Below the pieces are notes generated by a model. It made no database searches and had not been told where the DNA came from. It worked only from the letters and a program-made list of their open reading frames with translations. 64,000 nucleotides of DNA from NCBI GenBank assembly GCA_000092065.1, contig CP000595.1. One strand, given 5' to 3'. Shown in pieces: positions 1-64,000 of this stretch; within the stretch, counting starts at the first letter, position 1; the number at the start of each line of letters is the position of its first letter. The translations under genes were made by a program, and so were the position numbers. The DNA is from Ostreococcus lucimarinus (lineage: Eukaryota).

Positions 1-1
1 A

Positions 2-817
2 GCGGCGTTTTTCGGCATGTTGTTCGGGAGCGAGCAAATGGAAGGGTTCGTGGGGAGGTTACAGCTCGCGTCGCTCGCCATGGCGGGGACGGATTTGACC
101 GGCGACGAACAGGATTTGCTGCAGAAACGCCGCGAGGCGAGGTTAGCGATCAAGCTCGCGGCGATGTGTGACGTGTACGTGGACATTGACTCGAAGATGG
201 GCACCGAAAAAGAGCGCGCGGCGCAATTTGTGGAGACGATGCGCCCCGTCGCGCAAACTTTGGCCAACGCGTCCTTCGGGCAAATCATGGTGCAAAAGAT
301 CGGCTGGGTGTACGCGATGGAGGCGGAGAAGTTCCTGCACGACCCACTCGCGGGAACGGGGACGTGGCTCGATCTCGGCTTGAGATCGACCGGGGTGACG
401 ATGCAACAAAAAGCATCCAAATGGAAGAATAAGTTTTCGGCGCTCAAGGCGGGGGTGAACATCTTTTCTACCGTCCAAAGCTCGGAGGCAGAGGTGCAAA
501 AGGCCACGAACGAGCAGCAGGCGAACGAGCTCAGGGCGAAACAGCAAAGAGACGTCTTACCGCACGTCCTCGACGCGCTCTGGTCGACTTCGAGCGTGGA
601 CATCGAGTCGACGCTTCGACACGTGTGCTCCAAGGTGCTTCACGACGCCAGCGTCGCGCAGTCTCGTCGCGCGGGTCGAGCGAAAGCTTTACTGTACTTG
701 GGTAAAATGTTTCAAGAGACGAAATCAACAGATCCCAAAGCGAAAGACGCAGCGGCGGTGCTTGAGGACGCCCTACGCGCCGCGTTTGAACCCGAGCGCG
801 GCGCCGACGACGCCTGA
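2..817 (+). CDS. C-terminal part of a DnaJ-X domain (Caj1/Djp1-like J-protein) gene; partial, 5' end lies upstream of the window
   Basis: The reading frame is open from the window edge with no stop in 2..16; the first ATG is at 17 and the TGA stop at 815-817. Residues such as SFGQIMVQKIGWVYAMEAEKFL and the preceding helical segments resemble the DnaJ-X C-terminal domain. A TGTAA motif sits at 831-835, just after the stop. Confidence 0.45.
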   Translation, partial: AAFFGMLFGSEQMEGFVGRLQLASLAMAGTDLTGDEQDLLQKRREARLAIKLAAMCDVYVDIDSKMGTEKERAAQFVETMRPVAQTLANASFGQIMVQKIGWVYAMEAEKFLHDPLAGTGTWLDLGLRSTGVTMQQKASKWKNKFSALKAGVNIFSTVQSSEAEVQKATNEQQANELRAKQQRDVLPHVLDALWSTSSVDIESTLRHVCSKVLHDASVAQSRRAGRAKALLYLGKMFQETKSTDPKAKDAAAVLEDALRAAFEPERGADDA

Positions 818-830
818 GCGCGTCTTTTCT

Positions 831-835
831 TGTAA
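831..835 (+). promoter_or_regulatory. Putative polyadenylation signal TGTAA (green-algal type) for the DnaJ-X gene
   Basis: The TGTAA is 14 nt downstream of the TGA stop at 815-817, in an AT-rich 87-bp convergent spacer shared with PDS. Confidence 0.35.
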
Positions 836-904
836 CACAACATTCCGACAAATGCATGCATAAATGAATAAATAAATCAACAAGCAAGTGCTAGCTATGA
901 TACA

Positions 905-2563
905 CTACGCCACGGATTCGTGCACGGGCTTGACGCGCGTCGTCGGCTCGACGCCCGCGAAGGTCTCGGCGACGACTTCGGCGGCGAGTTTTCCGGAGAG
1001 CACCGCGCCTTCCATGGACCCGAGAAACTTTTGCGACGTGTAATCACCCGCCAGGGTAAAGTTTTTGATCGGCGTGTGTTGACTCGGACGGAACTTGTTT
1101 CGTCCCGGAATCGCGGCGTACACGGAGCGTGGCGTCTTCACCACTGCAAACTTTCGAAGCTTGGCCCCCGACGCGCCGTCTTTACCCGCGCCGAGCTCAT
1201 CTGGGAACAGCGTTTCGAGCTCTTTCATCGTCGCCGCGACGATGTCTTCGTCGCTGGCGCCGATCCAGTTCACGTCGGAGCCTGCGCGTTTGTCGCACGG
1301 CGCGAAGACGAGCTCGAGCATGGAGCGGTCGTCGTCCTTATATTCTGCGCAGCATTCGGACATGTCCGCGTACACGCTGAGCAACGGCGAGCGACTGAAC
1401 ACAAGACCGTCGTACGGGCGCAACTTGCGGTCGAACCAGAGGTGCACGTTGATGACAGGGATGCCTTCGAGCTCGTTCAACTGCCTGAAAAACGGCATCG
1501 CTTTCCAAACGTCGGGAAGTTTTAATTTCAACGCGTCCACGGGCATGGCGGACACGTAATGGTCCGCCGTCATGATTTGACCGTCGCGCATCTTCACCCC
1601 CTCCACATTTCCGTCGGCGTCGACGAGAATTTCTTGCATGGGCGCGTCGGTGATGACTTTGCCGCCGCCCACGCGTTCGATGTGCTCCGCCATGGGAGCG
1701 CACAGCCTATCCGGTTGGTTTCCGTCCAAAAACGCAGTCTTGCTCCCGTGCGTCTCGTTGATGAACCGATTCATCGCCGTCAAAATGACCGTCATCGAGA
1801 GCTTATCAGCGTCGATAAAATCCAACGCCTTGCCCATGGCGATGAACAGCTCGTCGCGCACTCGCTTTGGCATGAAATTCTTCTTCATCCACTCCTCGCA
1901 CGACAACTCATCCTGGGCGTCGATGTAATCCTGTCCCCCGACCAACATGGGCACCAACGGCGCGCCCGTTCTCAATTTCTCGCTCCACGTCAACATCTTA
2001 TCGTTCGACAAAATCGCGTAACCCATATTGAGCGGCGCGGGCAAAGCCGGCGGAAAGTAAAACTTCGTAAACTCCCCGGGATAATCCTTCATCGCGAACG
2101 TCATCGCGTGCTCCTTCCACTGCAATCGATCCTCTATGTCGAGCTCTCGAAACAAATTCATCACATTCGGATACGCGCCGAAAAAAATGTGCAATCCAGT
2201 TTCGATCCAGTCGCCGTCGTCGTCTCGCCACGCGCTCACCTTGCCGCCCAGCGCCTTTCCTCGTTCGATCACCGTGGGCGCGCACCCCGCGTCGGCGAGA
2301 TACTTACCGCAGCTCAGGCCCGCGAGACCGCCGCCGATGACGAGCACCGTGGGCTTTTCCGGGGCGTCGTCGCGTCGCACGCGCGCGCGAAACGTCGCGA
2401 GCCTGGCGCTCTTCGCCTTGGCTTCTTGAAAGTTGGCGTTGGATTTGACGTCGAGGTCGGGCTTGGGGTAGTCGGCGCATCGCGTGCGAGGCGTCGCGGT
2501 GCGCGCGCGCGCGCCGGACGCGCGGGAGAGGGGGATGGGACGCGGCGCGAGGGCGGCGCGCAT
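905..2563 (-). CDS. PDS: 15-cis-phytoene desaturase (PDS), plastid-targeted
   Basis: The ORF 905..2614 begins with TTG; the first ATG is at 2563, which I verified as cat at 2561-2563. It has an N-terminal basic, Ala/Arg-rich transit peptide followed by the FAD dinucleotide fold VLVIGGGLAGLSCGKYLADAG. There is strong collinear similarity to plant and cyanobacterial PDS (GKVSAWRDDDGDWIETGLHIFFGAYPNVMNLFRELDIEDRLQWKEH...). Confidence 0.9.
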   Translation of the reverse strand: MRAALAPRPIPLSRASGARARTATPRTRCADYPKPDLDVKSNANFQEAKAKSARLATFRARVRRDDAPEKPTVLVIGGGLAGLSCGKYLADAGCAPTVIERGKALGGKVSAWRDDDGDWIETGLHIFFGAYPNVMNLFRELDIEDRLQWKEHAMTFAMKDYPGEFTKFYFPPALPAPLNMGYAILSNDKMLTWSEKLRTGAPLVPMLVGGQDYIDAQDELSCEEWMKKNFMPKRVRDELFIAMGKALDFIDADKLSMTVILTAMNRFINETHGSKTAFLDGNQPDRLCAPMAEHIERVGGGKVITDAPMQEILVDADGNVEGVKMRDGQIMTADHYVSAMPVDALKLKLPDVWKAMPFFRQLNELEGIPVINVHLWFDRKLRPYDGLVFSRSPLLSVYADMSECCAEYKDDDRSMLELVFAPCDKRAGSDVNWIGASDEDIVAATMKELETLFPDELGAGKDGASGAKLRKFAVVKTPRSVYAAIPGRNKFRPSQHTPIKNFTLAGDYTSQKFLGSMEGAVLSGKLAAEVVAETFAGVEPTTRVKPVHESVA

Positions 2564-2627
2564 GGCGACGTGTGCGGCCGGGACGCGGCGGGACGGGAGC
2601 GACGTATAATACAATCGAGTCGCTGGG

Positions 2628-5600
2628 CTACGACACCGCGCTCGGGGGGGTGAGCTTGTTCTTGACTCTGAGAACGTACTTTTTTAACGTGTCGTCGCCG
2701 CGGCGCGCGAGGTCGTCGAGGATGGGTTTCAACTTTCTCGACGCGACGCGCTCGCGGCACGCGCGATGGCGGCAGACGTTGCCGAGGGCGTACACGGCGA
2801 TCTTCACCACCTCGGCGTCGGCCGAGGGGTCGCCAACGACCTCGGATGGGGTGGACATCAAGTTGATAATGGCGTCGAGCGCGCCGGAGTTCACCATAAG
2901 ATCGCACAGAATGCCTGAATTGCGAACCAAGTTTCCGAGCGCGGCGCACGCGTTCGAGCGCGTCTTCGCCTCCTCGGTGGCGTCGAGCAAGTGCATGAGC
3001 GGATCCACAGCGGCGGTTAGTGGGCCGTACAAAGCGTCGGAATGAAACGCTGCGTTTCCAATCGCGAACGTTGCAAACTTGCGCGTCGTTCGGTCTCGAT
3101 CACCACATCGCTCGATGAGCTTTTCCAGCGTCTTGACGTCGCGGAATTCTTCGTAAAAGAAGTCGTCGTGGCGGCACACGTTTCCGATGGCGTTACACGC
3201 CCTCGCGCGCACGTTCGGGTCGTGATGATCCAGCAGATTCGTGATGCGCTCGATAACGTCTGCTTCGTCGATCAAGGGGTAGTTTTCCTTCTTCATGCGC
3301 GCCAACTGCATGATGACGATGAGCCAGTCGACGACGATTTGCGCGTTGCCGCGTTCGCCATCGAGAATCTTTGAGCACAGCGTCGGCTCTAAACCACCGT
3401 TTGCCAGGAACTCGCTCGCGAACACGCTCGGACCCATGACTAAGCGACTCAAGAGCGCGATCGGTGCCGGCCAAATCTCTCGCGGAGACGACTTCAAGCG
3501 AGCGATGAGCGCTTTCACGACGCCGCGTTCGCTCAAGATGCCTTGGTATCTTCGCATCGCCCGCTCCGTCGCTTCAGGGTCCATTTCGGGCGTAAGCATG
3601 TACTTGAACGGCAGGTGGAGAAGCTCCGACGCCGGGACAAGGGTGACGTCGTGAATGACGTCGCCGCTCATCTTCTTCCCAACCTTGGTGAACGCCGTGA
3701 GGGCCAAGCACAGCGCCTCGCACACGCCGACGTCGAGCATGGTCACGACGGGGTGCCGCGTGCGCGAGCTCAACAGGGGCTCCATGGCGCACAACACCGC
3801 CGCCGCTAATTTCGCGTTATCAGAGGTAATCGTCCGCTTTGAGGTTTCGTCGACGACTATGGCGGCTAATATGCGCACGCCGTCCGCGTCGATCGCCTGC
3901 GCTCGAACGTCGTCGCTCGCGTCGGCGACGAGTCTCAGCAATTTCGCCGAGTGCGTCTTCGTCGTCGCGCTCCTAATGAGCTTTTGCGTGCCATCTTTCT
4001 TCAGTGATAGCGTCGCGGCGACGTAAGCGGTCAATGGCCCAATTTCCGTCGCCGCAAACAACGCCCGACACGTCTCTGTGGCTGTCGCTTGCGTAGACGA
4101 CTTCGCCAATGCCTGACACAACGCGTCGGTGACACCGCCGCCGCCCTTGGAACTGTGCGGCCCTAGAGCGCTGCGCGTCGCTGCGAGTTCGGCACTCAAC
4201 CCTCGCGCTTTTGCGCTTTCTATGGCGTCTGCAATCGCTCGTGACGCCGTCGTCGCTACCGTCTCGCCGACGTCTCGATTTGTGTACCCGAGCAATTTGC
4301 CGAGAAATATCAAGTAACCGTTCAAGCCGAGTCCGCACCACGGTGACGGGCCGTCGGGAGACGCCATGGCGGATACGACACTGATGGCCAGCGCCAATAA
4401 TTCGGGTTGCGGTGGATCCACCGCGTTCGCCGCTGTCGTGCACGCTGCGATGACTGCCGCGGGCATTTCTTTCGTCATCGCCGTTGATCCACCGCCGACG
4501 CTCATCAGCGTCGCGCGCGGCACGCGCATCATCGCCAACGTCGTCCTCAAAGCCGACGCAATATCCGCCATTTTCGTCGGCCTAGCTTCTACTTTCTTTG
4601 AGGCAAGCGTGCGGTTCGAGATGTAGCTCGGCAAAAACTTGCTGCGATACGACGTCTGCGGCTGAAGCGTGTCCAAGAGCTTGGTCAACGCCGCTCTGTC
4701 GCGTCTCAAACCCGCCGCGGATTCCGCAGACTGCCTCGCAGTGTTCTCCAACTCGCGCAAAACCTCGCTCACGTCTTCCATACTCGTCGCCGTTATTGTA
4801 CCATTCGCGTCTGCGACTCTCCCGTCGCGTCGCCCCGCACCCATGGTGCTCTGTCTTTGGCGTTCACTTGTCGGCCTTGACGGCGTCCTCGGCGACACGT
4901 CATCCTCAATGGCGTCGGGCGCCGCTTCATCACCGCTCTCGTCGCCGTCCTTGCGCACGAACGGGTGATCAAGTACGGACGGCCAATTCAATCGCTGCTG
5001 CGGCTTCTTGTTGAGTAATCCTTGCAGAAACGATTTAAACGACGGGCTCATCGTGTCCGGCCACTTGACGTCCTCCTTGACGATTTTCTGAATCAACGTA
5101 TAAATAGACGTCGTGTAAAACGGCGGTTGCCCGACGAACAACTCGTATAAAATCACCCCAACGCTCCATAAATCTACCGCATGATCGTACGGTTGCTCCT
5201 GCACGAGCTCGGGCGCCATGTACAACGGCGTTCCCTTGATAGAAGTCATCACCAACGACGACTTGCTCATCGATCGCGCCAATCCAAAATCGCACACCTT
5301 GACGCACCGATCGGTACCGATCAATATGTTCTGCGGCTTCAAATCTCTATGAATCACCCGATTACTGTGCAAATAATACAACGCATCGACGAGCTGCCGC
5401 GCGATCATCCGCACCTCCTTCTCCGGCAACCGCGCGTCGTGTTCCAACACGTCGTAGAGCACCCCTTGCGCAAACTCCATCACCACGACGAACTCCATGT
5501 TCGTCTCGAACGCGTCCAGCATCTTGATCACGTTCGGATGATCGAGCGTTTTCATGATATCGATCTCACTTCGCAAGCTCACCAAATCTCGCTCGGATTT

Positions 5601-5816
5601 CCCGTGTTTCGGGATAAACTTCATCGCGCACGCCCGTCCGCTGTATCGCTGCCGCGCCTGAAACACCTTCCCGAACGATCCCTCACCGACCGGTCGCAAT
5701 ATGACGTAATCATCCAGCGTCGTTTTGCTTCGAAGCGGCGCGCGACCGGGGGCGTTCGCGTCGCCGTTGCGCTCGCGGAGCGTCGTCGGCGACGCCGCGG
5801 TCGTCGGGTTTTCCAT
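2628..5816 (-). CDS. Serine/threonine protein kinase of the Fused/STK36/TIO family with C-terminal ARM/HEAT repeats
   Basis: ATG at 5816 was verified. The N-terminal kinase domain has GEGSFGKVFQARQ, HRDLKPQNILI, DFGLAR and APE motifs and closely resembles Fused/STK36. A long helical repeat region of about 800 aa follows, consistent with the ARM repeats of Fused/TIO. The stop is at 2628. Confidence 0.8.
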   Translation of the reverse strand: MENPTTAASPTTLRERNGDANAPGRAPLRSKTTLDDYVILRPVGEGSFGKVFQARQRYSGRACAMKFIPKHGKSERDLVSLRSEIDIMKTLDHPNVIKMLDAFETNMEFVVVMEFAQGVLYDVLEHDARLPEKEVRMIARQLVDALYYLHSNRVIHRDLKPQNILIGTDRCVKVCDFGLARSMSKSSLVMTSIKGTPLYMAPELVQEQPYDHAVDLWSVGVILYELFVGQPPFYTTSIYTLIQKIVKEDVKWPDTMSPSFKSFLQGLLNKKPQQRLNWPSVLDHPFVRKDGDESGDEAAPDAIEDDVSPRTPSRPTSERQRQSTMGAGRRDGRVADANGTITATSMEDVSEVLRELENTARQSAESAAGLRRDRAALTKLLDTLQPQTSYRSKFLPSYISNRTLASKKVEARPTKMADIASALRTTLAMMRVPRATLMSVGGGSTAMTKEMPAAVIAACTTAANAVDPPQPELLALAISVVSAMASPDGPSPWCGLGLNGYLIFLGKLLGYTNRDVGETVATTASRAIADAIESAKARGLSAELAATRSALGPHSSKGGGGVTDALCQALAKSSTQATATETCRALFAATEIGPLTAYVAATLSLKKDGTQKLIRSATTKTHSAKLLRLVADASDDVRAQAIDADGVRILAAIVVDETSKRTITSDNAKLAAAVLCAMEPLLSSRTRHPVVTMLDVGVCEALCLALTAFTKVGKKMSGDVIHDVTLVPASELLHLPFKYMLTPEMDPEATERAMRRYQGILSERGVVKALIARLKSSPREIWPAPIALLSRLVMGPSVFASEFLANGGLEPTLCSKILDGERGNAQIVVDWLIVIMQLARMKKENYPLIDEADVIERITNLLDHHDPNVRARACNAIGNVCRHDDFFYEEFRDVKTLEKLIERCGDRDRTTRKFATFAIGNAAFHSDALYGPLTAAVDPLMHLLDATEEAKTRSNACAALGNLVRNSGILCDLMVNSGALDAIINLMSTPSEVVGDPSADAEVVKIAVYALGNVCRHRACRERVASRKLKPILDDLARRGDDTLKKYVLRVKNKLTPPSAVS

Positions 5817-6152
5817 CGGTCGCGCGCGGGGGGACGTCGAGATTCGACGCGATCGACTACGATTTCAGCGTCGACGAGCGCGCGCGGGGCGATTCGCGCG
5901 CGCGCGAGCGCGTCGCGAGTCGTCGTTGACGCGTCGGCGACGTCTCGCGGTGTCGCGCGTCGGTCCCGGCGCGCGGAACGCGCGCGAGTGCAGATTGTCG
6001 CGGTGACAGCTCGAGTATTCTTTGAAATCGACGCCGCGGGACAAATCGCCGCGCGACACCATCGATGTGAACGCGCGAGACGCGAGCGCGACGGTGGGAA
6101 CGGCCTGAAGAAAGAAGCGTTGTTACACGGTGCGCGAGGGCGGGACGGGTGA

Positions 6153-9100
6153 TCATCGCTTGCCGCGACCGCGACCGCCGCGGCCGCCTTTGCCGCCGCG
6201 GCCGCCCTTGCCGGCGCGCTTGGCGGAAGCGCGTTCGCCGCGTGCGTCGGCGAGCTGACGCTTGTCGACGCTCGGGCCGCCGGCGTTGCCGCGATGATAC
6301 TTGCGAGCGACGACGACTTTCCGAGGCTTTTTGATCGCGCCGCTTGTCGCTCGGCGCGCCTTGGCGAAGACGCGCTCGATTTCCTTGGCTTTGCTGACGT
6401 CGGGAACGTCGTCTTGCTCGATGATGGCGGAGGCGCGTACTCGGGCTTGAGAAATCTTCGCCTCCGCGCGTTTCTTCTTACGCCATTTCGCTTCGGCGAC
6501 TTTCTTGATCGGGCGCGTGTTCACCGCGGCGAGCTGCGCCTTGGCCTCGGCGAGCTCAGCGGCGGTGTACTGCGGAATCGGCTTCATAAAGCGACGCTCG
6601 TCTTCAGCGAACCAGTCGGGCACGTCGTCGTCATCGAAGGCGTAGCGGTTGTACGCGTCTTCGATGAGTTCTTCGCGGTCCTTCTTGCGAATCATCTTCT
6701 TCCCTAAAGCTAAGATTCGCGCCCGAGTGTCGTCGGAGAGCTCGTCGACTTCGGAATCGTACCCGTAGCCCTCCGCGTCGGAGTCGCTATCTGTAGGCGG
6801 TTCCGCCTCGGCAGTGACGACTTCGAAATCGCCACCATCGACGGCTTTGCGTCTCTTTTGCCGCGTGGTGTCTTCATCGGATTCGTCGTCGTACGTGTCG
6901 TCGCGCGCGGCGCCCTTTCCGCCGCGACCCGATCCCTTCGTCTTCGCCTCCGACTTGGCTTTCTTTTCCTTTGCCTTGGCTCTGAGATCATCGAAATTTT
7001 CCTCTTCGTCTTCGGTCGCTTGTTTTTTCTTCTTTTTCTCCTTCTTGCTCGATTTGACTGGAACTTCCTCCTCGTCTTCATCGCTGTCTAAAGCTTCCGC
7101 GGGCGCGGCCTTGGCCTTCTTTCCGCTCGCAAACAAGTCGTTCGAGAACCACATGTCCGCAGCCTTGACGGCGTTTTTCTTTTGCTTAGTGCCGAGATCG
7201 ACGACGAGCGGGTTTGCATCTTTCTTCGACTTGGACTTTTTACCTTTAGGCGCGTCCTCGTCCTCGTCTGCGTCGTCCCACTCGAGCTCGTCGCTGTCCG
7301 ACTTGAATTCGTCGTCCGCGGGGTCGCTCGCGTCGTCGTCGTCTCCGTCTTCGTCGCTTGAGTCTTCGTCGTCCAACTCCCCCGCGCCGAGTTCAGTGCG
7401 CCTATCTCTACCCTTGCTAGCCTCGGTGAACTTTTCACCCTTTTTCTGTCGACGCGCCTTGTACATGTCCCACATGTCATCGACTTCTTTATCTAATCTT
7501 CGCTCGTCCTCTTCGGTGTCGGAATCGGCGTCCGAGTCGTCCTCTGGCTCCTCGTCGCTATCGCGCGCGGCGTCGATGCCCGGCGTCGGCGCCTTGGAGA
7601 CGACGTCGAGCGCACCTTTGGTTTTGATGCGCGCGAGCGAGAACAAATCCATCTCTTGCTCCACGATCGCCTCGCCGCTGCTCGCCAACCCTCTCGCGAC
7701 GCGAAGACGCTCCTTGGCTTTGATTTTAGCCCTCTTCTTCTTGTCTCGTCTGGCTTGGGCATCCATCGAGTTTTTCAACTCGCTCATCTCGTCCAAGAGT
7801 TGATCCTTTTCATCGCCGGCGTTTTCGTCATCGCTATCGCCAGCTTCTTCTTCTTCGCCGGATGACTCGTCGGAGGAATCCTCGTCGTCGTCTTCGCCGC
7901 GTTTGCCGCCTTTGCGAGCGTGCTTCTTCTTTTCGAGTCCCGCTTGCTTACGAATCGTCATGCGCCAACGAAGCAAGAGCTTGAAGTCAGCCTTTCCTAA
8001 AACACCAAGATCGCTCATCAACGAACGAATTTCATCCGTCGTCGTCGGGTGATTGTCGAGATCCATCCATCCTTCCTCGGGCGGTTCCAAACCTTTTCGA
8101 TTCTGCGTCGAGAAAAAGTCAAATCGGTCAGTCGTCGTCGTCGTCGTCGTCGGATCCCAGAGAGAAAAAGTCACAAAAGTACGAGCGATCGAAAGCCTCA
8201 GATGGGTAAACGGCATTGTACTATAGGTTTGTTTCAGCAGGGGCTCTGACCTCCCTTCAAACAAACTGTGAAGCTGTATCTTCATAAGCTTTCGATCGCC
8301 GCGAGAAAAACGTCGCGCTCTTGACGACGCACCTTGCCGTCCAAAATAAACGTGTGATGACTCCCAAGCATTTCTCCCGGCTTTTCGTTCACGATGAATT
8401 CTTCCGCCGTGCATTCTTTGTACAGCGTGGACACGCCGTCTTCGTAACCGCTACGATTCCGCTTTCGCTTGCCGTTGTCCTTCGTGACGTCGAGCGGCTG
8501 AATCTCCGCCTCGGTGTCCGCAAACAAATGCCTCGCATCCAATAATCTTGGATCAATCTTCGTCGGCGCCAGGTACCCACTACACACCACGTAAATTTCA
8601 GCCGAGGTTCCGCGCGACGCCACGGGCTTGGTGCTCTCAACCTTTTTAAACAACTGTTGAAACGCGTACAACAACGCGTGATACTCGACGCTCCGGAAAA
8701 CCTTCGTCACGAACCACCCTCCCGGCCCCAAAAACTCCGTCGCCAGCCGCAACGAATCCAACGTCAGCGCCGCCTGCGTGTACGACTCCTTCGCGAAGTT
8801 CCCACCGACGTTCGGCGCCCCATCGTGTATCACCACGTCGTACTTTAATCCCTGCGGCGTCACGCGTTTCAGCGCCGCGCGACAGCTCTGCGTCGTGATA
8901 TCCTCCACCAGCGTCGTCACCCCTCGAATCGGTCGAATCGGCGCTAAATCCACCCCCACGATCGTCGAGCTCATGGGCATGTATTTCTGCGCCACTTGCA
9001 GCCATCCACCGGGCGCGGCGCACAGATCCATGCACGCGCGCGCCTTTGACAAAAAGTCATACTTCCGGTTCAACTGCACGAGCTTAAACGCCGCGCGCGA

Positions 9101-9342
9101 GCGGAACCCTTGCTCCTTGGCGAGGTAGTAGTACTTATCTGCGATCGATCGCGCGCATCTCGCGCGCTCGCGGGTCAGTCTGGCGCTCGCGCGCGTCGAC
9201 GCGGCGTCGATTCGGTTTGCGGCGGCGGCGGCGGCGGCGCAACTCGCGCGCGGCTCGCGCGCGGCTCGCGCGTCGCGCGCGGCTCGCGCGCGGCGAACGA
9301 CGTCGTACCTAATCGATGCTTCCCCTTGGCGCGTTTGCCCAT
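6153..9342 (-). CDS. SPB1: AdoMet-dependent rRNA 2'-O-methyltransferase Spb1/FtsJ3; 3 exons (9342..9309, 9138..8333, 8102..6153)
   Basis: Two ORFs in different frames (8282..9412 and 6153..8414) both match Spb1: the FtsJ methyltransferase domain and the DUF3381/Spb1_C part. Exon 1 encodes [11 protein letters not shown] followed by a G; a GTACGA donor at 9308 and a CAG acceptor ending at 9139 rebuild the conserved start MGK...[11 protein letters not shown], as in yeast MGKTQKKNSKGRLDRYYYLAKE. A second intron (GTGCGT donor at 8332, CTGAC branch, CAG acceptor at 8103-8105) joins ...FILDGK to [12 protein letters not shown]...[27 protein letters not shown], in frame. The C-terminus is acidic and lysine-rich, as in Spb1. 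Confidence 0.8.
8103..8332 (-). other. Intron 2 of SPB1 (230 nt, lower GC, contains a (CGA)n microsatellite)
   Basis: GTGCGTCG donor, ACTGACC branch-like motif and a pyrimidine tract followed by CGCAG acceptor. Without splicing the reading frame hits a TGA at 8282-8284. The joined exons align with the yeast Spb1 region between the methyltransferase domain and the TTDEFRS motif. Confidence 0.6.
9139..9308 (-). other. Intron 1 of SPB1 (170 nt, GC-rich, internal CGCGCGGCTCG and GGC repeats)
   Basis: On the minus strand it runs GTACGACG...ACTGACCCGCGAGCGCGCGAGATGCGCGCGATCGATCGCAG. Removing it restores the conserved Spb1 N-terminus. An ACTGAC branch-site-like motif lies about 40 nt before the AG. 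Confidence 0.7.
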
Positions 9343-9490
9343 GCCTGCGACGACGCGAGGCGCGAGGCGCGGAGTGCGACGCGACGCCCGGGATACTTTG
9401 ACAAAAAGTCATGCTTCCGACAGCGTCGGACGCTCGAATGGATGGGAAAGGGCGATGCGCGAGCGATCAAAGGACATCGCGCGATTAATA

Positions 9491-10738
9491 TTAAGCGTCG
9501 ACGTTATCGGGCGTGCCCGGGGCGGGCGGGGCGTCGGGAGCGACGACGCCGAATTCTTCGGCGCGTTGCGCGACGAATCGAAGGAGGTCGTTGGCGCGCG
9601 CCTCGACGGCGACGGCGGCGTCGGCGTCGGCGAATGATTCCGGTGGGAACATCGTGGACAGTCGATTGAGCATGCGCAGGAGGTGCGTCGCGCCGTACGC
9701 CTCGCTCGGACGCGCGTAGACGGGGTTGTGCCATTCGTCCTTGTACAGCAAGGACGCGTCGAGCGCGGCGTTGAAGGACTCTTCAAAGCCTCGAACGATG
9801 GCGCGCGTGCGCGCGGCGGTGACTCGCTGCGTGGAGGTCTTCGTCCTCGCCGGATCGGCGCGATCGGCGACGAATCGGTCCAGAATGTTCGCGACGTTGA
9901 CTCGAGGGGCGACGTACGCGCGCGGATCGACGCCGCGCGAGTCTTCGTAGTCGCGAAGGAGCGCCTTGCGCAGCGCCGTCGGCACGTTGACGCGAATCGT
10001 CCTCGCGACGCGCTCTTCCTCCGTGAGCTCCGGATCCGCCGCCGAGGGCTGCGCCTTCGCCGCACCGCGCGCCTCCGCGCTCTTCCCGACCGCGCGCTTC
10101 GCGACCGCGCGCGCGGCGTCGCCGCGTCTCGCGCTCGCGCCTCTCGGCGCCGCGTTCGAGCTCGCGCGCGCCGCCGTCGCCGCCGTCGTCTTCGCCCCTC
10201 CCACTCGCCCTTCCTTCCGGTGCTTCGGCGCGATGCTCGCCTTCGCCGTCTCGGCCAAACGCCTTTCCCGCATCCTTCGCTTCGAGACGTGACTCTGTTC
10301 ATTCTTCCACAACCGCCGCCGTTCCCTCGCCTCCGCCTCCGTCTCGTTCGGCGTCGCCGCCGGCGCCTTCCTCCGCTTCCCCCCTCGCGCCTGCTCGACC
10401 GCCCCGTTCGCTCGCGCGCGTTTCCGTTTCTCCCGCGCTTCCGTCGCGTCGAGCGGTCGCAGCGCCGCCGCGTCGACCCACTCGTCGTCCCGTCTCGGGT
10501 GGTGGTACCCGCCGTACCTGACCAAGTACTCGCCTCGGCCGTCGTCTCGCGCCCGCGCGCCGACGATCGTCGCGTTCACCGCGTCGTCGCCCTCCAAACG
10601 AATCGCCTTCGCGCCGAGTTCAAATCCAGAAATCGCTTTCGACGTCGCGCGCGGCGTTCGCGCCGGTCGCGCGCGCGCGGCGACGTCCGGGACCGCGCGC
10701 GTCGCCGCGAGCGCCGCGGCCTCGGCCGCGGCGAGCAT
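9491..10738 (-). CDS. MRG/Eaf3/MORF4-family chromatin protein (chromo-barrel plus MRG domain)
   Basis: ATG at 10738 was verified. The N-terminal segment GEYLVRYGGYHHPRRDDEWV looks like a chromo-barrel or tudor-knot. The C-terminal MRG domain matches in VNVPTALRKALLRDYE, ILDRFV, IVRGFEESFNAALDASLLYKDEW and LLRMLNRLSTMF. Confidence 0.7.
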   Translation of the reverse strand: MLAAAEAAALAATRAVPDVAARARPARTPRATSKAISGFELGAKAIRLEGDDAVNATIVGARARDDGRGEYLVRYGGYHHPRRDDEWVDAAALRPLDATEAREKRKRARANGAVEQARGGKRRKAPAATPNETEAEARERRRLWKNEQSHVSKRRMRERRLAETAKASIAPKHRKEGRVGGAKTTAATAARASSNAAPRGASARRGDAARAVAKRAVGKSAEARGAAKAQPSAADPELTEEERVARTIRVNVPTALRKALLRDYEDSRGVDPRAYVAPRVNVANILDRFVADRADPARTKTSTQRVTAARTRAIVRGFEESFNAALDASLLYKDEWHNPVYARPSEAYGATHLLRMLNRLSTMFPPESFADADAAVAVEARANDLLRFVAQRAEEFGVVAPDAPPAPGTPDNVDA

Positions 10739-10974
10739 CGCGCGTCGAAAACGACGCGACGCGACGCGATGTGGAGATTTGAAATCTTTGAAATCTCGAC
10801 ACTCGAGCGCGCGCCGCGGGACGCGCGAGGCGTCGCGCGCGACGACGGACGCGCGCGCGGGCGCGCGGACGGACGACGCGCGACGCGCGACGCGCGAACG
10901 CGCGGCGCGAGCGACGCACGACGCGAATCATCGGAATCATTCATGACGGTTGGATAACGAACGACCGCGTTCGA

Positions 10975-12474
10975 ATGGCGACGACGACGACGACGCGATG
11001 CGACGACGACGACGGCGCTCGACGCGCGCGGGACGCGCGGGGGAAATTACTGGACGCGCGGGCGCGACGAGACGCCGCGCGCGAGGCGGTGCGAGAGGCG
11101 CTGACGCGACCGAGCGCGACGACGCGGTCGAACGCGGCGACGACGACGGCGCTCGAGGAGGGACGACGACGGCGCGTCGGGGACGCGCGACGCGAGATCG
11201 ACGCGCTGCGGGAGGTTTTGAAGATCGAGCGAGCGGCGCTGGAGGCGGCGCGGACGAGGATCGAGGCGATGGAGGCGACGGAGGCGGAGGCGTACGCGAC
11301 GCTTCGGGACGCCGAGCGCGCGGCGCTCGAGGTGGAGGTGCCGTGCGCCATGGCCGAGGTCGAGCACGAGTTTCGCGCGGTGAGCGCGGCGAGGGCGTTG
11401 GAGACGCGACGGGCGATGGTGAGGCTGCGAGCGCTGCTGCCGGTGAGGATCGATGAGGAACGAGGGAGCCGCGAGGCGCCGCGAGGCGTGCGCGCGTGCG
11501 AGTGGCGAGTGCCGGACGCGATCGACGATCGAGGGTTCGACGCGCACGAACTCGCGGCCGGGTTGGGGGCTTTGATGCATTTCAGCGCGCTCGCGTCGCG
11601 GTATCTCGACGCGCCGCGATTGCACAGAGGATCGCACGCGGCGTCGCAGTCGTACGTGTGGGCGCCGACGAGCGCGTGGGACGACGTCGACTCGTCGGTG
11701 TGGGAGAATAAAGGCACGGTTCACGTTCGTGATTTCGCGGGCGTGAATTCAGAGCGTTTGGAGCTATTTCTACCGCGCGCGGTCGTCGAAGGATCGTGCG
11801 ATCCCGCGTCGGTTCGCGAGAGCAGACTGCGGCTCAAGCGAGCGATTCGACTGTTGACGAGATCCGTCTCGGTCATGTGCGCGCACCAATCGCGAGAGTG
11901 CGGCGTGATCGCGCCGCCTAATTGGGGACCATTTTCTCAACTGTGTGCGCTCACTTCGGCGGTGGCGAAAGGAGAAGAGACGACGACGACGGCGCCGCAA
12001 CGCGCGCCCGCGCGGCGACAAACGCCGCCACAAATTTTGCGCACCTCCACGAACGATCGCCGCCGCGAGTCCGTGGAGAGTTTTGAATCACGAGACATGG
12101 TTCAACCCGTAACAGACGGCGCGCACCGCGGCGATGTGGTTAAACGCGCGGTGTCGTCGACAATAGCGGAAATTTCGCGAAACCATTGGTTTTCCGCTCA
12201 CGCGTCGACGCCGCGAGAATCCAACGCGATCGTCGACGACGACGAGTTGCTTTTTGAGACTTTAAACGCCGGTGATTTCTTCATCGATCACGATTCAGTG
12301 GACGATATCGGTGGCTGGGAGGCGATTCACGGCAATCGTTTGCGCCCAGCGGCGGTCGAAGACGCCGTCGCCCCAGTCTCGAACCGCGGCCTCGTCTTAC
12401 CGCCACCACCCAGCGCGGTGGACGACATAGAGCATTGGGAGCGCGCCATGCTGGTGGATAATGCTGGTGGATAA
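10975..12474 (+). CDS. Coiled-coil protein, possibly a UVRAG/Vps38/Atg14-family PI3K-complex subunit
   Basis: ATG at 10975 was verified. The N-terminal 140 aa are predicted coiled coil. The central segment ELAAGLGALMHFSALASRYLDAPRLHRGSHAASQSYVW resembles the conserved Atg14/UVRAG core. A TGTAA motif lies at 12505-12509, after the stop at 12472-12474. Confidence 0.4.
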   Translation: MATTTTTRCDDDDGARRARDARGKLLDARARRDAAREAVREALTRPSATTRSNAATTTALEEGRRRRVGDARREIDALREVLKIERAALEAARTRIEAMEATEAEAYATLRDAERAALEVEVPCAMAEVEHEFRAVSAARALETRRAMVRLRALLPVRIDEERGSREAPRGVRACEWRVPDAIDDRGFDAHELAAGLGALMHFSALASRYLDAPRLHRGSHAASQSYVWAPTSAWDDVDSSVWENKGTVHVRDFAGVNSERLELFLPRAVVEGSCDPASVRESRLRLKRAIRLLTRSVSVMCAHQSRECGVIAPPNWGPFSQLCALTSAVAKGEETTTTAPQRAPARRQTPPQILRTSTNDRRRESVESFESRDMVQPVTDGAHRGDVVKRAVSSTIAEISRNHWFSAHASTPRESNAIVDDDELLFETLNAGDFFIDHDSVDDIGGWEAIHGNRLRPAAVEDAVAPVSNRGLVLPPPPSAVDDIEHWERAMLVDNAGG

Positions 12475-12555
12475 CCAGTCAAGTTGTTGAACGGCGCGTG
12501 CGATTGTAATTCTACGATGTACACTACATTTCACTCGCGCCGAACGAAGCGTCTT

Positions 12556-13276
12556 TTACGACTTCACCAGACTCAAAATCTCCTCCACCCGCGCCCGCGT
12601 CTGCGCCAACGAGCACGACGTATCGATCACGTAATCCGCCTTCGCCCTCTTCTCCGCGTCCGGGATCTGACGCGCCGCGATCCCATTAAACTTCTCCTCC
12701 GTCATCCCGTCGCGTTTCAACACGCGCGCCCGCTGCGTCGCCTCGTCTCCCGTGCTCACCACGCACACCGCATCCACGCTCGCCTCGTACTCTTTCTCGT
12801 ACAACAACGGAATATCAAACACCACCACGTCATCGTTCGCGTGCGCCTCGACGAACGCCTCTCTCGCGCGTTCCACCAGCGGGTGCACCGCCGACTCGAG
12901 CGCGCGCATCTTCGCGTCGTCCCCGATGACGATCGCCCCGAGCTTCGCGCGGTCAATCGCCCCCGTCGCGGCGTCTAAGACGCCATCACCGAACATCTCG
13001 GCCACGACGGCGACGGCGGCGCCGTCGGGGGCGTATAAATCGTACACGACCTGCGCGCGGGACGACGAGCGGGACGGTTGGGTCAGCGCGCGGCTTCTCT
13101 CGAGTCTTCGACGCGTCGCGAAAGGGCGACGTCGACGCGAGCGCACGCGCGAAGGCTCGACGCACCGCGTCGGCGTCCATGACGGCCACACCGAGGTCGC
13201 GAAACATGGCGGCGACGGTGGACTTGCCCATGCCTATGGAGCCGGTGAGCCCGAGTCGCGTCGTCGAGCGCGACAT
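12556..13276 (-). CDS. coaE: Dephospho-CoA kinase (CoaE/DPCK); 2 exons (13276..13166, 13050..12556)
   Basis: Exon 1 encodes MSRSTTRLGLTGSIGMGKSTVAAMFRDLGVAVMDADA, which contains the P-loop. Exon 2 is in another frame and encodes VVYDLYAPDGAAVAVVAEMFGDGVL...HPLV.... The spliced junction DADAVVYDLYAPDGAAV lines up residue for residue with human COASY DSDHLGHRAYAPGGPAY. The 115-nt intron 13051..13165 has a GTGCGT donor, GCTGAC branch and CGCGCAG acceptor. Confidence 0.85.
13051..13165 (-). other. Intron of the dephospho-CoA kinase gene (115 nt)
   Basis: Its length is 3n+1, which accounts for the frame change between the two ORF-track pieces (12986..13393 and 12556..13191). It carries the consensus GT...CTGAC...CAG signals. 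Confidence 0.8.
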
Positions 13277-13478
13277 GACGACGCGCGCGCGACTATGAGC
13301 GCGCGAGAGACGCGCGATGCGCGCGAGGGTTCGAGTTATGCGCGTCGTCGACGTCGTGGGCGCTCGCGATCGATCGGTCGAACCGACGCGCATGCGCCGA
13401 GCGAGGCGCGTTGTGGCGCGCGGCGGCGCGCGCTTCTCAAATCGACGAAATCATCACAAACTCAAAGCTCGCGCTAGT

Positions 13479-13922
13479 TTACTTCTTGGCGAAGCCGAGA
13501 CCGTTATCCTCGGCGTAACGCGCCATGAATCGCATGAATCTGTCCCAATCTCTCTCCGTCTTCATCACGTATCGCGCCTCGATGCCGCTCGGTTTACCGT
13601 TGATGAACTTCGCGTTGACGTCCACCGTGCTCATCTCTCCCTCCTCGTCGTTCAGGAACATCCCCGTGATGTCACCTTGACCGTTTTCAAACACATCCGG
13701 TTCGGCGAAGATGAAGAACGCCGTGCCGTTGGAGCCGTCCTTGCTTCGCGTGAGTTTCACTTCGGGGACCGAGGTTTCGTTTTGACCCTTGACGAACTGA
13801 ATCGACGTCGTCCCCGCGCGCGTCACCGCGCGCGACGCGCGAGTCGCGCGCGCGACGCCGCGGTTCATCGTGGACGGTCTGTGGGCGATCATCGCCCGAG
13901 AGGCGAGCGTTTGCGCGTGCAT
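13479..13922 (-). CDS. psb28: Photosystem II assembly factor Psb28, plastid-targeted
   Basis: The ORF starts with TTG at 13952; the first ATG is at 13922 and was verified. The mature part, [32 protein letters not shown]...[60 protein letters not shown], is near-identical to Psb28 over its whole length. It is preceded by a transit peptide of about 40 aa. Confidence 0.9.
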
Positions 13923-14227
13923 CGCGCGGTTCGTTCGCGGCGAATGGGACAAAGTTGCGTGACGTCGACGGTCGTTTCGACGGTCGTGCGGCGCGCGCGA
14001 GCGGTCGTGCGGCGGTTTCGCGGGCCGTGTGCGCGCGCGGAAGGTCGGTCGCGAAGACTGCGCTTCGCGGGCGAGATCGGCGGTCGTGCGAGCGCGCGCG
14101 TCGATGTGCGGCGAGTGGGCGCGTTATCCAGAGGCGTCTCGGCGCGTGGCGTCGCGGCGAAGTGATATTGAAATGAATGTGCGCGTGCGCGCGAAATTGC
14201 GTGAGTCGATCGTCGTCGATGCGCTCG

Positions 14228-15601
14228 CTAGTCGTTGCGCCCGTCGACGACGCCGGCGTCGTCTCTGAAATTATCTTGAAGCTTGTCCAGACGCTTGGCC
14301 ACCTTTTCGAGCTGTCGCTGTTCCTTTTTGGTGAGCGTCGAGTTTTTATCATCCTTTGTGACGAAACCGGCGGGACGGCCCGGACCGGAGTTGACGAGAC
14401 CGCTCTCGAGCCGTCGAAGCTTCTCTTCCAGAGTCACGGCCTCGGTGGTGAAGAAGGATTCGATCCGTTTGACGTCTTTTTCGATGTCTTTTTCGATCAC
14501 CTCGGCGTCGTCGACGAGGGTGTCGAGATCCGTCGGCTTGGTGAGCTTGAGCTCGGGGGCGGGCTTGCACGAATTATCGGTGATGACGAAGTCGCTCCAC
14601 TTCACGCCCACCTTTTTGGACGCGGCTTCGAGATCGGGGATCCACTCTGGCTTGAGATCGGGCGTCGTCGCGTACACCGTGGCGCCGCCGTATCCGTCCC
14701 ACGCGTCGTTGGTACCGCGATAGTAAATGTACACCCACTCCCCTTCCTTGTACGCGGGGATGTACCAATCGTCTTGATAGTGCAACATCACGTTCCCGTT
14801 GTTGTGCAAGATGGCTTTACCGTCGGGTTCTTGGTAAAATCTCTGCACGTCGTTGCGTTCGTAGAATTGCCCATTCGGCCGGTTCACGCGCCAGTTAATC
14901 TTAATGTACATCTTCCCATCGTCTCCTTTGTCGAAAAAGTGTTCTTGGCAATCGAAGGTGTCAAAGTCCTTATTCAATCCGGCGACGATGTACCAGCGCT
15001 TTTCCTTCACCATGGTGTCGATCGTGAATCCATCCGCGAGCGCGTCGAACGGCGGCACAGGATACGTTCCGTCGTCCTTTCGCTGCGCCACGCACGACTT
15101 CTCCGTCACCGCGCACGTGTTGAACGTCCCGACCGCTTGCGAGGCGTACAAATCACCGCATCGAATCTGACAGTCCCCCTCGTCCGGCTGTCCGAAGCAT
15201 CCCTGCAGGCACACCAAATCTTCCAAACACTTTTCATCCGTCACGCACTTCGCGAGCTCCTTCCCGCAGTTTTGCAACAAACACGCCCCCGTGTCCTTCA
15301 TCTCCGCCTGCTTCGCCGCGCTCACCGCCAGCGCGCTTCCCGGCGCCACCGTCATCGCCGACGCCGCGATCGCGACGGCGGCGAGCGCGCTCGCCGCGCC
15401 TCGCGCGACGTCGCCCAGCGCCGTCGTCCCGTCGTCCCGCGCGCCGTCGTCCCGCATCGCCGCGCGCGCCCGCGAGATCGGCGTCCGCGTCACCGCGCGC
15501 GCCTTCGACCCCTTCCGCGCGCTCGCCGATCGCGCGCTCGCCGCGCGCGACCGCGAAAACATCGCGCCGTCGATCGCCCGCATCGCCGCGACCGTCGCCA
15601 T
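14228..15601 (-). CDS. VDE: Violaxanthin de-epoxidase (plant-type VDE), thylakoid-lumen targeted
   Basis: It has the Cys-rich N-terminal domain (CLLQNCGKELAKCVTDEKCLEDLVCLQGC...CQIRCGDLY...FNTCAV), the lipocalin core (FDTFDCQEHFF...WRVN...YQDDWYI...YYRGTNDAWDGYGGA) and the Glu-rich C-terminal tail. The ORF reaches up to 16123 but that would overlap ZEP. I chose the ATG at 15601, which gives a bipartite transit/lumen signal starting MATVAAMRAI... and ending at an ALA-VSAAK cleavage motif. Confidence 0.85.
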   Translation of the reverse strand: MATVAAMRAIDGAMFSRSRAASARSASARKGSKARAVTRTPISRARAAMRDDGARDDGTTALGDVARGAASALAAVAIAASAMTVAPGSALAVSAAKQAEMKDTGACLLQNCGKELAKCVTDEKCLEDLVCLQGCFGQPDEGDCQIRCGDLYASQAVGTFNTCAVTEKSCVAQRKDDGTYPVPPFDALADGFTIDTMVKEKRWYIVAGLNKDFDTFDCQEHFFDKGDDGKMYIKINWRVNRPNGQFYERNDVQRFYQEPDGKAILHNNGNVMLHYQDDWYIPAYKEGEWVYIYYRGTNDAWDGYGGATVYATTPDLKPEWIPDLEAASKKVGVKWSDFVITDNSCKPAPELKLTKPTDLDTLVDDAEVIEKDIEKDVKRIESFFTTEAVTLEEKLRRLESGLVNSGPGRPAGFVTKDDKNSTLTKKEQRQLEKVAKRLDKLQDNFRDDAGVVDGRND

Positions 15602-15839
15602 TCGCCTCGTCCCTCGCGTCCTCGCGCCGCGTTCGACCCTTTCGGCGCGCCGACGCGCCTCGCGCGCGCGCTCGCGCGTTCCCGCGCGCGCTCGCGGCGT
15701 CTCGCGCGCTCGCGGCGCGTTTTGCGGCGCCGCGCGCGTCGCCGCGAACGGATAAGACGACCCGCGATCGCCGCACACGCGCGCGCGCCGTCGTCGCTCG
15801 CGCCGAGCGCGCGCGTCGCGACGGCTCGTCGCACGCGCC
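15602..15839. promoter_or_regulatory. Shared bidirectional promoter region of VDE (-) and ZEP (+)
   Basis: This 238 bp lies between the chosen VDE ATG (15601, minus) and the ZEP ATG (15840, plus). The ZEP ATG is embedded in a CATG palindrome (15839-15842). Confidence 0.5.
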
Positions 15840-17486
15840 ATGCGCTCGACCGTCGCGCCGTCGCGCGCGACCGCCGCGCGCGCGACGCCGGCGCCGTCCC
15901 CGCGCGCGGTGCGCTCGACCGCGGCGTCGCGTCCCGCGCGCGCGCCGCGCGCGATCGTCGCGCGCGCGCGACCGCGCGACCGCGCGCGAGCGCCGCGCGG
16001 ACTCGCGCGCGCGCGCGCGGTCTCGGACGACGTCGCGATCGACGCGACGAAGCCCAAGGTGCTGGTCGCCGGCGGCGGGATCGCGGGGCTCGTCGCGGCG
16101 GCGGCGTGCCGACGCAAGGGCATGGAGGTCAGGGTGTTCGAGAAGGTGAAAAAGTACGAACCGTTCGGTGGACCGATTCAGCTGCAGTGCAACGCGCAGG
16201 GAGCGCTGGATTCGATCGATCCCGCGATGGCGGAGGCGGTGACGGCGAAGGGGACGATCACGGGCGATCGCGTCAACGGGTTGCTGGACGGCGTGAGCGG
16301 GGAGTGGTTCTATCGGTTCGACACGAGAAAACCGTGCCATGATAATGGATTGCCGCTGACGCTGGTGCTGTCGAGGTTCGAACTGCTGGACATACTGTCG
16401 AACGGGGTCGGGGCGGAGAACATCGAGATGGGGACGGTGGTGGAGAGGTACGAACACAGGGGCGAAAAGGTGGTGGCGACGCTCACGGACGGACGAGAGT
16501 TCGAGGGAGACGTGCTGATCGGGGCGGATGGGATTCGGTCCAAGCTTCGGGCGCAGATGCGCGGCGCGGATCCGGAGAAGCCGCCGCTCGCGTACGCGGG
16601 CTACGCGGTGTACACGGCGGTGTGCAAGTACTCGCAGCCGCATCGAGAGCCCCAGCACACGGACCCGAACAAGGTCGGCTACCAAGTCTTCCTCGGTCCG
16701 AAGCAATACTTCGTCTCGTCGGACGTCGGGAACGGCGAACAGCAGTACTATGCCTTCTTGGAAGTGCCTCCGGGCGGGGACGACGAGTTCGCCAAGTGCG
16801 AAAAGTGGGAAAACTATCGCGAGATGCTCATGGACCGCTTCAGCGGCTGGGCGCCGGCGGTCATGGAGCGTCTCGAGTGCACGCGACCGGAAGACGTCGA
16901 GCGCCGCGACGTGAACGATATTCTCCCCGATCCTCGCTGGGTCGACGGTCGCATGGCGTTGCTCGGCGATTCCGCGCACGCGGTGCAACCGAACCTCGGC
17001 CAAGGCGGCGGCCAAGCCATCGAGAGCGCGTACGTCTTGGCGGATGAGCTTTCCAAGTGCGAGGGCGGCAAGGGCGTGCAGAACGCGTTGATGGCGTACG
17101 CGTCTCGTCGATTCTTGCGCACGGCCTCCATTCACGGCTTGTCGCGATTCTCGTCGTTGATGAATACGTTTTACCGACGACACCTCGGCGACGAACCGTA
17201 CGACTGGTACCCCGAGCCGGTCAAAAACATGTGGAACACCGTCGCCAAGGCGAAGATTCCGCACCCTGGCTCAGTGATCGGTCAAATCGCGCTCATCGGC
17301 ACCATGCCCATCATTTTAGAGTACGTCGGCGCCGGTTACGGCTTGCCCGGCGTCTTGGGCGGCGCGTCGACGGGCAACGGCAAGGATCGCGTTCCGCGCT
17401 CCCAAGTCCCGGGCATCTCCGCCCCTCTTCGAGACTTGACCGCCGAAGATTTCAAGATGCGTGGCATTCCCGGTTTCGCCAAGTGA
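15840..17486 (+). CDS. ZEP: Zeaxanthin epoxidase (ZEP/ABA1-type FAD monooxygenase), plastid-targeted, no C-terminal FHA domain
   Basis: ATG at 15840 was verified. After a transit peptide it has the FAD fold VLVAGGGIAGLVAAAACRRKG. It matches plant ZEP strongly and collinearly in GPIQLQCNAQGALDSID, GDRVNGLLDGVSGEWFYRFDT, GADGIRSKLR, YQVFLGPKQYFVSSDVGNGEQQYYAF, LLGDSAHAVQPNLGQGGGQAIE and KIPHPG. It ends GIPGFAK with no FHA-like segment. Confidence 0.9.
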   Translation: MRSTVAPSRATAARATPAPSPRAVRSTAASRPARAPRAIVARARPRDRARAPRGLARARAVSDDVAIDATKPKVLVAGGGIAGLVAAAACRRKGMEVRVFEKVKKYEPFGGPIQLQCNAQGALDSIDPAMAEAVTAKGTITGDRVNGLLDGVSGEWFYRFDTRKPCHDNGLPLTLVLSRFELLDILSNGVGAENIEMGTVVERYEHRGEKVVATLTDGREFEGDVLIGADGIRSKLRAQMRGADPEKPPLAYAGYAVYTAVCKYSQPHREPQHTDPNKVGYQVFLGPKQYFVSSDVGNGEQQYYAFLEVPPGGDDEFAKCEKWENYREMLMDRFSGWAPAVMERLECTRPEDVERRDVNDILPDPRWVDGRMALLGDSAHAVQPNLGQGGGQAIESAYVLADELSKCEGGKGVQNALMAYASRRFLRTASIHGLSRFSSLMNTFYRRHLGDEPYDWYPEPVKNMWNTVAKAKIPHPGSVIGQIALIGTMPIILEYVGAGYGLPGVLGGASTGNGKDRVPRSQVPGISAPLRDLTAEDFKMRGIPGFAK

Positions 17487-17745
17487 TCGCCACGCACCGG
17501 CGCGATCGATCCATCGATTCGCCGCCGACGAAGAGCGACGCCTCGCGTCGACTCAACCCACACCACCGCCGCTGTACCATCAAACGTCACCATCTCACGT
17601 TGAAGAACGTCTGAATTCACGAACAAAGACATTTACCGTACTGAACTATTATTAATAACCACGACGACACATCGTATCGCTCGGCGCGCCGCTCGCTCGA
17701 CGCGCCGCTCGCTCGACGCGTCCGCAGAGCGCGACGCCGATCCGC

Positions 17746-18831
17746 ATGCCTCCTCTCCCGCGCCGCCGCGCCGCGCGCGCGCGCGTCCGCGCGCGCGCCC
17801 GCGCGTCCGCGCGCGCGTTCGTCCTCGCTCTGCTGTCGCGCGCGCGCCCGAGCGCGTCGTCGGCGCGAACGTCCAAGATCGGTGCCCTGCGCGAGTGCGT
17901 CGACGCGTCTCGCTCGCAGCGGCGCCTGTGCGGCGCGTCCGCCGCCGTGGTGCTCGGTCAGAACGTCTACGTCGCGTCGTCGCGCGCGGACGCGGTGACG
18001 GTGATCGACGCGAGCGATCCCGAGGCGATGCGGGTCGCCGGGAGCGCGGCGAGCTTCGGCGGCATGCGACGACCGACGGATTTGCACCTGCACGCGTCGC
18101 AGAGCTACGTCGCGGTGCTCGCGACCGGTGACGTGCAGACGAAAAAGTCGAGCGTCGTCGTCGTGGACGTGAGCGCGTCGAGGTGGTCGGCGGACGGGAC
18201 GACGATTACGCCGACGATGGCGGCGAGCGGACACAACTGCACGGCGACGGAGAAGGGAGGACGGACGTTTTACGACGGATACCTGTGCGGCGCGACGGCT
18301 TTCGCGATCGTGGGTAATTTGGCGTACGTCGCGTGCGGAGACACGAATCGGTTGACGGTGATGTCGCTGCCGAGCGACGTCAGCAAGACGGCGCTCGAAC
18401 CGGTGGCGGTGGTGGGGACGATTCAGAGCGAGGAGTTGACGAACGCGGAAGCCATCATGGTGGCGAATAATAAGGCGTACGTGCGATCGGATGGTGTTTG
18501 TGGGTCGTGCGTGGCCGTGGTGGACGTCACGAGCGCGTCTTCGATGTCGATGTTGGCCACGAAGGACATTTCTGAGATTTCATCCGACGTCCCGACGTGG
18601 CGATGGTCGACGGGATATTTAGCGCGCGGCGCGCACAGAGACAACGCGTCGTACCCGTACGATTGGGTAGTAGATCCCGTGAGTTCGAGCGTGACGAGCG
18701 TGGCGAGGGAATGCGTGAATGTGGCGCTCGCAATAGGCGATACGCCCGCGGCGTGCGTCGGACGGAACGAATTCGCTTACGACGCCGACGCCGAGACGAG
18801 CGCGTTCAATTTCGACTTGTTGACGTCTTAG
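17746..18831 (+). CDS. Hypothetical secreted protein, possibly a beta-propeller repeat protein
   Basis: ATG at 17746 was verified. The N-terminal basic stretch is followed by a hydrophobic segment (AFVLALLS), which looks like a signal peptide. The body is rich in Ser/Thr/Val/Ala repeats suggestive of YVTN-type beta-propeller blades. I recognise no confident homolog. Confidence 0.35.
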   Translation: MPPLPRRRAARARVRARARASARAFVLALLSRARPSASSARTSKIGALRECVDASRSQRRLCGASAAVVLGQNVYVASSRADAVTVIDASDPEAMRVAGSAASFGGMRRPTDLHLHASQSYVAVLATGDVQTKKSSVVVVDVSASRWSADGTTITPTMAASGHNCTATEKGGRTFYDGYLCGATAFAIVGNLAYVACGDTNRLTVMSLPSDVSKTALEPVAVVGTIQSEELTNAEAIMVANNKAYVRSDGVCGSCVAVVDVTSASSMSMLATKDISEISSDVPTWRWSTGYLARGAHRDNASYPYDWVVDPVSSSVTSVARECVNVALAIGDTPAACVGRNEFAYDADAETSAFNFDLLTS

Positions 18832-18835
18832 GTAC

Positions 18836-18873
18836 CGATAGCTATAGCTATAGATTTTGTAGATTTTGTTACA
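18836..18873. repeat. AT-rich convergent 3'-UTR spacer with short tandem repeats (GATAGCTATAGCTATAG and TAGATTTTGTAGATTTTGT) and a minus-strand TGTAA motif
   Basis: It lies between the stop of the 17746..18831 (+) gene and the stop of MCRS1 (-) at 18899. The plus-strand ttaca at 18869-18873 is a minus-strand TGTAA about 26 nt past the MCRS1 stop. Confidence 0.5.
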
Positions 18874-18898
18874 GAACGATTGTAGTATTAGGTGTGTT

Positions 18899-19816
18899 CT
18901 ACGCGATTTTCTCCAAGAGCTCGGGCGAGGCGGCGCGAATCAACGTCGGGTTCGGCAGGAACAAAAGCCGCATCCCGCCGACTTCGATGAGCGTATGCGG
19001 CGCCAAAATGCACCGCTGCCCCGTGGTGAGCGGAGAGTTATTGCACCAAATCGGTCGTCTTCCGACGTTACGAAGCGCGAACTCGCCGTTCCAACGAAGC
19101 TTCAAGAAGGCTTGCTGTCGAGAAATCTTGCTCGCGTTTCCCTCCGACCCCAAGTCCACGTCCACCTTCAAATCCTCCGTCGACCGTCCGATGACGCAGT
19201 CCCGCTTCGCGATCTCAAACGTCACGTTCGCCCCCACGAGTTCCGCCAGCGCTCCCTTGGCCGTGGCCAACCGCGCCGTCGCCGCCTGCGCGCTCCGCTC
19301 CAACGCTTTGATTTTCTTCAGCGTCGTCGCGTTCGCCCCTCGCCCGACCTCCCTCTTCGCCTTCGCCTTCGTCTCCGCCGCCCGTCCCGCCTCGGTGCGC
19401 TCCACGAGATCGCTTCTCAATATCGCCTGCTCGGCGCGCGAAAACCTCGGCGGGGCGCCGTCGTCGCTCTCCGGCTCCGTCTCCGCGCCGCCGTCCCGGC
19501 GCCGCGACGTCCCCAGCCCCGCGCGTTCGAGCACCTCCCGCAGCGTCGCCCCTCGCGGCGCCACTCGCTGCGCGATCGCGCGCTCTATCTCATCGTCCCG
19601 CACCTCGGCGAGCCTTCGGACGCACGCGCGCGCGAAGGCGTCGTCGCGGAGCATCGAATTCCAGCGCGCGCGCACGTCGTCGAGCGTCCTCACCGACGCG
19701 AATTTCACGCACGAATCCGCGCCGACGAGCGATTCGAGGGCGACGCCGCTCTCGCACGCGAGTTTTAACAGGTAGTCATCGATCGCGGGCCAACGCGAGA
19801 GGTCGGGGTCGGGCAT
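18899..19816 (-). CDS. MCRS1: Microspherule protein 1 (MCRS1/MSP58) homolog with C-terminal FHA domain
   Basis: The ORF begins with TTG at 19846; the first ATG is at 19816 and was verified. The N-terminal part (WPAIDDYLLKLA...VKFASVRTLDDVRARWNSMLRD) matches the MCRS_N domain. The C-terminal FHA domain (VIGRSTEDLKVDVDLGSEGNASKISRQQAFLKLRWNGEFALRNVGRRPIWCNNSP...LFL) aligns with MCRS1. Confidence 0.75.
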   Translation of the reverse strand: MPDPDLSRWPAIDDYLLKLACESGVALESLVGADSCVKFASVRTLDDVRARWNSMLRDDAFARACVRRLAEVRDDEIERAIAQRVAPRGATLREVLERAGLGTSRRRDGGAETEPESDDGAPPRFSRAEQAILRSDLVERTEAGRAAETKAKAKREVGRGANATTLKKIKALERSAQAATARLATAKGALAELVGANVTFEIAKRDCVIGRSTEDLKVDVDLGSEGNASKISRQQAFLKLRWNGEFALRNVGRRPIWCNNSPLTTGQRCILAPHTLIEVGGMRLLFLPNPTLIRAASPELLEKIA

Positions 19817-19883
19817 CGCGCGCGAGTGAGGGATTCGATGTGACAAGGACGCGCCGCGGGACGGCGACGCCGCGCGGCGACGG

Positions 19884-22148
19884 CTAGACGAAGAGAAACA
19901 TCGGACGCTCGTCGTCGTCGATCATCTTGCGCGCTCTGGCGCAGCCGACGATGCGCTCGAGCTTTAAGGCGTCGAGCTTGCTGAATAAGGCGACGACGCC
20001 GGCGACGTGACCGACGACGGGGGCGCCGGCGACGGCGTCGGTCGCGCGCGCGCTCGCGGCGGCGGACGATCCGGCCAAGTAAGAGACGAGCTCTGGGTAA
20101 AAGTCCCGATGCTCGGGGAGGGAGTAGAAGCAAATCTCGCGGGCGCCTTTGATTCGACGCCTGAAATAAAAGTGCGCGCGCTCGGAGAGGAGCAACACGC
20201 GCTTGCGACCGTCGGCGAATAAGGTGCGAGCGCGAGCGGCTTCGCGAGGCTCGGTGTACTCGCTGTTCACGGCGAAGGAGACGTCTTCGGCGACGAGCAA
20301 GTTGCGAACTCGGACAAAGTCAAAGTACGAACTGACGAAGATCACGACCCCTGGCTCGGGGTTTTCACGTATGCGCGGTAAGACCTTCTTGGTGAAGTAC
20401 TTGAACCGAATGTCGTCGGCGTCGACGACGTCGGAGGCTTTCATGGCGACGCGCTCGAATTGTTGACGCGTCTTCACCGCGAGCTTGCCGAGGACGCCTC
20501 GTTGAGGGGCGCGGAATCGGACTTTGCCCTCGAAGTTGACGCATCGGCGGTTGAACAACGCGTTGATTTCAGGGGTTTGGAACGCCGATAACAGAATCGT
20601 CTGCCTGAGATGACGCGCGTGACCGTTCAAGTGCGACTCGTGCACGCGTTGAATGTCGCAGTCGCGCGTGTCTTTGGGAAGCGCGTTCGTGGCGTCGACG
20701 AGCGTGGCGACGTGCGCCCAATTCTGCATCTGAATCACGTGCGCGTGATCGATGACCAAAATTTCGATCGCGCTCAAGAAATCCGCGGCGGATTTTTCAT
20801 CCTGTAACGCGGTGACGATCCCGAGAGGCGAAGCGAAGATGATATCCGCGCCGAAGAAATCGACGTACAAGCGCACGCTCGCCTTCGTGAGCTTCAAACC
20901 GAGTCGGAAGTGGTCGTCGGTGTTACCCTTGAACAGCGCCTTGTGATCGTCTGGAACAAACGGCTTGTACTTTTTCTTCTTGTTTCCGTGTTCGTCCTCC
21001 ACCTCGTCTTCGCTATCGCTCCCATCGTACGCTAAAAAGTCTTCCTCGATGCGTTCGAGCTTGTTCACCGCGTCGTTTCTGCCGTGCGCCGCCGGACACA
21101 GCTCGAGCAAGCGCATGATGGCTCGACCGGCGATGTTACGCATCGGGGTTAAAAATAACACTGTCGGTCGCACGAAGCCTTGATCGCGAGGGAGGTCGTC
21201 TTCGATCACTTTGACGCCCGCCTTTGCCTTTTTCGCCAGGGATTCGTTATTCTTCATCACGCGATTTCGCGTCCTCGTCACGTGATCGATGACGTGCAAG
21301 CACACCGCATCGAGCGTCTCATCGTTCAATTGTTGTCCCGCCGGTCCTTGGTCGGGAATCAACATTCTATTTCCGTGCTGTACGTCCACGTACGCGGCGA
21401 GCATGGAGTACAATCGCGCCTGATCCTCGCTCGCGAAGCCTTCGCTCCCCGTCACCGTCCTCCATCGCTCGCGTAATTTCGCGTTCACGAACCTCGGCAC
21501 ATCCAGCGTCTTCGGCGGCTCCAACCCGTTCGCGCCCTCCCACGCTCCCTTTTTACCCACGCTCTCCGCCGACGTCTTCGGGAACGACACTCTCTGCGTC
21601 TTCAAGGCCTCCGCCTCGGCGTCCGCGAGCGTCTCTCCGACTCTCAAATGTCGCGCGAGCGCGCCCTCGTCCTCGTCCATCCCACCACCCTCCTCCAGCT
21701 TCTCTCCCGCGCTCGCGCTCGCGTCGTCGTCGGCATCATCGTCGTCGTCGTCGTCGTCGCTTTCTTCGCCGCGGGCGTCGCTTTCGTCGTCGCTCTCGCT
21801 CGAATCGCTCGCCGCGCCGCTCGCGCGCGCCGAACCGCCCGCTCGAGCGTCCGCCGGCGGCGAATCCTCATCTTCCCCGTCCGACGCGCTCGACGTCGTC
21901 GTCTCGCTCCCCGAGCGCTCCGACGCGTCGGACGACGACGCGTCCTCGTCCTCGTCGCTCTCGCGCGCGACGTTCGCGCCGAGCGACGCCAACAGCGCGC
22001 CGTACGCGTCGCCGCCGGCGAGTTCGAGCTCATCCTCCGAGTCCTCTCGCGCCGCGTTCGCGCCGTCGCTCGCGTCGACGCGCGCCGTCTTCGGTCGCGC
22101 GCGATCGCTCGCGCGTCTCGAGCGCTTGCGCGCGTCGCTCGCGGGCAT
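19884..22148 (-). CDS. UTP25: U3 snoRNP protein Utp25/DIEXF (digestive organ expansion factor homolog)
   Basis: The conserved Utp25 body includes LYSMLAAYVDV, QGFVRPTVLFLTPMRNIAGRA and the C-terminal ERAHFYFRRRIKGAREICFYSLPEHRDFYPELVSY. The ORF extends up to 22520, but that part is antisense to the aminotransferase coding sequence. I chose the ATG at 22148 (MPASDARKRSRR..., a basic-then-acidic N-terminus typical of Utp25), which avoids the overlap. Confidence 0.75.
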   Translation of the reverse strand: MPASDARKRSRRASDRARPKTARVDASDGANAAREDSEDELELAGGDAYGALLASLGANVARESDEDEDASSSDASERSGSETTTSSASDGEDEDSPPADARAGGSARASGAASDSSESDDESDARGEESDDDDDDDDADDDASASAGEKLEEGGGMDEDEGALARHLRVGETLADAEAEALKTQRVSFPKTSAESVGKKGAWEGANGLEPPKTLDVPRFVNAKLRERWRTVTGSEGFASEDQARLYSMLAAYVDVQHGNRMLIPDQGPAGQQLNDETLDAVCLHVIDHVTRTRNRVMKNNESLAKKAKAGVKVIEDDLPRDQGFVRPTVLFLTPMRNIAGRAIMRLLELCPAAHGRNDAVNKLERIEEDFLAYDGSDSEDEVEDEHGNKKKKYKPFVPDDHKALFKGNTDDHFRLGLKLTKASVRLYVDFFGADIIFASPLGIVTALQDEKSAADFLSAIEILVIDHAHVIQMQNWAHVATLVDATNALPKDTRDCDIQRVHESHLNGHARHLRQTILLSAFQTPEINALFNRRCVNFEGKVRFRAPQRGVLGKLAVKTRQQFERVAMKASDVVDADDIRFKYFTKKVLPRIRENPEPGVVIFVSSYFDFVRVRNLLVAEDVSFAVNSEYTEPREAARARTLFADGRKRVLLLSERAHFYFRRRIKGAREICFYSLPEHRDFYPELVSYLAGSSAAASARATDAVAGAPVVGHVAGVVALFSKLDALKLERIVGCARARKMIDDDERPMFLFV

Positions 22149-22230
22149 CGCGCGTCGCGTCGCGCGAGAGAGTGACGCGAAAAGCGATGCTCGACGCGCG
22201 CGTCGACACTTCGACGCGCCGACGCGCGCG

Positions 22231-23589
22231 ATGTCGCGCGCGCTCGCGTTCGGCGTCGCCGTCGGCGGACGACCCGCGTCGCGCGCGATCCGGACGCGAC
22301 GCGCGACGCGCGGACGCGCGCCGAGAGCGCGAGAAACGCGCGCGAAGGTTGACCAAACGCTCAATGAACGCGTCGCCAACTTGCAGCCGTCGAAGACGGT
22401 CGCGCTGACCGATCTCGCGCGCGCGATGCGCGACGCGGGCGAGGACGTCATCGGTCTCGCCGCGGGCGAGCCGGATTTCGCGACGCCGCGCGCGGTCGGC
22501 GACGCGGGGAAGGCGGCCATCGACGCGGGGAAGACGAAGTACTCGCCGAACGACGGCGACGCGAAACTGCGAAACGCGATCGCGCGAAAGCTCGAGGAAG
22601 AGAACGGATTGACGTACGATGGGAAAACGGAGATCGTGCTGTCGAACGGGGCGAAACAGAGCGTGGCGCAGTGCGTGATGGCGACGTGCGGACCGGGGGA
22701 CGAGGTTCTGGTGCCGGCGCCGTATTGGGTGAGTTATCCGGAGATGGTGCGGTTGTCGGGGGCGGAGAGCGTGATCGTGCGGACGACGGCGGATGAGGGA
22801 TTTTTGGTGACGCCGGAACAGCTTCGAAAGGCGATCACGCCGCGGTCGAGGTTGTTGATTTTGTGCTCTCCGAGTAACCCGAGCGGGGCGGTGTATCCGA
22901 AGGAGACGCTGGAGGAGTTGGCGAAAATCGTCGTCGAACATCCGAGATTGATGGTGCTGAGCGATGAGATTTATGAACACATCGTGTACGCGCCCGCGGA
23001 GCATCACTCGATCGCGGCGATGGATGGGATGTGGGAGCGCACGATGGTGGTGAACGGGTTTTCCAAATCCTTCGCCATGACGGGATGGCGTTTAGGATAC
23101 GTCGCCGCGCCCAAACACTTCGCGCGGGCGATGAGTATGATTCAATCTCAAATCACGAGCGGGCCTAACTCAATCTCTCAAGAGGCTGCGCTCGCGGCGT
23201 TGGAATTAGGCTACAAGGGCGGCGAAGACGTCGCGGCGATGGTGCGAGCGTTCGAGCAACGTCGCGACTTCGTCTCCGCACGCTTAAACGCCATTCAAGG
23301 CGTCAAGCTCCCGAAAGTCGACGGAGCATTCTACGTATTCCCAGACGTCAGCGCCTTCTTCGGTGGGAACGCGTCGGCGGAAGGCTTCGGCCCCGTCGCG
23401 GACGTCGACGAGCTCTGCCGGTACATTTTAGAAAAGGGCCAAGTCGCCCTCGTCCCCGGCAGCGCCTTCGGCGTCCCAGAGTGCCTGCGCATCTCCTACG
23501 CCGCATCAAACGCGACGCTCGAGGAAGCGCTCTCGCGCATAGAGCGATGCCTATCGCTCGACGTCTTCACGCGAAACTCCCGGCGTTGA
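22231..23589 (+). CDS. PAT: Class-I aminotransferase: plastidial aspartate/prephenate aminotransferase (PAT)
   Basis: The first in-frame ATG is at 22231; the ORF-track start at 22126 is TTG. There is a transit peptide, then near-collinear identity to plant PAT in KTVALTD, IGLAAGEPDFATP, LVPAPYWVSYPEM, LILCSPSNPSGAVYP, SDEIYEHIVYAPAEH and NGFSKSFAMTGWRLGY, the last containing the PLP-binding lysine. Confidence 0.9.
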   Translation: MSRALAFGVAVGGRPASRAIRTRRATRGRAPRARETRAKVDQTLNERVANLQPSKTVALTDLARAMRDAGEDVIGLAAGEPDFATPRAVGDAGKAAIDAGKTKYSPNDGDAKLRNAIARKLEEENGLTYDGKTEIVLSNGAKQSVAQCVMATCGPGDEVLVPAPYWVSYPEMVRLSGAESVIVRTTADEGFLVTPEQLRKAITPRSRLLILCSPSNPSGAVYPKETLEELAKIVVEHPRLMVLSDEIYEHIVYAPAEHHSIAAMDGMWERTMVVNGFSKSFAMTGWRLGYVAAPKHFARAMSMIQSQITSGPNSISQEAALAALELGYKGGEDVAAMVRAFEQRRDFVSARLNAIQGVKLPKVDGAFYVFPDVSAFFGGNASAEGFGPVADVDELCRYILEKGQVALVPGSAFGVPECLRISYAASNATLEEALSRIERCLSLDVFTRNSRR

Positions 23590-23775
23590 GCCGAGCGAGC
23601 GACGCGACGCCGCGCCAACCGATGGTTCGCGTCCTGGGCGTCCGAAATACGGCAATACGACGCAATCATCATTAGCGAGCGCGCGCGCCTCGAAATCCTC
23701 CCCCAGCTCCCGCGCCGCGCGCGTCGTCATCCGTCCCGCTCGCGTCGTCGCCGCACTCGTCGCCTCGCTCGCCGA

Positions 23776-24600
23776 ATGTCTCGCGCCCGACCTCGCGCCA
23801 CCCTCGACGACGCCCTCCGCGCGCGCGCGCTCACCGTCCTCGGCGCCCCCGCGTCCGCGCTCGAGTGTTCGACGTCCGCGAGCGCGCTCGCCGCGCTCGC
23901 GGAGTTTCTCGAGGACACAGTCATAAGAGCCCTGCCCGCGGACCAACGCGACGGTTTGCGACGCGCGCGAACCGCGGACGCGCGCGGCGTGCGCGACGCG
24001 CTCACGGCGTACGGCGAACACCTCGAACCCGCGATCGAGGCGCTGGGCGAGGGCGCGCTGGACGCCGTCGCGGACGAGCTGCTGGAGCGAGCGACGGCGC
24101 TCAAACACGCCGACGCGTCGCCGTCGGCGGCGCGGGACGACGTCGAGGCGATCGAACGGTCGAGCAAGAGGCTGAAATTGTTTTCGCGAGACGCCGATGA
24201 AGTGAGCGGGGCGCTGGCGAGCGACGCGGGATGGGAGGCGTTGACGCGGTTGGCGACGGCGCTCGGCGCGGAGACGAACGGGACGGGCGGCGGGAGGGAT
24301 CCGCTCGACGCGTGCGTCTTGCTCGAACGCTGCGTGGTGGCTCAGGAGAGGTTTGTGACGGCGTTCGCGTCGGCGAGCGGGCGAGAGACGGCGAGAAATC
24401 CGCCGAAGCTGGAGGACATGCCGAGCGGGGTCGGACTGAACGGCGACGCCGAAGTGGAGCGCGCCGTCGCCGTCGCTCGGTTATTGCACGTGAACGATCT
24501 GCGGAGGTTACAGAGCGAAGTGGATGCGTTTTTAGTCGCCATGCAAGAGTACACCGCCGATCCCAAGACGGATTCTCGCATCGGAAAAGTCGGACGATAG
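23776..24600 (+). CDS. RTRAF: RTRAF/CGI-99/hCLE family protein (tRNA-splicing ligase complex subunit)
   Basis: ATG at 23776 was verified. The C-terminus, RLLHVNDLRRLQSEVDAFLVAMQEYTADPKTDSRIGKVGR, matches the conserved RTRAF C-terminus LRLLHIEELRELQTKINEAIVAVQAIIADPKTDHRLGKVGR. Confidence 0.8.
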   Translation: MSRARPRATLDDALRARALTVLGAPASALECSTSASALAALAEFLEDTVIRALPADQRDGLRRARTADARGVRDALTAYGEHLEPAIEALGEGALDAVADELLERATALKHADASPSAARDDVEAIERSSKRLKLFSRDADEVSGALASDAGWEALTRLATALGAETNGTGGGRDPLDACVLLERCVVAQERFVTAFASASGRETARNPPKLEDMPSGVGLNGDAEVERAVAVARLLHVNDLRRLQSEVDAFLVAMQEYTADPKTDSRIGKVGR

Positions 24601-24679
24601 TCGGCGCGTCGCGTTCACGTTTTAATTCACACGCCGTCGCTAGATAGCTAAGCTCGCTACGTCCTAACCGATCGCTACT

Positions 24680-25282
24680 TCACAGCATGAAATTGCACGA
24701 ACCGTCTGTCCGGATCGACTTGCGCATCAGCACCCTGGGAGACTGTTTCTTCCCGCCGAACAATCCGCCGAGCGAAAACGCGCGTTCCCGCGCCACCTCG
24801 TCGTAACCTTCCCCCGAATACAACGCGTACGCCGCCGCATCGTCCGCGCGCACGTGCAACCACACATCACATCCACCCATATCCAAAACCAACGCCTCGA
24901 CCGCCTTCAACAGCCCCCGCCCGACGCCTCGCCTTCGTCTCGATTTCGCCACGCACGCGTTGGCGAGATACGCCGCGTCGCTCGGCGGCGACACGCTCGC
25001 GTCCCTCTCGATCGGTCGCGTCTTCGCGCTGATGCTCGTCGTCACCAACCCCACGACCTCTCCCCGAGCGTCGCTTCCGTCCTCGACGACGTCCCGCGCG
25101 ACGAGCGCCGTCTCCTCCGCGTCCTCGCCGTTCGCCAGCCCAATCAAATACTTCAACACGTACGCCCTCGGCTTCGCGTCTTCCGTGTCCCCGAACGCGT
25201 CGACGACCAAATCGACGCACTCCCGCACGTCTCTCTCGCGCAATCGCTCCACGCGCGCGCGTCGCGCGTCGCCGAGCGTCAT
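24680..25282 (-). CDS. GNAT-family N-acetyltransferase
   Basis: This is the lower-coordinate 200 codons of ORF 24680..26473; the upper part of that ORF is an antisense shadow of Rpn5. ATG at 25282 was verified. GNAT motif A (CVAKSRRRRGVGRGLLKAVE) and motif B (LYSGEGYDEV) are present. Confidence 0.65.
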   Translation of the reverse strand: MTLGDARRARVERLRERDVRECVDLVVDAFGDTEDAKPRAYVLKYLIGLANGEDAEETALVARDVVEDGSDARGEVVGLVTTSISAKTRPIERDASVSPPSDAAYLANACVAKSRRRRGVGRGLLKAVEALVLDMGGCDVWLHVRADDAAAYALYSGEGYDEVARERAFSLGGLFGGKKQSPRVLMRKSIRTDGSCNFML

Positions 25283-25528
25283 CTCGCGCCGGAACGATTT
25301 CTGAAGCTCGAGCAAGTCGTCCCGTCTCGCGCTCGCCGCGCGCGTCCCGCGCCTCGCGCGTCCGCGACGCGCGATTCGCGCGCTCGCGCGCGTCCGCGGC
25401 GCGCGCGCGCTCGCCATCGCGCGCGCTCGCGTCGCGCCGTGGCGCGCGGCGCCACTCCGACGCGCAGTCGTTGACCGATCGCGTCGACGAATCGCGACGC
25501 CGCGACGCGACGCGAGGGACGGCGCGCG

Positions 25529-25645
25529 ATGTCGACCAAGGACGAGGTCGCGAGGCTCGAGCGCGAGCTCGCGAACATGGCGCTGGACGCCAAGCAGGTG
25601 CGCGGCGGCGACGCGAGCGCGATGATTGATGATTTCGATCTCGAC

Positions 25646-25679
<34 letters not shown>

Positions 25680-27118
25680 GATGACTGACGGGACGCGACG
25701 ACGCGCAGCCGGGAAAACTGAACGAGACGCTCGATAAGATGCTGGCGCTGGAGAAGACGTACCGCCTGGCGGCGGACTTCGTCGCGACGCCGCGGCTGTG
25801 CGTCGCGATCGTCGACGTGCTGCGCGCGTGCGAAGACTGGGACGGATTGCGAGAACACGTCGCCGCGCTCACGAAACGACGGGCGCAGTTGAAACAAGCG
25901 ATCGCGGCGATGGTGCGACGGTGCATGGAGTTCATCGATGAAGCGCCGGGGGCGGAACAGCGATTGAAGCTGATCGAGACGCTGTGCGACGCGACGAGCG
26001 GGAAAATTTTTGTCGAAGTCGAAAAGAGTCGGTTGACGCGAGCGCTGGCGAAGATGCACGAAGACGAAGGGCGCGTGGCGGAGGCGTGTGGGGTGATGCA
26101 AGAGGTGGCGATCGAGACGTATGGGGCGCTGACGAGGCACGAGAAGTTGTTCTTCATCGAGGAACAGGTGCGGTTGTGCTTGGCGAAGAAGGATTACCTG
26201 CGAGCGTTGATTTTGAGTCGTAAAATCAACCCCAAGGTGTTCGACGAGCTGATTGAGAAGGAGAAGAAGGACGCAGAAAAGGCGGCGCTGGCGGCGAAGA
26301 GCGCGACGGAGCTGAGTGAGACGGAAAAAGCGGAGCTCAAGGCGGAAAAATTGAAAAAGGAGGGGCAAGTCGAGCACGCCGAGGGATACTTTGAACCCAC
26401 GGACAAAGGCATTCCTTCGCTCGAGGCGCTGAAATTGCGCTATTACGAGCTCATGGTGGAGTACTATAGTCATAGCGATGAATACCTAGAGCAGTGCCGG
26501 TGCTACCAGAACATTCTGGAGTGCGCCGAGGTGAAGCACGACGTCGCGCGGTGGGGGCCGACGCTGAAGAAAGTCGTGTGGTTGGTGTGCCTGAGCAAGC
26601 ACGAGCCGATGCAACAGAGCATCTTACACGGCGTGAAGGGCAACTTAAAGCTGAGCGATTTACCCGCGCACGAGGCGCTCATCAAACAGTTTTGCACCAA
26701 GGAAATTATTCACTGGACGACGCTGCAAGAACGATACGCCGGGGAAATCGCCGCGGAGACGGAACTCTTCGGCGGCGAGAAGGGCGCGAAGCGCGTGGAA
26801 GACTTGAAGCTTCGCGTGATCGAGCACAACATGCTCGTCATCGCCGCCTACTACTCGCGCATGTCCCTCAGCAGACTCTCCGAGCTCTTGTGCCTGTCGC
26901 CCGAGGAGACGGAGAAGCACCTCTCCTCGTGCGTCGTCGACAAATCCGTCGCCGCGAAAATCGACCGCCCGGCCGGTCTCGTCAATTTCTCCGCCGCGAA
27001 ATCCAGCGACTTTTTGCTCAACAAGTGGGTGTCCAACATCGATTCCCTGCTCACGTGCCTCGACAAGGCGTCGCACTTGATTCAAAAGGAATCCCAACAG
27101 TTCAAAGTCGCGCTTTAG
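25529..27118 (+). CDS. RPN5: 26S proteasome regulatory subunit Rpn5/PSMD12; 2 exons (25529..25597, 25709..27118)
   Basis: Exon 2 (the ORF from 25739) matches Rpn5 through to the PCI domain. The conserved N-terminus is recovered by splicing MSTKDEVARLERELANMALDAKQ to PGKLNETLDKMLALEK, which aligns with human [25 protein letters not shown]. The intron 25598..25708 is 111 nt, has GTGCGC, CTGAC and CGCGCAG signals, and contains a TGA and an (ACG)9 microsatellite. Confidence 0.85.
25598..25708 (+). other. Intron of RPN5 (111 nt)
   Basis: GTGCGC donor immediately after codon CAG at 25595-25597. TGACTGAC branch motif about 25 nt upstream of the CAG acceptor at 25706-25708. It contains an in-frame stop and a trinucleotide repeat. 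Confidence 0.8.
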
Positions 27119-27176
27119 TCTCAGAAACCATCGCGAAATACATACAACGCTCTTCTTTTTTACAATCCCGACTTCG

Positions 27177-27245
27177 CCGCTCGCCTTCGCCGCTCGCCGT
27201 CGCTACTCGCCGTCGCCGCTCGCCGTCGCTACTCGCCGTCGCGTC
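27177..27245. repeat. Tandem repeat of a roughly 26-bp unit (cgccgctcgccgtcgctactcgccgt), about 2.5 copies
   Basis: It is directly visible downstream of the RPN5 stop at 27118, within the 3' UTR region of RPN5 and the 3' end of a doubtful antisense ORF. Confidence 0.7.
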
Positions 27246-27937
27246 CGGCTCCCTCGCCTCGCGCCTTTTCGTCCCGCTCCAGCTCCGCCAGCCTCTCCAC
27301 CGCCTCCCGCTCTCGCGCCTCCCGCGTCGCGATCGCCTGTTCGAATCGTCGCATCTCCTCGCTCCCTCGCGTCAGCGTCACCTCAAACTTCCCGTTCGCG
27401 TCCGCGCGTCTCTCGCACGCCTCGGCGCACGCCAGCGCGCACGTCTCCCCCGCGTCCTCGCTCGCCTCCGCCCCCGCCGCCGCGCGCTCGCACCCGCCCG
27501 CGCACGCTCTCTCGCACGCCTCCGCGCGCGTCACCCGCGGCTCGTTCGCGCCGTCACCGCGCGTCGTCGACGCCGTCGCCTGTTTTTCATCGCCCTCGAC
27601 GCGGCAAAACACGCGCACGATGAAATCGTCGAATTCGTGCGCGTCGTCGTCGTCCTCGAGCGCTTCGGAGGCGTCTCGACGCGCGCGCGCGACGCCGCGG
27701 ACGCGAATGACGCTCGCGCGCCGTCGCGCGACGCTCGACGCGTCGTCCGCGCGCGGCATTCTGCGGCGACGCGCGCGCGCGTCGAATTCGAGCGTTCGAC
27801 CGACGACCGCGACAGAGCGCGGCGCGCGCGACGACCGGGCGCGCGCGAAGGGCGCGCGGGACGACGCGCGAGCGCGACGGCGCGTCGCGAGGGCGAGCGC
27901 GGGCGCGAGGGCGAGGGAAACGGCGCGCGAAACGCGA

Positions 27938-28107
27938 ATGGGTGGGAATCGTGACGGGACGACGATGCGGGCGCGGGGACTCACGAGCGCGCTCTGGGCG
28001 TCGATCGACGCGCGCGCGCGCGACGGGGGCGCAGAGGGGGACGCGTTCGACGCGCGGGACGCGCGGGGGGGCGCGGCGACGACGAAGCGTGGATCGGGCG
28101 AGGTCGG

Positions 28108-28139
<32 letters not shown>

Positions 28140-29566
28140 GCGAGCGAGAAGAGACGACGGATGATTTAGAGCTGTACGCCGCGCGGTGCGCGCTGGAAGC
28201 GACGCGGGCGATGGAAACGCGCGCTGTGCTGTGGGCGGCGATGAATCAGTGGAAACTGGCGATGGGAAGGAGGGTGAGGAACGAGGCGTTGGCGACGACG
28301 GCGCGGAGACGGAGGCGCAAGCGGGAGCTGAGGCGATGCTTCGCGCGGTGGTGCGTGCAGATGCCGATGCGGGCGGCGAACGATGGGTGGAATCGGTTCG
28401 GCGCGCGGTCGACGTACATCGCGGGGTTGATCGAGACCGAGGATGGGGACTTCGACGACGAGGAATTCCCGACGGATTATCGCGCCGAGTTGGAGATTCG
28501 GCTGAGTCAAATCGCGCGCTTGGAGGACGCGTTGAAGGACGCGAACGCGCGCGCGGCGGTGGCGAGACGCGAAGAAAACGTCGAGGCGCAGATGAGTAAG
28601 TTTCGTACGCACTTGCAAAACGTGCAGCGCGAGTTAGAGAACGTCAAGCGCGAGAGGGACGCGTACAAGATGAAATGGCACGCCTCGTCGGGTCCAGCCG
28701 AGGCGAAGACGCGCGAGGCGCGTCGGGCGAATCAGCGCACGATGGCGACGCAGACGACGTTTGACGACGACGAGAAGAAGAAAGACGCAGAGGTGGCGCC
28801 TTCAAAGAAGGAAATTCGCGCCGCGGAGGAAAAGTGGATGGAACAGGCGCGTCTCTTTGAACAAAAGTTTGAACGCCAAATGGAAATCTCCAACGAGTAC
28901 GACCGCAAGTTGCGAGACGAGCGCACGAGGTTGATGCGCAGTGAGGCGAGATATGAGGCAAGAATCGAGGAGTTAACGACAAAGCAAGCCGAATTGATCG
29001 CCGAGTTGTCCGTGCGAGGCGTCGGGACGGCACCGACGAGCGAACAAACGGTGGATTTCAGCCGCAATCAATTCGCCGAGTACGCGAAAATCGGCGCCGA
29101 GGCGGCGACGACGCGCGCGTTCCCCGACGCTTCCCCGATCGCGACGCTCCATCCGCCGTCGCCACCGATGGAGATGTTTGAGTCGCCGTCAGCGAATTTC
29201 GACGACGCGGAAACCAAGTCCGATGTCGAAGTTGAGAAGATTTCCCCCGCGAAATTCGAGAGCGCGAAGAAGCTCAACTTCGCCGCGGCGTTGGATGATT
29301 TCTCCTCGAGCGACGACGAGGATGTCAACCGCAGACCGATGCCACCGCCGCAGATACCAACCACAAATAATATGCAGGCACCAACACCGCCGCTCGCGCG
29401 GACATCGAGCGCGAGGAAGCCTCTTCGTCTCACCGTCGCCGTGGCGAAAATCGTCATGCTCGGTTACTCGCAGCGAGACGCCATCGAGGCTTTGAAACAC
29501 GTCGACGGCAACGACGTCCACGACGCCTTGGCCTGGCTCGAGCGTCGCGCCCGCACAGCCGCGTAG
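27938..29566 (+). CDS. Coiled-coil protein with C-terminal UBA domain (hypothetical)
   Basis: A long coiled-coil region (AELEIRLSQIARLEDALKDANARAAVARREENVEAQ...) is followed by the C-terminal UBA-like fold LRLTVAVAKIVMLGYSQRDAIEALKHVDGNDVHDALAWL. The start is ambiguous. ATG 27938 was verified; an alternative upstream ATG at 27620 would add a low-complexity N-terminus that overlaps an antisense ORF. A TGTAA motif lies at 29575-29579. Confidence 0.5.
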
Positions 29567-29574
29567 CTCACGCG

Positions 29575-29579
29575 TGTAA
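29575..29579 (+). promoter_or_regulatory. Putative polyadenylation signal TGTAA for the UBA coiled-coil gene
   Basis: The TGTAA is 9 nt after the TAG stop at 29564-29566. Confidence 0.35.
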
Positions 29580-29919
29580 CCATATTTCGCACACTTCGCC
29601 GCGCCTTCTTCGTCCTTCGCCGCGCCTCGTTCGCGGTCGCCTCGTTGACCGCGCGTCGTCACACGCCAGCGCGGTCACAGCGCGGACGGACGCCCCCGCT
29701 CGCCCGACGCGACACCGACGCACGGAACCGCACTCGCGCGACGCGTAGGCACCGCGAGACGTAGAAATCAGCCACCATGGTGCGCGAGCGACGCGCGTAA
29801 AGTTTGATTTCCGCCCGATTCACAACAAACTTTCACCGCGAAAATCGCACGCGTGACGCCCGCGGAGCGCGCTCGAGACCGTGACTGACGCTCGAACGCT
29901 TGCGCGATGTCTGTCGCAG

Positions 29920-30153
29920 ATGATCAAAGTGAAGACGCTGACTGGGAAGGAGATCGAGATCGACATCGAGCCCACGGACAGCGTGGAGCGCATCAAGGAG
30001 CGCGTGGAGGAAAAGGAGGGCATTCCGCCGGTGCAGCAGCGGTTGATTTTCGGTGGGAAACAGATGAACGACGAGAAGATCGCGAAGGATTACAACATCG
30101 AGGGTGGGAGCGTGCTGCACTTGGTGCTGGCGCTGCGAGGAGGGCGGAAGTAG
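29920..30153 (+). CDS. NEDD8: NEDD8/RUB1 ubiquitin-like protein precursor
   Basis: The ORF-track start at 29881 is GTG; the first ATG at 29920 gives [75 protein letters not shown] plus RK. That is almost identical to NEDD8 and includes the processed tail after the GG. A TGTAA motif lies at 30198-30202. Confidence 0.95.
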
Positions 30154-30197
30154 AGCGCGACGAGTCGACGAGACGACTGAAATGTTAGCCTAAACGC

Positions 30198-30202
30198 TGT
30201 AA
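30198..30202 (+). promoter_or_regulatory. Putative polyadenylation signal TGTAA for NEDD8
   Basis: The TGTAA is about 45 nt after the NEDD8 stop (30151-30153), in an 89-bp convergent AT-rich spacer shared with the bS6 gene. Confidence 0.35.
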
Positions 30203-30242
30203 TGGTAACCTAAAGAATCGCTGATTTATCACACAAATTGAA

Positions 30243-30653
30243 TTACGCAGTCTTCATGAACATCGTGCGAAGGACAACCTCTTCGCTCCCGACAGCCGGT
30301 CTCGCGAGTTCCTCGGAGGCGGCTTTGAACACCGCCGGCGCGCACGTAAAGTTGACGACGACTTGGTACGCATCCGGGTAACCCTTAATCTCGTACGAGT
30401 TCGGCTTCAATCCGTGCTCGGTTTGCTCCCACGCCACCAAACCTTCACCAAACATCGCCTTGAAATCATCCATCGTGGTCGCACGCGTGGCGTCATCGCA
30501 ATCCGGGCGCAACAACATGACGCCCTCGTACGAGTTCGGCTCGTTCTTCTTCGCCACGGCGCGCGTCTTTTGGCATTCACCACGACGCGTCGTCGACGTC
30601 ACGCGCGTCGGCGCGCGCACACCAGAGGTCACTGTGCATTCACAAACGCGCAT
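30243..30653 (-). CDS. rps6: Organellar (plastid or mitochondrial) ribosomal protein bS6
   Basis: ATG at 30653 was verified. After an N-terminal presequence, YEGVMLLRPDCDD...GLVAWEQTEHGLKPNSYEIKG...YQVVVNFTCAPAVFKAASEELARPAVGSEEVVLRTMFMK aligns over its full length with bacterial S6 (YEIVFMVHPDQSE...LEDWGRRQLAYPINK...YVLMNVEAP...VIRSMVMR). Confidence 0.7.
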   Translation of the reverse strand: MRVCECTVTSGVRAPTRVTSTTRRGECQKTRAVAKKNEPNSYEGVMLLRPDCDDATRATTMDDFKAMFGEGLVAWEQTEHGLKPNSYEIKGYPDAYQVVVNFTCAPAVFKAASEELARPAVGSEEVVLRTMFMKTA

Positions 30654-31215
30654 CTTTCGTCAGTCATCGTTCGCGTCGTCTCGATCGAGCGTCTCGCCGC
30701 GCCGCGCCGCCGCGATAGGTTCTAGGGCAGCTTCTAGGGTCTCGCCGCATTCGACTCGTCGTCCGTCCCACGCGACGCCCTCGCGCGCGCGCGAACGCGC
30801 GCGAACGATCGCCCGAAATCCCTCGCATCGGTTTCGTCGCTCCGAGCGCCCGCGCGACGCGTTTCGCCCGCACGCGCGAGGGAAATCGCGCCGTCGGCGG
30901 GACGTCACCGCGAGCGTCGGCGTCGCCTATCCATCGTCACCACCGCGCGCGCGCGCGCGCTTTCGCGTCGCGCGTCGCGCGAGGTGGTGAAGAATATTCG
31001 CGGTCGTCGTCTACGGGCGTACCTCGAGCGATGGAGTGCATGTTCGCGCGTCAATGTGTCGCGCGCGCGCGGCGTGGGGTGCTTTCGGCGCGTGGGACCA
31101 GGGACACTGACTGTTTATAGTGTACATGACTGTTTGCCCATAGACGGATTGACATCGGTCGGTCGACGCCGGCGACGGCGACTGACGAGCGCGTCCTGCG
31201 CGAATACTAAGCGAG

Positions 31216-32757
31216 CTAAATCTCTAAATTCTTACCACCACCCATCGCGATCGGGTGGTCGTGCCAAGTGCGCGCGCCGCACTTGTCCACGACGTCGCGC
31301 GGCTCCGTCGCGACGCTCAAGCCTCGGGAGTCGGCGCCCTGCGGGAACGACCACGGGACGTCGGCGTGCCGCGCGGGATCGTACCGCACGACGTCGCGCA
31401 CGCCCGCGTTCCAATCGAGAACTTCGTAACATCGCGCTTCGGCGTCCAGAAGACACTCGGGAACGCCCTCGGCGCGTTCGCGAAGCGCGGGATTGAAGAC
31501 TATGGGAAGCCACGCGCGCTCCAACGTGTGGGCCCACTCCAAAGCGGCGAAGTACTCGAAATCGACCGCGCTCGTGAGTTTGCCGTCGCAAGCGACGAGT
31601 AAACTGAGCGCTTCGTAAAACTTTTGCGAGCGATGCTTCGCCATGTCGCGCGTCACGGCAAAAATCGCCGAAATGGGCCAATCGAGCCTCTCCCCGAGGT
31701 ACCGCGACGACACGCGCCAGCCCGGTCTTTCGGATGCGTTCCTATCGGGCGCATCCGCGAGTTCGCTCGCCGGATCCTCGACGTCTTTGACGACATCGAA
31801 GAACGTTCGCAGAAGCAGCGCGAAGGCGTTGGTGTACATGTAAGTACCCACTAAAGGCTCTCGCGCCACGCTGTACGCGATGAACGTGTCGCCGTCGAAG
31901 TCTGTCGGCGCTTTTCCGTCGCGAGCGACCGAAAACTCTTTCTCCATCTTCCGCGCGCGCGCGTCGACCACGCGCGTAACCGTCCCGTCTCGCTCTCCCG
32001 TTCGCAACTCCTCGACGAACGCGCGCAGACTAGGCCAAAACGGCCTGTCGTCGTGCGCGAAGATGAAAATCTTCGGCGCGTCGCCGACGTACGTTTCGCG
32101 CAAAAACCACGCCATCGCGTCCACTTCGCGCGCTTGTGAATTCGGCATCTCCGCGCACATCCACGTCATCGCCCTCAAATCGTCGGTGAGCGCGTCGCAC
32201 GCGCTCTCCGGCGTCTTCGCCGCGAAGACCAATCCGAGCGTCGTCGCCGCCAAACCGTCGAATCGTTTCGTCAAGTGCGCCACCGAGTTCCCGCAGCACC
32301 ACGTCACGACGTACGCCACCTCGGGCACGACATCGCTTCGCCACGCGCCACTCACCGCGCCCCGCGCGAGATCCGCGGACGCCTCCGCGCGCGTCGCCGT
32401 CGTCGCGTTCGCCGCCGCCGACCCCAAATCCAAATCCGCCTCCACCGTCTCCACCGTCTCCACCGCCGACCCCTCCACCGCCGCGCGCGACGCCTCGCCC
32501 ACCTCTCCCGTCCCTCCCGACCTCACCGCGCGCGTCGCGATGCCTCGCGTCGCTCGCGCGTCGTCGAGCGCGCGTCGCGTCGACGCCCGCGCCGCGCCCC
32601 GCCCCCTTCCCGCGCCGTCGCGCGCCGTCGTCCACGTCGTCGCCATCGTCGCGATCGCCGCGATCGCCAGCATCGTCCGCGCCGTCTCGCGCCGTCGCGT
32701 CGTCCGCCGCGGCGTCGCGGTCGTTCGCGCGTCCCGTCGACGCCGCGGCGAATCGCC

Positions 32758-32791
<34 letters not shown>

Positions 32792-32844
32792 TCGCGGCGC
32801 GTCGCGGCGTCGTCCCGCGCGACGCGCGTCGCGGCGCGCGCCAT
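31216..32844 (-). CDS. Hypothetical type-II membrane protein (unknown function)
   Basis: It is the only long ORF with non-degenerate composition in this interval. It has an N-terminal low-complexity region with a (DA)n tract, a predicted membrane anchor (MLAIAAIATMATTW) and a globular C-terminal region with no confident homolog. ATG at 32844 was verified, but the true start may be an internal Met near the anchor. Confidence 0.4.
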
Positions 32845-33086
32845 CGGCGCGCGCGTCGCGGCGACGCGCGTCGCGATGCGTCGCGCGCCGCGCGCGTCAA
32901 AGATTAAAAGATTGAAAATCTGCGACCGCCGCGCGCGCGCGCGACCCGGCGTCGCGCGTACGGGCGTCTTTAAAAAAAAAGACGCACCGCGAACGCGCGA
33001 CCGGGCGAACGTACGAACGCGGGTCGTTCGAATCGACCCCGCGCGCGACGCGGCCGTCGCGCGCGCGCGCGCGCGTGCCGGCGTCG

Positions 33087-33270
33087 CGCGACCGACCGTT
33101 TTTTCGGCGCGCGACCGACCGTTTTTTTTTTATCCACGCGCGCATTCGTAAGAACGCTCGAATGAACGCCATGTGCGCGCGCGGCCACCGCGCGCGACCG
33201 ACCGTTTTTTTTTTTGAATCCACGCGCGTATTCGTAAGAACGCTCGAATGCACGCCATGTGCGCGCGCGG
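33087..33270. repeat. Intergenic tandem duplication (about 80-bp unit x2 plus a partial third copy of its 5' motif CGCGCGACCGACCG-T(6-13))
   Basis: Copy 1 at 33108..33184 and copy 2 at 33191..33270 are near-identical: gcgcgaccgaccg, a T-run, [ga]atccacgcgcg[ct]attcgtaagaacgctcgaatg[ac]acgccatgtgcgcgcgcgg. They lie in the divergent promoter between the 31216..32844 (-) gene and the FtsHi (+) gene. Confidence 0.85.
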
Positions 33271-33271
33271 C

Positions 33272-33326
33272 AAAACCCGTAATCGATCGCGCGCGCGCGC
33301 CCACCGCGCGATCGATTACGGGTTTT
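33272..33326. repeat. Perfect 21-bp-arm inverted repeat (palindromic hairpin) with 13-nt spacer
   Basis: Left arm 33272-33292 is aaaacccgtaatcgatcgcgc. The right arm 33306-33326 is its exact reverse complement. It directly abuts the tandem duplication and lies about 135 bp upstream of the FtsHi ATG. Confidence 0.85.
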
Positions 33327-33461
33327 TATCGCGCGCCGCCCTAGGTCGCGACGATCGCGCGTGCGCCGCGCGCGACGCCGCGACGCGCGTCACGTCGCGT
33401 CGATCGGACGCGCGCGCGCGTGGCGTCGCGTCTGATCGTCCGATCGACCCGCGGCGACGCG

Positions 33462-36092
33462 ATGGCGCTCGGCGCGCGCGCGACGACGCGGGATTTCGCG
33501 ACGGGCGCGACGCGCGTCGCGCGACGACGACGACGACGCGCGACGACGACGACGACGACGCGGGATGTCGCGACGCGGGCGCGCGGTGACGACGGTGACG
33601 CGCGACGCGTCGCGCGCGCGGCGGTCGGCGACGACGCGGCGCCGATGGCGAGCGAGGACGGGGCGACGGCGACGGGGTCGGCGAGACGCGCGCTGGGGCG
33701 AGCGCTGAGCGTCGACGACGACGACGCGCCGGGACGACCGTCGGCGCTGATGAAGACGCCGCGACCGACGGTGAAGCCGACGAAGGTGCCGCGGTGGTTG
33801 GCGCCGCTGGTGGATCAGTATTTCGTCGATCACAAGGCGCAGGCGAGGGCGCTGCGAGAGGGTCGGAGGTGGGACGGCGAGGCGGAGGATAGGGAGTACG
33901 CGGCGGCGTTTAAACTGTTCAAGACGGACGAAAGCGAGCGACCGGTGGAGATGACGTATCTGTTGGAGGATTACCCGAAGTTGTTGAAGCGGATGGGGAA
34001 GATGCGCAAGGCGCGACGGGCGAGTCGGGCGCAGCGGGAGGACACGTACCCGGATCCCGACACGAAGACTGTGAAATTCGGGTACCAGCGAATCGCGGAG
34101 AAGATGGGCGTGTACCCGCGCATCGATGGCGAGGCGACGTACGCGCAGTTTTTGGAGTACCTCGAACGACGCGAGGTGACGCGGGTGTTGCTCTACGAAG
34201 AGGGGAACATGGCCATCGCGGAGATGGGCGGTCCGGCGACGCACTTGGATCCGAACGTCGACGTCATTCGGTGGAAGGTGCAAATCCCGGGCGACGCGCA
34301 CGATGAGGTGACGCGGGCGTGTCTGAAAGCGTTTTACACGAAACCACACAACCCGGAAGATTTGTTCACTCCGGCGCAAACGCCGTGCCACCTGTTCATG
34401 AACATCAAGCCTTGGAACGTGGGCGTGCACGGCGCGCGCAACTGGCTCATGGCGTCGACGTTTTTCTACCTCGCGGGTACCGTGTGCAAGGGGGTGATTC
34501 AGGCGGACAAGGATCCCGAGGTCAAAAAGCGACGCGCGTTGAGGCAAAAGATGAAGAACGAGCGCGCGGCGCTCGCGGGGCAGATGGGAAAATCCAAGGC
34601 GAAGCTGGTGAAGAAGAACCAATCCAAGGTGCGCTTCAAAGACGTCGCCGGTCAAGACATGGTGGTGAACGAATTCCAGACCATCATCGACGTCATGAAG
34701 GGCAATCCGAAATACAAGGGGCGTTACGTCGAGCCGCCGAAAGGGATCTTGTTGGAAGGACCGCCCGGCACGGGGAAGACGCTCTTGGCGAAAGCCGTCG
34801 CCGGCGAAGCCGGGTTGCCATTTTTTTACGCCAACGGTTCCGAGTTTGTGGAGATGTTCGTCGGCGTCGCCGCGAGTCGCATGCGCAACCTGTTCAAGCG
34901 CGCGCGTGAAAACGCGCCGTCGATCATTTTCATCGACGAGCTCGACACCATCGGTCGCGCTCGCAACGCTGGCGAACAGCGCGACTCGTCGACGTCTGAG
35001 CGCGAGCAAGGGTTGATGCAAATGTTAGTCGAGATGGATGGTTTCGACAACAAGGAGTCCGGTTGTGAGATCTTGGTCATCGGTGCGACAAACTTGGCGA
35101 CGCAACTCGATCCAGCGCTGCTGCGTTCGGGGAGATTCGATCGCACCTATCACATCGGCGTGCCGCCGACGTCCGAGGCTCGCATGCCGATTTTGCAAGT
35201 GCACGCTCGCAACTTAAACATCGACCGCGGAGGTGACGACAAGTACGAGAGCGATGCCTTCTTACATCGCGTTGCCGATCTCACCACCGGCTTCTCCGGC
35301 GCCGAGCTCGCGAACGTGCTCAACGAAGCCGCCATCTTGAGCGTTCGCGAAGGCAAGGACTCCATCGATATCAACGACATAGAAGCCGTTTTGGAAAAGC
35401 AAGCCGTCGGTCTCATCAGCGCTCCGCTGGACGATGGTTGGGGGAAAGAGCACTTGGCCATCATCGAAGCGGCCAAGGCTGTGATTTATTCCGCTCGCCC
35501 CGAGCTCGGCCCGGAGCTGCTGCAAGTCTCCATTCGCCCTCGAGGAACGCAAATGTCTGGCCTCATCTTGACGGAGCGCTCGAGCGAAGCCGAAGCCGAG
35601 ATTCGCACCAGGATAGGTCCGGACACGCTGGGTTTGTACATCGACGCTCTCGCCGTGACGTTGACTGGTCGATGCGCAGAGTTGCACTTTTTCGGTCCCG
35701 ACGGTGTGTCCATTCGAACGAATGAAGAAGTTTCCGCGGCGGCGGAGATGGCGTTCGACATCGTCACCACGTCGGGTCTGTACCCGGATAGCAAGTTTGC
35801 GCCGCACTTCGATATGGCCATGGTTCACCAGCTCAGAATTCCTCGAGAAAATATGGAAAAAGGCACGCTCGATGTCATCCTTCGCGCGCACACCAAGGGC
35901 ATGGAACTCATTAAGGAGTATGCGCCGCTCATCGAACGCGTCGCGAACGAGCTCATGGAGAACGAACGCTTGTACGGCTCCACGGTTCGCGCAATGGTGA
36001 AGAAATACCAGCAAGAAGAACTAGGCGGCAACTTTACGCGCACGCCGTCGTTCTACGAAAGGGCGGCGATGAATAGCGCATCCAGCAATTAG
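33462..36092 (+). CDS. FtsH-like AAA+ protein with degenerate M41 metalloprotease motif (FtsHi-type, presumably plastid)
   Basis: The ORF-track start at 33420 is GTG; the first ATG at 33462 was verified. The AAA module is intact: Walker A GPPGTGKTLLAKA, Walker B IIFIDELD, and the SRH with LDPALLRSGRFDR. The M41 domain is recognisable, but the zinc-binding site reads AIIEAAKAV where FtsH has YHEAGHA, so both His ligands are lost. Confidence 0.8.
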   Translation: MALGARATTRDFATGATRVARRRRRRATTTTTTRDVATRARGDDGDARRVARAAVGDDAAPMASEDGATATGSARRALGRALSVDDDDAPGRPSALMKTPRPTVKPTKVPRWLAPLVDQYFVDHKAQARALREGRRWDGEAEDREYAAAFKLFKTDESERPVEMTYLLEDYPKLLKRMGKMRKARRASRAQREDTYPDPDTKTVKFGYQRIAEKMGVYPRIDGEATYAQFLEYLERREVTRVLLYEEGNMAIAEMGGPATHLDPNVDVIRWKVQIPGDAHDEVTRACLKAFYTKPHNPEDLFTPAQTPCHLFMNIKPWNVGVHGARNWLMASTFFYLAGTVCKGVIQADKDPEVKKRRALRQKMKNERAALAGQMGKSKAKLVKKNQSKVRFKDVAGQDMVVNEFQTIIDVMKGNPKYKGRYVEPPKGILLEGPPGTGKTLLAKAVAGEAGLPFFYANGSEFVEMFVGVAASRMRNLFKRARENAPSIIFIDELDTIGRARNAGEQRDSSTSEREQGLMQMLVEMDGFDNKESGCEILVIGATNLATQLDPALLRSGRFDRTYHIGVPPTSEARMPILQVHARNLNIDRGGDDKYESDAFLHRVADLTTGFSGAELANVLNEAAILSVREGKDSIDINDIEAVLEKQAVGLISAPLDDGWGKEHLAIIEAAKAVIYSARPELGPELLQVSIRPRGTQMSGLILTERSSEAEAEIRTRIGPDTLGLYIDALAVTLTGRCAELHFFGPDGVSIRTNEEVSAAAEMAFDIVTTSGLYPDSKFAPHFDMAMVHQLRIPRENMEKGTLDVILRAHTKGMELIKEYAPLIERVANELMENERLYGSTVRAMVKKYQQEELGGNFTRTPSFYERAAMNSASSN

Positions 36093-36162
36093 ACACTAGC
36101 CTACGAATTAATACCAGTTCTACAACAATGATTTGCTATTTTCTAAAAGCAAAGCTTTTCTT

Positions 36163-39100
36163 CTACGCGGCGCCCCTCGTGTTGCGACGCACTTCGACGT
36201 AGTGCTCGACGGCGTAAGACACACAGTTTGGACACGCGACCGCGCACTTTTGCAATTTATAGTCGCTTTCGAGTAACATGGACGACAGGGGTAAATCCAG
36301 AATCTTCAATCTCGCCTTTGCGTCGTTGACTTCGCGCTGCAACTCTTCAGAGCCGTAGCGGTGTCCGCACGTGAATGCCCAGCACTGCGCACCGTCGACT
36401 GAAGTCAGAGAGTCCAGTTCCATCGCGTCGAAAGCTCGCGTTTGAACAAACTCGGGGGAATCCAGGCGAGATGCTAGATCTTGCTTGATTTTCAACCAAA
36501 CGCTTTCGATTGTAGCGCCATCCTTCGAAGAATACTTTGACTCGTCCTCGGCTACTCGTTTCGTCGCGACGGCGAGAATGAATTGACCGCTGAATTGAAA
36601 TCCGAGATCACTTTGCAGTACAACTTGCATAGCCTCTGCGTGACCTTGAGAGACGAGTACGTCAAGAAACAAACGTTCGAGTTCGTCGATAGGCAATCCA
36701 TTCCTTTGCCAGCATCGTGCTACGTCTTCGATTGATTTCACTTGCGCGCGCGTGTCGACCACCCGCGCGACGTACGTCTCGACGCCCAGCTCGAGCTCAG
36801 CCTGTAAGGTTGACGGCGACGTCTCGCCCACAGCGGCGAGCTTTTGAACAGCGGCCACGTGGCACATAGCGGCGGTGGCAAAGTCTTCCATCTGTGACGC
36901 TGCCAACTCGGTGATGCGAAACTTTCGCTTGTCCAGACACTTGGACGCGATCCAACCAAACAACTTTGGATCGTCTTCCAACATGACTTCGATGCGCTCG
37001 GCAAGAGCGTTTTCGTCGTCCAAGTACAAAAGTATCGTTAGCTCGATTTCAGCTGCACCGGTGACGCCAAGATTTTTCGCCTCGCGCGCCATATCCGCGA
37101 GCGAGCGCAGCTCATCTCTCGTCAACATGTCGTACACAAGTTCCAAGGGCGACGCCTCGCACGTGTCCGTCGTGTCGCTGTCCAAACCGAGCACATGAAC
37201 GATGTCGTACAGATTTTCCATCGTCTGCGTAGCGATGACGTAGTACGTGACATTCGGATCCCAAAACACGAGTGGTTTGGACTCCCAAGTACGCACGGTG
37301 CCGCCGCTGTGCTCGGCTGCTTGCGTCATCAAATTCGCTGTGACGCCACCGAGCATGTGCAAGCTCTCAACGGTGGATGATGAGGACAACAGCATGGTGA
37401 ATAACGTTTTGATTCGATCTGAGTACTCGTTCGCCGCACACGACGAGATCACGGATGTGCTCACCGCGTTCGCAGCCTCGAACGCGACGACGGCGGCGCT
37501 CGCCGAGCACGCCACGTCGCGCTGCACGCCCGCGTCTTTGGTGGCTTCGATACCTTCACCGATGACGCGCAAAAGATCCTTCACCGCTTGTTCAGGGGAG
37601 CGTTCTTCTTTCAGGTTCAACTTTTGGAGCTTCGCTTGAATCGATTCTCCCAAATCGTGCGCGGCGGCGTTGTACGCGACTGCGTTCGACGCTTCGCACC
37701 ACGCGTGCAAATGCGCGTGCGCGGCGGCGGCCGTCTTCAACCACGAAAGGTTCGCCTGTCCTCCGTACGCCTCGACTGATTTTCCGTGGAAGTTCGTCAG
37801 TGCTTGCGACGCCTCCCACGCCTCTAAGCTCAGCGAGATGAAATCTTTGAGTGGCTTTCCAGTCTTCCCGAATAAATCGCGCGCTCGAGAGAAATTTTGT
37901 CGCTTGAGCTCCTGGCGCGCAGCCTCGACGAACACGGGCATGTGATCCTCGTCCAAGACGTGCGCGACGAGTTTTAAGCGTTCGTCTTGGTCGAGATCTA
38001 CGCTTAAAGCGTTGTCACCGAACTCGTCGCGTTCGATCGGCGCCCACGCGTCGCGGCGGGTCGAGGCAACGACCGCGTTCGGCGACATGAACGATCGCAG
38101 CGTAGACGCGATGTCGACTTTTGACTTAATTTCGTACACCCCGTACGATGTCCACAACATGCATCCGCACAGCGTCTCTCGTCTTCGCACGTACGTTTCC
38201 GGGAGCTCAGCCGCGAGGAACTTTTTTGGCACGCCCGCGGAGCGCGGCACGTGAAACGTCTGCAGCGTAAACGACTTGGAACCGTCGGTCCCGAATCTTC
38301 GCGCCAACACGTGCACGGACGCGGTGAATGAGGTTAAGTCTGCGAGATCTTCCTCACCGAAAACCGGTTCGCGCACCAAGGCGAATATTAAATCTTCAGT
38401 CACGTGCACGGCGACGGTGTGATTCGGCAACGCGTGCGTGGATTTTGGCTCGGTGGCGCGATCCACGTCGTACAACTCCAACGTACGGCGATCGATCAAC
38501 GCAGCGATGAGCGAATATCCATCGCTCTCGCCGGTCTCTTGCACGCTCAGCGTCACCTGCCGCCCCTCGCGAACGCCGTACTCATCCTTGAGCAGGTGCG
38601 CGGCGAATCCGTGCGAACCCGCGGCGTCCGGTAACGATTCAGCCTTGGTCGTCGTCTCCACCTTGCCTTTTTCGCTCGTCGACGTCTTCACCACGCGCGA
38701 CATTTTCTCCAGCATCAACGTCCAAACTTCGCCCTGAACACCGTTGATGACGAGAAATTGCTTCGTCGCGCCGCGCGCGAGCTCCGCGCTCGCGCACTTG
38801 GCGCCGACGACGCACGCGCCCAGAGGCGACCCCTCCTTCACGTCCCACGCCCGCACCTCCCCGTCCACGCCGACGCATATCCCCACCACCGGATCCTCGC
38901 GCTCGGGTTCGAGCGCGCGATACCACCACAGCGCGCTCGCCGGCTTCGGCCCTCTCGACGCCAACACCCGCATCGCCGGCGACGCCTCCGCGTCACGCGT
39001 CAACTCCAAAATCGGCACCACGTACACCCCTCCCGCGCTCGTGCAGCACAACAAGCTTTCCCCATCGCGCGAGTGCGCCATCGCGTGGATCCTCGCGCGC

Positions 39101-39588
39101 GATCCCTCGTACCACGGCGCCAACCGTTTCGTCGCGCGTCGTCTCGCCGCGATAAAATTTTCCACCTTGGCCGCTCGCGCGCTCCCGCTCGCGCCGAATC
39201 CGCTCACCGAGCACGCCAACGCGCGTCCTCGCGCGTCCGCGTCGCCCTCCTCGCCGCGCGCGCGTCCTCGCGCGCTCGACGCCGCGATGAATTCCATCGC
39301 CCCGTCGTCGAATTCTTCCCTCGCCGCCGCCTCCGCGCCCGCGCTCGCGCCGCCGTCCGTCTGCGCGTACCCGAACATGGCGCTGATGCTGAACGACCGC
39401 TCGACCGCGCCGTCGGGCGGTCGCGCGCGCGCCCGGCGCCGTCGGTCGACGCCGAGCGCGTCATCGACGACGAAGATTTCGCACTCCAATCGCGCGTCCG
39501 CCTCCGTCGACGCCCCGGACGCGTCGCGCGCGTCGCGAGCGCGCGCGTCGCGACGCTCGGCGCGCGTCTCGCGCGCGTCGGCGTCCAT
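36163..39588 (-). CDS. Large hypothetical protein: N-terminal beta-propeller-like region, long helical solenoid, C-terminal Cys-rich zinc-finger-like motif
   Basis: It is a single 1141-codon ORF with ATG at 39588 verified. The C-terminus, CWAFTCGHRYGSEE...CAVACPNCV, resembles the RING-like endings of vesicle-tethering and GATOR/HOPS-type beta-propeller/solenoid proteins, but the family is not securely assigned. The first 100 codons or so are low-complexity and overlap the antisense of the neighbouring gene, so the true start may be an internal Met. Confidence 0.55.
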   Translation of the reverse strand: MDADARETRAERRDARARDARDASGASTEADARLECEIFVVDDALGVDRRRRARARPPDGAVERSFSISAMFGYAQTDGGASAGAEAAAREEFDDGAMEFIAASSARGRARGEEGDADARGRALACSVSGFGASGSARAAKVENFIAARRRATKRLAPWYEGSRARIHAMAHSRDGESLLCCTSAGGVYVVPILELTRDAEASPAMRVLASRGPKPASALWWYRALEPEREDPVVGICVGVDGEVRAWDVKEGSPLGACVVGAKCASAELARGATKQFLVINGVQGEVWTLMLEKMSRVVKTSTSEKGKVETTTKAESLPDAAGSHGFAAHLLKDEYGVREGRQVTLSVQETGESDGYSLIAALIDRRTLELYDVDRATEPKSTHALPNHTVAVHVTEDLIFALVREPVFGEEDLADLTSFTASVHVLARRFGTDGSKSFTLQTFHVPRSAGVPKKFLAAELPETYVRRRETLCGCMLWTSYGVYEIKSKVDIASTLRSFMSPNAVVASTRRDAWAPIERDEFGDNALSVDLDQDERLKLVAHVLDEDHMPVFVEAARQELKRQNFSRARDLFGKTGKPLKDFISLSLEAWEASQALTNFHGKSVEAYGGQANLSWLKTAAAAHAHLHAWCEASNAVAYNAAAHDLGESIQAKLQKLNLKEERSPEQAVKDLLRVIGEGIEATKDAGVQRDVACSASAAVVAFEAANAVSTSVISSCAANEYSDRIKTLFTMLLSSSSTVESLHMLGGVTANLMTQAAEHSGGTVRTWESKPLVFWDPNVTYYVIATQTMENLYDIVHVLGLDSDTTDTCEASPLELVYDMLTRDELRSLADMAREAKNLGVTGAAEIELTILLYLDDENALAERIEVMLEDDPKLFGWIASKCLDKRKFRITELAASQMEDFATAAMCHVAAVQKLAAVGETSPSTLQAELELGVETYVARVVDTRAQVKSIEDVARCWQRNGLPIDELERLFLDVLVSQGHAEAMQVVLQSDLGFQFSGQFILAVATKRVAEDESKYSSKDGATIESVWLKIKQDLASRLDSPEFVQTRAFDAMELDSLTSVDGAQCWAFTCGHRYGSEELQREVNDAKARLKILDLPLSSMLLESDYKLQKCAVACPNCVSYAVEHYVEVRRNTRGAA

Positions 39589-39666
39589 GACGCGCGACGC
39601 CGCGCCGTCGCGGCGTCGAGTGCGGATTCACCGTTGGCGCGCGAATCCGCTTCACCGCACTTCGCG

Positions 39667-40710
39667 ATGCGCGACGCGCTCGATCGCCTCGCGTCGGACG
39701 CGCTGGTGGTTCTGAACGACCTCGGCGACGCGGTCGACGCGCCGAGCGCGTACGGGGACGCGCACGGGACGCGCTTGAGCGCCGCGGATGCGAATTTGTT
39801 GAAAAAGTTGTTTCGCGCGTTCGCCGCGCGCGACGGCGGGGCGCCGTGGCGACGCGCGAGCGACGCGGACGGCGCGCGCGTGTATCGCCGCGCGTCGGCG
39901 AGCGCGGCGTCGAGGGCGCACCAAGTGCTGGGGGTGACGGAGACGAGGGCGAGCGCGGATGAGGTGTTCGCGTTCTTTAGCGAGGCGAGCGCGTTCGACG
40001 AACACTTTAAGATTCTGGACGACATGTTCAAGGGAGGGGACGTGCTGAGCTATAGGTTGTACGACGACATGGTGAAGACGACGGGGGGCGAGGGCGGTGC
40101 GGTCGAGCGCGCGGGGGCGGGTGGAGGAGAGGGGGCGAAAACGCGACGGCGCGCGCGGGGACTTTGGAATCGAGGCGCGAATTTCGGCGAGTTGTTCGAG
40201 CGGTTGGAGAGATCGGCCAAGGCGAAGGCGCGAGACGCGAAGGCGCGAGGGACGGGGCGCGCGAGCGAGGGGAATCGGTCGGCGATGGAGACGATCGAGT
40301 CGGTGCCGCCGGAGCGGCCCGACGCGAGTAATCCGCTCGGATGTCGTCCGGGACACGCGATTTTGCGAGGGACGTTTAGGCTTCCGTCCATCATACGCGA
40401 CCGCGATTTCGTGTGGGAGCAATTGACGATGAAGATGCCGAACGGGGCCGTCGTCGTCGCCGCGCAATCGATCGAAAATGGCGTCGTCAACGCCGTGGCG
40501 CCGCCGCTCGAGGGACACGTGCGCGGTGCAATTCTCGTTTCGGGATACTACGCCGTGCCGAATCGGGAGACCGGTGGATCGACGTTGTTTTACGTCGTTC
40601 AGGCCGACCCGAAAGGCGTGCTCCCGATGTGGGTGGTGAACTTGGTGGCGCCGGATCAAGCGCAAAACGTCGCTCGACTTCGTAACCACCTCGACGGGCC
40701 GAAGAAGTGA
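39667..40710 (+). CDS. START (StAR-related lipid-transfer) domain protein
   Basis: This is the C-terminal 347 codons of ORF 38758..40710, from the verified ATG at 39667. It has START-domain hallmarks: APWRRASDADGARVYRR..., FRLPSIIRDRDFVWEQ..., and GSTLFYVVQADPKGVLPMWVVNLV. Confidence 0.6.
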   Translation: MRDALDRLASDALVVLNDLGDAVDAPSAYGDAHGTRLSAADANLLKKLFRAFAARDGGAPWRRASDADGARVYRRASASAASRAHQVLGVTETRASADEVFAFFSEASAFDEHFKILDDMFKGGDVLSYRLYDDMVKTTGGEGGAVERAGAGGGEGAKTRRRARGLWNRGANFGELFERLERSAKAKARDAKARGTGRASEGNRSAMETIESVPPERPDASNPLGCRPGHAILRGTFRLPSIIRDRDFVWEQLTMKMPNGAVVVAAQSIENGVVNAVAPPLEGHVRGAILVSGYYAVPNRETGGSTLFYVVQADPKGVLPMWVVNLVAPDQAQNVARLRNHLDGPKK

Positions 40711-40799
40711 ATAGATTATTTCGCGGCGGCTCGCGCGCGCGGGCTAGGAACGCGTAACAACAACGCCGCTAACGTTCTAATGTGTATCTCTAAGGTAAT

Positions 40800-42329
40800 C
40801 TAAAACGCGTCGTCGACCTCGCACCCGAATAACGCGCGCGCCATTCGCCCGACGATCATCTCCAACAGCGCCGGTTCGCGCGCCGCGGCGTCGATGAAGC
40901 CTTCGACGTGGCGCAAACGTTCGTGGCCGTCGACGTCGACGTCGTCGTCGTCCGCGACGTTTCGCGGCGCTAATTTCACGCGCATCATAGCGCGCGTGGG
41001 GTTGACGTGCGCGTGCACGCACAGCAGTAGCGTTCGCACGGATTCGCGAAACGCCGCGGGAAAGTTTTTGTGCGACGCGCGACTCCAGCGCGTGGGATTG
41101 CCGACGCGCCAGCAGTGCGCGACGCCGCCGTCACACGTCGCGCCATACATCTCATCTCGAGCGGGCGTGATCGCGAGCAAGCTTGGAAGCGTTCGTCTGT
41201 GCCCGCTCGTGTCGTGAAAGTGCTGCGCCGGGTGAAGCGAGGTGATCAACGCGCCGTTGCCCGGATTGATGACCCAAATCGCGCCGTCGCGATGCGCCAA
41301 GAATAAGCTCCCGCCCACGCTGCACAGCGAACCGCAGTCGATGAAGACGTTGGACGCGCCGAGCCCTTCGATGCTAAACCGATTCACCTCCGCGCCGTCC
41401 TCGGCGTCTAAAATCACGAGCTTTACGGACGAATCCGGAGCCGCGTACGTCGTCCCGTGCACCATCTCCTCGCACGAGCACGTCGCCGCGCGAGACGACA
41501 ACGTCCCTCCCCTGTCGATCACGGCCGCGCCGGCGAGAAACACCCCTCGTCCCGGCTCGCGCCTCGAGCGCCAAATCAACCGCGCGCGCCCGAGATCGTT
41601 CACCTCCACCGCCGCGACGCTCTTTTGATCCATCGACGTCGCGACGAATCCGTCGCCGCCCAACGCCGCGTACGCCGACGTCGTCCCCAACCACGTGCTC
41701 TTCGCCATCGACGCGAATCCCTTCGCCTCTCCCGAAGCCGTCGACGGCGACAGCGTCTCGACGTCCCACACCGCCAGGCTCGCCCCCCCGGAGCCGTGCC
41801 GCGCGACCAACGTCCCCGCGCGCCGCGCTCGACCGACGACGACCAGCCGCGCGCACCGCGTCGCCGACGCGTCCCGCGCCCGACCCCATCCCGCGTCCCA
41901 TCCCGGCGGCGTCAGCGTCGCCACTTTACTCGCCTCCATCCCGCGCTCGCGCGCGCATCGATACACCCACACCGACCCGTCCGTCATCCCGACGGCGAAC
42001 TCGTCCGCGTCGTCGCGCGTCGCCGCCGCGCTCGCGCACCCTCGCGCGCCTCGCGCGCGCCGCCACACCCCCCGACCGCGCCCGCGCGGCGCGAAGTACA
42101 CGACGCCGTCCCCCGGCGCGCTCGGCGCGCATCCCGCGCACGCGACGACGCCGCGCGACGTCGCGAGCGCGTGACACTCGAACCGCGTCGCGCCTTCGTC
42201 GTCGCTCGACGCGTCGCCGTCGGCGTTCGAGACGCCGATCGAGACGCGACGCGCCGGGCGATCGACGTAGTCGTCCGCGGCGCGCTCGAGCACGACGGCG
42301 CTCCGCGAGCGCGCGCCGCGCGGACGCAT
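40800..42329 (-). CDS. WD40-repeat protein (hypothetical)
   Basis: ATG at 42329 was verified. There are repeated WD-like blades (GSVWVYR, LAVWDVETL, WVINPGNG, HCWRVGN) and a conserved-looking C-terminal tail. No specific ortholog was recognised. Confidence 0.5.
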   Translation of the reverse strand: MRPRGARSRSAVVLERAADDYVDRPARRVSIGVSNADGDASSDDEGATRFECHALATSRGVVACAGCAPSAPGDGVVYFAPRGRGRGVWRRARGARGCASAAATRDDADEFAVGMTDGSVWVYRCARERGMEASKVATLTPPGWDAGWGRARDASATRCARLVVVGRARRAGTLVARHGSGGASLAVWDVETLSPSTASGEAKGFASMAKSTWLGTTSAYAALGGDGFVATSMDQKSVAAVEVNDLGRARLIWRSRREPGRGVFLAGAAVIDRGGTLSSRAATCSCEEMVHGTTYAAPDSSVKLVILDAEDGAEVNRFSIEGLGASNVFIDCGSLCSVGGSLFLAHRDGAIWVINPGNGALITSLHPAQHFHDTSGHRRTLPSLLAITPARDEMYGATCDGGVAHCWRVGNPTRWSRASHKNFPAAFRESVRTLLLCVHAHVNPTRAMMRVKLAPRNVADDDDVDVDGHERLRHVEGFIDAAAREPALLEMIVGRMARALFGCEVDDAF

Positions 42330-42406
42330 CCCGCGGTGTGACGATTACACGCCGCACTCGCCGACGCGCGACGACGCGCGACGACGCGCGTGCCGGCGTT
42401 CTCGAG

Positions 42407-43456
42407 ATGCCGGAAGACGCCGCGACAACCGACGCCGTCGCGCGCGCCACCGCGACGCTCGGCGACGCGCGCGCGCCGACGCCCGCGCGCTTCTCCGCGC
42501 TCTTCCAGCTCCGCGCGCTCGCGACGCCCGACGCCGTCGACGCGCTCGTCGAGCGGCTGCGCGCGTCGCGCTCGGATTCGGCGCTCGTGCGGCACGAGTG
42601 CGCGTTCGCGCTGGGGCAGATGCGCGCGCGACGCGCGATCGACGCGCTGATGGAGACGCTGCGGGACGGCGACGACGACGGGATGGTTCGACACGAGTGC
42701 GCCGAGGCGCTGGGCGCGATCGCGAGCGACGATGGACGATGCGCGACGGCGCTGAGGGAAGCGGCGGGGGATGCGCGCCGGGAGGTGGCGGAGACGGCGG
42801 CGCTGGCGCTGAGGAAACTGGAGATGTGCGGCGCGGGGGGCGCGAGGGACACGGGGAGCGCGACGGGGAGCGCGAAGGAACGCGCGAGTCGACGACGCGA
42901 CGACGGAGGGACGACGGGGGGGGCAGAGGAGGGTAAAACGGAGACGACGTGTTTGAGCGTCGATCCGATCCCGGCGATGCCGACGGAGACGCCGTTCGAG
43001 CGATTGAAGGCGGTGGTTTTGGACGACGCGCACGAAATGTGGGAGCGGTACGCGGCGATGTTCGCGTTGCGGAATAAATCGTGCGCCGATCGAGAATCCA
43101 GCGACGCGTGCGCGGACGTCCTGGGCGAGGTTTTGAGCGCGAGCGGGAGCGCGCTGCTGAAGCACGAGGTGTGCTACGTGTTGGGGCAATTACAGAGCGC
43201 GAGCCCGGGGGCGCGAGACGCGTTGATTCGATGCCTCGAAGACTCGCGCGAGCACCCCATGGTGCGTCACGAAGCCGCCGAAGCGCTCGGATCGATCGCG
43301 CATCCGAGCACGCGAGGGTACCTCGAGTCGTTCGCGTCCGATCCCGAGCCCATCATCGCCGAATCGTGCGAAGTGGCGCTCGAAATCATGCGCCGAGAGC
43401 GCGAGGGCGAAATCGTCACCGCCGACGGCGCCGTCGTCGCCGTCAAACGCGACTGA
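42407..43456 (+). CDS. DOHH: Deoxyhypusine hydroxylase (DOHH; eIF5A hypusine biosynthesis)
   Basis: The ORF-track start at 42338 is GTG; the first ATG at 42407 was verified. It has the symmetric HEAT-repeat dyads with four HE motifs (VRHECAFALGQM, VRHECAEALGAI, LKHEVCYVLGQL, VRHEAAEALGSI) and is collinear with human DOHH. Confidence 0.9.
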   Translation: MPEDAATTDAVARATATLGDARAPTPARFSALFQLRALATPDAVDALVERLRASRSDSALVRHECAFALGQMRARRAIDALMETLRDGDDDGMVRHECAEALGAIASDDGRCATALREAAGDARREVAETAALALRKLEMCGAGGARDTGSATGSAKERASRRRDDGGTTGGAEEGKTETTCLSVDPIPAMPTETPFERLKAVVLDDAHEMWERYAAMFALRNKSCADRESSDACADVLGEVLSASGSALLKHEVCYVLGQLQSASPGARDALIRCLEDSREHPMVRHEAAEALGSIAHPSTRGYLESFASDPEPIIAESCEVALEIMRREREGEIVTADGAVVAVKRD

Positions 43457-43623
43457 GCGCCACCGCGCGATACCGCGCGATACCGCGCGCGTCTACGTTT
43501 TATAAAATGCGCACGCGCACGCATTCATCGCCGCGTATTCATCGCGCGCGCTCGAAGAGATTTCCTCGCGTCCCGACGCGCGTCCCGGTCGCCGCGGCGC
43601 AACCCTCCCCACAATCCCACGCC

Positions 43624-43992
43624 ATGACCGCCAACCTCGCCTCCCGTCCCCTCGCCCGCCTCCCGCCCGAGGTCAACCGCACGCTGTACGTCCGTAACCT
43701 CCCCTTCAACGTCAGCAGCGAGGACATGCACGAGATATTCGGTAAATACGGCGCCCTGCGACAGATTCGCCTCGGGACGACCAAGGCGACCAAGGGCACC
43801 GCCTACGTCGTCTACGAGGACATCCACGACGCCAAGCAGGCGTGCGAGCACCTCAGCGGATTCAACGTCGCGAACCGCTACCTGATCGTGCTGTATCACC
43901 AGAGCGGAAAGGCGACGCAGAGCGTCGAGCGACGCGCGGCGGAGACGGCGCGTCTGCAGCGCGAGCACGGCGTCTCGGGAACGCAAACCTGA
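43624..43992 (+). CDS. SF3B6: Splicing factor 3B subunit 6 (SF3B6/p14/SF3b14a)
   Basis: ATG at 43624 is in frame within ORF 43081..43992; the upstream part of that ORF is low-complexity. LPPEVNRTLYVRNLPFNVSSEDMHEIFGKYGALRQIRLGTTKATKGTAYVVYEDIHDAKQACEHLSGFNVANRYLIVLY is near-identical to p14. Confidence 0.9.
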   Translation: MTANLASRPLARLPPEVNRTLYVRNLPFNVSSEDMHEIFGKYGALRQIRLGTTKATKGTAYVVYEDIHDAKQACEHLSGFNVANRYLIVLYHQSGKATQSVERRAAETARLQREHGVSGTQT

Positions 43993-44407
43993 CGCTCGAC
44001 GCCCGCGAGCGCGATATTTTAGCGCGTGTAACGATAGTGATTAGCGTACTAGTGCCGAACGCGGCGCCGCGGACGCGGTCGGATTCATCGCGTCGCGTCG
44101 CGTCGCCGTCGTCGCCACTCGTCGCCTCGCGCGACGCGAATGCGCTCGAGCGCGCGACCGTACGTCGCGGGTGCGCTCATTTTGTGGGCCGTCGCGCTGC
44201 AGGCGCACGTGTGGAGCATCCCGGACGCGGAGTTGAGGCGATTGCGCGGAGATTCGCGCGTGTCTTTCGTCCCCAGCGCGCGCGGGGTGCATGCGCGCGG
44301 GGCGAGGCGCGACGGCGACGACGACGACGACGCGAGCGCGCGGCGACGCGATTAAAGCGAAACGCTCGAAGGTCGCGCGAACGACGCGCGCAAACGCGCG
44401 GCGAGTC

Positions 44408-46894
44408 ATGGCGGGAGAGGCGGCGGCGATCGACGTGACGACGCTGCTGTCGACGTGCGTCGACGCGGCGGGACGCGGGTGCGCGGAGATACGGCGAGTG
44501 CAAAAAGCGCGCGATGAAGCGGCGAGCGACGATGAGAGCGCGTTCGTGGTGACGAGAAAAGTGGCGAGCGATCCGCGGTCGGCGCTGACGGAGGCGGACG
44601 TGGCGGCGCAGAGCGCGATCGTGAGCGCGTTGAGGGCGCGGTGGCCGACGGTGAAAATCGTGGGCGAGGAGGACGAAAACGACGACGCGGCGCCGATGAG
44701 CCCGAAGCGAGGGGCGCCGCTACGCGAGGATTTGTGTGCGGCGATTGAAACGTGCGATGACGCGCGATTGCGGACGATGCGGGTGAAAAGCGAGGACGTG
44801 ACGGTGTTCATCGATCCCGTGGACGGGACGCGAGAATTCGTCGAGTCGCGTCTGCGCGCGGTGCAGTGCTTGATCGGAATCGCCGTGCGCGGACGCGCGG
44901 TGGCGGGTGCGATCGGGTTGCCGTTTCCTGATGGTGACGTCGCGTCGTCGGAGGCGTGCGTGGTGTACGGCGCGGTGGCGCCGGGGGCGAAGCGCGGCGC
45001 CGTGGGCGCGCACGGCGAGCGCGGCGCCGCTCTCGAGATACGATTCGACGCAGAGAACGCGCAGGTGCGCTCGGTGACGGGAGATTCCAAAAATGCGGCG
45101 TTAATCGCGGCGAAAGAGATTTTGCGAGAGACGGCGACGAAAAGCGGGGCGACGTACGCGCACGGCTCGATCGGCGGCGCCGGGAATAAATTGCTCGCCG
45201 TCGCGGAAGGTCGCGCCGAGTACGCTTTGATGCACTTCGGGACGTCGCTGTGGGACACGTGCGCACCCGAAGCGATCGTTCGCGCGTGCGGGGGGAAAGT
45301 GACGGATTTATACGGCGCGCCGCTGATGCATTACGAAGACTCGCCGGGGGGGTTGGTGAACCAACTCGGCGTCGTCGGTTCGTCCGCCGCGTGCGAAGGC
45401 GCGATTTCGCACGACGCCGTGTGCTCGGAGATGCGTGGAAACGAAGACTTGAAGAAGATGCTGAATCGCTTCACGGGTGGTGATAGCTCGCTCGCATTCG
45501 GCGGCGATGAAATTCAGGCGAGCGACGTCGCGCGGTGTTTGGGCGGCGGACCGTTGTCGGCGCGAGACGTCGGCGACCGCGTCGCGCGCGCCGTCGGCGC
45601 CGAAGGCGACGTCTCGCTTTCCGGATACTCCGCCCCCGAGCGCGACGCCGTGCGCGGTTTGATGAGCGATGCGTGTCGTATCTATTTCAAATGGTCCACA
45701 GACGACGACGGTCGTCTGCCCCGGTCGGCGTTCTACAAAAAAGTCGACATGGGCAATCTCGAATACATGCGCACCAAGCAAGTCACGCAACCGCTCAAAA
45801 TTGCGCGCGACAGTAAATCGTACGCCGTCGAGGCGTCGTTTCTCGCCTCGGACGCGTGTAAGGCGCTCGAAGAAGCGGGCATCGGCGTACCGATATGCTA
45901 CGCCGCCGACTTGCGACCGGTGCACGACGACCCGATCGAGAGCAAGTTTTCCCTCTTGCTCGAAGACTTTCACCCGAGCGACGGTTGGGAACAGGCGAAG
46001 ATGCTTCGACCGGATCAAGCCAAATGCGCGCTCAGAGCGCTCGCGCGCATGCACGCGTTCTTCCTTCCGGGAAGTCGCTTCCGAAAGTCATCGAAAGCCG
46101 CGAATGAGGATCTTCTCGCCACGGTTTGGAGCTCGGGCGGATATTGGCAACCGAACATGCAACCGGACGATCAGATGGACGTCGTGGCGAGCGCGTGGGA
46201 GCAGCATATGTCCAGCTTCGGCGCCGCGATTGAGGCCGAGCCGACGATCGACATCGCCGTGGCGCGAACCGTCGGTGCGAGATTACAGTCGCACGCGCGT
46301 CGAATAGGCGCGGAGACGCACCCGTTTTCGGGATGTCCGGGCGCCGACGACGCGTTGCGACACGGCGGCGAGAGACTGGCGGCGCTGCAAACCGTCATCC
46401 ACGGTGATCCGAAATCGGGTAACATTTTTGAGCGACGCGCGGGGGAGTCCGACGAATGGGAAATCGGTCTGATCGATTTCCAATGGACCGGGATCGGGCT
46501 CGGCGGTACGGATGTCGGGCATTTTATGTGCGCGTCCGTGGCGCCGGAGGGGCTGAGCGCCGACGGCGCCGCGGAAAACGCACTCGTCGACGTGTACTAC
46601 GACGCGTTTTGTGAAGCCGCGGCGGAATTCGGCGCGGTGTCGAGTAAAGAAAACGCTGGCGAAGAGTTGCTCACGCGAGAAGAGTTACAAGTGCAGTATG
46701 AAAACGGAGTATTGGATACGATGCGATGCGTGTTTGGCTACCAGTGGCTTCGCGTCAAGGCGTCGCCCGAGTCGCTCGCGAAGAACGCACAGTCCATAGG
46801 GCGCAACAGTTACAACAAGTCGCTCCCGAACGCGTTGTGGATGATTCGCACTGCGGATTTGTATCTCAAGGCGCGCGAAGCGAGAGCGCATTAA
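44408..46894 (+). CDS. Two-domain fusion protein: N-terminal inositol-monophosphatase/PAP-phosphatase (FIG) fold plus C-terminal APH/choline-kinase/EcKL-type kinase-like domain
   Basis: N-terminal IMPase-superfamily motifs: VFIDPVDGTREFV and WDTCAPEAIVRACGGKVTDLYGAPL. C-terminal kinase-like motifs: VIHGDPKSGNIF (HGD...N catalytic loop) and IGLIDFQWTG (DFG-equivalent). ATG 44408 gives MAGEAAAIDVTTLL..., typical of an IMPase N-terminus. An alternative ATG at 44291 would add a Thr/Arg-rich leader. Confidence 0.6.
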   Translation: MAGEAAAIDVTTLLSTCVDAAGRGCAEIRRVQKARDEAASDDESAFVVTRKVASDPRSALTEADVAAQSAIVSALRARWPTVKIVGEEDENDDAAPMSPKRGAPLREDLCAAIETCDDARLRTMRVKSEDVTVFIDPVDGTREFVESRLRAVQCLIGIAVRGRAVAGAIGLPFPDGDVASSEACVVYGAVAPGAKRGAVGAHGERGAALEIRFDAENAQVRSVTGDSKNAALIAAKEILRETATKSGATYAHGSIGGAGNKLLAVAEGRAEYALMHFGTSLWDTCAPEAIVRACGGKVTDLYGAPLMHYEDSPGGLVNQLGVVGSSAACEGAISHDAVCSEMRGNEDLKKMLNRFTGGDSSLAFGGDEIQASDVARCLGGGPLSARDVGDRVARAVGAEGDVSLSGYSAPERDAVRGLMSDACRIYFKWSTDDDGRLPRSAFYKKVDMGNLEYMRTKQVTQPLKIARDSKSYAVEASFLASDACKALEEAGIGVPICYAADLRPVHDDPIESKFSLLLEDFHPSDGWEQAKMLRPDQAKCALRALARMHAFFLPGSRFRKSSKAANEDLLATVWSSGGYWQPNMQPDDQMDVVASAWEQHMSSFGAAIEAEPTIDIAVARTVGARLQSHARRIGAETHPFSGCPGADDALRHGGERLAALQTVIHGDPKSGNIFERRAGESDEWEIGLIDFQWTGIGLGGTDVGHFMCASVAPEGLSADGAAENALVDVYYDAFCEAAAEFGAVSSKENAGEELLTREELQVQYENGVLDTMRCVFGYQWLRVKASPESLAKNAQSIGRNSYNKSLPNALWMIRTADLYLKAREARAH

Positions 46895-46927
46895 ATGATT
46901 TGTTGAGTAAGATATGAGTTGAAATTT

Positions 46928-48388
46928 TCACGCGCACACGCTCTTCTTCGATCGAAGCTCGACGGTGTATTTGTCTGGAATCGCGTCGCGCTCCATTTCT
47001 TTGACTTTACGCTCGCGAATTTGTTCAAGTAAAACGTGCGTTTGTCTTTCGCGCCGGCGCGCCTCTTCAGCCTCTTCAGCCGCGCGCGCCTCCGCCCGTC
47101 GTTTCGCCTCTTCGTTGGATTGCATTTGATGGATTAAATCGCGCTTGTGCGCCGCCGCTGCCTCGCGCCGCGCCTCCTCTCTCTGCCGCTCCGCCAGCAG
47201 CTGCGCCTCGTACTCTCGTTTCAAACGTTCGGCGTTTTCTTTTTCGTTCTCCTTCTCGATGCGCTGCAATCGCACCTTTTCTTCGTGCTGCGCCACGCGA
47301 GCGGCGGCTAAATCTTCAAGCATTTGGCGTCGCTTGGCGCGTTCGGCGCGTTCCTTCTCGCGCGTCTGTCTGTCGTACTCATCTTGCAGCTTTTGAGCGC
47401 GAATAAAGTCTTGCTCGGCGCGACCATCGATGTACTTTTCTTGCATCGAACGAAGACGCGCGGTCTCGAGTTCGCGCGCTCGGCGCTGCGCTTCCTCCTC
47501 GGCGGCTTTGGCGGCGTCGCGCTCGGCTTTCAATCGCAAGTACTCCATCACGCGTTCATCTTCCGCGCGTTCGGCGCGCTCGGCCTCGGCTTTGCGCTTG
47601 ATTTGTTCTTCGTTTTCAGCGTTTATCTCGTCCAGAAGTTTCAGCGCGGCCACGCGCTTGCGCTGCTTGTCCGCGGCGTCCTCTTCGAAGGCGCGCTCGA
47701 TGTCTTCGACGCGCTTGCGAGATTCCCGCTCGCGGCGTTCCTGCTCCATCGCGCGCGCGCGCTCGCGCTCCGCGATTTGCTCGCGCAGCGTATCTGCGCC
47801 GAGTTTCATCTCGAACCTACGCTCGCGTTCGCGACGTTCCATGCGCGCGATCGCGGCGACGCGATCGCGCTCCATCTCCTCGTCCAACCGTCGCCGCTCC
47901 GCCTCGGCGGCGATTCGCAGCGCGCGCTTCTCCTCCACCTGCGCGTCTCGCGACGTCATAACCTTGCCGTACAAAACCATAGAATTCATCTCGCGCACGT
48001 CCGCGAGATCATTCTCGAGCTCAGCCGCCGCGCGCGCTCGAGTCTCCCCATCCGTCTCCTCTCGCACGGTGCGCCTCGGCGCCGCCGCGTCGCCCTCCCG
48101 CGCGTCCTCCGCGCCCCGATTCGTCTCCGCCTTCCCTCGCGCGCGCGCAGCGTCCGCCGCGCGCATGCGCTCGCGCCGCGCGCGCTCGCGCGCCGCCGCC
48201 TCCGTCCCACCGTCGCCCGCGCCCGCGTCCGCGTCCGCGTCCGCGTCCGCGCGCGTCGCTTCGTCTCGCTCCTCCCCGCCGTCGTCCCACCGCCCGCGCG
48301 CGCGTCGCGCCATCGCGCGCGCCTCCTCGCGCGTCACGCGCGAAAACCCACCGCGCGCGCCCGCCGCCGCGCGGTGGGTCGTCGCCAT
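46928..48388 (-). CDS. Charged coiled-coil TPH-domain protein (CFAP45/MNS1-like, probable flagellar protein)
   Basis: ATG at 48388 was verified. About 400 residues of continuous E/R/K-rich heptad repeats follow the trichohyalin-plectin-homology pattern. No enzymatic motifs are present. The N-terminus is low-complexity with DADADA coding repeats. Confidence 0.45.
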   Translation of the reverse strand: MATTHRAAAGARGGFSRVTREEARAMARRARGRWDDGGEERDEATRADADADADAGAGDGGTEAAARERARRERMRAADAARARGKAETNRGAEDAREGDAAAPRRTVREETDGETRARAAAELENDLADVREMNSMVLYGKVMTSRDAQVEEKRALRIAAEAERRRLDEEMERDRVAAIARMERRERERRFEMKLGADTLREQIAERERARAMEQERRERESRKRVEDIERAFEEDAADKQRKRVAALKLLDEINAENEEQIKRKAEAERAERAEDERVMEYLRLKAERDAAKAAEEEAQRRARELETARLRSMQEKYIDGRAEQDFIRAQKLQDEYDRQTREKERAERAKRRQMLEDLAAARVAQHEEKVRLQRIEKENEKENAERLKREYEAQLLAERQREEARREAAAAHKRDLIHQMQSNEEAKRRAEARAAEEAEEARRRERQTHVLLEQIRERKVKEMERDAIPDKYTVELRSKKSVCA

Positions 48389-48561
48389 CGTCGCGCGCCG
48401 GTCTCTCGCGTCGACGCGTCGACGCGTCGATTCGTCGATTCGCGTCGCTATTTTTAGCCGCGACGCGTCCGGTCGCCCCGCGCCCTCGCCGACGACGATC
48501 GCGCCCGAACGCGTCGCGCGATCGCGCGCGGCGGTATTATTTAACGCGCGCGTTTCGTTCG

Positions 48562-48678
48562 CGCGTCGTTCACGCGTCGTTTTCGCGTCGTTTCGGCGTC
48601 GTTTTCGCGTCGTTTTAAATCTTCAAGTCTCGAGACGCTCGAGCGAAACGATCGATTTTCGCGTCTGTGCGCGACGTT

Positions 48679-48707
<29 letters not shown>
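48562..48707. repeat. Simple repeats in a divergent promoter: (CGCGTCGTTT)n about 5 copies at 48562-48616 and (CGTCG)5 at 48681-48707
   Basis: They are directly visible between the CFAP45-like gene (start 48388, minus) and DGAT2 (start 48718, plus). Confidence 0.7.
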
Positions 48708-48709
<2 letters not shown>

Positions 48710-48717
48710 TCGTCGCG

Positions 48718-49767
48718 ATGGCGCGCGCGATACCGTCCGCGATGACGCGCGTCGACGCCGCGCCGTCGGCGAGCGCGTCGGCGCGCGCGTCGTCGGCGAC
48801 GCGCCGACACGCGCTCATGTTCGCGTGGCTCGGATTGATTCACGTCGACGTCGCGGTGACGGCGCTGGCGGTGTGGACGCTGCCGAGCGCGATGGCGGTG
48901 ACGGCGCTCGCGACGCTGGTCGCGGCGGCGGCGATCCCGCGGACGGTGGCGACGCCGAGGTGGGGCGCGCGGTTGGCGCGCGCGGTGACGAGGACGGCGA
49001 CGGCGTACTTTCCGACGCGATTGGAATTCGAAGACGAGGAGGCGTATCTGCGAGCGGTGAGGAACGAAGAGGCGTGCGTGATAGGACTGGAACCGCACGG
49101 GGTGCTGCCGCTGAGCGTGATATCGTTCGCGGAGTATTTTATGCACGATGAGGAGGGGGCGCGGCGACGAGGATTGACGCCGGCGGCGAGACGAGGCGCG
49201 CGGGCGCTGGCGAGCGCGGCGATATTTAAAGTCCCGCTCGTGAAACATCTGTGGACGTGGTTGGGGTTGGATCCGATCTCGAAGGCGTGCATGCTGAGGA
49301 TGCTGCGAGCGGGGAAGACGGCGGTGATCATTCCCGGCGGCGTCGCCGAGTGCATGGCGATGGAACGCGGCGTGGAGACGTTGTATTTGCGCAAGCGATA
49401 CGGATTCGTGAAGATCGCCATCGTGACCGGAGCGAAACTGATTCCCGCGTACACGTTCGGACAAAGTCGGACGTACGGGTACTGGCGGCTCGGGCCGCCG
49501 ATCGTGCCGAAATTCGTGGCGGATTGGATCGGGAAGACGTTTTCGTTCGCGCCGATTATTTTCTGGGGGAAATTTTGCACGCCCATCCCGTACGCGACGG
49601 CGCTCAACACGGTCGTGGGCAAACCGATCGAGGTTGAAAAAAACCCAGATCCGAGCAAGGAAGAGGTTCAGGCGAAATTGGACGAGTTTATCGACGCCAT
49701 GCGTTCGCTGTACGACAGTCACAAGGCGAGATTCGGTTACGAAGACGTTCGACTCGTGATTTGTTAG
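48718..49767 (+). CDS. DGAT2: Diacylglycerol/monoacylglycerol O-acyltransferase, DGAT2 family
   Basis: The ORF-track start at 48667 is GTG; the first ATG at 48718 was verified. There is an N-terminal membrane segment, then the DGAT2 signature EPHGVLPLSV...IPGGVAECMAMERG...LYLRKRYGFVKIAIVTGAKLIPAYTFGQSRTY. Confidence 0.8.
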   Translation: MARAIPSAMTRVDAAPSASASARASSATRRHALMFAWLGLIHVDVAVTALAVWTLPSAMAVTALATLVAAAAIPRTVATPRWGARLARAVTRTATAYFPTRLEFEDEEAYLRAVRNEEACVIGLEPHGVLPLSVISFAEYFMHDEEGARRRGLTPAARRGARALASAAIFKVPLVKHLWTWLGLDPISKACMLRMLRAGKTAVIIPGGVAECMAMERGVETLYLRKRYGFVKIAIVTGAKLIPAYTFGQSRTYGYWRLGPPIVPKFVADWIGKTFSFAPIIFWGKFCTPIPYATALNTVVGKPIEVEKNPDPSKEEVQAKLDEFIDAMRSLYDSHKARFGYEDVRLVIC

Positions 49768-49878
49768 GATTTGTTAGACACATCGAGCGGCCGCGCGATG
49801 TTAAATATAACGTTACAACGACGACAACGACGACAAACGCGGTCCGACGCGGCGCGCTATCGCCGCCTCAAACGCGCG

Positions 49879-50523
49879 CTATCGCACCGAACCAACCCGT
49901 TGCGTGAACAAAAAGTCCGGATACACCTTAGTCAGTCGCTCCAAGCTCGGCATCGTCATGTTCGCGATGATCTTCTCATTCTTCTCCACCAACGTCTTAA
50001 ACTCCTTCATGGAAATCACCCCATCCTTCGTCAAATCGCAATCCTCGAACGTTTTGTTCAGCACCGCCTCCATCATCTCCTTCGTCAGCGTCATCGCCTT
50101 CGACTGTCGCAGCACCGCCTCCAACATCTCTCGCACGTCCTCCCTTTCGATCGCGCCCGTCCCGCGCAAGTCATACACCCTAAATGCAAACTCCGTCTTC
50201 TCGTTTCGCGTCGCTTGCGGATGAAACACGCTCAAGCCTTTCACAAATTCCTCAAACGTCAACTGTCCGTCCCGCGCGCTGTCAAAGCACGCGAAGATTC
50301 GTTCGCTAAACAAATCTCTCGTCTTCCCTCCGTTCACTTCGCGGCCGAAGAGCGCGAGTTGGAACTCATCCGCGTCGATCGCGCCGTCGGCGTCGTGCGA
50401 GCGGCTCACCTTGGAGAAGACATCGCGCAAGACTCGAATTTGTCCCGGTCGAAAGTGTGTCTGGTCGGCGAGGCGTTGGCGCTCGCGCTCCTCGTCCACG
50501 GGACCGGAGGCGACGCAGCCCAT
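49879..50523 (-). CDS. CBL: Calcineurin B-like (CBL/SOS3-type) EF-hand calcium sensor, N-myristoylation/palmitoylation motif MGCxxS
   Basis: ATG at 50523 was verified. Over its full length it is collinear with plant CBLs (EFQLALF...RIFACFD...FEEFVKGLSVFHP...FAFRVYDLRGTGAIEREDV...KTFEDCDLTKDGVISMKEF...MTMPSLERLTKVYPDFLF). Confidence 0.85.
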   Translation of the reverse strand: MGCVASGPVDEERERQRLADQTHFRPGQIRVLRDVFSKVSRSHDADGAIDADEFQLALFGREVNGGKTRDLFSERIFACFDSARDGQLTFEEFVKGLSVFHPQATRNEKTEFAFRVYDLRGTGAIEREDVREMLEAVLRQSKAMTLTKEMMEAVLNKTFEDCDLTKDGVISMKEFKTLVEKNEKIIANMTMPSLERLTKVYPDFLFTQRVGSVR

Positions 50524-50651
50524 GCGCGCGGGTGACGCGACGTTCGTCGCGCCGATTCGATGCGCGGTCGGACGAGGCGCGCGGCGCGGCGCGGCGCGGA
50601 GTGAGGCGAGCCCCTGCGGCGGTTTGGAATTGGTTTCGCGGCCAACAAGAG

Positions 50652-52085
50652 CTAAAGGAAATCGAACAATCGCAAAATGGCGTCGAAGACGCCGACGGCG
50701 ACTTTTTCATCCATCACGGCGTCGACATCGATGGCGACTTCGTCAGCCATGAGGGCGGTTTCCGCGATTTTCTGAAACGCGTATTGCGCGGCGATTAACG
50801 CCGCGATGGCGGCGGTTTTCGCGTTGACGGCGTTGGGAGAGCTAATGTCGGAATCTTCGCGTTGACACGCGTTCATGGTGTTCACGTGCTCGCCCTCGTC
50901 GTCGCGAATGTTGCTAAAGACGTCGAACAGCGATCTGATTTGCGGACGTCTCAAGCGCACCTCTCTCGCGGTTTGGAACTCGTCGAAAAGGTACAAATCG
51001 GCGGCTTCGTAATATTCGACGGCGATTCTCGGCGCGGGCATGCTCTTCAGGAGCTCGGCGTTTTGATCGACGAATTGCCCGTACGTGTCCACGGCGTGTC
51101 CCTCGATGAGCTCTGAGAAGTTATACGCCAACGCCGGAGATATGAGCCACAGCGCGACGAGCACGAAGTAATACACGATGGCGGCGTGCTGGCCCAAAAA
51201 ACGATCCCGCCAACACGCGTCGCCGCCGAGCGACTCCATGACGAGCAGATGATGATACTCGTTCCATTCCTCCGCGAAGTGCACTTTACGAAGCTCCGAG
51301 CTTCGTCGCCACCATCCCAAGATTTCATAAAACGTCAGCATGGACGTGTAACTAAAGTACGGCATCCTCGCGACGGTTTCAAGAAACCAAAACCGTTGCA
51401 CCGGCTGCGTCTCGTCGAACAATTTATCCAACATCACGCACAGCGCCACGTACGGCACCTTCAGTATCCAAGGCGCCGAAATCTCCGGCCTCGCTCGCTC
51501 CCGCGCCCAAATCGCGTCCGCGTCCAATCGCAGCGCGTCCATCTTCGCCCGCAACTCGGCCGGCATCGCGTCTCGCGCCTTCTCCGTCTCTGGCGTATTC
51601 GCGTCGAAATACGCCATCATCTCTCTGAGCTCGCGCGCGAAGTTCTCGGTGCCGCTCTGCAAAAACCCTCGCGGCACACCGTGTCGTTCGATGTCGATGT
51701 AGCACCCTCGCAAGCTCGCGATGTAGCCGTACGAACACGAAAACTCGACGTCGTCGTCGTCGTCTCGCGACGCCTCCCTCGCGAGCGTCGCCGCCGCGTA
51801 CGCCAGCTCCGCTTTCGCCAGCGCCGCCTTCGCCGCGTCGCGAGACGCCCGCAGGGCGTCGACGTCGGTGTTTCGCGCGATCGCGGCCCTCGTTTCGCGC
51901 GTCGTCGCGCTCGCGAAGGCGTCGGCGACGTCTTCCGGGACGTCGGCACCGTCCTCGACGCCGTCGCGCGTCGCGCGCGCGCGACGCCGCGCGCGCGACG
52001 TCGCGAGACGCCGACCGCGCCTCGGTCCGTTCGCGCGCGCGACGACGCGCGCGCGCGACGGCGCGACGGCGCGCGGCGTCGTCAT
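50652..52085 (-). CDS. PTOX: Plastid terminal oxidase (PTOX/IMMUTANS; plastoquinol oxidase, di-iron carboxylate family), plastid-targeted
   Basis: All iron-ligand motifs are present: LETVARMPYF, EEWNEYHHLL, ELIEGHAVDTY and DDEGEHV. It is collinear with Arabidopsis IMMUTANS from WIIKLEQ to the C-terminus. The ORF runs up to 52943 but would overlap the divergent gene; the first non-overlapping ATG at 52085 was verified and gives a transit-peptide-like MTTPRAVAPSRARV.... Confidence 0.85.
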   Translation of the reverse strand: MTTPRAVAPSRARVVARANGPRRGRRLATSRARRRARATRDGVEDGADVPEDVADAFASATTRETRAAIARNTDVDALRASRDAAKAALAKAELAYAAATLAREASRDDDDDVEFSCSYGYIASLRGCYIDIERHGVPRGFLQSGTENFARELREMMAYFDANTPETEKARDAMPAELRAKMDALRLDADAIWARERARPEISAPWILKVPYVALCVMLDKLFDETQPVQRFWFLETVARMPYFSYTSMLTFYEILGWWRRSSELRKVHFAEEWNEYHHLLVMESLGGDACWRDRFLGQHAAIVYYFVLVALWLISPALAYNFSELIEGHAVDTYGQFVDQNAELLKSMPAPRIAVEYYEAADLYLFDEFQTAREVRLRRPQIRSLFDVFSNIRDDEGEHVNTMNACQREDSDISSPNAVNAKTAAIAALIAAQYAFQKIAETALMADEVAIDVDAVMDEKVAVGVFDAILRLFDFL

Positions 52086-52114
52086 GACGCCGACCGCCGA
52101 CGACGCGCCAAACA

Positions 52115-53305
52115 ATGACGCGATGTTCGACGGCTCGCCTCGCGACGCCGAGCCCGCGCGCGCGCGCGCGCGACGCGCGCGCTCGAGCGGTTCGCGACGA
52201 CGCCCCCGCGCGCTGGCGATGTCCGGCGTGCCTTCGACGGGGCGCGCGGGAGCGGTTGCGGTCGGAGCGGGACGCCAACTGTATCGACGGCGGCGATGAA
52301 AAACGCGCCGCGGCGACGTATCGCTGCGCGAACGGACACGCGCTCGACGCGAGCGCGTCTGGGTACGTGAATTTGTTCGTCGGGAAGCGCGCGCGAGGGG
52401 ACTCGAGGGCGCAGCTGCGCGCGAGACGGCGATTTTTGGTCGAGGGCGGGCACTTCGGCGCGCTGAGCGAGGCGGTGGCGGACGCGGTGTTGGGACGCGC
52501 GGCGGACGCGCGCGATGGGGACGCGGAATTAGGGTTAGCGGTAGAATTAAGGTCTGGAGGCGATGCGGCGTCGACGACGGCGACGTCGCCACGAGCGAGA
52601 CGCATGGCGCGGAAGCGGGAAGCGAGGAGCGAAGCGCGCGCGGCGAATCCGAACGCGGCGAACCCGAACGCGGCGTCGGCGAAGGTGAAGGCGAAACCGC
52701 TCCGAGTGGTCGATTTCGGGTGCGGTGAGGGCTATTATTCATCCGTCGTGCTCGAGCGCGCGAGAGCGCGGGATGACGTCGAGTTGGAACTCGCGGCGTT
52801 GGACGCTTCGAAGGACGCCGCCGATTTGTGCGCGGCGGCCATCGGCCGATTCGCGCGCGTCGCCGTCGCTGACGCGACGCGCGATTTGCCCCTGGACGAT
52901 GATAGCGTAGACGTCGCCATGAGTGTATTCGCACCGCGTTCACCGACGGAGCTCGCGAGGGTACTAAGGAAAGGCGGTCGAGCCGTCGTCGCGAGTCCGG
53001 ACGACGATCACATGGTCGAGCTTCGCGACGCGTTCCGGGACGACGACAAAATCACCGTCCTCGGCGTCGAGCCGAACAAGTCCACTCGCGTTGATGAAGC
53101 TTTTCTTGCCGCCGGGTTCGACGTCGTGTTCCGACGCGCGATTCGCGACGTGGTTCCGCTTCCCGCCGACGCCGTAGCCGATCTCGTCTTCATGGGTCCG
53201 AGTGGCTTTCACAACCCAGAATCAGCTATTCGCGACGCAGTCGGCGATGCCCCGCGTGTCGTGACGATATCGTTTAACGTTGTCGTGTACGCTTTGCTTC
53301 GGTGA
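52115..53305 (+). CDS. RlmA/RrmA-type 23S rRNA (guanine-N1)-methyltransferase, organellar
   Basis: ATG at 52115 was verified. It has the N-terminal zinc-finger CPAC...CANGHALD, GYVNLF, the class-I methyltransferase motif I VVDFGCGEGYY, and collinearity with E. coli RlmA. Confidence 0.7.
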   Translation: MTRCSTARLATPSPRARARDARARAVRDDAPARWRCPACLRRGARERLRSERDANCIDGGDEKRAAATYRCANGHALDASASGYVNLFVGKRARGDSRAQLRARRRFLVEGGHFGALSEAVADAVLGRAADARDGDAELGLAVELRSGGDAASTTATSPRARRMARKREARSEARAANPNAANPNAASAKVKAKPLRVVDFGCGEGYYSSVVLERARARDDVELELAALDASKDAADLCAAAIGRFARVAVADATRDLPLDDDSVDVAMSVFAPRSPTELARVLRKGGRAVVASPDDDHMVELRDAFRDDDKITVLGVEPNKSTRVDEAFLAAGFDVVFRRAIRDVVPLPADAVADLVFMGPSGFHNPESAIRDAVGDAPRVVTISFNVVVYALLR

Positions 53306-53411
53306 TGCTGTGCCCATAGACTCCCGTATCGTCGTGTTGTTTGTCAATCAAGCAATCAATTGTGTGCTCGCGCTACAATATCTAGTTAAAAATTCAAAGA
53401 ATGGAACTGGT

Positions 53412-55280
53412 TTACTGATTGATGGACGCCATCGTGCGCACGACGACGTGCCCGAGTCCTTCGTCAAAGGCGATACCGTTCTGAGTCAACCAGCGCATGA
53501 TGTCGCCGTGAATAACGCGTCCGCCGCGGCTGTGATTCCCTCGCCCGGTGATGAGTTTGATTGACCAGTCCGAACTCACCATTGGCGCTATCTTCAGCAG
53601 TTCGCGCTCGAGACGTCGAATCGCGTCCAACCTATCGTAACCGTGGAAATCAATGACGCGATTGAAGCCTCGATTATCGTTGTCCGCTGTCGAAGGTGCT
53701 ACAACCTCGGTATCAATCGACTCGAGCGCCTGCTTCAATTTCGCCTTTTCGCCGAGCAACGCCGCGGCGCGTGTATCGCCCCTATCTCTCTGCACTCGCA
53801 AGCGCGACATTTCTTCAGAGAGCTCTTCTAGACGCGCGGCGTTTCTATCCGACAAATTTACGCTTAACCTCTGCGTCTTCGCCTTTGGACCTTGTAGGAA
53901 CGCCAAGTGTTTTGCAGCGTTTATGATTTCCGCGCGCGCCCCGCTGACTTCCCAATTCGGCGTCGAGCTGGGCGGCGGCTTAGAGACCCAAGTCGTCCCG
54001 CTCGTGATTGTCACCTCTCGTCGGTCGGTACCTAATCCGGCGGCTTGGAGACGGCGCGTAGTTTCCTCATCACGAGCTTTCCGACGTTGCGCTTTCGCTT
54101 GTGCGCGGCGGATCTTCTTGCTCAGCCCTTTGCTGATTCCTTCCTTCTTGGAAGAATTGTCTTCGGATTCGGGTTCGGAGTCATATTCGGATTCGGATCC
54201 ATATTCGTCGTCTTCCGTATCGTACTCCGAATAGTATTCATCGTTGTCGTACATGTCCTCGATGTCCGGCGCGATGCTGGCCAACAAATCTTGCGCCGTC
54301 GCCTCCATGTCGTAGCCAAATCGAATGAACGTCGTCTTCACAAACTCTGGATGATGCTCCTCGAACATCTCGCACAAGCTCAAGTACTCGCGTCGTATGT
54401 TATTTCGTCGTTTTTCCTCCTTCAGTGCCTGCTTTTTCGCCTCGGCGACGGCGCGTTCCGCCATTTCCTCCGCCGTCAACGGCCGCGCCTCCTCGCGCGC
54501 CTTTGCCTTCGCCTTCGCCGCCGCGATTTGTTTCTTCGTCATATACTCCGGTCGCGTCGACGTCGCGCGCGGTGCCGCCTCGCTCGTTCGCCCCAACGAG
54601 TGTTTGTTCTTAGTCGGACTCGCCAATCCCGGAATCGCCGACGAAGATCCCGAGTGCCGCCCCGAATCGCTCGTCTCGCCCCCGAATCCAAAATCGACGC
54701 TGCCGTCTCTCATCTTCACTCCTAGCCGACACTCCAACCGCAGCGCCTCATCGCTCGCGCCCAACGCCCGCAAATCCAACCCCTCGTCTCGCGCCAAATC
54801 CTCCGCGACGACGTCGCCCAGAGTTCTCCACTCCATCGTCTCCGGCGCGAACACCGACACGTGCGGCGTCGCCGGCGTCTCCAGCCCCGTCAGCTCGCGA
54901 TCCATCTCGATCGACACCGCCATCACCATCGCGCGCGGTCGCACGCACGCGTGCGTCATCGTCACCGTCACCGCGCGCGATCGCCGTCGCCGCGCGAGCT
55001 CGAGCACTCGCGTCGTCGCGTCTCGATCCGGCGCGTGCGCGAGCGTCACGTGATCCGCCGACGATTTCGCGCCCGGCGGCGCGCACGACATCCCCAGCAG
55101 TCGGTGCGCGAGCGCCCACACCTTTCGGCGCGCGTCGGCGTCCAGGAACAGGCCGGCGTAGTGCGCGTCGCCGTCGCCGTCGTCATCATCGCGCGCCATG
55201 ATGTGAAGCGACGCGCGCGCGCGGCGTCGTCCGTCGGCACACGGCGACGCGCGCGCGCGCGGCGTCGCGAGCGAACGCAT
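53412..55280 (-). CDS. Smr-domain protein of N4BP2/Cue2 type: N-terminal 2H-phosphoesterase-like motifs, CUE-like segment, DUF1771 and C-terminal Smr nuclease domain
   Basis: The C-terminal Smr domain reads VIDFHGYDRLDAIRRLERELL...ITGRGNHSRGGRVIHGDIMRWL. Upstream are a basic coiled region (DUF1771-like) and a CUE-like helix LCEMFEEHHPEFVKTTFIRFGYDMEATAQDLL. The N-terminal region carries two H-x-T/S-x motifs (DHVTLAH and PHVSVFA) about 60 residues apart, as in 2H phosphoesterases. Start is ATG 55280, with an alternative at 55199; both verified. Confidence 0.6.
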   Translation of the reverse strand: MRSLATPRARASPCADGRRRARASLHIMARDDDDGDGDAHYAGLFLDADARRKVWALAHRLLGMSCAPPGAKSSADHVTLAHAPDRDATTRVLELARRRRSRAVTVTMTHACVRPRAMVMAVSIEMDRELTGLETPATPHVSVFAPETMEWRTLGDVVAEDLARDEGLDLRALGASDEALRLECRLGVKMRDGSVDFGFGGETSDSGRHSGSSSAIPGLASPTKNKHSLGRTSEAAPRATSTRPEYMTKKQIAAAKAKAKAREEARPLTAEEMAERAVAEAKKQALKEEKRRNNIRREYLSLCEMFEEHHPEFVKTTFIRFGYDMEATAQDLLASIAPDIEDMYDNDEYYSEYDTEDDEYGSESEYDSEPESEDNSSKKEGISKGLSKKIRRAQAKAQRRKARDEETTRRLQAAGLGTDRREVTITSGTTWVSKPPPSSTPNWEVSGARAEIINAAKHLAFLQGPKAKTQRLSVNLSDRNAARLEELSEEMSRLRVQRDRGDTRAAALLGEKAKLKQALESIDTEVVAPSTADNDNRGFNRVIDFHGYDRLDAIRRLERELLKIAPMVSSDWSIKLITGRGNHSRGGRVIHGDIMRWLTQNGIAFDEGLGHVVVRTMASINQ

Positions 55281-55424
55281 CGCGCAAACCGCGCGTCGAG
55301 CGCTCGACGTCGCGCGCGAACCGCGACGCGAAATCGTCGAACGGCGCGCGAATCGTCGCGAATCGCGAGAGGCAACGGTGACGGACGAGACGACGACGCG
55401 CGGCGTCGCGCGACGACGGCGACG

Positions 55425-55604
55425 ATGCTGCTGCGGCGTGGAGAGTTTGTGTTTCTAGCGGCGGTGCTCGTGGGGGCGTACGGCGTCGATCGAGGGATCA
55501 CGGCGCTGGTGGCGGCGACGTGCGCGTACTACGCGGCGAGGTGGGCGACGAGGCGACGAGGCGAGACGGACGCGCGAGGGAACGAAGACGACGAACGACG
55601 ACGA

Positions 55605-55636
<32 letters not shown>

Positions 55637-58600
55637 ACTGACGGGAGGCGGTGGTGCTGCGCGACGTAGGTTTTTCTTGCTGAAGCGAGCGATACGGGCG
55701 ATACGAAGATTGAAAGAGCTGCGCGAGGCGGCGATGAAGCGGTCGAACGAGCTTCGAGGGGTGTTGCTCGAGGAGTATAAGATTCGAGCGTTTCAGAGCG
55801 TGTCGCTGAAGTTGTTCGACATGCCGCATCAGCCGCGGCGAATGCGACAGGCGGTGCGAATTTGGCGGGCGTGGCGGGTGCAGACGAAGCTCAAGGCGAA
55901 ATTAAAGGATATTCGCGGCGACGGGTTGAGCGTGCTGCACAAGACGGAGGAGGATTTGCGAGAGGCGATGTCGGCGCACGGATTGGCGACGATGCCGCCG
56001 AGCGGGGGAGCGATGCATTTAGATCCGACGTTGGAGGCTTTGAAGGCGTGCTCGGCGTGTCGTGGGATGTCGGAGAGCGCTTTGGCGACGCTTCGCTCGC
56101 GGGCGAAAACCGTCGTCGTGCGCCCGAAAGAGCGCGTGGGCGAATCGGTGGCGCGCGACGAGTTGACCGTGTTGGTCGACGGCGAGGTTGATTTGCGAGG
56201 ACAGATAGAGATTGATGTGAGTGTGCGAGGAGACGTCGAGCAGAAAGCGATGACGACTTTGTGTTCGCGGCCGGGAACGTGCTTGAATTCTTTCATGGAT
56301 ATATTAGAACACATTCCGGCGCCGGCTGAGGCGAACGAAGGAGAAGACGCGGCGCGTGCGCTTTCGTCACCATCGGTTGACGGTTTGGGCGAAGAATCGA
56401 CGCCAGCGATGTCACTGAAATCTCATGACGAGAGTGGAGAGCGCGTGCGCGTGCGTCTGACGTTTGGTTCGGATCACGAGCTTCACCGGCGCGATCGCGT
56501 GCGCGTCTCTGCGCGCGCCGCCAATCGAGGTTGCGTCTTAGCGGTGTTTCGCATGTCGGATTATCACGAGTGCGCTGGCACTGTGATTGGCACCCAAGGG
56601 GTGGCGCTGAGACTCGCGAGTGGGTTCGCGGCGGTGTGCAAGTATGTGGGCATGATGGGGGACATGAGATCGCTCTGGGTGCACGATAGAGGCGCCGACG
56701 AGCCGCAACCGAGCGACAGCGACGAAGAGGCACTTGTATGCACACACGCGTTATCTCGGATGCTGGACGCCAAAGTAGTGAGCTTGATTGATACGAGTGG
56801 CGTTATTGCTACGTTGGAGCGACATGGGTACAGAAAACGTAGCTCCGGAGCGGCGTCGAAGAGCGGCGGATTCTTCGCTAGGCGCAAGGAAAAGAAGAAC
56901 GCTGAGCCAGAACCAGAGCCGACGTCGGAAGTCTCGGTCGAGACGAAAGTGTTTCCTCCTGGTGCGATCGTGTTACAACAAGGTGCTTCAGCCGCTGCAC
57001 TCATCGTCGAACGAGGCTCGCTAGAAGCGCTCGTCGAAGCAGTACCATCCTCGAGACGAGAAAAGCCACCGCTACCGAATTCCTCGCCGCGAATTCGTCA
57101 GGCATCAGAGACGCCAATTTTCACCGCCAACGTCGGCGACATCGTTGGTTCACATTTGCTGTTGACTGGTCAGCGCAGCGGTCTGACGATTCGTGCTGGT
57201 TCGAGCGGTGCCGTTGTGGTTTTGCTTCCGTTGAGTACCCTGGCTCGCTTGGGCCGCACGCGCGCTGCCATAACACATAAGATGGTCGTGTCACTCGCAC
57301 GAAGAGTGCGCGACGCACCGAGCTCACTGATTTGGGATCGATGTGGCGCTGAAATGGAAACGCTCGAGGCGGGTGAAGCTTTAAATGCGCGTGCAGGCGG
57401 CGTGCACATCGTCGTCACGGGTTGCCTGCGGGAACAGATGGAAGAACCCCACGGGCTATCGCGCGCGAATTCTTCGCAAAATTTGTTCAAGCGACGAAAG
57501 TCGCAAAGTGGTAAGTCTACCGCTGCGTACGTTCCAAGTGGTCCTGGCTACGTCGTGAGCCCTGGCGAGGCGACTGGAGAAGATTCGGTTCTCATGGAAA
57601 CCACCGCATCGCGACCCATGGCGGCGACGCCGAGATCGAGACGGCAGAGCTTGATGGCACCCGCGGCTAGGTTCACAGCGCGTGCTGTGCGAGACTCGCA
57701 AGTGTTATGGATATCATCCGCCGGATTGGACACGCTCGCGTTCGCCGCGCCCACGGCATTCGTACGCCTGGCGCGCGGTTTGGGTTTGCGTCAGGCCAAT
57801 CGTACGGCGGCGTTGTCCGGAACCGCGCACACGGCGCCTCTGATTCCTGGTTTAGTGCTTTCCCAGAAGGCGTCCAACGCGCCGAAGACAGTCTCAGTCA
57901 TTCCCGTCACCGAAGGTGCCGCCGTTCATTTGGACGAATTTTGCTACTCCTTAGCCTTCGCGCTGAGTAAGATTTGTCGCGCGAGAACAGTGGACTCCGC
58001 GTGCCGGCTTGGGGAACTCGGACAAGCCGCTATCGGACCGCTCGCACAAGAAGCGACGGCGAATTGGCTTTCTCAACTTGAATCAGCGTATGACGTCGTG
58101 ATCTTGAAAGGGGATCCTTTCCCGTCGCCTTGGTGCGCACAATGCGCTCGACACAGCGATACCATTTTGCTCGTCGCCAACGCAAACGATCAAGCGCCGA
58201 CGCACGAGGAAGGGCAAACTCTACAAGATCGCCTTCTTCACGGTCTCGGTGAGACAAAATTTCAACGCGTCTTGCTTGCTCAACGAGAACTTGTGCTTTT
58301 GCACCAAGACGCCGATGTGACGCCCAAGGATACGAAATCTTGGCTCACGGCGTTCAGCGTCCAACGTCATCATCACGTCGCCATGCAGGCGTCTTCTGGT
58401 CTCGTGCCGTCGCATGCCGCGCGTCTCGCCCGCTCACTTCGCGAGTTATCCGTTGGTTTAGTCATGGGTGGTGGAGGTGCACGTGGGTTGGCTCACGTGG
58501 GTGTTCTCGCGGCGATGGAAGAAGAGGGCGTTCCGATCGACGCCGTCGGCGGTACGTCCATCGGCGCCATGGTCGGCGGCATGTACGCTCGCGACCCTAG

Positions 58601-59648
58601 CGCCCTTCTCGTTCGCATCATGGTGACGAAGTTTGCCAAGGAAATGTCTAGCGCGTGGGGACGCGTGATCGATCTCACCCTTCCCGTCGTCAGTTACTTC
58701 ACCGGCTGGGGCATGAACCGTGCGCTCGGCATAAATCTCGGCGAAACGAAAATCGAAGACTGCTGGCTGCCGTTCTTTTGCTGCACGCTCGATTTAATCT
58801 CGTGCATGCCAATCGTGCACCGAAACGGTACGCTTTGGCGCTACGTGCGCGCGAGCATGGCACTTGTCGGTTTTTTACCTCCCGTGTGTGACACCGAGCA
58901 AGGACAACAGAAGAACATGCACGTGCTCGTGGACGGCGGATACGTCAATAATCTACCCACGGATGTCATGCGCGCGTTGGGCGCGCACTACGTCATCGCC
59001 GTCGACGTCGCGGGCGAAGGCTTGGATGGGCAATCGCTTACGCCTTGGGGCGATGGTATCAGCGGCACGTGGTTGCTTTTGCGACGACTCCTTCCGCGAT
59101 GGCTCGGTGGTGGACATTCCATCCCGACCATGGCGGACATGCAAGGGCAGCTTCCGTTTGTCACCGACACCGTCAAGCACCAAACGCGCTTGGAAGACAT
59201 CGACGTGTACATTCGTCCGAATGTCTCGAGCATCGGGATTTTGGAATTCAACAAGTACAGCGCCATCATTCGTCACGGTTACGACATCGGTATCAAGATG
59301 GCGCGCGAGTGGAAGTCTGAAAATCCCGACGTCGCGTTACTACTCGAGCAAGGGAGAAACATTCGTCGCGGCTTGACGACGATGCGGTCGGCTCGCTCGG
59401 GCAATCCGAGCGCGACAAACTCACGAGAATCCATCGCTAGCGACTCGGGCAGTGACGCAACCTCGGCGTACGGCAGCGCGGAGGATTTGCACAACCACCG
59501 TCACACCCTCAAGCCACTCAGCGAAGGTTTGCTGAGCGAATTCTCCGACGACGACGACGTCCATGTCCGCTCCCTGCTGCGAACCAATAGTTCATTCGCG
59601 AGCTGGACACCCGCACCGAAACAAAAACGGCCACCAGACATGTTTTAA
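55425..59648 (+). CDS. Neuropathy-target-esterase-like lysophospholipase (NTE/SWS/PNPLA6 family): N-terminal TM, cyclic-nucleotide-binding-like domains, C-terminal patatin domain
   Basis: ATG at 55425 is in frame within ORF 54861..59648. The N-terminal hydrophobic segment is FVFLAAVLVGAYGV. The patatin domain has GLVMGGGGARGLAHVGVL, GGTSIGAMVGGMYA and the DGGYVNNLP catalytic dyad Asp. The central region resembles the cNMP-binding repeats of NTE. A Thr10 tract is encoded by (ACG)n at about 55607-55640. Confidence 0.8.
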
Positions 59649-59708
59649 TTCGTGTACCACAACGCTGCTACGCTAGATAGATGTAAATTTACAATCATTT
59701 GTTTGTTT

Positions 59709-60437
59709 CTAAGAGTACGGTTTGTTCGAACGTGGCAGCTCCCCGCTGACGCGTTGGCGATGCCATTTCCCTTGAACATGTTCCGCCCGCTGCGCCTCGC
59801 TCGTGAACACTTTGCGACACAATTCACAGTGTGGTCCAGGAGGTGGTTTCACGTACCTCCGCCCACCAACACCGCTCGCGCCACCCCCCCCGGCAGCGCT
59901 TCGCACGTTGCTCAAATGCTTCTTCCCGCGCGCGTGCTCGGCGTACTGCGCGTCGCTCGTAAAGTCCATCTGGCACACCTCGCACCGCGGTCGATCCGCG
60001 CGTTTCGCCAAGCGCCGCTCGAGTTCATTTTTAAACGTCCCCGGCGCGTCCTTGCCCTCCCCGTCCGCGCGCGAACCAGCCGGAATCGGCGCGCCACGCG
60101 CGCCGACGCTCGACTTGCCCAAAAACGACCCTCGCGCCCCTTTCCCCTTGTAATCGTTCCCTTCCGGCAGCAACGCCGCGGGAAGCGGTTCTATGCGCGG
60201 TAAATCGTCTCCTCCCACGATGACCTCCACATCATCATCGCTCGACGCTTCCCGGCGCTTCCGTCGTCGTTTCTTTGCTTCCTTTTTTTCTTTTTTTTGC
60301 TTCTTCTTTCGCTTCTTTTCCTTTGACGACGACGACGACGACGCGCTTTCGCTCTCGCTCTCGCTCGGGAGCTCGGCGAGACGTTTTTCTAACGCCTCGA
60401 GCTCGGCATCGATCGCGTTCAGCGCCTCGCGCGGCAT
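59709..60437 (-). CDS. Protein with two U1/matrin-type C2H2 zinc fingers (dsRNA-binding-type ZnF) and a lysine-rich N-terminus
   Basis: ATG at 60437 was verified. The two fingers are CEVCQMDFTSDAQYAEHARGKKH and CELCRKVFTSEAQRAEHVQGKWH. The N-terminal coiled, K/E-rich region looks like an NLS. Confidence 0.55.
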   Translation of the reverse strand: MPREALNAIDAELEALEKRLAELPSESESESASSSSSSKEKKRKKKQKKEKKEAKKRRRKRREASSDDDVEVIVGGDDLPRIEPLPAALLPEGNDYKGKGARGSFLGKSSVGARGAPIPAGSRADGEGKDAPGTFKNELERRLAKRADRPRCEVCQMDFTSDAQYAEHARGKKHLSNVRSAAGGGGASGVGGRRYVKPPPGPHCELCRKVFTSEAQRAEHVQGKWHRQRVSGELPRSNKPYS

Positions 60438-60491
60438 CGCGGGCGTGTCCCAGTGTAACGACTTTCACTGGGACACCGCATTGGGACACGC

Positions 60492-61829
60492 ATGCGATCG
60501 CGCGACGACGACGATTCGGACGCCCTCGACCGGTCGTTCACGTGCGGAGGTTTACGTTACGTCGAGCCGTATCGCCGACGCGTGCGCGTGCGCGTGTCGA
60601 AGCGTCACGAAGGTGCTTTTCGTGACGTGCTCGTCAATCAAGTCTCAAAGTCAGAGTTTGCGGCGCGGAATTCGGACGATGTAGACGCGTACTGGGCGAC
60701 AGCGCTCGCGGCGCGACGCGTGCGGTGCGTGATAGATGCGCTGCGAAAGATGCCGCGCGGCGGGGAGGCGACGGAGGAGATGTGGACGGAGATGGGTGTG
60801 GAACATTTGGACGAGTTCGTCCCGGCGGGGACGCTGCTCGAAATCGAGCGGTGCGTGCACGAGCGGTGCGTCGCGGATGCGATGCCAGAGATCGTGTTTG
60901 AGTGTGAAAAGACTGGGTTAGTCGTGGTGGAGAAACCTGCGGGCGTGCCGGTGCTCGCGGGGGCGGCGCCAGGGTGGCAAGGGTACGGGAATTTGGCGGC
61001 GTTGACGTCGGCGCTGCGGCGTCGCCGCGCGGCGAAGGACGACGCGGCGGACGAAACGCGGCGGACGAAACGCGCGCGCGCGACCGGCGATGCGGGTAAG
61101 GTCTGGGCTGTGAATAGGATCGACGCTCCGGTGAGTGGGATTTGGCTCGCGGCGACGTCGCCGAAATTGGCGGCCAAGGCGAACGTGTGGATGTCGAAAA
61201 CGTCGCTCGGGAAGACGTATTTGGCGCTCGTTCGAGGCGCTCAAATCGAGTGTGGCGTGCGCATCGACTCGCCCCTCGCGAAAGACAAAGAATCATCGTT
61301 AGCCGTGGTTTCGGAAAAGGACGGAAAGCCGTGCGCGACGCGCGTCGTTGTCTTGCAAAGGCGCGAGAGCGAAGACGTCGCCCTCGTAGCGTGTCGTCTG
61401 GAATCGCACGGGCGCTACCACCAGATTCGCGCGCATCTCTCATCCATCGGGCATCCGATCGTCTTCGATAGTGCATACGGCGATGAAGACCCAGAGTCGT
61501 CTTACGCCGGTCGCGCGTACGCCGACGACGCCGAGACCCGGGTCGTCGCTCGAAAGCTCGCCGAGCGTCGAGACGCCGCGTGCGCCGAATGCGACGCCCT
61601 CATCGCCCTCACCGCCTCCGACGACGCCACCACCAAACCCCTCGCCGCCAAGCGCATCCATCTCCACGCCCTTCGATACCAATTCTCCATCCGAGACGTG
61701 AATTACGATTTACGTTCGCTTCGGCTTCCCGAATTCGCGCTCGACGCCCTCGGCGCCGCCGTCTCCGTCGACGACGTCGTCGCCCGCGTCGACGCCCGCG
61801 TCGACGAAATCGAATCCTCTCGCGAGTAG
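60492..61829 (+). CDS. RluA-family pseudouridine synthase (RPUSD/Pus-like)
   Basis: ATG at 60492 was verified. The catalytic motif is VNRIDAPVSGIWLAA (HRLD-equivalent with Asp) and the downstream motif is HQIRAHLSSIGHPIVFDSAYG. Confidence 0.7.
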   Translation: MRSRDDDDSDALDRSFTCGGLRYVEPYRRRVRVRVSKRHEGAFRDVLVNQVSKSEFAARNSDDVDAYWATALAARRVRCVIDALRKMPRGGEATEEMWTEMGVEHLDEFVPAGTLLEIERCVHERCVADAMPEIVFECEKTGLVVVEKPAGVPVLAGAAPGWQGYGNLAALTSALRRRRAAKDDAADETRRTKRARATGDAGKVWAVNRIDAPVSGIWLAATSPKLAAKANVWMSKTSLGKTYLALVRGAQIECGVRIDSPLAKDKESSLAVVSEKDGKPCATRVVVLQRRESEDVALVACRLESHGRYHQIRAHLSSIGHPIVFDSAYGDEDPESSYAGRAYADDAETRVVARKLAERRDAACAECDALIALTASDDATTKPLAAKRIHLHALRYQFSIRDVNYDLRSLRLPEFALDALGAAVSVDDVVARVDARVDEIESSRE

Positions 61830-61986
61830 CGCGTCGTCCTGTGATTTATCTAGCGCTCGAGCGCCGGACGCCGGCGCTCGACGCCGATCCGCGCCGTCCG
61901 CGCGCGCGCCGTCCCGATGTTCCATAGTTAAGGCTCTAATCATCGCAGCCGCCAGGCGTCGCGCGCACTTCGCGCCGCGCGTCGCG

Positions 61987-63582
61987 ATGTTCGGCGCGCC
62001 GCCCGCGAGCGATGGCGCGCGCGACGCGCGGAGCGTGCTGTGCTGCCTGTGCGCGATCCCGATGCACCCGAACCCGAGCGGCATGTGCGTCGAGTGCGTG
62101 CGCACGCAGGTTGACATCACCGAGGGCATCAGCAAAAACTGCGTCGTCACGTATTGCTCGCAGTGCGAGCGCTACCTGCAGCCGCCCAAGCACTGGATCC
62201 GCGCCGATCTCGAGAGCAAAGAGCTGCTGACGTTTTGCATCAAGCGCATCAAGGGATTGCAAAAGGTGAAGCTCGTGGACGCGGGCTTCGTGTGGACGGA
62301 GCCGCACAGTAAACGACTGAAGACGAAGCTGACCATACAGAAGGAAGTGCTGAACGGAGCGATACTGCAGCAGACGTTCGTGACGGAATTTGTGGTGGAG
62401 TGGAGGATGTGCGATGCGTGCGCGCGGAGCGCGGCGAATAGTGATCAGTGGAACGCGTGCGTGCAGGTGCGGCAAAAAGTGGAACATAAGCGGACGTTTT
62501 TGTTCCTCGAGCAGATGATTTTGAAGCACGGCATGGAGCGAGACGCGATCGGGATCAAGAGTCAGCCGGATGGGTTAGATTTTTATTACGGTCATCGATC
62601 GCATGGGTTGAGGTTTGTAGATTTTTTGGGCAGCGTGGTGGCGACGCGGTCGAGGGGCGACAAGCAGTTGGTGTCGCACGACGCGAATAGTAATACGTAC
62701 AATTACAGGTTTACTTTCTTCGTGGAGATCGTGCCGGTGTGCAAGGAAGATTTGGTGGTGATTCCTTTCAAGCTTTCGAAGGAGTTTGGGAGCGTTGGGC
62801 CGGTGATGCTGTGCACGCGGGTGTCGAATTCTTTGCAGTTTACGGATCCGGTGACGATGCGACAGATTTGGATCGATCAGGAAAAGTATTGGCGCCAACC
62901 GTTTCGCGCGGCGGCGACGGCGAAGCAGATGATAGAGTACGTCATCCTTGACGTTGAAGTCGATCAATCCACGAGACAAGGGAAGTTGTGCATGGCGGAT
63001 GTCGAAGTCGCGCGCTCAAGCGATTTCGGCGTCAACGACACGACGTTTTTCGTCAAGACGCACTTGGGGAATATCTTACAAGCGGGCGACACCGCGCTTG
63101 GATACGATTTGACAAATTTGCAAATCGTCGATCCAGAGATGGAGAAGTACTCGGGTAAACATCAAGGCGTTGTGCCGGATGTTTTCCTCGTGAAGAAGTC
63201 GTATGCCGAGAGTCGTCGACGAAGGCGCGAGCGAGGCGTGGCTAGAAATTGGCGTTTACAGCGCATGCAAGTGGAAGAAGACGAAGAAACGCAACAAAGG
63301 TCTCGCGGGAGCGCTGATCGCATGGCTCAGGACGAAGAGTTGTTCTATCAAGAGTTGGAAGAAGACGAGGAAACGCGAGCGCAAGTACAAATTTTCAAGG
63401 ATGAAAACGCCATAAACGCCAACGTCACCGCGGCGGCTGGCGACGACGACGACGACGACGACGACGCACCAGAGGTGCCGATCGAGGAGCTTCTGGATGA
63501 GTTGACTCTATTGCAGCGCCAAGCTGACGACGAGGACGACGAGAACGATCTCGACGATCTCGACGATTCCATGCAAGAGTGA
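61987..63582 (+). CDS. NMD3: 60S ribosomal subunit export adaptor NMD3
   Basis: ATG at 61987 was verified. The N-terminal Cys4 clusters (ILCCLCAIPMHPNPSGMCVECV, TYCSQCERY) and the NMD3 body are collinear with yeast and human NMD3. The acidic C-terminus carries NES-like Leu repeats. Confidence 0.85.
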   Translation: MFGAPPASDGARDARSVLCCLCAIPMHPNPSGMCVECVRTQVDITEGISKNCVVTYCSQCERYLQPPKHWIRADLESKELLTFCIKRIKGLQKVKLVDAGFVWTEPHSKRLKTKLTIQKEVLNGAILQQTFVTEFVVEWRMCDACARSAANSDQWNACVQVRQKVEHKRTFLFLEQMILKHGMERDAIGIKSQPDGLDFYYGHRSHGLRFVDFLGSVVATRSRGDKQLVSHDANSNTYNYRFTFFVEIVPVCKEDLVVIPFKLSKEFGSVGPVMLCTRVSNSLQFTDPVTMRQIWIDQEKYWRQPFRAAATAKQMIEYVILDVEVDQSTRQGKLCMADVEVARSSDFGVNDTTFFVKTHLGNILQAGDTALGYDLTNLQIVDPEMEKYSGKHQGVVPDVFLVKKSYAESRRRRRERGVARNWRLQRMQVEEDEETQQRSRGSADRMAQDEELFYQELEEDEETRAQVQIFKDENAINANVTAAAGDDDDDDDDAPEVPIEELLDELTLLQRQADDEDDENDLDDLDDSMQE

Positions 63583-63660
63583 GAGAGTACATTGTAAAAT
63601 TACATAAAGTCGGTTTATGAACAGAGTTTGTTAAAAGAAAGCGCCGGCCCGGGTCAATGA

Positions 63661-64000
63661 TCACTCCGTGGATGTATAGTCTATCCAATCTCCTTCGTCG
63701 GCTTCCCAATCATCCTCGTCGTCGTCGTCATCGAAATCGTCGTCGTCGTCATCGAGATCGTCGAAAACGTCGCCGTAGGGGCGCGGGCTGTTCATGTTCA
63801 TGAAAGATTTAAGGGGCATGCGCAAGCTTCGGATGTGGTCCTCCAAAACCTCTTGAACCGTGCTAAGGTCCGTCTCATCGGATTTGTGTTCGTCTGGCGA
63901 CATTCTGTGGGTGTTGCTCCGTACGTCAGGGCGCCAACCTTCGAGATGTGACACGTGCGTGCAAATTATATTTGTAACATTTCGCACGGTATCCAAGTCG
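63661..64000 (-). CDS. Hypothetical protein with highly acidic C-terminus; 5' part may lie beyond the window end
   Basis: The ORF is open to the window edge; the ORF-track M at 63996 is TTG. The first internal ATG is at 63903 (MSPDEHKSDETDL...DDDDDDFDDDDDEDDWEADEGDWIDY). No family was assigned. Confidence 0.3.
   Translation of the reverse strand, partial: DLDTVRNVTNIICTHVSHLEGWRPDVRSNTHRMSPDEHKSDETDLSTVQEVLEDHIRSLRMPLKSFMNMNSPRPYGDVFDDLDDDDDDFDDDDDEDDWEADEGDWIDYTSTE

Follow-up and report, generated by a model that had tools for sequence, protein, structure and literature searches.

The stretch of DNA analysed here, a window of 64,000 nucleotides from Ostreococcus lucimarinus, is gene-dense and has a G+C content of 63%. 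A minus-strand open reading frame of 622 codons plus stop was found at 53412..55280, both in the ORF listing of the window and by comparison with eight orthologues, in which the frame is conserved at 40-99% identity. In a clustering at 90% identity the exact protein falls together with O. lucimarinus CCE9901 XP_001421714.1 (A4S876), which is named 'predicted protein', and the gene is a nuclear gene of O. lucimarinus. It is referred to here as 2H-Smr, after the predicted N-terminal 2H phosphoesterase domain and the C-terminal Smr domain of its product. Its neighbours are an AOX/PTOX-type oxidase, an RlmA-like methyltransferase and a divergently transcribed neuropathy-target-esterase (NTE)/patatin gene. 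The order NTE/patatin, 2H-Smr, RlmA-like methyltransferase, AOX/PTOX occupies 50652-59648 of the window and is repeated at 3562-12669 of contig L001, from another alga, which encodes a 42%-identical 2H-Smr orthologue. In the mechanical listing the AOX and NTE ORFs overlap neighbouring genes, being overlong because of GC-rich, stop-free upstream extensions.

Because the orthologues and the public model XP_001421714.1 share a start at Met28 of the long frame (MARDDDD...), and because the 27 residues upstream (55200-55280, minus strand) are not conserved among the orthologues, the protein is most likely 595 amino acids long, with its probable true coding sequence at 53412-55199 (minus strand). 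A start at the upstream Met1, with a transit-peptide-like extension, was considered and rejected, as the extension is unconserved. The in-frame stretch concerned, MRSLATPRARASPCADGRRRARASLHI (residues 1-27), resembles an organellar presequence; since it is unconserved in the orthologues, it is probably 5' UTR. Residue numbers throughout follow the 622-codon frame and are not counted from Met28.

The C-terminal part of the protein, residues 541-616 (53433..53660, minus strand), is an Smr nuclease domain, assigned from a family profile compared with N4BP2 Smr structures and from invariant motifs. As a single sequence it falls below the Pfam Smr threshold (E 0.062, 13.9 bits against a cut-off of 25.7) and reaches the N4BP2 Smr domain in the PDB at E 0.0097; sub-threshold Pfam scores were obtained for eight of nine family members. 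A profile built from nine Smr sequences of the family retrieved the N4BP2 structures 2vkc, 2d9i and 3fau from the PDB at E 1e-8 to 2e-7 (best 1.1e-8) and no other Smr structure, including those of MutS2 and SmrA/B, at E<=1. The Asp and His of IDFHG (D544-F-H546, 53643-53651, minus strand) and the G-x-G-x-HS and GG of ITGRGNHSRGG (53520-53552, minus strand) are invariant in the nine sequences. The D-x-H motif and the loop Arg are important in Cue2, where they comprise D348, H350 and R402 (PMC6598757), and D544-x-H546 and ITGRGNHSRGG of the algal protein correspond to them.

Public model XP_001421714.1 (557 amino acids) lacks part of this domain, as it removes a 40-nucleotide 'intron' (GTGAGT...CGAG, 53540-53579, minus strand), and the splice shifts the frame and deletes the conserved Smr sequence TGRGNHS. 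The intron was rejected on the grounds that it would destroy a conserved catalytic motif. Since in every orthologue the conservation of the unspliced frame runs on to the C-terminus, the public gene model probably contains a false splice that conceals the Smr domain, which may explain why the protein is listed as uncharacterised.

At the other end of the protein, a regular-expression scan for H-x-[ST]-x identified exactly two motifs in the whole sequence, HVTL at residue 77 and HVSV at residue 140. They are 63 residues apart, in agreement with the initial annotation, which had described two such motifs about 60 residues apart. The first predicted catalytic motif, H77-V-T79-L, lies at 55041..55052 and the second, H140-V-S142-V, preceded by a near-invariant Pro, at 54852..54863 (both minus strand). 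By a rough estimate, one to two such tetrapeptides would occur by chance in a protein of this size; the pair alone is not significant, and it is conservation that gives H77, T79 and H140 their weight. All three residues are invariant in each of the eight orthologues spanning this region, in the 13 sequences, some of them distant, that came from an exhaustive HMMER search of 1.84 billion representatives, and in an alignment of 37 sequences that includes non-algal relatives. In the latter, position 142 is conserved as Ser or Thr, and the only invariant columns are Y41, L46, H77, T79 and H140, the two His and the first Thr being the only invariant polar residues given for the 37 domains. The other aligned sequences are 17-49% identical to the O. 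lucimarinus domain. Homologues lacking the motifs, which would have spoken against a 2H enzyme, were not found among those covering the site. Selection on catalytic residues would be expected to leave such a pattern, in which the two His and the Thr alone among polar residues stay invariant.

The domain that carries these motifs, residues 38-193 (54702..55169, minus strand), is predicted to be a 2H phosphoesterase closest to the CNPase/Trl1-CPD type. It went unrecognised in Pfam and NCBIfam scans of the O. lucimarinus protein. The Pfam 2H models matched neither the window protein nor any of the 11 algal domains, and two sequence profiles of the N-terminal region, when compared with the PDB, returned no 2H enzyme and only chance matches (e.g. 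HLA-DR beta and acetolactate synthase). The assignment of the algal domain therefore rests on fold and on transitive homology, no curated 2H model or PDB profile matching directly. The exhaustive HMMER search found the 13 sequences noted above to be the only matches to the algal type of 2H domain. The first profile, built from Mamiellales proteins (Ostreococcus orthologues) only, recovered a few distant sequences; a second search seeded with these sequences returned a large set of stand-alone proteins of ~136 amino acids, referred to here as mini-CPDs. One further protein from the profile search, a 2325-residue repeat protein (P0016), was judged to be spurious.

Comparison of the algal domain with the ~136-residue proteins by hhalign gave 97.8% (E 1e-12) over the first half of the domain, and more diverse sets of algal and non-algal domains gave 99.0% (E 3e-18) over 137 columns. 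In the latter alignment DHVTL of the algal domain pairs with HHMTI of the mini-CPD relatives, and PHVSV with PHITI. Pfam PF08302, the cyclic-phosphodiesterase domain of the fungal tRNA ligase Trl1, is matched by 26 of the 37 aligned domains, all of them non-algal (best E 1e-9), with P0021 exceeding the gathering cut-off; the 2'-5' RNA ligase superfamily model is matched by 17 of the 37. The algal members of this mini-CPD-type 2H subfamily escape current Pfam models.

Structure prediction gave a consistent picture. With seven close orthologues, AlphaFold2 reached a pLDDT of only 36.7, and the addition of distant relatives led to a usable model: with the 37-sequence alignment, residues 38-200 were predicted at pLDDT 94.1 and pTM 0.88. 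The model shows the bilobed alpha+beta fold of 2H enzymes, in which each HxT/S motif opens a beta-strand (E40-45 for the first motif and E103-109 for the second). The initial annotation had proposed that the N-terminal module is a 2H phosphoesterase rather than a polynucleotide kinase, and that structure prediction of this region would show whether it adopts a 2H fold. The predicted fold bears this out, as do the hhalign match of 99% to relatives recognised by PF08302 and the Pfam and NCBIfam scans of the window protein, in which no AAA_33/PNK kinase was detected. We infer the cleft geometry from strand positions only, and on that basis H77 and H140 may share one active-site cleft. Among known structures, the predicted domain is closest to CNPase and the Trl1 CPD, with further matches to Deinococcus CPDase, Pyrococcus LigT, Usb1, plant CPDase, coronavirus ns2, Acb1, YjcG, AKAP18 and ASCC1. 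Foldseek concurs and adds the Candida Trl1 kinase-CPD structure 6u05; among viral proteins it returned Trl1-like giant-virus ligases, coronavirus phosphodiesterases and Acb1. It is very likely that the N-terminal domain has a 2H fold and is catalytically competent.

Outside the green algae, the closest sequence relatives of the algal domain are the stand-alone mini-CPDs and PNK-kinase+CPD fusions (P0021, P0130 and P0131). They share its core secondary-structure pattern but do not have the ~25-residue helical insert that follows the second motif in the algal domain, and where they do not occur as single-domain proteins their fusion partner is a kinase or HAD domain, whereas the algal domain is fused to Smr. 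Genes for mini-CPDs of ~136 amino acids were found on 32%-GC prokaryote or phage contigs (L002, 1262-8486; L003, 1143-8367) in what appears to be an RNA-repair cassette, made up of an HD+AAA_33 kinase/phosphatase (Pnkp-like), the 2H gene, a 190-residue gene, a PolyA_pol/CCA-adding enzyme, TnpB (OrfB_IS605) and an RlaP nucleotidyltransferase. The mini-CPD gene directly follows the HD+AAA_33 gene and is near those for the CCA/poly(A) polymerase and RlaP. In P0130 and P0131 the 2H/CPD domain is fused to a PNK-type kinase, and in P0125 to HAD_SAK_1, a domain found in the 'Swiss-army-knife' proteins of RNA repair.

The region between the 2H and Smr domains is less readily assigned. The initial annotation had placed the protein in the ribosome-collision nuclease family on the strength of a DUF1771-Smr pair and a CUE-like helix; the Smr part of this claim holds, and for CUE and DUF1771 the evidence comes from the distant orthologue P0019, as Pfam matched neither in the O. 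lucimarinus protein or the other Mamiellales orthologues, whether full-length sequences or isolated segments were used. P0019 (585 amino acids; L004, 4435-6192, on a 75%-GC marine eukaryote-like contig) is the most distant full-length orthologue and keeps 2H, CUE, DUF1771-like and Smr parts. It is the only member with a CUE recognised by Pfam (23.7 bits, above the cut-off of 21.1); its DUF1771 match (PF08590) reaches 23.5 bits against a cut-off of 28.7, and its Smr match is likewise just below threshold. The LCEMFE...AQDLL and RGD..A..L..KA segments of the O. lucimarinus protein align positionally with the CUE and DUF1771 of P0019. The former lies in a CUE/UBA-like segment, residues 297-336 (...LCEMFEEHHPEFV...AQDLL..., 54273..54392, minus strand), in which the canonical CUE 'MFP' reads 'MFE'. 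In the PDB, a profile of this region gave E 0.71 for the Tollip CUE and E 1.7 for a UBA, neither of which is significant, and hhalign placed the segment in register with six Pfam-validated CUE sequences at a probability of 25%, falling to 3% without P0019. The segment is not called a CUE domain, because the alignment is in register but not significant, and ubiquitin binding by it is unproven. The RGD..A..L..KA pattern belongs to a conserved helical segment upstream of Smr, residues 482-523 (53712..53837, minus strand), which is weakly assigned as DUF1771-like, given that the equivalent region of P0019 matches PF08590 below threshold.

An arrangement of this kind has been recorded before. Glover et al. 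2019 (bioRxiv 10.1101/674358, Fig. S3C) list '2'-3' cyclic phosphoesterase (2H)' fusions among the homologues of NONU-1, so the 2H-Smr architecture class was already recorded; these fusions have the same architecture as the Ostreococcus protein and are treated there in a single sentence plus a supplementary figure, the available text giving no lineage, sequence or experiments. What is added here is predicted fold-level evidence for the 2H domain, its placement nearest to CNPase and Trl1-CPD, the link to mini-CPDs and the restricted distribution. Within the NONU-1/Cue2/N4BP2 group, the algal Smr domain comes nearest to its counterpart in human N4BP2, with which it shares D-x-H and TGRGNHS(x)GG, and has DUF1771-like helices before it, the only Pfam-passing CUE being that of P0019. 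N4BP2 and NONU-1 likewise have an RNA-end-modifying enzyme fused at the N-terminus, but theirs is a P-loop polynucleotide kinase, acting on the 5' end, whereas that of the algal protein is a predicted 2H cyclic phosphodiesterase, which would act on the 3' end. Compared with CNPase, the algal 2H domain is much smaller (~155 against ~215 amino acids), and its motifs are 63 residues apart as opposed to 79 in the mouse enzyme (H230/H309, from PDB entry titles). It differs from the CPDs of CNPase and Trl1 (PF08302) in that the algal sequences are below every Pfam 2H threshold, and in its fusion to Smr rather than to a ligase or kinase. ASCC1 (KH + 2H), which belongs to the human ASC-1/RQT-related complex, resembles the predicted algal structure far less closely than CNPase does; it is of the AKAP7/LigT type and a separate subunit, whereas the algal 2H domain is fused to the nuclease.

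The reading slightly favoured here is that the O. lucimarinus protein is a multidomain RNA-processing enzyme of ~595 amino acids, of the NONU-1/Cue2/N4BP2 Smr branch, that combines an Smr cut with opening of the end by the 2H domain. Its parts would be, in order, the N-terminal 2H domain, a long, charged linker that may hold a CUE/UBA-like module of three helices, DUF1771-like helices and the C-terminal Smr domain. Every full-length family member has 2H and Smr together in a single polypeptide. CNPase and Trl1-CPD convert 2',3'-cyclic phosphates into 2'-phosphate/3'-OH ends. The 5'-OH left by a collision nuclease needs a kinase, a role filled by Trl1 in yeast and, presumably, by the fused PNK in animals. 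For NONU-1/N4BP2, 10.1101/674358 proposes that the PNK domain phosphorylates the 5'-OH for Xrn1, and the ends reported for the no-go-decay nuclease, a cyclic 3' phosphate and a 5'-OH, fit a metal-independent Cue2 (PMC6598757). In the algal protein, the Smr domain would cleave mRNA without metal, probably on stalled or collided ribosomes as Cue2/NONU-1 do, and the cut ends would carry a 5'-OH and a 2',3'-cyclic phosphate. On the upstream fragment the 2H domain would then act as CNPase and Trl1-CPD do, hydrolysing the cyclic phosphate to a 2'-phosphate/3'-OH, and the opened 3' end of this fragment could pass to 3'-to-5' decay or further processing; it is not obvious that an end bearing a 2'-phosphate would be open to exonucleases. 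That RNA 2',3'-cyclic-phosphate ends are the substrate of the 2H domain is considered fairly probable, and that its action is coupled, in translation surveillance, to the ends cut by the same protein's Smr domain is rated a little below even.

Other readings of the fusion were weighed against this one. The 2H domain may act on something other than the RNA products of its own Smr domain, in which case the fusion would reflect co-regulation and not a coupled reaction; candidate substrates are free 2',3'-cyclic nucleotides, the ADP-ribose 1'',2''-cyclic phosphate of tRNA splicing and 2'-5' or cyclic oligonucleotides (as for AKAP7, ns2 and Acb1), and USB1-like 3' trimming is a further candidate activity. 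This is regarded as unlikely, though it is the most credible of the alternatives. That the HxT/S motifs are there by chance or as a relic, the N-terminal domain being a non-catalytic RNA-binding or scaffold module, appears very improbable. Some 2H-fold proteins, such as the AKAP18 central domain, are thought to be catalytically inactive, and Pfam gives no direct match to the algal domain, but two His and a Thr would hardly be expected to persist as the only invariant polar residues of so divergent an alignment if the domain had no catalytic role.

A DNA-nicking or organellar Smr enzyme, of the MutS2/SmrA-like or plastid SMR-like kind, would place the protein outside cytosolic surveillance, with the Arg/Ala/Ser-rich 27-residue extension serving as a transit peptide. 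Metagenome pipelines do label fragments of the 2H-Smr protein 'DNA-nicking Smr family endonuclease', nicking of DNA in vitro is within the reach of Smr domains (PMC3200294), and the frame can be extended to the upstream Met that adds the presequence-like stretch. Against this, the extension is unconserved and the orthologues begin at Met28, and N4BP2 was the only solved Smr protein matched, structures of MutS2 and SmrA/B being absent at E<=1. Furthermore, Pfam detected no MutS, PPR or KOW domain in the 2H-Smr protein or its orthologues, and the distant orthologue P0019 has the CUE + DUF1771 + Smr signature of NONU-1/Cue2. A role of this kind is accordingly viewed as improbable, and an enzyme of the NONU-1/Cue2/N4BP2 branch that would cut RNA and open the resulting end continues to be preferred.

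The RNA-end chemistry that follows a ribosome-collision nuclease, and the fate of the ends, are only partly understood, especially for the cyclic phosphate of the upstream fragment. In picoplanktonic green algae, we tentatively suggest, at rather less than even confidence, a no-go-decay nuclease may process its own 3' end through an Smr cut followed by 2H opening of the 2',3'-cyclic phosphate. If true, this natural fusion would independently support the view that cyclic-phosphate ends are left by eukaryotic Smr nucleases, and it would suggest that 3'-to-5' decay of the upstream fragment requires removal of the cyclic end, a step overlooked so far and a counterpart to the 5'-kinase step of animals. 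A further possibility is that the opened ends feed repair by a Trl1-type ligase instead of decay. The conserved fusion of this nuclease to a CNPase/Trl1-type CPD argues, on evolutionary grounds, for active healing of the cyclic-phosphate end, and 2H-Smr offers a compact single protein in which end healing in translation surveillance could be tested. The analysis also defines a small 2H subfamily, which comprises the mini-CPDs of RNA-repair cassettes and the algal members.

Two features of the linker can be added. An acidic low-complexity stretch rich in D/E/Y/S (residues 345-375; 54156..54248, minus strand), read from the sequence, varies in length among the orthologues. The motif PRATSTRPE (residues 237-245; 54546..54572, minus strand) is conserved, with P237, R238, T240, R243, P244 and E245 invariant among the Mamiellales orthologues; PRATSTRPE(Y) sits in an otherwise variable linker and could be a docking or phosphorylation site.
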